Assembly (NCBI GenBank): GCA_002104945.1
Contig: MCFH01000080.1
Coordinates: 124,001-188,000 of the forward strand
Origin: Piromyces finnis finn
Taxonomy: Eukaryota; Fungi; Neocallimastigomycota
Reading direction: 5' to 3'
Length of the DNA stretch: 64,000 bases
Below the pieces are notes generated by a model, which was not told the DNA's origin, made no database searches, and saw only the letters and a list, made by a program, of their open reading frames with translations. A program made the position numbers and the translations under genes. This document shows positions 1-64,000 of this stretch, piece by piece (the stretch's first letter is position 1; every line of letters begins with the position of its first letter).

Positions 1-177
1 GAATTTTTCTAAAAAAAATTAATGGAAGATACAAATTAACCTTTATTTTTTAATTAATTCACTTAATCATGTGATATGATCTATACTTTTATAAATATAT
101 GATTGAAACAGTTACTTTTTCATACAGGTCAAAATTTACATTGAAGGTATAATTCTTTTTTTTAATAAATAAAAACT

Positions 178-2326
<2,149 letters not shown>

Positions 2327-3531
2327 AAAAAAAAAAGAAAAAGAAAAAATTATTATTTAAAGTTAAAAAAAAAAAAAAACATTGTGATACCTTTTAAATT
2401 AGTAACTTTTTTTTTAAATACATATATATAAATATGTATATAATATACTATTAAAAAAATTATATTTCATCTTGTCTACATCATTTTATAATTGTATATA
2501 TATATATATATAAAAAAAAAAAAGGAAAATTAAATAATGAAAATAACATTAAATAAAATGAATTAAAAAAAAAAAAATTTTTTTTTCTTAAACGACTCCA
2601 AAATAACATTAGAACTCCGAATGGTATCATTTACAATCTTAATGGCATATAATATTTATATAAAAGTATACATAAATTTATTTTAACTAGTAAATAATAA
2701 TAATAATACAAATATATATTATGTATACTATATAAAGTTATAAAATTGATTTTTTCTTTTTTTTTTTAAATAAAAATTAGGTTTTTTTTATTTGTCAAAA
2801 AAAAACTGATTAAAAGAAATATGCTAATTTTTTTTTTTTTTTTATTTTTTATTTTATTTTGTACATCTCAAAATAAATAATTTATATTTTGTTGGATTTC
2901 TTATTATTAAATTATAAAACAAAAATGATCTTTGGTTTTTATTTTTTTTCTGAAAGACTATAAAAAAAAGTAAAATTGTAATGAAAATTAGTTTTATATA
3001 TAATTACCTGTTTATTGTCAATTTAGTAAAAAAAAAAAAAGAAATGGTTCTAAGAATAAAATTAATTGAATATTAGAAAATAAATAAATAAATAAAAATT
3101 AAATATTAAATATTAGTATATTTGAAACTAATCTTAATAGTATATTATTAATTGTTATTTGTTACCATTAAAAGTTATAAAAGTTAGGTATTTAAATTTT
3201 CTGTTAATTTTTAAAACTAACTTTAATATTTATAAAAATTTTATATAATTAATAATAATAAAAAACTAATAAAATCAAAAAATTTTAATAAATGTTGAAT
3301 CATTTTTAAAACTCTCTTTTTATTTTATAATAAAAATAAAAATATTTCGAAAACTAAATAATATTATTATATTATATAATTATAATACAAATTGAAACAT
3401 TAAAAATAAAGAATATTATTAATATATATATATATAAAAAAAGCATTTTTCCTTTCTTTTTTTTTTTTTTCTTTTTTTGTAAGAATAACATTTATCATAT
3501 AAAATTAATTTAATATGAAATAGTATCCAAT

Positions 3532-6500
3532 ATGGAAAACAGGCATCAGGATAAAACTCCAGAAGATAAAGATATCGAAGCAATTGTAATTGTTTATTCA
3601 TACAAGATAACTTTTTTTTTCATTTCTAATTAAATTTAAATCCAAATTAATTTTATTTATATTGTATCAATACCTATTTTTTTTATAATACTATATAATA
3701 AAGATTAAACATAATGATCTTAAACGATTAAGTAATCCGTTTGAAACACAGTCTCTTGACATGTGTCATTTTAATCTTCCAAGTATGGTATGCTTAAATA
3801 AATTTACAAATCTAGTTTCATTATGTATTGTTGCTCAGGATATTATGGAAATTAGTGGATTAGAAAAAGCATATTCACTTGAACGTTTATGGATATGTGA
3901 AACAAAAATATCAAAAATAAAAGGGTTGGATGCTTGCACAAAATTAGAAGAATTATACTTGTAAATTTAAAAATTATTAATTATTATTTTGATATAAAAG
4001 GATTAATTAGATATAATTAAATGAAGTAATCACATTACTAATATAAATCATTGTTATTTCATTTTATTCATCAATAATTATTTGATACATATGAAGATAT
4101 GCTAACAAAATCAAAAAAATCGAAGGATTAAATAATAACATTCATATTAAAAAATTGTGGATTTTTAGTAATGGTAGATATTTATACAATTTATATAGTA
4201 TTAGTAATAAGAATACCTCATATATAAATTAAATATTAATTTTTTACCACTCTTTATTTTATAATACACTTAATTATTCTTTATAAGAAATTGAACAAAT
4301 TGAAAATATTTCTCATCTAAAACAACTGGAAGATTTAAACATATCAGGAAATAAAATTCAACAAATTAAAAATTCACTCGCAGAAAATACTAATTTAAAG
4401 GTTTATAGTGATAATTATATTATTATACAGATTATTTCAAAATAAATATTAAATATTTTTTTATATAAAAATATATATTTCTTGATATAAAAATATTTTC
4501 ATTAATTTTAAATAACTGATAAAAAAAAATAATACTGGTGGAATTCATTTAATCATAGACATTACATATAGCAGGAAATAAATTATCATCCTTTAATGAT
4601 TTATTAAATTTAACTCGCCTTTTAAATTTAGAAACTTTAGTATTATCAAGTCAACTTTTTGATAATAATCCTATATGTGATCTTTTAAATTATCAAACTT
4701 TTATAATTTTTCATATGACATACATTAAACAATTAGATGATATTGAAATTACTGATGAATCAAGAAAAACTGTAGCATCAACAATTATTAAAAAAAGAAT
4801 GTAATCTATCAACCAAATATATATATATATATTATTTCATTCTAAAAAAAATCTTTATCATATCTATCCAATTAAAATTTATTTTAACTGATCCTTTTAA
4901 ATATATAATTTATTTTATTTTATTTTTTTTTTTTATAAAAATGATATATATAATTATTTATAATATTTATTAAGGTATTACAATACTCAAATTCAAGCAA
5001 TTCATAGAAATAAAAATTTCTTAATAAGATTTTTAAAAGCAACATATCTTCAAAGAACATGCATTTTGGAAGATGAAATAAAAAAATCATATATTAGAAT
5101 CCGTACATTACAAAGATTTCTTTACGATCATGAAAACAACATTTGTGAACATAATAAAGTAAAATTTTTTAATACATATACATTTTTATTTGTTTTATTA
5201 AATATAAAGAATACATAAAAATTAAATAAATAAATAAAAAAAAAAGAGATGGTTTGTAAAAATATTTTAATCTTAATTTATATAATAAAAATACGTTTAT
5301 TATATTTATTATTTATTCTTTTTATTAGTTAATGGAAAATGATATAAATAAAACAATTTCAGATTTAATGAAAAGTATTCAAATGAATTGGAATTCCATC
5401 AATCAAATTCAAAACAGTATAGTAAAAACTGGAACACATATTGATTATCAAGGTGATATAGAAATAAGGTATTCTATCTTTTACTTAAAGCATAATGGAT
5501 ATAAAAATTATATATATATATTTTTTCAAAATTTATAATAAAAAAATTTTTATTACTAAAATATATAAATATAATATTATAAAATATTTTTTAACAATAA
5601 AAGAAAATTACAACTAGAATTAGAAACTGGTGGTAATATTCGACTTGAAAAAACAATGATTGGAAGTTCATGGTACAATTTTGGATCAAAATTTTTACTA
5701 TCTGAAATATTAAATAGTAATTCAAGCATAAAATGCGAAAATATAAAAATTAATCGAATATCTCTCATATATAATCGTCATATCTTTAAAATATTTGATG
5801 TAAATTTAGAAAGCATTATTCGTATATTAGTATTTTATATTATTAGCTAAAAATAATTAAATAAATATTAATTGCAAAAAAAAATTATGTATTTATAATA
5901 TAGAATTTCATAAATCAATATTCAAAGGTTAAAAAAGAAGAACCTCTTTATGCTATGTATACAGTAGTTAATAAAAAACATAATAGTGCGGAACCAGAAA
6001 TCTTTTCTGTTATTGAAAATGGATTTACACAAAATAATTATAAATGGGTATTAAATGGAAATATTATAACCCATAAGACACCAAAAGTTCCTATATTTGA
6101 AAAAGGAAATTATCATTATACTATTATTTCAAGGGTATATACAAAACAAATGATAGTAAATTCACTTTCTTCTAAAAAAAATAGAGAAATAAAAGAAGAC
6201 TTATTACCTGAATACGATAGTAATGTTATTGTTGAAGCTATTCGTCCAGAATATTTGGTTGAATATTATATTGATGAAGATATCAGTAAAAAGAGACCAC
6301 CCATTGAACAATATATTATTGAAGTTTCAAATTCAAATCAATTATCAAATTTAAATATGTCCTACGCTATTCGTCCATACATAGAAACTATTTTAGAAAA
6401 AGAAGTAATAAACTATTATTATATTTATTTATTTTCAACAATATAAATTAAACTGATTTTATTTTATTTTAAATATATAATATTTTATATATTAAAATTA

Positions 6501-9033
6501 TTAAAATAAAATGTATATGTTACTTTTTTCCTTATTGTATATATATATATTTATATATAGATGAAAGAACCAATTAAAAAGTATATTGTACCAATATTAA
6601 GTAATGAATCAGAAGAATCTGAAATTAAAAAAATGGGAGTAGTAAATTCCACAAACTTTAATGTAAATATCATATACTTTCAAGTTCTTAAGCCTTTTCT
6701 AAATATATGACACTATCTATATAAATATAATACTATTATAGAATATACTAATATACAATATTAAATTAAATATTTTTATTAAAAAAAATAATAATGATAA
6801 TATAAAATCCATTTATAGATCTCTGCTGAAGTTTTAGAAAGTACAAAAACAATTAATTTTACTGGATCATCCATAAAGAAAATTGAAGATTTTACACCAT
6901 TTATTGGAATTAAAAAATTGATTTTATGCAATAATAAATTAAAAAGTGTTAATGGTATAGAAGCATTGAAAAAATTAGAATTTTTGGATTTATCTTTTAA
7001 TGAAATTAAAAAATTAGATTTTTTAAAAGATCTAAAAAAATTGATTCAATTAGAAATGCTTTCAAATTTGATTACAGATGTAACAGGATGTAATTGGAAA
7101 GAAATGTATGGATCAATATATATATTTTAATTAGCTCATAAATATATATATAATTTTTCCAAAGGATGTTATTAATTATTATAAAAATTAATGAAACTTT
7201 TTTTTTTTTTAATTTTTTGATAAAATTATTCAGTGCTCCAAATTTAATTATTGCTGATTTTAGATTTAATCCAATATTTAATAGAAAATATTATCAAAAG
7301 TGGATGATCAGTCATTGTCAAAAATTAGAATATTTAGATGGCTTAAGAATAAATAAAAAAGTAATATGTTATTAAAATGTTTAATATATAAAATATTTAA
7401 AATATAAATGAATTTATTATGTAAACTATGAATTATTGGTATATATCTTTAACATTTTTAGAATAGATTCCAAGGCAATGTTATAAATAATGATATTATC
7501 ATAAATAATTCCAGTATTCAACCATTCTTAATTCAACAACTTTCTATGAGAAAAAAATGGGGTGAAAACTCTTCTTCTCGATTAATAGAATACAGTGTTA
7601 TTGGCAATATGACAAAATTTTCATTTAATGATATATTACCCTACATTTCATTATTGGAATTGGATAACTGTAATTTAATTGATATTTCTGACTTTTCATT
7701 TGAGTTAGTATCTTAATTTTTTTATAACAATCCTATTATTGTTTTTATTCTATTAAATCAAATATATAAAAATAATAGTAATAACCTTTTTGTTTTATAT
7801 TATTTTTTAAAAAAGAAATTTTGTAAATTTACGTTGGTTAAGTTTAAGAAATAATTATATAAAAGATATTAGTTCACTTACATTATGTCATAATCTTATT
7901 GAACTATCCATTGATAACAATGATGTTGAGTATATTGACTTTTTATCATCACTAAAATACCTTCAAAAAATTAATGCCAGTTCAAATAAAATTATGTTAT
8001 TTGATCCTAAAGCTGATGTAGTGTTTGAATCTTTAACACAACTTAATTTAGAAAATAATTCAATAAGAAGTCTCAAAGGAATAAAAAAATTAACATCCTT
8101 AATGGAATTATGTAAGAAAATTTAAAAAAAGAAAAAAAAAGAAAAAAAAAATTAAACTTATTAAAAAATTTTCAAATTTTCTTTCTTTTTTTTTTTTTAA
8201 TTATTAATTTGTATTATTCTATTTTTAAAAATAAATTAAAAAGATTTAGGAAATAATTATATTAGTGAAACTTCAAATATCTTCTTCTTGAAAGATTTAC
8301 AGAAATTTATTATTTTAGATCTTACAGGAAATTCAATATGTAGTATCCAAAATTATAGATTATTTATAATATATCACCTATCCAAATTAAAGGTAAATAA
8401 ATACATTTTATAATATGGAAAAAAAAAATATATTAAAAAAAATATATATTTTTTTATTTCTTCTTATATTTCATACATAGGTTTTAGATGGTATAGCTTG
8501 TACCTTAAAAGAATATTCTGATTCAAGAGAAATTTATTTAGGTTTGTTAACCACAGATATTTTATATCAACATGTTGGAAAATCAAATATTTCTTCACTT
8601 ACCAAACTTGATTTAAGAAACTGTAAAATAAAAAACATTGAATGTTTCGAAAAAATTGAATTAAATCAATTAATTATATTAAATATGGATAATAATAATA
8701 TTAATTCCTTGGAAGGACTTCGAAAACTTACAAGTTTGAAATTCCTAAGTCTAAATAATAATAAAATTGAAAAATTAGTTAGTAGTAATTATATGTCAAA
8801 AAACTTACCAATAGTTTTCCCAAAAATAGAAGAACTTCATCTTGGAGGTAATTTAATCCAACGTATACCCGATATCTCTATGGTGAAATTCCCATGTCTA
8901 AAACTCTTATTCTTAAATAATAATAAAATTAATAAGGTATTAATTATTAAAATATATCAACATAAAAAAAAAAAAAGTCATGTTACAAAAAATCTATATT
9001 TATGTCTATAATATTAATTTTTCCTTCTTTAAA

Positions 9034-9067
<34 letters not shown>

Positions 9068-9955
9068 TTGAAAGATTCAACACCATGCCAACATTAATTG
9101 AACTAATTGTAAATAAAAATCATATTAAAACAATAGATGATGATGGTTTTGATGGATTATACAACTTAAAGGAATTACAAATTAAGTATGTATAGATTTA
9201 TGATTGAGCATTTTAATTGTTAAAATGATATTATATATATATATATAAATAGATTAACTAACTTTTAAAAAAAAAATTATTTTTTTTTTTTAAAAAAAGG
9301 GACAATTGTCTAAAATCTATAGCTAATTTAAATTCATTATCTAGTTTAAGAAGATTATATCTTACAGGAAATAGAATTCAAGATTTAAATGAATTAGGAG
9401 TAAGTTATATTTATATATTAATGAATAATACGATAATAATATACATTACTTATATACTTATCTATCATACATTTCTTCCTTTATTAATAAATTTATCTTA
9501 AATAAATATTAATATAAATAAATAATAATAAAAAAAAGAAACTATCCTTACCAAATCTTTTTGAGATATTTATTTCTCAAAATCCTATAACAAAAAAAAT
9601 GGGATATCGTTACACTTTAATTATAAGACTTCCAAAACTTACTTCCATTGATGGAAATGAAATAACCTCAGAAGAAAAAGAAAAAGCAATTGTAATATTT
9701 TTATATTTATATCAATTAATTATTATAAAGAGTCAATAAATTTTATTATTTTTATTACTCATCATTTTTTTATGATTTTAAATTATATTACTAATAACTA
9801 TATAGGATTATAATATTGACGGAATGAATACATGGGATGAACGTACATCATTAATTCAAAAGCATCCATCATTAATTTCCACTACCAAAATAAAATGCCC
9901 TATTAAAGTAACAGCAATGGTATTTGATGTGGAATCGACAATTCCTACTAAATAA
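3532..9955 (+). CDS. LRRC9: Leucine-rich repeat-containing protein 9 (LRRC9) homolog, many exons
   Basis: Exons give LVSLCIVAQDIMEISGLE, KKRMYYNTQIQAI and LELETGGNIRLEKTMIGSSWYNF plus many LRRs. These match remembered LRRC9 segments (LTIVAQDIKEISGLE, KKIMYYNMRI, IELETVGNFHFEEG...WFNF). Start and last exon are inferred. Confidence 0.85.
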
Positions 9956-10101
9956 TCTTACCTTAATAAAGGTTATTTATTTATTTTTTTTATTATTGTT
10001 ATTATTATTTATTTATTTATTTATTTTATTTAATTATTATTTATTAAATATCAAATTTATTTATTCAAAAATAATCATTTTTACAAAATTACATATTAAA
10101 C

Positions 10102-10156
<55 letters not shown>
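10102..10156. repeat. (AAT)n microsatellite
   Basis: Direct reading. Confidence 0.9.
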
Positions 10157-10700
10157 CATTTATAAAGAAAATTTAAAAATTTTATTTAAAATAATTACAC
10201 AAAGTTTATTTTCAATATACCAATATCTAGTAAAAAACTTTTCTTTTTATCTTTTCGTTATTCACATATTTATTATATATAATATAGATTATATATTTAT
10301 ACAAATATTTGTTTAATAGTAAAATGGCTAAATTAAATTTTTAATGTATTCTATAATAAATAACAATCTTTAATAAAAATTTATAAAATATAATGAATTT
10401 ATATAAAAAAAAAAAAAGAAAAATTATATATATATAGTTTAAATAATTTATCTTTATTGAATATTAATTATCAATAAATATTTGAATATGGTATATTATA
10501 ATTTCTAATAATACGATATGAAGTGAAAATTGTTTGTTCTTTTAATAATAAAAAAGTTAATAAATATAGTTTTAGAGTTATGAATTGCTTATAATAACTT
10601 ATTTAATATTGTTTTTTTTTTTTTTTTTGTTGTTGTTGTTGTTGATGTTGTTGCTTTTTCTTTAATATATTTCGCTAAATGATAGAATAAAAGATAGTTA

Positions 10701-11797
10701 TTACTTCTTTTCAAGTTTGCTTAATAAATATTCCAACTATTTTTGTATTTTTTAAAATTTATAATTATAAATTTATATTAAAATAAATAAATAAATTAGA
10801 AATTTCAATTATTCAAAAAAAATAATAATAAGAATTTTTTATAATAAACTTACTTGATTTTTCATAATTGGTTGACCTTTACTGTTTTTACGGGCTAATT
10901 TATGTCTGATACTTTTTCTATTTCTGAAATATTCTTTTTTCTTTTCAAGATTCTCTTCTTTTATTCTTTTCTTTTCCTTTATTATTATTATCAAAATGGA
11001 ATTAATATATTATTACTTTGAAAAAAAAAATATATTTTTTGTTTATTGAATATTATATAAATAAATTTATGAATATATATAATTACTTCTAATTCTTTTC
11101 TCTTTTCTTCTCTTTCTTTATTTCTTTCTTTTATAGCTTTAGCAAATGGATTTGGTTTTCTATTTTTATTAGTTTTTTTATTTTTGTTCTTTCCTTTATT
11201 AGAAGTCTCTTTTTCTTCATTTTGTTCAGTTTCAGAATTACTATTTTCACCTTCATCACTTTCAAAATCTTTATAACTTAATTCATTGTCTTTCTTTTCT
11301 TTTTCTTCTTCTTTATCAGTACCGAAAATCTTTTATGAATATTATTATTTTTATTATTATTATTATTATTATTATAAAAAATAAATGGTTATAGTTCATA
11401 TATTTAATTGATAAAAGATATTAATAAAAGGTTTTTTTGTTTTGTTTTGTTTTGTTTTGTTTTCCTTTTATATAAAAAAAAAATAATTATAATACTAACT
11501 TCCTTAATATAACTTGGAGTATCATCTACTTCATTTTGAATACTCTTGTAATATTTGCTCTTAATTTTTGATTTTTCTATGAGCTTACGCTTTTTTTTTA
11601 TAACTTTTTTTTTTTTTTTTTTTTTTGAAAACCAAATTATTTGAAATTAATAGATATAAAGACAATTAAAAAAAAAAAAAAGAAAGAAAAAATTAATGTT
11701 TATTCCTATATTATCATTTTATATATAAAATTTTCTATTTTAAAATATTTATTTCATTACTTTTTCCTTTATATGTATTTCCAAGATTTCTATTCAT
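10701..11797 (-). CDS. FYV7: rRNA-processing protein, FYV7/CCDC59 (TAP26) family
   Basis: Spliced product MNRNLGNTYKGKIIKKKRKLIEKSKIKSKYYK...KPNPFAKA...RKNSKGQPIMKNQLEYLLSKLEKK*. The C-terminal KGQP-x-M-x-x-Q-x-x-YLL-x-K is the family signature. None of it is in the ORF track. Confidence 0.8.
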
Positions 11798-11834
11798 TTT
11801 GTTACTCAAAATAATTATTCAAATTTTATATATA

Positions 11835-11873
<39 letters not shown>

Positions 11874-13011
11874 TTTAATAAATACTTTTTTAACCAATCA
11901 TTCTTTTTAAAATAATACTAAAGTACAAAAATTCTTGTAATAGCAGCCATCTTTATGGCTGTGAATAAAAAATATCTGGTAGAAATATCACACCAAAAAT
12001 TTAAAATAAATTTTACAAACAAAATAATATTTAAATTTTACTTTTTTTTTATTTTATTTTATTTATTTATTTCAAATAAATATTCTTTTCTATTTTGAAT
12101 TTAAAAATAAAATATTGATTTTTAAATATTATATTTATTTTTATTTATTTATGATTATTTAAATGAAATATATTTTAATATAGCTTAAAAATATTTATTA
12201 AAAAAATTATATTTAAAAAATTATATTAAATAAATAACTTTTATATATATGAAATGATTATTAAAAATGAATTAATATTAATGAAATATAGTCTATTTTC
12301 TTTCTTTAAATCAAATTTTTCATATATATAAAAAATCTTAAAAATGAATAATTAATATTTTAAAGTATTCAGAAAACTTTAAATTTGCCTTTCATTCTTC
12401 TATAATTTATATTTCTATTTTACATTTCTGAATCGTTTATGAATATTACTTGTTCATTTTTTAGTTTTTAATTTTTTTTTTGTTGTTGTTTTTGTTTTTG
12501 TTTTATATTTGTTTTGTTTTGAATTATTGTTTTTCGATGTTTTTTTTGTTTTGTTTTGTTTTGTTTTGTTTTAGGTATTAATTTTTATTTAATTTTGAAT
12601 ATGAATAAAATTACTTTTTTTTTTAATAAAATTTAATATATTTTTTTACTGTATTTTTATAATAAATTTTTATAAATAGATAATAGTTATAAAATGTTGA
12701 TATTAAAATAGTGATATTATTATCTGTTAACTATTGGAAATAAAAATTAATTTTACATTTAAGATAGTTTTATTTTTTTTTTTTTTTTTCTGAATTTTTT
12801 TCGATTCTTTTTCTGTAATTTTTAATTTTTTTCATTTATTTTTCTAGTTTTTTATTTACTGAATAATTTATCGTTTTTTTTTTTTTTTTTTTCAACTAAT
12901 GTTGGTGATTACACATTACTCTAATTTGTAATTATTAAATTGATTGAGTATTAACACACATAACATAGTTGTGTTAAAAATATAAAATGTATTAAAATGG
13001 TATCTTAAAAT

Positions 13012-16000
13012 TTAAGCTTCAATCGAACCAATTTGCTTTTTAAGTTGATTTATCATAGCTTCCATTTGTTCATTATCATTTTGTAATTTTTCTTTTTCAT
13101 CAAGTAATTGTTGACGATCTTCAATAAGTTCCTTTAATTTTTTATGAGCACGGGAAGATAAATCATCAAATTCAATTTCTTTACGCTTATTATTTTCAAT
13201 CATTTTTTCACGTTCATGACGCATTTGACGATAATCACTTGTTAATTGTTGATTTTCTCTCTTTATATCTCTTAATTCATCATTCATACGTTTAATAATT
13301 TCACGATAGTTAATAAGTTCATTTTGAAGTATTTCTACATTTATGCTCTTTTCAACATCACCCTTAAATATTGTGCTAATATCTTCGATATAAGATGTAG
13401 TTTGAACAGCTACATTATGATTATTAACACGTCTAGTTTGTATTTGAACATGTCTAACCTTTGGTCTCACACGTAATGGTGGTGGTGCATTACCATTACT
13501 ATTAGTTGCTGGTGGTGGTTGAGACATATGATGACGTACCTTATTTGGAGCAATCTTTCCGAAATTAGCTGGTGGTGGAGTTGAGGTTCTTATATTATCT
13601 AAATTTTTAAGTGTATTTTTATCAAATGGTACTGGTGGTGGTGGATTAGTTGGTGGTGGATTCTTATTTCCACTATCAATTCTTGGTGGGTTTTCATCTT
13701 CTAATTCCTCCAATTCATAATCTTCTATACCTGGCATAGAATTAGTTACAGTAATTTCACCCATTTGTGGAGGTGGTAATGTAACACGGTTATTTATGGT
13801 TTGTTTTTGATTATTAAGAACACGAGTGAGATTTTGTCTCATTGGTGGTGGACCATGACGAGAACTACGACGCTCAGACATTCTAATTCTATGTTCACGA
13901 TCACGGTCACGATCATGGTCACGATCATGATCTCTTGGTGGTGGTGGACCTCTTAATCCATGACTACCAGTTAAACGATGTTCTCTTCTAGCATTATTAT
14001 TACGATGTTGTGGTGGTGGTCTTTCGTGTCTTGGTTCTTCATCAGAAAAGAATCCTTGTTCATCATCTGAAACATATTCAACATGACTGATTCTCTTAAC
14101 ATTATCATTAAATTGAACAGTCTTTCTATTTGGATCTGGTGGTGGTCTTTCAATTGGTGAATCAAAGGATTTATCATAATAAAATTCATCACCAACCATA
14201 TTAGCATTGAAACGGGTATTACGAATTAATTCTGAATCAGATTCACTAAAGTAATCATCTTCGTCTTCATCATCTAATAATCCTTGATCATAATAACTGT
14301 TACCATTATTGTTGTCTTCTTCAAGTGTAGAAGCAGCTTGTGGTTGTTGTGGTGGTGGTGTTTGTTTAACTTCACCTACTTCTACTATAGTCTTATTTGG
14401 TAATAATGAATTTAAATCATTATTATTGTTATCCATATTATTATTATTCATGGACATTGGTGCAGCATTTATTCTTGGTCTTGGTTCATCTTCATCTAAT
14501 TCATCATAATTGTTATTACGTTCAATGGATAAGTTTTCTAAATTTTCAACAATACGATTCTTTACACTTGGACTAACCTCTGTATCATTTGTTGGACCAT
14601 TATTAATGGTAGATACAGAAATATTATTCATCATATTTGGTTTTGGTTGATTATTCATACTACCGGAATTTGATGTAGAATTAGAAGGAGAGTTCATTGC
14701 TGAACCAATATGTTGTGAAATTCTATATTGATCTTGAGGATTCATACCCTTCATTTTATTCATTTTTCTTGGATCTTGTGGACCGGTAATTGGACTTTGA
14801 ATAGATAAATCGCCATTACTACCATTACTATGGGCTGTCATCATTCCTGGTTTATTATATGGGAAATTATCGCCCTGAGGCTTTTGATTCATTGGCATGT
14901 TTTGGGCTTGTAATTGTTGTGACATTAAATTTGAATTTTGGAAATTATTAAAACGAGGACCTCCTTCATGGAGAGGACTTTCTGGAATATCTGGCTTGTT
15001 TTTTAAGCTCATAACATATGGACTACCATTACCTTGTAAACTATTTATTGATGAAACAGAACCACTACTCTTTAAATTATTAAATCCAGTTGGCATTGGA
15101 GGTACATTTGGATTTGGACCATTGTTATTCATTACAAATTGATTTGGAACATTAGGGTTATACATAGTATTTTGTTGACTTCCAGAATTTGAAGTGTTAT
15201 TTTGACCAGAATTAAGATTAGGTTGGTTTTCTGCTCCGGGATAATGAATTACAATTGGTGTATGCTTTGGAGTATTAACATTTGATGGTGGTGAACTACT
15301 TCCACTACCAATTTCTTCACTAAGAGCTGAAGGTTTCTTTTCTTTTTTCTTACCCTTCTTAAATTTAAAAAGTGATCCACGCTTTTTCTTACCTTCTATA
15401 CTTCCAGCTGGGGATGCTGGAGGACCTCCTAACATATCTGGACCAGTATTCTTTAAGAAATCAGCTAATGCTTCAGTTTCCGTTTGTTTACGTTGTTTTG
15501 GTTGTTCTAAGAAATCTTCAAAATCAGAATCTTCTTCAAAACTCTCATCACGGAAACCACCAAAACTATTGAAACTGGTTTGAGAACTATTAAAGTTAGA
15601 ATTCATTATCTTAGAACCCATCATTGGGTTTGGGTTGAAATCATAGGAACCATTATCCATTGGACGAAAACTAGTATCAATTGTTAAATCTGAATTATTT
15701 AAATATTTACTTTGTTGCATAGGTAATTCCATATTTGGCATACTTCCACCCATTCCTGGATTACCAGGTCCAAATCTTGGTGATTGCATAAGGGTTTGAT
15801 CTGAATTCATTCTATATAAATTATTACTACTATTCATGCTAGAATTTGACGATTTTGATTTTAAACCATTAGCCATAGAATTAGCAAAAAATTCTTTTTG
15901 TTTTTTCATTTGATTATAATCAATATTTGGGTTCATTCCCATTTGATTTGGATTTGGACTAATTGGACTTACTTGCATACTATTTGATTCAAAATTTACC

Positions 16001-16107
16001 ATTGGATTTGTCAAGGATATTTTCATTGGATCCTTTTGTTGACGTATTTTTTGCTCAAATTCTTCAATAGAAAGCATTTTATTAACGCCGTTATTCATCG
16101 GATTCAT
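13012..16107 (-). CDS. Intronless 1031-aa low-complexity (N/P/Q/M/S-rich) protein with C-terminal coiled coil; function unknown
   Basis: Uninterrupted ORF with coding-like GC. Contains ALADFLKNTGP, an RKTVQF motif, PxxP tracts, two QT motifs and heptad repeats in the last ~100 aa. Confidence 0.85.
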   Translation of the reverse strand: MNPMNNGVNKMLSIEEFEQKIRQQKDPMKISLTNPMVNFESNSMQVSPISPNPNQMGMNPNIDYNQMKKQKEFFANSMANGLKSKSSNSSMNSSNNLYRMNSDQTLMQSPRFGPGNPGMGGSMPNMELPMQQSKYLNNSDLTIDTSFRPMDNGSYDFNPNPMMGSKIMNSNFNSSQTSFNSFGGFRDESFEEDSDFEDFLEQPKQRKQTETEALADFLKNTGPDMLGGPPASPAGSIEGKKKRGSLFKFKKGKKKEKKPSALSEEIGSGSSSPPSNVNTPKHTPIVIHYPGAENQPNLNSGQNNTSNSGSQQNTMYNPNVPNQFVMNNNGPNPNVPPMPTGFNNLKSSGSVSSINSLQGNGSPYVMSLKNKPDIPESPLHEGGPRFNNFQNSNLMSQQLQAQNMPMNQKPQGDNFPYNKPGMMTAHSNGSNGDLSIQSPITGPQDPRKMNKMKGMNPQDQYRISQHIGSAMNSPSNSTSNSGSMNNQPKPNMMNNISVSTINNGPTNDTEVSPSVKNRIVENLENLSIERNNNYDELDEDEPRPRINAAPMSMNNNNMDNNNNDLNSLLPNKTIVEVGEVKQTPPPQQPQAASTLEEDNNNGNSYYDQGLLDDEDEDDYFSESDSELIRNTRFNANMVGDEFYYDKSFDSPIERPPPDPNRKTVQFNDNVKRISHVEYVSDDEQGFFSDEEPRHERPPPQHRNNNARREHRLTGSHGLRGPPPPRDHDRDHDRDRDREHRIRMSERRSSRHGPPPMRQNLTRVLNNQKQTINNRVTLPPPQMGEITVTNSMPGIEDYELEELEDENPPRIDSGNKNPPPTNPPPPVPFDKNTLKNLDNIRTSTPPPANFGKIAPNKVRHHMSQPPPATNSNGNAPPPLRVRPKVRHVQIQTRRVNNHNVAVQTTSYIEDISTIFKGDVEKSINVEILQNELINYREIIKRMNDELRDIKRENQQLTSDYRQMRHEREKMIENNKRKEIEFDDLSSRAHKKLKELIEDRQQLLDEKEKLQNDNEQMEAMINQLKKQIGSIEA

Positions 16108-30819: not shown

Positions 30820-32284
30820 ATGTGGCCATTTAAATCTGCTGAAAAAATTTTACTTAAAAAAATGGATATTAATCCATTTTATCCTTATATACTAAAAGAT
30901 AATGGTAAATCATCAAATATATATATATATATATTATGTTTTTATTCTTTATTTTTTTTGGTTTTCGTTTTGTTTTTTTCTTCATTTTTTTTTCTTATTT
31001 GCAACTAATTGTTGTTAAAAAAAAAAAAAAAAGTATAATTTTATTATTATTTTATACTCTATCAATATTTTTTTTTATTTATTTCATTAAATATATCATA
31101 ATTATTATTAATATAATAATATATATTTAGTTTAAAATATATATATCACTTTTCTCGTATTGTTAATAAATACAATATTTTTACATTATTATATAAATCT
31201 CATTTGGTTGGAATTGCCTATTTATATAGAATTAATTATTAATGCTAGAAATAAATATTATTGGATTTCTGTTATTCTAGTAATAATTACTCTTTCTGGA
31301 ACTTTAATTACTTGGCTTGTCAAAGGCTTTAAAAATGTATAAATATCTTCTAGAGAATAAATATATTAAAAACAAAAAAAAAATAATAATAATAATTGGA
31401 ATTAACTTTAAAATTATAAATATATAATAATTTCTTTTCTTAAAAATATACATATCTATCTATATCTATAGTTATTCTTTTTAATTTTTGTCATATCCTT
31501 TATCGCTTCATTAATTTTTAGTATTTCAAAACTTGGTATTAATATTTATAAATTGGTGGCGGATGAAGAACTTTATATTTTTATGAAAATTAATATATAT
31601 GGTAAAAAAGTTACCCTCAGTGATATTTATAACATTTATATAAGAGTAAAAAAAACAGGTAAAGATAATTAAATAATTTCAAAAGTATCAATAAAAATAA
31701 AAAAAAAAAAGAGATAAATATGTCTATTTATATTAATACCTTCAAGAATATTAAAAATTTTATTTTACTTTTAATAATATTATATAATATACCTATTATT
31801 AATCATTCTACAATTACTTTTCAAAAAAAAAAAAAAATAATAATAATAATAATAATAATAATAAGATCAATGGGGAACTAGAAAATACTATTTAATTTTG
31901 GGAGGTTATAAAATGAATCCTTTAACAATATCCGGGAAAACTAAAAATATTGAAGAATTAAGGAGATTGGGGGTGATGATAGCTGAAAATTTAAATATAA
32001 ACTTTTTCGATTATCCAAACTGTTCACCTTATCGTACGTACATATATTCTTCAAATAAATACTACTATATACTATAGTTCATCTTTTTTTTTTTTTTTCT
32101 TTTTAGTTTTGTTCTATTTTCATTAACTTTATTTTTATCTAAAAAAAAAAAAAATAAAAAAATAAAATAAAAATAATACTATTTATATACATTTATATCA
32201 TTCCATGATTTTATATATATTTAAATTAATCTAGATGCTATCATTCATTATCCACCAGATTATGATTATGAAGTTGTTTTATAA
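30820..32284 (+). CDS. TMEM249: TMEM249 / CatSper-theta-like two-pass membrane protein, 5 exons, about 200 aa
   Basis: Exons 30820-30904, 31230-31336, 31472-31658, 31866-32033 and 32235-32284 splice in phase. Product has AEKILLKKMDINPFYPY, two TM segments, IYNIYIRV...DQWGTRKYYLILGGYKMNPL and IAENLNINFFDYPNCSPYHAIIHYPP. These parallel remembered human TMEM249 (PERHLARRLKNNSFYPF; VYVRL...[46 protein letters not shown]). A possible extra last exon lies at about 32350-32400. Confidence 0.8.
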
Positions 32285-32903
32285 AATAAATGTTTATAAC
32301 TATATTATCTTTAAAAAAAGGAACTATAATTTTTTATTTTTCTCCCTAGATTATTGATGCCAAGGAACATCAAAACAATGACAAAATCACAAATATATAA
32401 TACAATAGATAGTATACCATGTTTTTAAAGTATTATTAATAAAAATATAAATTTTCACATAATTTTTTTTTTTTTTTTTTATTTTATTACTTATTAAAGA
32501 TTAATAATGAAATGTAAACTAACAGACTAACAGATATTACTTTAATGGATTAAATAAAATATTAAAAATTGCAATATTGAAATGAAAGAAAAATATATAT
32601 ATATGTGAATATGCAATATATAGATATTAATTAATTAATAATAAAAATAAAAAACTAATAATAAATAAATTAATAAATCAATATTGAAAAAAAAAAAAAA
32701 AAAAAAAATTTTTTTTTTTTTTTGATGTCTTGAAAATAAATAAATAAAAATAAATTATCATTTTCTAATTTATTGTATGTATAAATTTGACATAGTATTT
32801 AACTCAAATTGATTTAATATAATAAATGTCTAATAATTATGATGTTGTTAAAAAAAAAAAAAATGACGAAAGACAGTGGTATTCAAATAGCTTTTTTTTT
32901 TTT

Positions 32904-36332
<3,429 letters not shown>

Positions 36333-37790
36333 GGAATATATATTACTGATAATAATGTAATAATTCATGTTTTTAATTATGTTTTAAATTTTTAAATTTT
36401 AAATCTACTGATTGAATTGCTTATTCATTTTTTAAAATTAATGATAAATTGTAAAATGAATCAATTTAAAAAAAAGAATATAATAATAGTTATCATATTA
36501 AAATTAAAATCATTTATTTTATATACAATTACAATGTTTTCTTTTTTTCTGATATTTCATTTTTTTATGTAAATAAATTGGATTTTGATAAAATCTCAAA
36601 CAGAATTGTCATCTATAAACATACTTTTGAAAATTTGGAAAATGGAAGAATCAACAATGTAAAATTTTTAAATTCTTTGTATAAAATTAATATAATAGAT
36701 AATAGAGTATGAATATGTTTTCTTTTCAAAGAAAAAAAGGAAAAGAAATCCAAGCAATATTAAAAATACTGTTGTCGCTTTTGTTTTTAATAATGTATGA
36801 TTGAATTTGAAATTAATTTGAAGTATTCATGTTTTAATTTTCCATCACATAACTAATTACATAAAATATTTGTTTTTATATGTATATATGTATATAATGT
36901 GAGAGTTATTGAGAGCAATTAAAATAAAAATATCTAATTTGTATTGAATGTTTCATTGTTTAAATCTTTTTATAAATAATATATATCCATTATGGTAATA
37001 TTTTAAATTAAAAAAAAAAAATCCAAATTCTATCATTTAATCTCATATTACAAATTATTGTTGTAATTAGCTTTGATTTATAATACTACTAAATATATAT
37101 ATATTCAAGTAAAACAATTCATTGTAAAATAAATATACTCTAATTACCAATTAACTTCATCTTAATATAACAAATATAATTTATAAATTTTAAAAAAAAA
37201 AAAAATAACCACTTTAAAAAAATTTAATTCATTACTACTAAGAAAAATTAAAGTTTTCTTTAAAAAATTTTTAAAGGATTATGGTAATATAATATTAAAA
37301 TAATAAAATAAATTTTTAAAATATATAATTGTTTTTTTAAATAAATTTTGCTTTTTCGATTTTAAAATATACTTTAAACAATAATAATATAAAAAAAAGA
37401 AAAAAAGACTTGGTTTTTCTTTATAGTTTATTAGTATAATAAGCTCGTTTTCTATATTTATATTAACCTTTTAGATATATAAATAAGTAGCATTATTTTA
37501 TTAATAATAATTATTAAAAACTTACTCATTAATACCTTATTCATTCTTTTTTTTATATAAATATATAAATGATACATAGTTCTAACTTTTAGATAAATAA
37601 AATACTTACTTTTATAACTCAAAAAAGATTATATTAATTGAAAATGTGAATTTATTATGTATGTAATTACTATTATTATTTTAAACAATAAAATAAGGAA
37701 GAAACTTTTTAATTTATAAATAAATAATATACATATTTTTTATTTGAATATAAAAAAAATAAGCATTTATTATTAATTAACTATTCTAGC

Positions 37791-37946
<156 letters not shown>

Positions 37947-40900
37947 AGGCAAAAATTCAAATATTTTTTATACAACTATAATCATTTTATTTTATTAAAA
38001 TAATAATATAATAATATTATAGTATTAATTCTATATATTGTTTATTTAATCCATGACATTAATTATAAAAATTTCAAAATGTAAAATATTGGATGTCAAC
38101 AAATTTTGGTTTATATGAATAAAATATATATAATTAAATGAGTAATTATACTCATTTAATATATATATTCACTTATTTTTCCACTTTGTTTATCATTATA
38201 TAATGTTAAATATGTAAATAAACATTAATGTAATTTAAATCATTGATTAAAAATAACTAAGTTACTTTGGAATATATTTATGTAATAAATAAAGATCAAA
38301 CTTTTCTGTTATTCTTGTTTCTATTAGTACAAATTATTAAAGAGATAAAGTTTGATATATCAATTTTACTTTTTAGAATTATCAAAATGATTATTATTAT
38401 ATTTTATAAATGTAACATTTTTAAAATTTTATTTTTACATTCCTTTTTTTCTTAAATAACATTTATTTACTTTAAAAAAAAAAACATTATTAAAACTCAT
38501 TCAACATTTCCTTAACAAATCATCAAAGAAAAGAATTCTCTTTTAAACTTTTCAAATAGTTCAATCTGAATAAATTAAAATTTTTAAATATTAAATTTAA
38601 ATAAATATAAAATTCTATTTATTATCATTTTAATAATTAAAATTTAATTTGACTATTTTAAGGATAATTTAATGAACCTTCTTAGCAAAAAAAAAAAAAT
38701 AAAAATTTGAAAATTTTTAAAAATAAGATGATACTTTAAATAAGCAATTACTATTTACAAAATAAGATACTCTTACCAGGAGGAAGGTTCTAGCTTATTT
38801 GCTATGTAGTATTTTAATATATATAAATATAAAAATATTAAATAACTTCAAGTATTTTAAATGCTGTATTAGAATGAAAAATATTTAATTTATCTATTTA
38901 AAACATATTCATTTATAAAGACACTTTGCCACTTTAAAAGCTAATGTATCTAAAGTAATTCCATACAAAAAAATAAAATACAACGACATTATAGAATGAC
39001 TTTATTATAAATTAAAAATAGTATTCATTTTACTTTTATGTTAATTCATTAACTCTGAATATAAAAAAAATAATATATGATACAGAAATATTTTTATTTT
39101 AAATTAATAATTATTTATGAGTTAATATACAAAAATTAAATTTTGGCAATATAGAAAGAATCTATTTATATTTTGTGTTATATAACTTTCAAAAGTTTCT
39201 TATGAAAGCAAAGAGGAAAAACAAAATAATGAATGAATAATAGTAAATAATAAATAATGATAATAATCATTATTTACCCATTATTATTTATATAATCCTT
39301 TGCTTTTCTTACAACTATCTTTATAAATATTAAATCATCTTTGTCACACCCTGTTTAGATTTATTTAAAGTATTAATATTAATTATAGATTTAAATTTTA
39401 CTATTTTTTTAAACTTTTTAAACTTTCATAATAAATACTATTTAATATACTATTAATATATGTTTGTACGATATTGCTATATTAATATATTTTAATATGC
39501 ATCATCACTTATTAAAAATTCTCAATAAATATTGGTCAAAATTTTTAAAAATTTGATTTTTATAAATATTATCAAATCATATTCGTTCGGATCGGTAAAA
39601 ATAATAATTTCCAATTTATTCTTTTTTTAATTAATTTTTATAAACTTCATTAAATTATATATATAATATATACAATGATGATATATATTACATAATAATC
39701 TGATATATATTAAATAATATATATCAAGTAAATATACTTCTATTTAAGCATTTTTTTTTTTTTTTTTTAATTTTTTCTTTGCTTTGATTAAAATTATCAA
39801 AGTTTGATTGATAATAAAATGTAATAAAGATTATAATTATAATTATTAGGATTGTTATTAAAGTAATTACTTTTTTATCTTTTTCATAATAATAATGTGT
39901 AAAAAGGGTATGTTTCATTAATTTTACACAAAAAAAATGGTAATAAGTTATAATGAATTCTTAATTTTTTATAATTCCATAGTTATATATAGTATTATAT
40001 ATGCAAAGTAAATTTATATTAATTATTTGAAATGTATACTTTGTAACAAGTTTGTTTATAGATAAAATTGTTTTGGAGATAAAATTATAATAATAATAAT
40101 ATCTTTAATTATTATAGGAGCAATAATATCAATAATACTATTACCACCTTATTTTTTGTTTTCTTTTTAAGTTCTGAAATAATTTAATTTGAAATTTAAA
40201 AAGGATTCATATTCATTCCATTGATTGATAATTTTTTTTTAATATTAAATTATTACAAAAACAACAATACAAAAATTTGATATGATATTTATTAATTTGA
40301 TAATTGGATTGGACGAAATATACCCATAAAATAACCTACAATCTAGTACTAAATTTAACATTTCTCCATAATTTTAAAATATTATTTAATAAAAAAAAAA
40401 AAAAAGAAATAAAATATATTTGTTTTTTTATTATTATTTATTATTGCTATTGTTATTATTAATTATTTAGTAAAGGTATTAAAATTATGTTATTAATTAA
40501 ATGGGCCTTTTTATATAATAAATAGCTGTAATTAAATAATATTAATTAATTAATTACATAATAATAGTTAAGCATTTCAATTATTTAATTTTCATTGAAA
40601 TTCAAAAAATAATAAATAGACTACATTATTGTACTTTACATAAAATTGAGTATTTCATAAAATTATGGTTGGTTTATAGAAATACATCCCATAATTTGAA
40701 AATTATTATTTTTTTTTTTTTTACTACTATCCTTTTTTTCTTCTTTGCTAACGGCTTCGATAATAACCAAGTCTTTACCTCCAATTTTTCACCCTTTTTT
40801 AAATTAATATTACAATTTAAATTATATTTTTTTATCTTTATTATATTTTCATTTGTTTTAAAAGTTTTTGTAATATAAACAAATGAATAAATGTATAATA

Positions 40901-41255
40901 ACATAAGAAATATATTATAAATAAATACTTTAATTAAATATAAATATAATTGATTAATATTATAATATATGGGGAAAATTTTTTCAATGTAAAACAATAT
41001 AAATTTTACAATATATAAATACTCTTTATATATATTTTATATCGAATTAAATTAAATTTAACTTTTTATATATATTATAAAATAAGTAAGTAATATAAAT
41101 ATATTGATAATACATTATAATCATTGGATTATTATACAAGCTAAAAAAAATTTTATTGGATAAAAAAAAAGATATAAATAAAATATTTTTTCTTTTTTTT
41201 TTTTTCTTCACATCATATTTATATTATAATATTATTATATTATATAATATAAAAA

Positions 41256-43198
41256 ATGCAAGCTTTATTAAATCAATCAAACGGTTTACTCAAAAAGACT
41301 GCCTCTATTGGTTGTCAAAGAGGTTTAGCTTCTATGTCTGAAGCTATTAAGGAACGTATCAGATGCCCATCTATGCTTAAGAAGGTTACCAACAATCCAG
41401 AAGATGTTACCAAGCATCTTTTCGATGATATGCGTATGGGTTGGTCTGGTTTCACTGGTGTCGGTTACCCAAAGGTAATTAATAAAAACAATTATTATTT
41501 CTAATATTTCTATTTATTCCAAAATATCTATTGTTTAAATTTATTTTATTAAAAATAAATTGTGATCAATGAATAAAAATGTAAAAAATCAATTAATTAG
41601 TAAATTTATTTGAATAGTAATAAAAAAATAAGAGAAAGTGAAATGAAAAAAAAATAAATTAAAATTTATTTTAAATACTTATTCAATTTTACAATGAATA
41701 ATTATACATTATAAGAATGATAAGAATAAAAATTAAAAAAAAATGATATTTTTATATTAAATAGGTTGTCCCAGAAATGATGGCTCAACATGTTGAAAAG
41801 AACAACCTTAAGGGTAAGTTCGGTATCCACTTAGTTATTGGTGCTTCTGCTGGTGCTGCTGTTCACAACAGATTAGCTAAGTTAGATATGCTCAAGTTCC
41901 AAGCTCCATTCCAAAACGCTAAGGATGTTAAGACTTGTATTAACACTGGTAAGACTAACTTCGCTGATACTCACCTTTCCAAGTTCCCAGTCGATTTATT
42001 ATACGGTTACTACGCCTTAGATAAGAAGGTTGACCCAGAATTCCCACTTGATGTTGGTGTTCTTGAAGCTTCTGCTATTACTGAAGATGGTTTAGTTATC
42101 CCAACTGCCTCTGTCGGTACTTCTAACATTATTGGTCAAGTTTCTAAGAAGATTATTATTGAAATCAACACTGCTGAACCATCTTTCGAAGGTATGCACG
42201 ATATTGAAACTGAAAACCCACCAAACTGTGGTCCACTTATGATCAAGAGCGTTGGTGACAGAATCGGTACTAAGGGTATGAAGATTGACCCAAGCAGAAT
42301 TGTTGCTATTGTTGAATCTACTACCCCAGATAAGACTCCAAACAACACTAAGCCAGATGCTAAGTCTCAAGCTATTGCTAACCACATCGTTGACTTCTTC
42401 AACCAAGAAGTTAAGGCTGGACGTATGCCAAAGAGTCTTTACCCACTCCAATCTGGTATTGGTAATGTTGCTAACGCTGTTGTTTCTGGTCTTGTTGACT
42501 CTCCATACGAAAACGTTACTGTTTTCACTGAAGTTTTACAAGATTGTTTCCTTGATTTCTTCGACAAGGGTAAGCTCGACCATGCTTCTGCTACCTCTAT
42601 CCGTCTTTCTCCAGATGGTTTCAAGAGATTCTATGCTAACAAGGACAAGTACGCTCCAAGAATTACTCTTCGTTCCCAACACATCTCTAACTCTCCAGAA
42701 TTAATTAGACGTCTTGGTGTTATTGCTATGAACACTCCAGTTGAATTCGATATCTACGGTCATGTTAACTCTACCTGTGTTATGGGTACTCGTATGATCA
42801 ACGGTATTGGTGGTTCTGGTGATTTCCTCCGTAACGCTAAGTACTCTATTATTCACGGTCCAGCTTGCAGAAAGAGTAAGAACGATAAATTCGGTATTAC
42901 TACTGTTGTTCCAATGGTTACCCACTGTGACCACCCAGAACACGATTTAGATGTCTTAGTTACTGATGAAGGTTTAGCTGATATTCGTGGTTTAGCTCCA
43001 AGACAACGTGTTGACCGCATTATTGACAACTGTGCTCACCCAGTCTACCGTCCAATTCTTCACGAATACTACGATCTTGCTTACGATGAATGTCTTAAGC
43101 GTAAGGCCGCTCACGAACCACAATTACTCGACAAGGCCTTCAAGATGACCTTAAACCTCCAAAAGAATGGTACCATGAGAATTGACAACTGGAACTAA
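41256..43198 (+). CDS. ACH1: Acetyl-CoA hydrolase / acetate:succinate CoA-transferase (Ach1-type) with organellar presequence; one intron at 41475-41764
   Basis: GWSGFTGVGYPK|VVP, LQSGIGNVANA, MINGIGGSGDFLRNAK and HDLDVLVTDEGLADIRGL closely match yeast Ach1. Strong codon bias suggests high expression. Confidence 0.95.
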
Positions 43199-43955
43199 GT
43201 ATCTTAATAAATTAATTTAAATAGCCATCCCTCCTTTTTTTTAATATCTTAGAATTTAGAAAAAGAAAAAGAAATAAAAAAAGAGGATATATATCATAAT
43301 TAGAATATATAAAAATAAATATGCCAGTAAAATTATAATAAATAAAAGATTTATTTTTCTTTTTATTTATTTATTTTTATTTGGAATTTATTTTATTAGA
43401 AAAAGTAAAATATAAAGTAGTATAACAAAGTCTTTTTTGAGTATTCCAAAATACAAATTAAGAAAAAAATATTTCAAAGAAAGAAAGCTTTTATTTATTT
43501 TTTTTTTGTAAAAATAAAACTAATAATAATAAAAACTAAAAAATCAAAAATATATAAATTAAAAAATGCTAGTAAAATATTAAAATATAAAAAACTAAAT
43601 TTTAGGAAATTAAATAAAAAACCTTCATATAATAAAAAAAAATAATTTATTTTTATTATTTATAAAAAACCAATACACAAAACGAAAATACTAAAATTAC
43701 ATCTATCAAAATTTAACTATTATTTTTTTAAATTAAGAAAAATAACGGTTAAAGTATTTATATATAAAATAATTAATAAATAAAATTAAAAAAAATTTAA
43801 AAAAAAATTTGAAATATTTTATTTTGGTATTTAAATTTTAATAAAATTTGATTTAATCATTAATATTAAAGGATTATGAAATAATTTAGTGGAGATGTAT
43901 TTAAAATGGTATAATAAAGTTTATCATAATGATATTTTTTATATAAGCAAGACAA

Positions 43956-44037
43956 GTCAGTTTGTCCGAGTGGTTAAGGAGTTTGACTCGAAATCAAATA
44001 GGCTCTGCCTGCGCAGGTTCAAATCCTGCAGCTGACG
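43956..44037 (+). tRNA. tRNA-Ser (CGA), 82 nt, long variable arm
   Basis: GTCAGTT acceptor pairing with AGCTGAC, D-arm GTCCGAGTGGTTAAGGA, anticodon arm TTTGA-CTCGAAA-TCAAA, T-arm GCAGGTTCAAATCCTGC. Confidence 0.96.
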
Positions 44038-44042
44038 TTTTT
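44038..44042 (+). terminator. Pol III T-run terminator of tRNA-Ser
   Basis: TTTTT directly follows the discriminator base. A longer T-run lies at 44057-44073. Confidence 0.7.
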
Positions 44043-44111
44043 ACTTTGGATTTAAATTTTTTTTTTTTTTTTTAAAGAAAAAGTATATTCTATTCAACAA
44101 TCATTTCAACA

Positions 44112-44409
44112 CCCCCCTCTTGGGAACGTGCCTTCATTTATTTAATAAATGTAGTTTCTCAAGGGGGTCTACTCATGCTCATGGTACTGAGAGAGTAGAA
44201 AGAATTAAATCCAAGTATTGCGCAATGGATGCTTGGTGCCCTCTTAGGAATGTGCCTTCATTTATTTAATAAATGTAATTTCTCAAGGGGGTCTACTCAT
44301 GCTCATGGTACTGAGAGAGTAGAAAGAATTAAATCCAAGCATTGCGCAATGGATGCTTGGTTAGTCTTCAAGGGAAAATTATTAGGACTAAGCTCATGGT
44401 ACTGAGCGA
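44112..44409 (+). repeat. Structured hairpin cassette A: two 124-bp tandem units plus a terminal two-hairpin module
   Basis: Units start at 44115 and 44239. Each has hairpins CCCTCTTGGGAAC/GTTTCTCAAGGGG, TCTACTC/GAGTAGA and CCAAGYAT/ATGCTTGG. These are followed by TTAGTC/GACTAA and GCTCA-TGGTAC-TGAGC. Confidence 0.92.
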
Positions 44410-45004
44410 TTAAAAAACATTTTATTCATCAAATTTAAGTATTTGATGAATAAGTGAATGTTTGATTTTTCAGGTAAGTTTGTATAGTATTTAATTAGAA
44501 GAGTAATACATTTTGTTGCTGTATTTTTTCTTTTATTCATGTATTCATGTAGTACTACTCTTCTCTTGTAAGAATCCAATGTAGTCAACTTTAGCATTTG
44601 CATTGTACTTTTATATTCATGTAGCTATTGTTGTATTGTTTCTTGTAAGAGACTGATTCACTCTACATCATGTAAAAATACTATTCACAAGCTTTCTGGT
44701 GTCGACATTCTTGATTCAAATTTTTTACCAATTTAAATATTTAATGAAAAGTAAAGTCAAACAAGTTTAGTGTCAAAAAGCGAATCGAATTTACTAACAA
44801 CAAACCAAAACTAGAATTTTTAAAGAAAATTTACAACTAGAATTCAAAAAAAGAAACTTTAAACAAAGCATCGTAACAATTTTTGTACTATCCAGTACTT
44901 TTAAGAAGAGAGAGAGAGACAGATTTTTTTCCATATACGTTATATTTGTAATTTTTATTAGTATTTATTTTATATTCAATATTTTTTAATTAGAATTTAT
45001 TATC

Positions 45005-48000
45005 ATGTCAGTCCTTTATATTAAAGATAAGAATTATATCAGACGTGGTACCCGGTCTTATGGTATCCCCTTAGATGATATTCGCTCCTTCTTTATCCGT
45101 GGTATTCGATCATGGTCAGTAAATATGCTATGGGAAAAACTCGAGGTTATTCTAGAAGATAAATTTAATTCAGTTATTAGTGTTAAATATTTTCAAACTT
45201 TCAATGATCACTTTTTCTTAGTCAAGGTTCATGGTTCATCAAAAGATTGTATTAAAATCTTACACATGTTAAAGAAGAAACTTTCAGTTACCTCAATTTC
45301 CTTTTCAGCTCGTAGTAGAAGGAATCACAAATACACTTTTTCCACTCTCAAACGTAAAATTTTAGTTTCTAATAAACATCAACATTCTATTCAACAATCA
45401 TTTCAACAATCAGTTCAACAATCAGTTCAACAATCTCATCAACAATCCGATCTTCAACAAGATCTTCAACAGGATCTTCAACAAGTTTCCCATCATGAAA
45501 ATATTCCAGATCTACAGCAAACACAATTTCAATCTCAACATTCAACAATTAATTCTAATAGTTCTATCAACTCTGATAACAGTTCAATAGTTGATAGTTC
45601 TTCAGTTTCACAGCCATCTAGTAATAGTTCTACTTATTCCTCTGATGCATCATCCATTAATAACGATGACTTTAATAATAATAATAATAGCAACGATTCT
45701 TCCTCATCCAACAAGCCTGATAACTTTTCTTTTTGTCTTAGTTGGAACACCAATGGGTGGAATCATGAAAAGAGAGATAGTATTAGCTATTTCACAGCTA
45801 TTTTCAAACCATTATTCTTATGTTTCCAAGAAACTGGTAATGGTTCTGGATCGAATACAGATTATCCTTGTCGTGTTACTTTGCGAAACTATAGACACTT
45901 TTTCAAGAAAGCTGACGAATCAGTTCCGGGAATGAGAGGTTTATATTTAGGTTTTCACAATTCGTGTCAAGCCTCACTTGAAAACTTCTCTGGAAAGTAT
46001 ATTATTTCTATTTATACTTTTAGTCTCTGGAATAGATTCAAATGCTCGATTGGAAATGTTTATATGCCTCATAGTCATCACAACATCTATGTTGATCATG
46101 CAAAGTTAGAAGTTCGCTTGTGGTTACAAACTCATTCATCCCATCCATCGATTCTTGTTGGTGATTTTAATATGTCTAAAGTAAAATTATCCAACTGGTT
46201 ATCAACTAATGGATTAGGAGATTGGGAAATTCTTCCGCTTAGAGGGTCTACTATCTCTTGGACTCGAGGTGATCAATCTTCCGACATTGACCATGCTCTT
46301 ATCAATTCGAAGATGAAAGATCTTATTCACTCAGGATCATTTATAAATAATTTTTATCCTGTATCAGACCATAAGCCACTTCTTATTAATGGTAAAATTA
46401 TTCCTATGGAAGATTTTTCTAATGACTTTAATGTTCCTAAGAAAATTCTGAAATGGAATAGATTAAAATGTATTGAGGAAAAGGAATCTATTATCAGTCA
46501 TAATAAATTCCAAATTCTTTCAGCAAAATTCAACGATCCTAATGTTTCTACAGATGAACTTTCCAAAGAGTTTACTTCAACTGCTTTTTCAATTGCAGAC
46601 GAGCTCAGTATTACTTCAGCAAATAATGTTATAAAGTCTTCATTTCATATTTCACAACAAATTTTTAATCTCCAAAAAATCAAAATGAAGTTGTATAAGA
46701 GATTTAAAAAAGAAAGAATTTATGATATAGATGAATTTATTAAAAGAATTAAAATCTACCGTAAGCTCATTGATTACATCCACAAAAGATGTAATGAATT
46801 TAGGAAACAAGAATATCTTCATTGGATTAAAACAGGATGTGAGTATATGAAGAGTCATAATCCTAAGAAGGCCTGGAAATGGATCAAGAAAACTGCAAAA
46901 ATTGGAAAAGATTCTTTCTTTATTGCTCAACCAATTAAAAATAAAAATGGAGAATTAGTTGTTGCTACGGAAGAACAACTAGATGTGTGGCATGATCATT
47001 TCGAAAAGCTTGCATCAGATCCAAGTGGTGTAAGTCTTGATTTGGAGCATTGGTATGAAGAACCAACGAATAAACGTTTTTCACTCCCTATGCTTGATGA
47101 ATGGGATATCAACCAAGATATTAGTATTGATGAAGTCAAGTCAGCTATCCTCTCTACTCCGAATTATAAAGCATCAGGTCCGGATGGTATTCCAATTGAA
47201 TTTTACAAAGCATTAATTCCATCAAGTAATGATTCTAATAATGCTACAGATAATAATTCTTCCGGTAATACCACTTCAGATAATGATGCTTATGGTTTAA
47301 ATTTTATTCTTAAATTATTCAACCGTACTTGGAATGGAGATTTCCCCAACTCATGGAATGAATCCAGTATTGTTTCTATTCCTAAGAAGGGAGATTTGAC
47401 AGATTGTGATAACTATCGAGGTATATCACTTATCAATAATGGTATTAAGTTGATTTCCAAAATTGTCACCACTAGAATCTCAGAATATGGTCTAAAGAAT
47501 AATTTCATTAGACCTGAACAATTTGGTTTTCGAAAAAAGGAAGAAAGTATCAGTCTTTTCATTTCAATCCAAGAAATATGCCGTAGACGTCAATTAGATA
47601 ATAAAGAGACATATTTGGCCTTTTTAGATCTCAGGAAAGCATACGATTCAGTCCCAATCGGTAATATTCTCCATAAATTAGATTGTTTAGGAATCCGAGG
47701 TAAGAGTTTACAATTCATCAAAAATTTATATTTAACATCTAAGGCTAATGTCAAATTAGATGGACAATTCTCGAAATCTTTTGATGTGAAGAAAGGAGTC
47801 CGTCAAGGATGCCCTCTTTCTCCTATTCTCTTTAATCTCTTTATTAATGATATATTTAAAGAGTGTGAAGATCTCGGAGTCAGTTTAGGTGACACTCGAT
47901 GCTGTGGTGGACTTTTTGCAGATGATATAGTTATTTGTGCTCCAACAAGAGGATGCTTAAAAAAGATGCTTAGAAGAGTTAATGAATGGGCATTGTATAA

Positions 48001-49540
48001 TGAAATGGAATTTGGTATCCAGAAGTGTTCAACGATGGTGATTCGTCCTGAATCAATAGAAAATCAGAACAAGAGAGATCCAACATTTTACTTAGCAGGA
48101 CAACCCATTCCAACTACTGATTGTTATACTTATCTTGGTGTTCCATTTGATAAGAATCTGTCCCTTAAACCAGTTATTAAAGCTCTTAATAACAAGGTTT
48201 TGAAAGGGCTTTTTTCAGTCAGTAAATTCTTAAGAAATCCTAATATTCCTATTCCCTTCAAAAAGCTAGTACTTAACTCACAAGTGATTAGCAGAGTTTC
48301 ATACTTTGCACCATTACTTGGATCCAACAAAGCCAGGTCTAGAATTGCACAGAAGCATGTTAACAAAGGAATACGATGGGTTGCCGGAGTTCATAAAGCT
48401 GTATCGTTTATATCTTTATACTCTATCTCAAAAGATTTGAATATTCCTCCATTGTCAGCCAAATGTGCATTAGCTCAGGTTAGATGTTTTAACAAATGGA
48501 AAAACTCAAATTGTATTATCTCACACCTTGTCAATTACATTCCTAAATTTAGAAAATACACGTGGTGCAAATCAAGTAGGACACTTGATAAAAAACTAAA
48601 GAAGCATGGAGATGTTAAAGCAATTAAAAACTTTTATTGGAAAGATCTCAAAGGGAATTCAATCAAAGCGCAATATTATGATGATAATAAATTTATTGAA
48701 ACTAAAGATTTTATTAAATTATGTTATGAGTACCCAGAGTTTGCCTATGGCTTCTACTGGCTATTGAAAGCAAGAAGCGGATACAAGTTGGATGCTAGAG
48801 TTGCCAAAGCTGCTAAATTTGTTGATCCAGTTTGTCCTAACTACTGTCCATGTTGCAAGTGTGGAGATCAAAGTATTAAACATTGGTTATTAGATTGTCC
48901 AACATTTAGAGATATCCGTATTAAACATTATGATTCTATAGTCCAGCTATTAAATTTTTTCAGTCAACGTAATTCCAATAGTCCTATCAATAATAATGAA
49001 ATTGATAATATCAGTAGAGATAGTAATAACATTAATAGTAATAGTAACAATAGTAATAATAACAATAGTAATAGTAACAATAGTAATAGTAACAATAGTA
49101 ATAATAACAATAATAGAAATAATAATATTAGTAATGATAGCAATAGTGAAGATAATAATTCTAATTTAGATAGTAATTTAGTTAATGATAGTAATAGTTC
49201 TAATAATCCGGTGAATATTAATGTGTATGATTATTCTAGTGTGTGCAGTGAAATATTTAAATTCCTTCTTGGGGGAAAAAGTTTTAACAATATTAATTAC
49301 AATTCCAGGGAATGGAAAGAACTTTGTAAGCGTCAGATTCAATCTGGTACTAACGAAGGAACACCATTCTTGACGGTAACCGCGGAACTTCTAACCAAAA
49401 TCATGCCTTTTGCTATTGGCCAGCAATGGTCAATGTTCAAAAGGTTTGAAGCAACATCCAAGAGCGTCAATGCTGAAGAAACAGTAAGACAGGCCAGGAG
49501 GGCCAGCGCAACCAATGGAGATCATAATTTTGTTCCATGA
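45005..49540 (+). CDS. LINE polyprotein: RRM-like N-terminus, apurinic endonuclease, reverse transcriptase, CCHC zinc knuckle
   Basis: APE motifs SWNTNG, CFQET, GDFNM, IDH, SDHKP. RT motifs ASGPDG, YRGISL, QFGFR, FLDLRKAYD, GVRQGCPLSP, FADD, YLG. Zinc knuckle CPCC...HWLLDC. Confidence 0.96.
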   Translation: MSVLYIKDKNYIRRGTRSYGIPLDDIRSFFIRGIRSWSVNMLWEKLEVILEDKFNSVISVKYFQTFNDHFFLVKVHGSSKDCIKILHMLKKKLSVTSISFSARSRRNHKYTFSTLKRKILVSNKHQHSIQQSFQQSVQQSVQQSHQQSDLQQDLQQDLQQVSHHENIPDLQQTQFQSQHSTINSNSSINSDNSSIVDSSSVSQPSSNSSTYSSDASSINNDDFNNNNNSNDSSSSNKPDNFSFCLSWNTNGWNHEKRDSISYFTAIFKPLFLCFQETGNGSGSNTDYPCRVTLRNYRHFFKKADESVPGMRGLYLGFHNSCQASLENFSGKYIISIYTFSLWNRFKCSIGNVYMPHSHHNIYVDHAKLEVRLWLQTHSSHPSILVGDFNMSKVKLSNWLSTNGLGDWEILPLRGSTISWTRGDQSSDIDHALINSKMKDLIHSGSFINNFYPVSDHKPLLINGKIIPMEDFSNDFNVPKKILKWNRLKCIEEKESIISHNKFQILSAKFNDPNVSTDELSKEFTSTAFSIADELSITSANNVIKSSFHISQQIFNLQKIKMKLYKRFKKERIYDIDEFIKRIKIYRKLIDYIHKRCNEFRKQEYLHWIKTGCEYMKSHNPKKAWKWIKKTAKIGKDSFFIAQPIKNKNGELVVATEEQLDVWHDHFEKLASDPSGVSLDLEHWYEEPTNKRFSLPMLDEWDINQDISIDEVKSAILSTPNYKASGPDGIPIEFYKALIPSSNDSNNATDNNSSGNTTSDNDAYGLNFILKLFNRTWNGDFPNSWNESSIVSIPKKGDLTDCDNYRGISLINNGIKLISKIVTTRISEYGLKNNFIRPEQFGFRKKEESISLFISIQEICRRRQLDNKETYLAFLDLRKAYDSVPIGNILHKLDCLGIRGKSLQFIKNLYLTSKANVKLDGQFSKSFDVKKGVRQGCPLSPILFNLFINDIFKECEDLGVSLGDTRCCGGLFADDIVICAPTRGCLKKMLRRVNEWALYNEMEFGIQKCSTMVIRPESIENQNKRDPTFYLAGQPIPTTDCYTYLGVPFDKNLSLKPVIKALNNKVLKGLFSVSKFLRNPNIPIPFKKLVLNSQVISRVSYFAPLLGSNKARSRIAQKHVNKGIRWVAGVHKAVSFISLYSISKDLNIPPLSAKCALAQVRCFNKWKNSNCIISHLVNYIPKFRKYTWCKSSRTLDKKLKKHGDVKAIKNFYWKDLKGNSIKAQYYDDNKFIETKDFIKLCYEYPEFAYGFYWLLKARSGYKLDARVAKAAKFVDPVCPNYCPCCKCGDQSIKHWLLDCPTFRDIRIKHYDSIVQLLNFFSQRNSNSPINNNEIDNISRDSNNINSNSNNSNNNNSNSNNSNSNNSNNNNNRNNNISNDSNSEDNNSNLDSNLVNDSNSSNNPVNINVYDYSSVCSEIFKFLLGGKSFNNINYNSREWKELCKRQIQSGTNEGTPFLTVTAELLTKIMPFAIGQQWSMFKRFEATSKSVNAEETVRQARRASATNGDHNFVP

Positions 49541-49775
49541 TAAAATTTCGATCTTTGGCTCGGTGTCCCATTGGAAGTCAAATACAATTATTATACTTTA
49601 GTATGATAGTGGCTTTCTTACTTTAATTAAAATTACTAGAATACATTATACCCAATTTTTATTCATTTGTGTTTATTTAAACATATTTTTTTTATTTTTA
49701 TTTTATTTTAATTTTTATATTTCATGTATTATAATTTTAATTAAATTAATAATAAAGTTTAAAATATTTGATGCC

Positions 49776-49820
<45 letters not shown>

Positions 49821-49822
<2 letters not shown>

Positions 49823-50059
49823 ACTCATGCTCATGGTACTGAGAGAGTAGAAAGAATTAAATCCAAGTATTGCGCAATGGATGCTTCCCTCTTGGGTACG
49901 TGCCTTCATTTATTTAATAAATGTAGTTTCTCAAGGGGGTCTACTCATGCTCATGGTACTGAGAGAGTAGGAAGAATTAAATCCAAGTATTGCGCAATGG
50001 ATACTTGGTTAGTCTTTATTTGGAAATATTATTAGGACTAAGCTCATGGTACTGAGCGA
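49821..50059 (+). repeat. Structured hairpin cassette B: partial unit, full unit and terminal module, directly after the element 1 poly(A)
   Basis: Near-identical to 44171-44409. Similarity ends at the same CTGAGCGA point. Confidence 0.92.
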
Positions 50060-51297
50060 ACAGAGTTGATAATTTGAGTGTTAGTTGTTATATCATATAT
50101 CCCTTACACCTTCAACTTATTTTTTAGATAGTAGTTGCTTTAACAACTTTTATAACATATTATTTTAAACTTAAAATTGTTTGATTCGGTAGTATTAAAT
50201 ACTGATTTTGAATATTTCTTGATTTCATTTTTATTTTAGCTTTCATCGATAATTTGTTATCCCAGTTTACTACTTATTCTCTTTGTTCTTTTATTCCTTT
50301 TTTATTCTTTATATGTTGATTAGTCAGATAGTTTTGTTTTTTCAGTTAGTTTGTTATTCCTTTCATTTATTCTTGAGTTTCGTGTGGGGTGCGGCTTTCA
50401 TTACTATAATCATATTTAATCTTTTATTTTTTTTTCTATTTTTATTATTTTCGAGGGGCGCGGCTTTTTTATTTTTCCTTTATGATTTTATATGATTCTA
50501 GTAATATCTTTTTTTATTTCTTATTTTTTTTGTAACTCTAGATTTTCCAAGGAATCTCTTTTCTACTAACATTCTTTTGTATACTTTTTCTATCTCTTTT
50601 CTATATATATATATATTTCTTATACCTTATATTATATGTATATTTATATATCTGTATAACTTAATTAGGTTTATTATGGACTATTATGGTAAGTATTAAC
50701 ACCTTTTTTTTCTTTAACATTTTTATTATCAAAGCTTCTATCCTGGAAAATCGAGTATTCTATTTTTATATTGTAAATACTACTCTTGTTTCAATTTTAT
50801 CTTTTAAAAAAAAAAAAAAATTTATTATGTTTACCCAAAATTCTTCAACTTTTTTTCCATTATTTTTGATATAACAACTTTTCACTCTTATTATCTCTCT
50901 ACCTTACAACATAAACAACCCAAATGAATGTTCAATTTCAACAATCAGAATCAACACAATACAATAATCATCCAATAAATTATACAATTCTTATAAATAT
51001 AAAGAGCTTTCAAAATACAGTTATAATACAGAAATCCAAAGTGATAGATATTCAAAATTTATCTTCCCGTTTAAAGTCTTCAGTAGAGTTGGAACTAAGT
51101 TTGTCAACAACTTAGCCACTTTTCCAGTTATAAAATTTAAAATATTGTTTGACAAATAATCCACTAGCTATATAATATATCCGTCTTTATTATTATTATT
51201 TTTATTTTACTATTTATTTTATTTCATTATCTTATTTATATTATTATATCAATACTTCAAATTATTAATATCTATTGTCATAATAAGTTCTTTCAAA

Positions 51298-53842
51298 ATG
51301 AACAATACCAATTGTACTGTACCTACCTTACGACGTGGTCTTCGTTTCTTCGGATCTAACTCCAATAAATCATATCTAATTTTTATCCATGATCTTAGTT
51401 CATGGTCCAAACAACGACTAATGGAATTTCTTTTAAAGACATTCAACCCTTCAATGATATTCTTCAATCCCTCACCAAAAAATATTCACAATCACTCGGT
51501 ACCTATTTCATTCTAAAAGTCAATGGAAAATGCCCGCTTAAAGCCATGTTACTTATACACTCACTTTCTAAAAAACTCCCAATCTCTAGTAAAATATCTT
51601 GGAAATTCATTGATAAGCTCAAAAACAATAGATCATACAAAAGCAAACGATCTATCAAATCCACTACTGGTCCACTCTCTGACGATTTCTATTTTAGTCA
51701 TCTAAGCTCTAATGCTTCCTTTTTCAACTTATGTACTTGTTGGAACATCAATGGTTGGAACCCGGAGAAAAAGGACGGTGTTTTATACTTCGTCTCTGTT
51801 TTCAAACCTGTATGTGTCTGTCTTCAAGAAGTAGGTAACAGCCAATTCCTCTCTGGTAATGCAATTTCCTCCCCATGCCTACCGAACTATAAACCAGTAC
51901 ACAGACGTGCTAATCCTAAAGTTCCAGGTATGAGAGGACTTTACATTGGTGTTCATAACTCTTGTTCCTTTACTCCTGAACCTCTTCTATATAAGTACAT
52001 CATTTCAGTTACAATACTGTCATTTTGGAACCAGAGATGTACCATCGGTAATATTTACTTCCCGCAAACTAGATGGCCGGATGCTAGATTAATTGCCTTT
52101 GATGAACTTGATAAGTGGTTAACAACGCATAACAAATTCAACCACCCAGCTATCCTTGTAGGAGACTTTAATATGTCAGCTATTAAAATCAAATCTTATA
52201 TATCACAACACTTCCCGGATTGGACTATGGCTGAGTTAACTGGTAATAATTTTACCTGGGAAAAAGGATCTAAATCTTCATGCATTGATCATATTATATA
52301 CAACAAAGCTATGACAGAACACATAAACAAATCTTCAGTATGCGAAGTTTTTCACAATGTTTCTGATCACAAACCGATCCTTGTGTCTTGTAAAAAAGAC
52401 TCTTCTGATGGTTTCAAAAAGCCTAAGAAGACCTTTAAGTGGTCAAGTCATATCTGTAACACAAAGTGTTCTGACATTCTTACTAGTAATCGCTTTGCTG
52501 TTCTAGCTTCCGAGCTTGAAGCTAATTGCGATAGCCTTTCGGCTGACGATATGGTTTCAAAATTTTTAGATACTTCCAAAACTATAAGTAAAGAAATAAA
52601 AGCCATTGTGCCTGCAGATTTAAAAGGTCCAGCATTCCATTGCCCTCAATACATCAAAAACTTATCACATGAAAAACACCTGGCTTACAAAAATATTAAG
52701 CCCCTTTCAGATTGCGCTGACATGGAAAATTATCTTAACCAGTTCTCCATATACCAAAATCTATGTAATACCATCAAAAAGGGTTAAGAGTAAATTCAGA
52801 TCCAATCTCTATAAAGCTAATATTGTTTAGTTTCTATCGGTAAACATTTTATTGATAAAAGCTTTAGACAAGGTTGGAAAGGCCTTAAAAAACTTGCCAA
52901 ACCAAGTTATTCGTCCTCCCATGTTTCAACTATTAAGGACAAGAATGGCAAGGATTTATTTACTCCTCAAGAACAATTAAAACGTTGGGCTGAACATTAT
53001 GAAAATCTTGCATCTGATGTTACAAATCACAGCTTAAATCGTGGTTACTGGGAAAGAGCCTTCCAATTCAACCATATCAATCAAATAGCATGGGATATAA
53101 ATGGTCCCATTTCTATTGAGGAAATTAGAAATGTTGTTCTGTCAATGAAGAATAACAAGGCTCCAGGTCCCGATGGTATCCCAATTGAATTTTTCAAAGC
53201 TTTCTTTTGTAACGAAGAACTGGAGAAAGAACATAAGTCTGCTGGAAATTGTCTTAAATTAATTTTTAATAAAATCTGGAATGGTTCCTTTCCTTTGAAA
53301 TGGAACTCTGCTTCCATTGTTTCTATTCCAAAGAAAGGCGATCTTTCAGACTGTAATAATTATCGTGGTATTTCTCTCATCAATGTAGGTCTTAAAATTA
53401 TTTCAAAAATTGTAACTAATAGAATTTCAAAGTATGCTCTTTCTCATAATTTTATAAGACCTGAGCAATTTGGTTTTCGCAATTAATTCAACAATCTCAT
53501 CAACATTTAGATCAAATACAGAGTATCCTTGTCGTGTTACCTTACGAAACTATAGACATAAAAATTTACAATTCATCAAAAATTTGTATTTAACATAAGG
53601 CTAATGTCAAATTAGATGGACAATTCTCGAAATCTTTTAATAAAGTTTAAAAATATTTGATGCTGTTAAAAAAAAAAATACTTCATATGTAGAGGATCTC
53701 GCGGCTTTTCTTACTAAAACAATCCCTATCATTAGTAGCTCAATGGAGCTTCTTTTTAATAGATTTAGTAAGATATCTAGTGTAATAAAGAGCGCCGACG
53801 TCCTATCGATATGGCAAAGGAACATTCTTAATATTCAATAGA
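51298..53842 (+). pseudogene. Decayed ORF of a second, divergent APE-type LINE (element 2), with frameshift, stops and loss of most of the RT
   Basis: LRRGLRFFG...SWS, then a frameshift near 51420 into YFILKVNG...CWNINGW...GDFNM...SDHKP. Stop at 52785, then APGPDG...YRGISL...QFGFRN. After an interruption the C-terminus resumes (YVEDLAAFLTKTIP...LFNRF, resembling element 1 FLTVTAELLTKIMP...MFKRF). Confidence 0.88.
53487..53678 (+). mobile_element. About 190-bp mosaic derivative of the element 1 family, with poly(A), inserted in element 2
   Basis: Four colinear pieces matching 45426-45444, 45849-45897, 47701-47782 and the 3' terminus near 49751-49790. Confidence 0.85.
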
Positions 53843-54187
53843 CAGGGTTCAATGCTAGTATTTCTTCGAATGAAAACATTTTGAGCTCATGGGAGAGCTT
53901 AGTGAACACCACACTATCATACCTGATATTACTTCCCTTTTTTATTTCATTAGGTAGGGACCAATCCTACACAGTACGAATTGCAGAGTTCATTGAACTT
54001 TTATGTAACTTTAATAATTATTTTATTTTATTTTATATTTATATTTATACATATATTATTATTATATTATTATATCAATATGTATTATTATCTAATATAA
54101 TCACAAATTAAATAAATAAATACAAGAAGTATATTCTCTTCCTAATCTAAAAAAAATACTAAAGAAACAGTATGATAAGTTGGTAGA

Positions 54188-54401
54188 ATTATACTTTCGT
54201 ATAATAGTGGCTTTCTCACTTTAACTAAAGTTACTACAATATTCAATTTTTATTCATTTGTGTTTATTTAAACTTTTTTTTTTTTTAATTTTTATTTTTT
54301 TTATTTTTATTTTTATTTTTTATAGCATGTATTATAATTTTAATTAAATTAATAATAAAGTTTAGTAATATTTGATGCTGTTAAAAAAAAAAAAAAAAAA
54401 A
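54188..54401 (+). mobile_element. 5'-truncated 3'-UTR and poly(A) copy of the element 1 family
   Basis: Matches 49590-49820 and ends GATGCTGTT-A19. A further diverged fragment of the element 1 ORF end follows at about 54420-54455. Confidence 0.85.
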
Positions 54402-55521
54402 GGTAAGTAGAATCAAAGTAGCCAATGTAATTATAACTTTGTTCCATAATAAAAACTGGATTTTATTTAAAGTCATAAACAATCACTACAGCTAATATTG
54501 TACTCAAGTATAATGACTTTTTTATATAAATTACTAAAATAATTAAATCAAATTTTTATTTATTTATATTTAATGGTGTGTCTTAATTACAAATTTAATA
54601 TAATAAGTAATCTATAATTTTTATTGCAAATAAAACTATTTATTTTCACTATTTTGCCTAGGAATTGAAGGATTACAAATATTATTTATAAAGATTTTAT
54701 TACAAATATTAAATTTATATATTATTTTTAAATTTATCAAATAAAAAAAGTATTCGTTTTAATATTTTTTAAAATATTATAAACATTAATATTATTATAT
54801 ATATTTTAAAAAATCAATTTAAAGTTTTGCCTTTGTAAATTAAATATTAAGAAAAAAAAAAAAAAAAATTAATTATCTTATTTCATAACCCTTAGTATAA
54901 GAAGGTTAGAATAATATAATATTTTTTCAATTGTTAAATTTATGGAATTATTTAAGTTTACATTTTTTTATCCAACAAAAACATTGATTATATATTAATG
55001 CATGTGATCTATTTGAAATTTTGATCTTGAATTATCCACTTTTTTATTGTCCAACAAAAATTAATATGCCATGTGTATTAATTTGTATTTATTATAAATA
55101 ATAATATTTAAGGAAAAATAAAACAAAAAATTGAAACATTTAATATAATATCGAGTTTTATTTTTTTTTAAAAAATACCATTTTAATAAAAATAATTATA
55201 GCATTTATAATTTTGAGTTTAATAGAAAGTAATCCTTGCTATTTTAGTTTTATATATTTTGTAATTATTATGGAAATATGATAGTTTTTTTTTATTAATA
55301 AAATTATAGTTTTAATATTATTATACCCAAATCATACATATTTAAATTTTCTATTTGTTTTTAACATCATTGCTTAAATTAAAATTTAGAAATCTGGGCA
55401 TAGTTATTTTTATTAGCATTTTTATGTCATTAATAATAAAGATAGTGACAATAAAAAGAGAAATTAATATTATTTTAATACCACATTAAAAATAGTATAT
55501 TGGAAATTTATAAAATTGTCA

Positions 55522-55564
<43 letters not shown>

Positions 55565-56163
55565 TAAATAATGTTACTTTGTGAATTATATATTCATTAT
55601 ATTTACCATAATAAATTTAAAATCTTGTTTCATAGTTTTTTCATTTGTATTTATATAGAATATATTAAACTCGAAATATTTGTTTTGATGTATTTTTTTT
55701 TTCATTAATAATGTTATTGAGTATTATTTTTATTAAAAATTCTAATAAGCCTTTAAAAAATATTATTATAGGCAATAATGTTACTTTTTAATTTCATTTA
55801 GGTATTAAGATTTAAGAATAATATTTAATTGTAAATTATTTTTAACTTCAAAGTTTATATTTAACTTTTATTACATTTCTTTTTTCTTTTCTTTTTTTTT
55901 TTTAATACTACTACTACTACTAATAAATTAAATATAAAAAATATTTAAATATAAAATAAATTTTATAATTTTATAAAACATAATAATAATTTTATCCCTA
56001 ATAATGAATTAAAAATCAATTATTAAATTAATATAAATATTTATTTTAGTTAGTTCGTTCGTATAGTTTATTATACCTAAAAAAAAAAAAGTTCTATAAA
56101 TTTAATGCCATTATTTATTTGAAATATTTATTATGGAATTTATTATAGATAATATCAAAGGAG

Positions 56164-56291
<128 letters not shown>

Positions 56292-57005
56292 TTCAAAAAA
56301 AAAAAAAAAAAAAAAACGGAAATTATATTAATCGATTAATTCTCACACCTTTTCAGTTTATTTAAATACTTTTATTTTATTGGTAGATATTTCAATAAAT
56401 CTATATTGAATAATTTATTATATATAATATATTTATTTTATATGCTATATTAATTTTTTAGATTCAATTTAACTCTTAGATATTTTTTTTATAAGGCATG
56501 CTTTATGCTTTGAATACCTTTCTTATTATTGTTGCATTTAATAATTAATTTGTGAAATTTAATTTGATGATTAGATTGGTGCTTTTTTCCTGTAAAATAC
56601 TTTCTTTTTCTGATATCAAATATATAACTATATGCTTCGATCTATTTTTATATATACAGTAATATATAATCATCAATTAAATAATAAATAATAAAGGGTC
56701 TAAAATAAACTATAGCTACCTTTATATAACTAATAAGAAAGTATTTATATATTACAATGAAATACTTGTGAATTTAAAATTGGATTTAACTTGAAAATAA
56801 TATAGCACTTTTTTAAATATTTTAAATATTACACATCTTTAATCATCTTTTAAAGATGTAATAATTAAAAAAATTTTGATTTATTAAAAAATATATATTA
56901 AATATTTAATTTACAATTTTATTTATTATCAAAATATTCTATTTATATATTAATTATATATATTACATTACACATTATATATATTAATAAAAAAAATAAA
57001 AATCA

Positions 57006-57036
<31 letters not shown>

Positions 57037-57763
57037 TTGTTTCTGTTAAGCAATAAAGAGAGCCTTTTTTTTTTTTTTTTTAAATCAATGTTAATATTTA
57101 GTTAAACGTAAAGTTAAGCTAAAATATTAAAATTGAAGTTTTTAATTAATTTCTATATATTTAATAATTATTTGTTTAATAGAAGCAAAGGATAAATTAA
57201 CGAAAGTTTTATTATTTTATTGTTCAATTAAGTAAATAATTACTGATATTTTTTTTAAACTTTCAATCAATTGAAAATTGGTTCAAATACTTTTTTATTT
57301 TTAAATAATTTATTTAAAATTCCTTTTTATTATTTTATTAATAATAATTTAATTAGCATATTATATTTCAGATAAAAAAGTATATAATATTAACATAAAT
57401 TATTTAATTTTGATTACATTATTACAATTAAAATATAATAAAAAGTAATTTGTGATGATTTAAATAAAATACAAATACTTCCCAGAAATAATACGCTTAT
57501 TAAATTTTACCACAATAAAGAAATATTATTATATTATTGTTATATATAATAACTATTACAATTTATAATAATAAAATATTAACATACTATATTAATAAAA
57601 TTAGTATTAAAAAATAAATAATAAAAATAAAAATATAGAAATAGTAAAAAACAACAACAACAACTCTATTATTTCTTTTTAAAGCAAAAAAAAAAAAAAA
57701 AAAAATAATAATAATAAAAATAAAATATATAGATTTTTTTAAAAACGTTAATTGATATTAAAA

Positions 57764-57835
57764 ATGGCTACCGAAAATTCATTATGGTATATGAAATCTG
57801 ATAATTGGAAAATTCACCCAAATGTAATTATTACT

Positions 57836-57882
<47 letters not shown>

Positions 57883-60800
57883 AATGTTATATATGATAAA
57901 AACATTTCTTTAAATAATAAATATAAATCTTTTACTTCATTTAAAATATACTAACAAATAATTTTTTTTCTTTTTCTTTTTTATTTATTGAATATGCTTT
58001 TTTAAAATGAATATATATTATATATTACACATATATATAGATGTTATTGGGATATGTGCTATGGACAATAAAGCACGTTCAAAGCCCATGAGAAATATAT
58101 TAAATAGATTACTTTCAACAGGAGAATTTCAAATTGTAATATTCGGAGATAAAGTCATTCTTGATGAAAGTAAATTGAAATCCTTTTTTTTTTTTTTTTA
58201 ATTTCAAAAATAAAGTTTACATATAGAATGCAACTTAATATGAATTTTGGAATAATTATTTATGCTATTAAAAAAGAAATATATATATGTTTTTTATTAT
58301 TATTATTATAAAAAAAAACCGAAAACAACAAACAAAAAAAAAAAAAAAAAAAAAAAATGGTTATTTAATAAATATATCAATATAGGGCATATATATATAA
58401 ATTATATATATTCAAATATGCAAATTGCAAATTAGTATCTAATAAAAAAATTACTATTTATTTTTAATTAATAATTATTTAAAAGGTATTGAAAGTGGCC
58501 AATATGTGATTTTTTAATATCTTTTTTTTCAAAAGGATTCCCACTTCAAAAGCAATTGATTATGTAATTTAAGAAAACCATACTGTATCAATGATTTAGA
58601 GATGCAACGCTTATTATTAGATAGACGTCTTGTTTTAAAATTATTAGATGCTATTCATGCTCATCTCCAAAAGACTTTTGTTGATAATAATCATAGTGAA
58701 TGGGTACCTGATAGTTTAATAGAAAAAGTTAAAGAAAGAATGGGTATTGATCTTATGCTCCAGAATTTAAAACCAATGGAAAATTATTCAAATTGATGCT
58801 GATACTATATCATTAGATGGAAAATATTGAAAAAACCATTTGTAGAGAAGCCAATATGTGGTGAAGATCATAATATATATATATATTATCCTCAATCAAC
58901 TGGTGGTGGTGTAAAAAATTATTTAGAAAGGTAATATTAATAAATATTAAATAAATGAAATTATTTAGTTATTTTATTATTTTTCGAAGTTTTTTTATTT
59001 AAAATATTTATAAAAATTTGATATAGTAAATAAATAACTTGATAACATAATGATTTAATAATAATAATAATAATAAAATAATAATAATAATAATAATAAA
59101 ATATATTTAATGAACATTATAGGTCGGAAATAAGTCAAGTGAGTTTTGTCCAACAATAACAAATATTAGAACAGATGCTGAATATATATGAAGAATTTAT
59201 GAAGTTGATAATTGTGAAGATGTTAAAGTATATACTATTGGTGAAAATTATGCACATGCTGAAACTAGAAAGTGACTATGAATTTTGATTTATATTTAAA
59301 AATAATATTTTATTGATATTAACTATTAATTATTAATATTAACTATTAACTATTGTAATTTTAATATTATCAATAATATATCAATCTATTATATTTATTA
59401 AAATAATCAACATAAAAAATATATTTATCGAATTTAATATTTAAAATAATAACAAACAAAATGATATTTAATATTTCAATAATATTCTTGATAAAAACTC
59501 AAATTTATATAACATGTAATACTAATAGATCACCAGTTGTTGATGGTGTCGTTTGCAGAAATGCTGAAGGAAAAGAAGTAAGATATGTAACAGCTTTAAG
59601 TGAAGAAGAAAAATGTTTGCTAATAATGTATGCACTGCCTTTTTACAAGCTGTTTGTGGTTTTGATTTGTTAAGAGTTCGTGGAAAATCATATGTTATTG
59701 ATGTTAATGGTTGGTCATTTGTTAAGGGTAATGATGAATATTATGATAATTGTGCAAGAGTAAGTAAAATTGTTAATATAACTTTTTTTTTTTTATAAAA
59801 ACTATAAAGAGCAATAATACACTATAAATATTATTATAATATTAATAACTATAAATAATTTAATTTATTTTTTTTATATATTTTGTTTTCATAAGATTTT
59901 AAGAAATTTATTTTTAGAATATGCAACCCAAAGAAATATAAAAAGTTCTGTAGTAAAGGAACAAAATTTGATACCAGATGGAGATTGAAGGGATTTATAT
60001 CAGTATTTAGACATGGTGATAGAACTCCAAAACAAAAGATGAAGTTCCAATTAGAAGCAAGCCATTTGTTGATTTATAAAGGGTTCGAAAGATGAGGTAT
60101 TTTTTCAATTTCTATATACAATTTTTATATTATATATATATATTTTTTTTCGAAGTCTTAATAATTATAATACTTATAATGGTAATAATTATAATATATT
60201 ATTTTTATTATTATCCTATTTTTTATTATTATCCTATTTTTTATTATGATAATTTTAATACAAGATAATTCTTAGAAATCCAGATCAATTAAAAGAAGTC
60301 GTTAAAAGCTGCTAATGAAGCATATGAATTAAAATGCGAAGATTTAGCATTATTAGAACAATTAAAATATATATTATATAAAAAGTCAAAACTACCTGGA
60401 ACAAAGGTACAGCTTAAACCAAGTTATAATAAGAAAACGGGTGATCTAAAAAAAATTTCAATTAATTGTAAAATGGTATATATTTATATATAAATTTAAA
60501 TTTATTTTTATTTATTTTTTTTTATTTACAGTTAAATTAATTATTCAATTTATTATTATTATTATTATTATTTCATCATATAAAGGGGTGGTGAGGTAGA
60601 TTTTTTTTTTTTTCTTTTTTAATTATATTATATATAAAAATAATATAATAAAATTTATTTATTTTAATCGTTCATTTTATAATAAATTTAATATAATTAT
60701 TACCATCATGACAGTTCACACATGCAGGTCGTCATCATAGTAGAGATTTAGGCGAAAATTTGAATAAGGTAAAGATATATTTTAATTATTTTTTATAGAA

Positions 60801-62267
60801 AAATATATATATATATATTGATATATTAAATGTTTTTTAATTTTTTTTTATGTTGTTTTAATATATTATAGGATATAACAATTATGAATCCAAATGTTTA
60901 GATAATGTAAAATGTATAGTTCATCGGAAAGACGTTGTTTGCAACGGCTGATATATTCTCAAAGGCATTTTTAAAGGTTTCTGAATTACCAAAAGATTTT
61001 TTAATAATAAGTAAAGAAAGCTAGATGATACAAATGCAGCAAAGGAACAAATGGAAAGTGTTAAAACAAAACTTCAAGATATATTTAATCCAAAACAAGG
61101 ATTTAGCTGTCCATCTAGTTTTATTTTACCAAAAAATATGGAAGATCCTCCAGTATTAGTACAAGATACTATTGATTTATTATGTTCATTAAGAGAAGTT
61201 ATGAATGAAAATTTCAGAACTTTGGATGTTGATAAACTACAGTCAAGATGGTGTTGTTCAGAAAGTCCAGATTTATTTTAAAGAACGTTGGGAAAAACTT
61301 TTCCATGAATTTTGTGATACTTATAACAGAAAAAATGTATTCGATACCTCAAAAATTTCAGAACTCTATGATTCATTGAAATATGATGCTCTTCATAATA
61401 GAGATTTCTTAGAAGGCATATTTTCTTCACCTAAATATGGTCGAGATTTATTAAGACAACTTTATAGAAAAGCTAAAGTTTTGTTTGATTTTGTAGCACC
61501 ACATGATATGGTATTGAAGATTCCGAGAAGTTGGAAATTGGTTTATTAAATTCAAAACCATTACTTTTAAAAATACTAGGTCATATACAGGAAGTCAAGT
61601 CTTCACCAAACCCCTTGTGCTCGTCTCTTTTTCACAAAGGAATCAAAGGTAATTTGCTTATTAAATATCATTTTTATTAAGTGAATTACCAACAAGTGTT
61701 GATAAAGCTGATACTGAGAACTTGATGTAATTATTTTATTTTCAATTATATTTTTATAATTATATTTTTATATATATTATCATCCTTATATATTAATTTA
61801 TTTGGATTGTATATAAAGACATATAAAATGATTCATTATTATTAATCTTTTTTTTTTTCTTTATTTATAAATATACAATGATTAGACTTACACAATAACA
61901 TTTGAAATTATGAAAGAAGTAAGAATGTTGGTCCAGATCAATATATTTCAGAGTATTCAATGAGAGTTTCATTTAGTCCTGGTGCACATGATTCTAATTT
62001 AATAGATCTTCAAATTGATGGTAAACACTCTATATCCGTTGCCCCTAGAAAGTAACTATTCTTTTTTTTTTTTTTTAAATCATATTTTCTTAAATCTAAT
62101 TTTATATAAAAATGTAAAATGTAAATATTTATTATTATTTATTAATATAAATTTATTAACATATATTATTAATATATATATTTAATTTAAAAAAGATTTA
62201 TAACAGATCATGTATCATTAGATTTTGGTATAAGGCTCTTAATGATGTTATTGACAATAAGAAATAA
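57764..62267 (+). CDS. VIP1: VIP1/PPIP5K inositol pyrophosphate kinase-phosphatase, multi-exon, frameshifted in this sequence
   Basis: [64 protein letters not shown] and [21 protein letters not shown]. Multiple single-base indels break the frame. Confidence 0.92.
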
Positions 62268-62293
62268 TTTTTTTTAATCATTAACTAATAGAT

Positions 62294-62295
62294 GA

Positions 62296-62381
<86 letters not shown>

Positions 62382-62670
62382 GCATAATAAACATAAACAT
62401 AATAACAATAACAATAATAATAACAACAATAACAATAATAATAATGGTAATAGTAATAGTAATAATAAAATAAAAAAAAAGAATGAAAAAAATAATAAAA
62501 ATAATATCATTATTTGATATATAAAAACTATAAAAATAATTAATAACTAATAACAAAAAAAACAAAAAAAAACAAAAAAAAACAAAAAACAAAAAACAAA
62601 AAACAAAAAAACAAAAAACAAAAAACAAAAAAACAAAAACAAACAAACAAACAAACAAACAAAAACAAAA
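62294..62670. repeat. Compound microsatellite (AAT/AAC) plus A-rich (AAAAAAC)/(AAAC) tract 3' of VIP1
   Basis: Direct reading. It explains the poly-Leu/Ile/Phe ORFs. Confidence 0.85.
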
Positions 62671-63462
62671 AATTAAAGTAATAAAAAATCGTTTACTGGT
62701 TTTGAAATATTATTAATAAAATAGAATTTTTTTTTTTAAAAAAAGATAATTAATTTAATATACAATTGATTTTAAAAAATATTTTATTTTAGAATAAGTT
62801 TTTCTCACTCTTATACTCTTTCTTTTTCGTTTTATTTATTTATTTATTTTTATAATATTAATAAGTATAGTTTATTAAATAATAACAGTAATAATTAAAA
62901 TGGTTAAAGAAATTTTTTTTTAAAATTCCTTTTTTTATTTTATTAATAATTTATTGGAAAATCATTTATTTATTAGTAAAATTCATTTTTAATAAAATTA
63001 AATTTATGTTAAAAAAAACATAGTAAATTATATATATATAATTTACTGTCAAAATATTTAATAATAATTTATTTAAAATATTTATATAAGTATCTAAAAA
63101 TGAAAAATAAAAGTACTTTAAAAAACAAAGCAAAATAAATAGAGAAATAAAAAATAAATATTTAATAAAAAACAGGTGTAAATTTATTATTATTATTATT
63201 TTTATATATAATCATTGCTTAGAAACTTTAATAATTATGTTTTTTTAATAGGATTTAATATTTTTTATTTGTTAAGCATTTTATTAATGGAAAATAAAAT
63301 AAAATTGTTATTTAGCATAATTTAAAAATCTTTATATATATAAAAAAAAGTATCATATTTCACATTTTTTCTTTATATTTTTTTTATGTTTTTTTTATTT
63401 TTTAATTTTATCTATTATTTATACGCATTACACATACACATATAATAATAAAACAAAAAATT

Positions 63463-64000
63463 ATGATAACAACACAAAATATATCAGATAATTCTGATAA
63501 TACTAATAATATTAATATTATCTCAGATAATAATACAGGTAACATTGAATTTTATATTCTCCATATTAGCAATGAAAATTAAAAAAAAAAAAAAAAAATT
63601 AAATAAAAACAATTAATGTTTTTGTAGTGTATAAGTATAACATTTATTCATAACAATAAAATGATATATTAATTAATTATTACTTTATTATAACATTAGA
63701 TGTTAATAAATTTTGGGATAAAAATTCATTAAGTTCAGTATATAATAAATCCAATATAATTTCTAAAGATGATCTAGAAAAAAAAAAGGAATCAGAAAAT
63801 ATTAAAAAATCAAAAGAATTTGAAAGAAATACTAATAACTCGAAATTACATAATGCCTTGATTGAAAATTTTAAGAATGAGTCAGCGGATATAAATCGAT
63901 TATTGCTATCTAGAAAAATTATTGAGGAAACGAAGGAAGAAGCAGATGGAAGTATCAAGTATACTTTACCAAAGAGTAAAAATAAAGAAGAATTTCAAGA
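63463..64000 (+). CDS. 5' part of an unknown gene running off the window (exons 63463-63538 and 63700 onward)
   Basis: MITTQNISDNSD...|DVNKFWDKNSLSS...KYTLPKSKNKEEFQ. GT-AG splice in phase, frame open to the window end. Confidence 0.65.

Follow-up and report, generated by a model that had tools for sequence, protein, structure and literature searches.

A spliced gene of the gut fungus Piromyces finnis, in all likelihood an orthologue of the CatSper subunit TMEM249/CATSPER-theta

The gut fungus Piromyces finnis has an intact, expressed and spliced gene that, judging from its sequence, is almost certainly the orthologue of TMEM249 (CATSPER-theta). The gene lies in the window, the stretch of 64,000 nucleotides of contig MCFH01000080.1 that was analysed and to which all positions refer unless a contig is named. 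We hold with high confidence that the best overall explanation is a single-copy theta orthologue that is part of a fungal CatSper channel and would serve Ca2+ entry into the zoospore flagellum.

The gene consists of five exons on the plus strand (30820-32284, Table 1) that join to 597 nucleotides, corresponding to 198 codons and a TAA stop; the list of open reading frames contains this region only as fragments. All four introns have GT..AG boundaries and are 135-325 nucleotides long, and the phases are consistent across the gene (1, 0, 1 and 1 for introns 1 to 4). The GC content of the exons (0.21-0.29) is about double that of the introns (0.11-0.13), in a window with a GC content per kilobase of 12-41%, mostly below 20%. 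Both the five short exons, with their phases and introns, and the two-helix protein of about 200 amino acids that a sequence-only reading had proposed were borne out: the protein has 198 amino acids and two hydrophobic segments.

Splicing is documented by contigs from four public runs of three studies (one of the runs may be material from the genome project itself); these contigs cover exons 2 to 5 and skip the introns and, because they are spliced, we take the runs to be cDNA, the RNA status of the runs being itself a guess. All four predicted junctions were found. The joints 31336>31472 and 32033>32235 are present in each of the four runs. At junction 31658>31866, contig pieces stop at 31658 and resume at 31874 in all four, with a gap of exactly eight letters (31866-31873), and for junction 30904>31230, loose contig ends in X1, X2 and X3 are the end of exon 1. 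Use of the first AG (31130) as acceptor of intron 1 results in an immediate stop; the contigs use 31230. Profile searches and searches with exon 4 identified one copy of the theta gene in the genome: a second weak TMEM249 match on contig C167 (E 0.077, inside a frame of 856 amino acids) was missed by the exon 4 search and is attributed to chance. Contamination was considered and rejected, both the GC content of 13-29% and the gut-fungal neighbour gene being native.

Table 1. Features of the TMEM249-like gene (window positions)
Feature	Position	Strand	Evidence and remarks
Exon 1 (ATG; putative cytosolic N-terminal segment, aa 1-28)	30820..30904	+	Phase-1 donor; Pfam TMEM249 positions 2-23; joined to exon 2 in X1-X3 contigs
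Intron 1, 325 nt, GT..AG	30905..31229	+	Sequence; contigs
Exon 2 (predicted transmembrane helix 1, aa ~41-59)	31230..31336	+	Hydropathy; spliced contigs; L050 and L054
Intron 2, 135 nt, GT..AG, phase 0	31337..31471	+	Joint in 4/4 runs
Exon 3 (predicted transmembrane helix 2, aa ~65-83; start of putative cytosolic domain)	31472..31658	+	Hydropathy; 71-74% identity in two gut fungi
Intron 3, 207 nt, GT..AG, phase 1	31659..31865	+	Bridged by contig pieces in 4 runs
Exon 4 (core of putative TMEM249 cytosolic domain, LNINFFDY motif)	31866..32033	+	Pfam, PDB, conservation
Intron 4, 201 nt, GT..AG, phase 1	32034..32234	+	Joint in 4/4 runs
Exon 5, coding part (C-terminal 16 codons, TAA stop)	32235..32284	+	Contigs; 86-93% identity in L050 and L054
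3' untranslated region, at least to 32427	32285..32427	+	X1 and X2 spliced contigs extend there

Pfam and the PDB were searched exon by exon, not with the joined protein. Exon 4 matches the Pfam family TMEM249 (PF15158) at profile positions 128-175 with 47.9 bits (E 1.7e-12; gathering cut-off 25 bits), and its only significant matches in the PDB, at E 4e-6, are 7eeb_J and 9ubw_J, the TMEM249 chains in structures of mouse CatSper; the alignment takes in the LNIN(F/Y)FDY block. For exon 1, TMEM249 is the sole match among 24,736 Pfam models (positions 2-23, E 0.041). Residue 6 of the gene model falls on profile position 2 and residue 133 on position 128; as these offsets are 4 and 5, the combined length of exons 2 and 3 is right to within one residue. 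Exons 2 and 3 alone, also when used as a three-species profile, gave no TMEM249 match in Pfam or the PDB, and PF15158 positions 24-127 had no match in the exon-by-exon search. The homology to TMEM249 that had been read from the sequence thus holds, with exon 4 above the family cut-off and the mouse chains matched; two of the three blocks of similarity named in that reading were recovered by the searches, the N-terminal block and, far more strongly, the LNIN(F/Y)FDY block. The end of this motif, H..H(Y/W)PP, crosses the junction between exon 4 and exon 5, which has only 15 amino acids; the sequence contains these residues, and gut fungi conserve them.

Hydropathy peaks only at amino acids 41-59 and 65-83 (Kyte-Doolittle 19-residue means of 2.4 and 2.7), which predicts a pair of transmembrane helices flanked by soluble regions, a short one at the N-terminus and a larger one at the C-terminus, with a presumed orientation in the membrane; mouse theta has likewise been described as having two helices (bioRxiv 10.1101/2023.03.17.532952). 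Other candidate matches were rejected: weak matches of an orthologous exon 2 to holin and DUF families reflect hydrophobicity only, and the clusters that an ESM Atlas feature search returned for exon 4 (Ycf4-named and unnamed short bacterial clusters, 0.93-0.94) come with no alignment, whereas the Pfam and PDB matches are specific.

A word search with exon 4 and P0002 as queries found only two fragments, both from gut-fungal metagenomes and leading to contigs L050 and L054; as its length limit shuts out full-length relatives, this search is uninformative about distribution. L050 carries exons 1 to 5 and L054 exons 2 to 5, and exon lengths, phases and AG/GT boundaries are identical in both contigs and the window, while intron lengths differ. 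Between the window and L050, protein identities of exons 1 to 5 are 75% (with the GT donor of exon 1 conserved), 58-60%, 76%, 94% and 93%; exon 4 is 89-94% identical in gut fungi, and the orthologous exons score 43.6 and 44.9 bits against PF15158 (cut-off 25). Exon 4 differs from its L050 counterpart by 21 synonymous and four non-synonymous codon changes, with 3, 1 and 21 nucleotide differences at the first, second and third codon position. An excess of differences at third positions is found in exons 3 to 5 between the window and its gut-fungal relatives, and the pattern of substitutions indicates that these exons are under constraint. Constraint is lower in exons 1 and 2, with one silent and seven replacement codon changes in exon 1.

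Downstream of the theta gene, the window and L050 both have Aladin in convergent orientation. This gene (AAAS, a WD40 nucleoporin; window 32904-34590, minus strand) is split into exons, probably extends further, and matches the Pfam family Beta-prop_Aladin with E-values of 5e-17 and 7e-8. Upstream, at 28531-29651 on the plus strand, lies a gene with a motif resembling the HExxH of zinc proteases and a weak match to Peptidase_M10 (E 0.01), likely encoding a secreted or membrane-anchored metalloprotease.

The genome (56,455,805 bases in 232 contigs) was searched for CatSper partner genes. Three auxiliary subunits of the canopy have matches above the Pfam cut-off: CATSPERB_C on contig C146 (E 6.5e-28), CATSPERG_C on contig C155 (E 1.2e-8) and CATSPERD-E_C on contig C160 (E 5.9e-6). 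Among the ion-transport matches are four intron-rich, single-domain pore genes with T-x-D-x-W filters, the aspartate filters typical of CatSper. The best single-stretch PDB match is CATSPER1 for the gene on C90 (TLDDW, E 1.8e-9) and CATSPER4 for the gene at C1:2104k (TQDGW, E 4e-15). It is CATSPER2 for the gene on C150 (TFDQW, E 2e-6) and CATSPER3 for the gene at C1:605k (TSDGW, split by an intron, E 5e-5), but these two are near ties with CATSPER3 and CATSPER2, respectively, and the labels rest on single exons. Four-domain Na/Ca channels outrank the CATSPER1- and CATSPER3-like matches (C90, C1:605k) only through summed repeats. The search for CATSPER1-4, beta, gamma and delta/epsilon that had been suggested as a check of the channel complex thus found homologues of each, with a single locus for delta/epsilon, and the proposed complex does not fail for lack of pore subunits.

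Profile searches of the genome found one delta/epsilon locus and no second delta/epsilon gene. A search with the CATSPERG beta-propeller profile was blank, which is not taken as absence, and absence does not follow either from the blank six-frame, exon-wise profile searches for ARMH2 and tau (C2CD6). A weaker CATSPERB_C match below the cut-off (L047:6499-6810, C132:11537, E 8.5e-5) lies outside the beta locus, in another gene, and is possibly a chance match or a distant paralogous domain.

The same genome has further channel genes. Two ion-transport frames, L042:2865-3482 (C2:902k) and L043:1876-2709 (C200:1093k), match the profile in its voltage-sensor part only (positions 3-111), go on with no pore and look like Hv1 proton channels; in sperm, CatSper is activated by alkalinisation. 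Three K+ channel genes (L022 C146:229k, L024 C197:259k and L026 C178:1312k) have no introns, a single domain and a TVGYG filter; they resemble bacterial channels of the Kv type, and horizontal acquisition is possible. Several multi-domain channel genes of the Ca/Na type (C169:353-365k, C1:1957-1972k, C3:62-73k, C197:262-265k, C11:8-10k and C3:40-42k), some of them tandem or duplicated, form a set that is unusually large for a fungus.

The identification of theta is correct but not new. TMEM249 was discovered because it co-evolves with the CatSper genes in a set of 1,256 eukaryotes (theta paper), and CatSper subunits of Allomyces were reported earlier (Cai and Clapham 2012, cited by bioRxiv 10.1101/230292). 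In 2026, a supplementary file listed TMEM249 under CatSper as occurring in fungi and, among these, specific to the flagellated ones (12 proteins, all PF15158 and with 21 predicted helices in total), beside CATSPER1-4, B, D/E, G, T and EFCAB9 (PMC13358043 Supplementary File S1); Piromyces finnis (56.5 Mb) is among the proteomes of that study, whose main text speaks of fungal CatSper without naming TMEM249. A 2025 table (PMC12638846 source data, Fig. 3), read by counting columns, has theta entries in Thecamonas trahens and Tritrichomonas foetus; for every fungus, P. finnis among them, it is blank at theta, EFCAB9, CATSPER1 and beta. In the same table, Tritrichomonas foetus has theta and most CatSper subunits and Trichomonas vaginalis has none. 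As these tables place theta in flagellated fungi, Thecamonas and Tritrichomonas, it is already published that theta is older than animals: the proposal that theta is ancient rather than animal-specific is supported, but not as a novelty. Our literature search found no paper whose main text deals with fungal theta and none that tests fungal CatSper function. What the window locus contributes is a verified gene model that also fills blanks in one published table (PMC12638846), and it supports the view, already present in supplementary tables, that auxiliary CatSper subunits predate the split of animals and fungi.

Because the genome holds four pore genes and homologues of beta, gamma and delta/epsilon, a fungal CatSper complex is the best explanation for the theta gene, whose product is very probably one of its subunits. 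In mouse, the cytosolic domain of theta binds the C-terminal tail of CATSPER4 and stabilises CATSPER4 in the complex, and theta self-associates and is required for delivery of the complex to the flagellum (bioRxiv 10.1101/2023.03.17.532952). By analogy, fungal theta, presumably inherited vertically along with the remaining CatSper set, would adjoin the CATSPER4-like subunit and bind its C-terminal tail with the cytosolic domain, which would span exons 3 to 5 and contains the most conserved exon, exon 4. It would thereby aid assembly of the four-subunit Ca2+ pore and its arrival at the flagellar membrane, and Ca2+ passing through the channel into the zoospore flagellum might affect its beat or its steering. 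The asexual zoospores of gut fungi swim toward soluble sugars and phenolic acids (PMC7609409), and chemotaxis to plant sugars and phenolics may be one such use. By this analogy, a role of theta in the control of zoospore swimming is rather likely.

The fungal complex cannot equal the mouse complex, as the PMC13358043 supplement reports no fungal homologue of either eta (TMEM262) or zeta. In the rows of mouse CatSper, beta-beta, gamma-gamma and eta-eta contacts are resolved, and an intracellular contact by theta is proposed but unresolved (PMC12799140). Higher-order channel rows in the fungus are less certain. It is a tentative and somewhat doubtful extension of the mouse data that zoospores have an eta-less CatSper in which theta would link the channels into flagellar rows, used for steering to plant sugars and phenolics. 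If true, the sperm 'hyperactivation' channel would have begun as a chemotactic steering device, and the eta-less zoospore CatSper would be a culturable non-animal source of the complex.

Several other explanations of the locus were weighed. That five short open frames in AT-rich DNA make up a gene by chance has practically no probability left: it is true that a single exon alone passes the family cut-off, but exons 1 and 4 match one Pfam family independently and in register, and the idea is refuted by the four junctions, all found in public contigs, and by an exon structure that is kept in two further species. Horizontal transfer of theta from the animal host or a gut protist, instead of descent as an ancient fungal gene, is very improbable. 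Gut fungi are known for such transfers (preprint 10.1101/487215), and the OrthoDB-based table lists theta for a gut protist, Tritrichomonas foetus, and for no fungus (PMC12638846). However, that table is equally blank for fungal CATSPER1 and beta, both of which are present in this genome, and its blanks are thus grouping gaps; moreover, it has CATSPER2-4 in Rozella, Allomyces, Catenaria, Rhizoclosmatium and Gonapodya. The AT-rich composition is native, as is the type of the four introns, and transfer would have had to bring in every one of no fewer than seven unlinked partner genes, which lie on six other contigs, as well.

It is also improbable, if somewhat less so, that the protein belongs to the TMEM249 family but no longer works with CatSper, as a relic or in an independent role. 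The reported absence from fungi of eta, the proposed neighbour of theta, would fit (PMC13358043 supplement), but the gene is intact, spliced and constrained in exons 3 to 5, the genome has a clear homologue of the mouse partner CATSPER4, and co-evolution with CatSper genes is the very basis on which TMEM249 was discovered (theta paper). More weight, though still not much, can be given to a true orthologue within a CatSper complex that has a non-swimming role, for instance in letting Ca2+ in when zoospores are released, encyst or shed the flagellum. The spliced contigs come from runs with no stated life stage, and as gut fungi are described as asexual (PMC7609409), the role in sperm cannot carry over literally. 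On the other hand, CatSper subunits are confined to flagellated fungi in the supplement entries (PMC13358043), and the mouse complex is flagellar, with theta governing its flagellar trafficking (bioRxiv 10.1101/2023.03.17.532952). We prefer a theta orthologue that would act in a flagellar CatSper channel of the zoospore. An asexual fungus with a CatSper set means that a pre-sperm role of the channel could be tested, and as CatSper, according to abstracts, has no working heterologous expression system, the fungal set is a possible alternative, which is an opportunity and not a result.

Among known systems, the TMEM249 orthogroup of flagellated fungi has the same family and topology as the window gene, as far as its supplementary entries tell (PMC13358043). 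Thecamonas and Tritrichomonas also have a non-animal theta alongside pore and auxiliary subunits, as does this genome, and in contrast to the fungal blanks of the same table (PMC12638846), theta, CATSPER1-like and beta-like genes are present here. Allomyces, another flagellated fungus, likewise has pore subunits and homologues of beta, gamma and delta, but its CatSper is discussed for sexual gametes and the pheromone response, and theta is unnamed in the consulted pages of that preprint (bioRxiv 10.1101/230292).

The closest comparison is with mouse CATSPER-theta/TMEM249 (PF15158; 7EEB chain J, 9UBW chain J), which has the family, above its cut-off, in common with the fungal gene. The LNIN(F/Y)FDY block is conserved in both, as are, by prediction for the fungal protein, two closely spaced transmembrane helices between short N-terminal and larger C-terminal soluble regions, and both co-occur with genes for CATSPER1-4, beta, gamma and delta/epsilon. 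The transmembrane and middle region of the fungal protein is too diverged from mouse theta to give a match alone; fungal theta is also shorter than human TMEM249 (198 versus 235 amino acids) and starts with ATG, whereas mouse theta starts with CTG. Finally, mouse theta is a protein of sperm, whereas the host of the fungal gene is an asexual gut fungus with zoospores.
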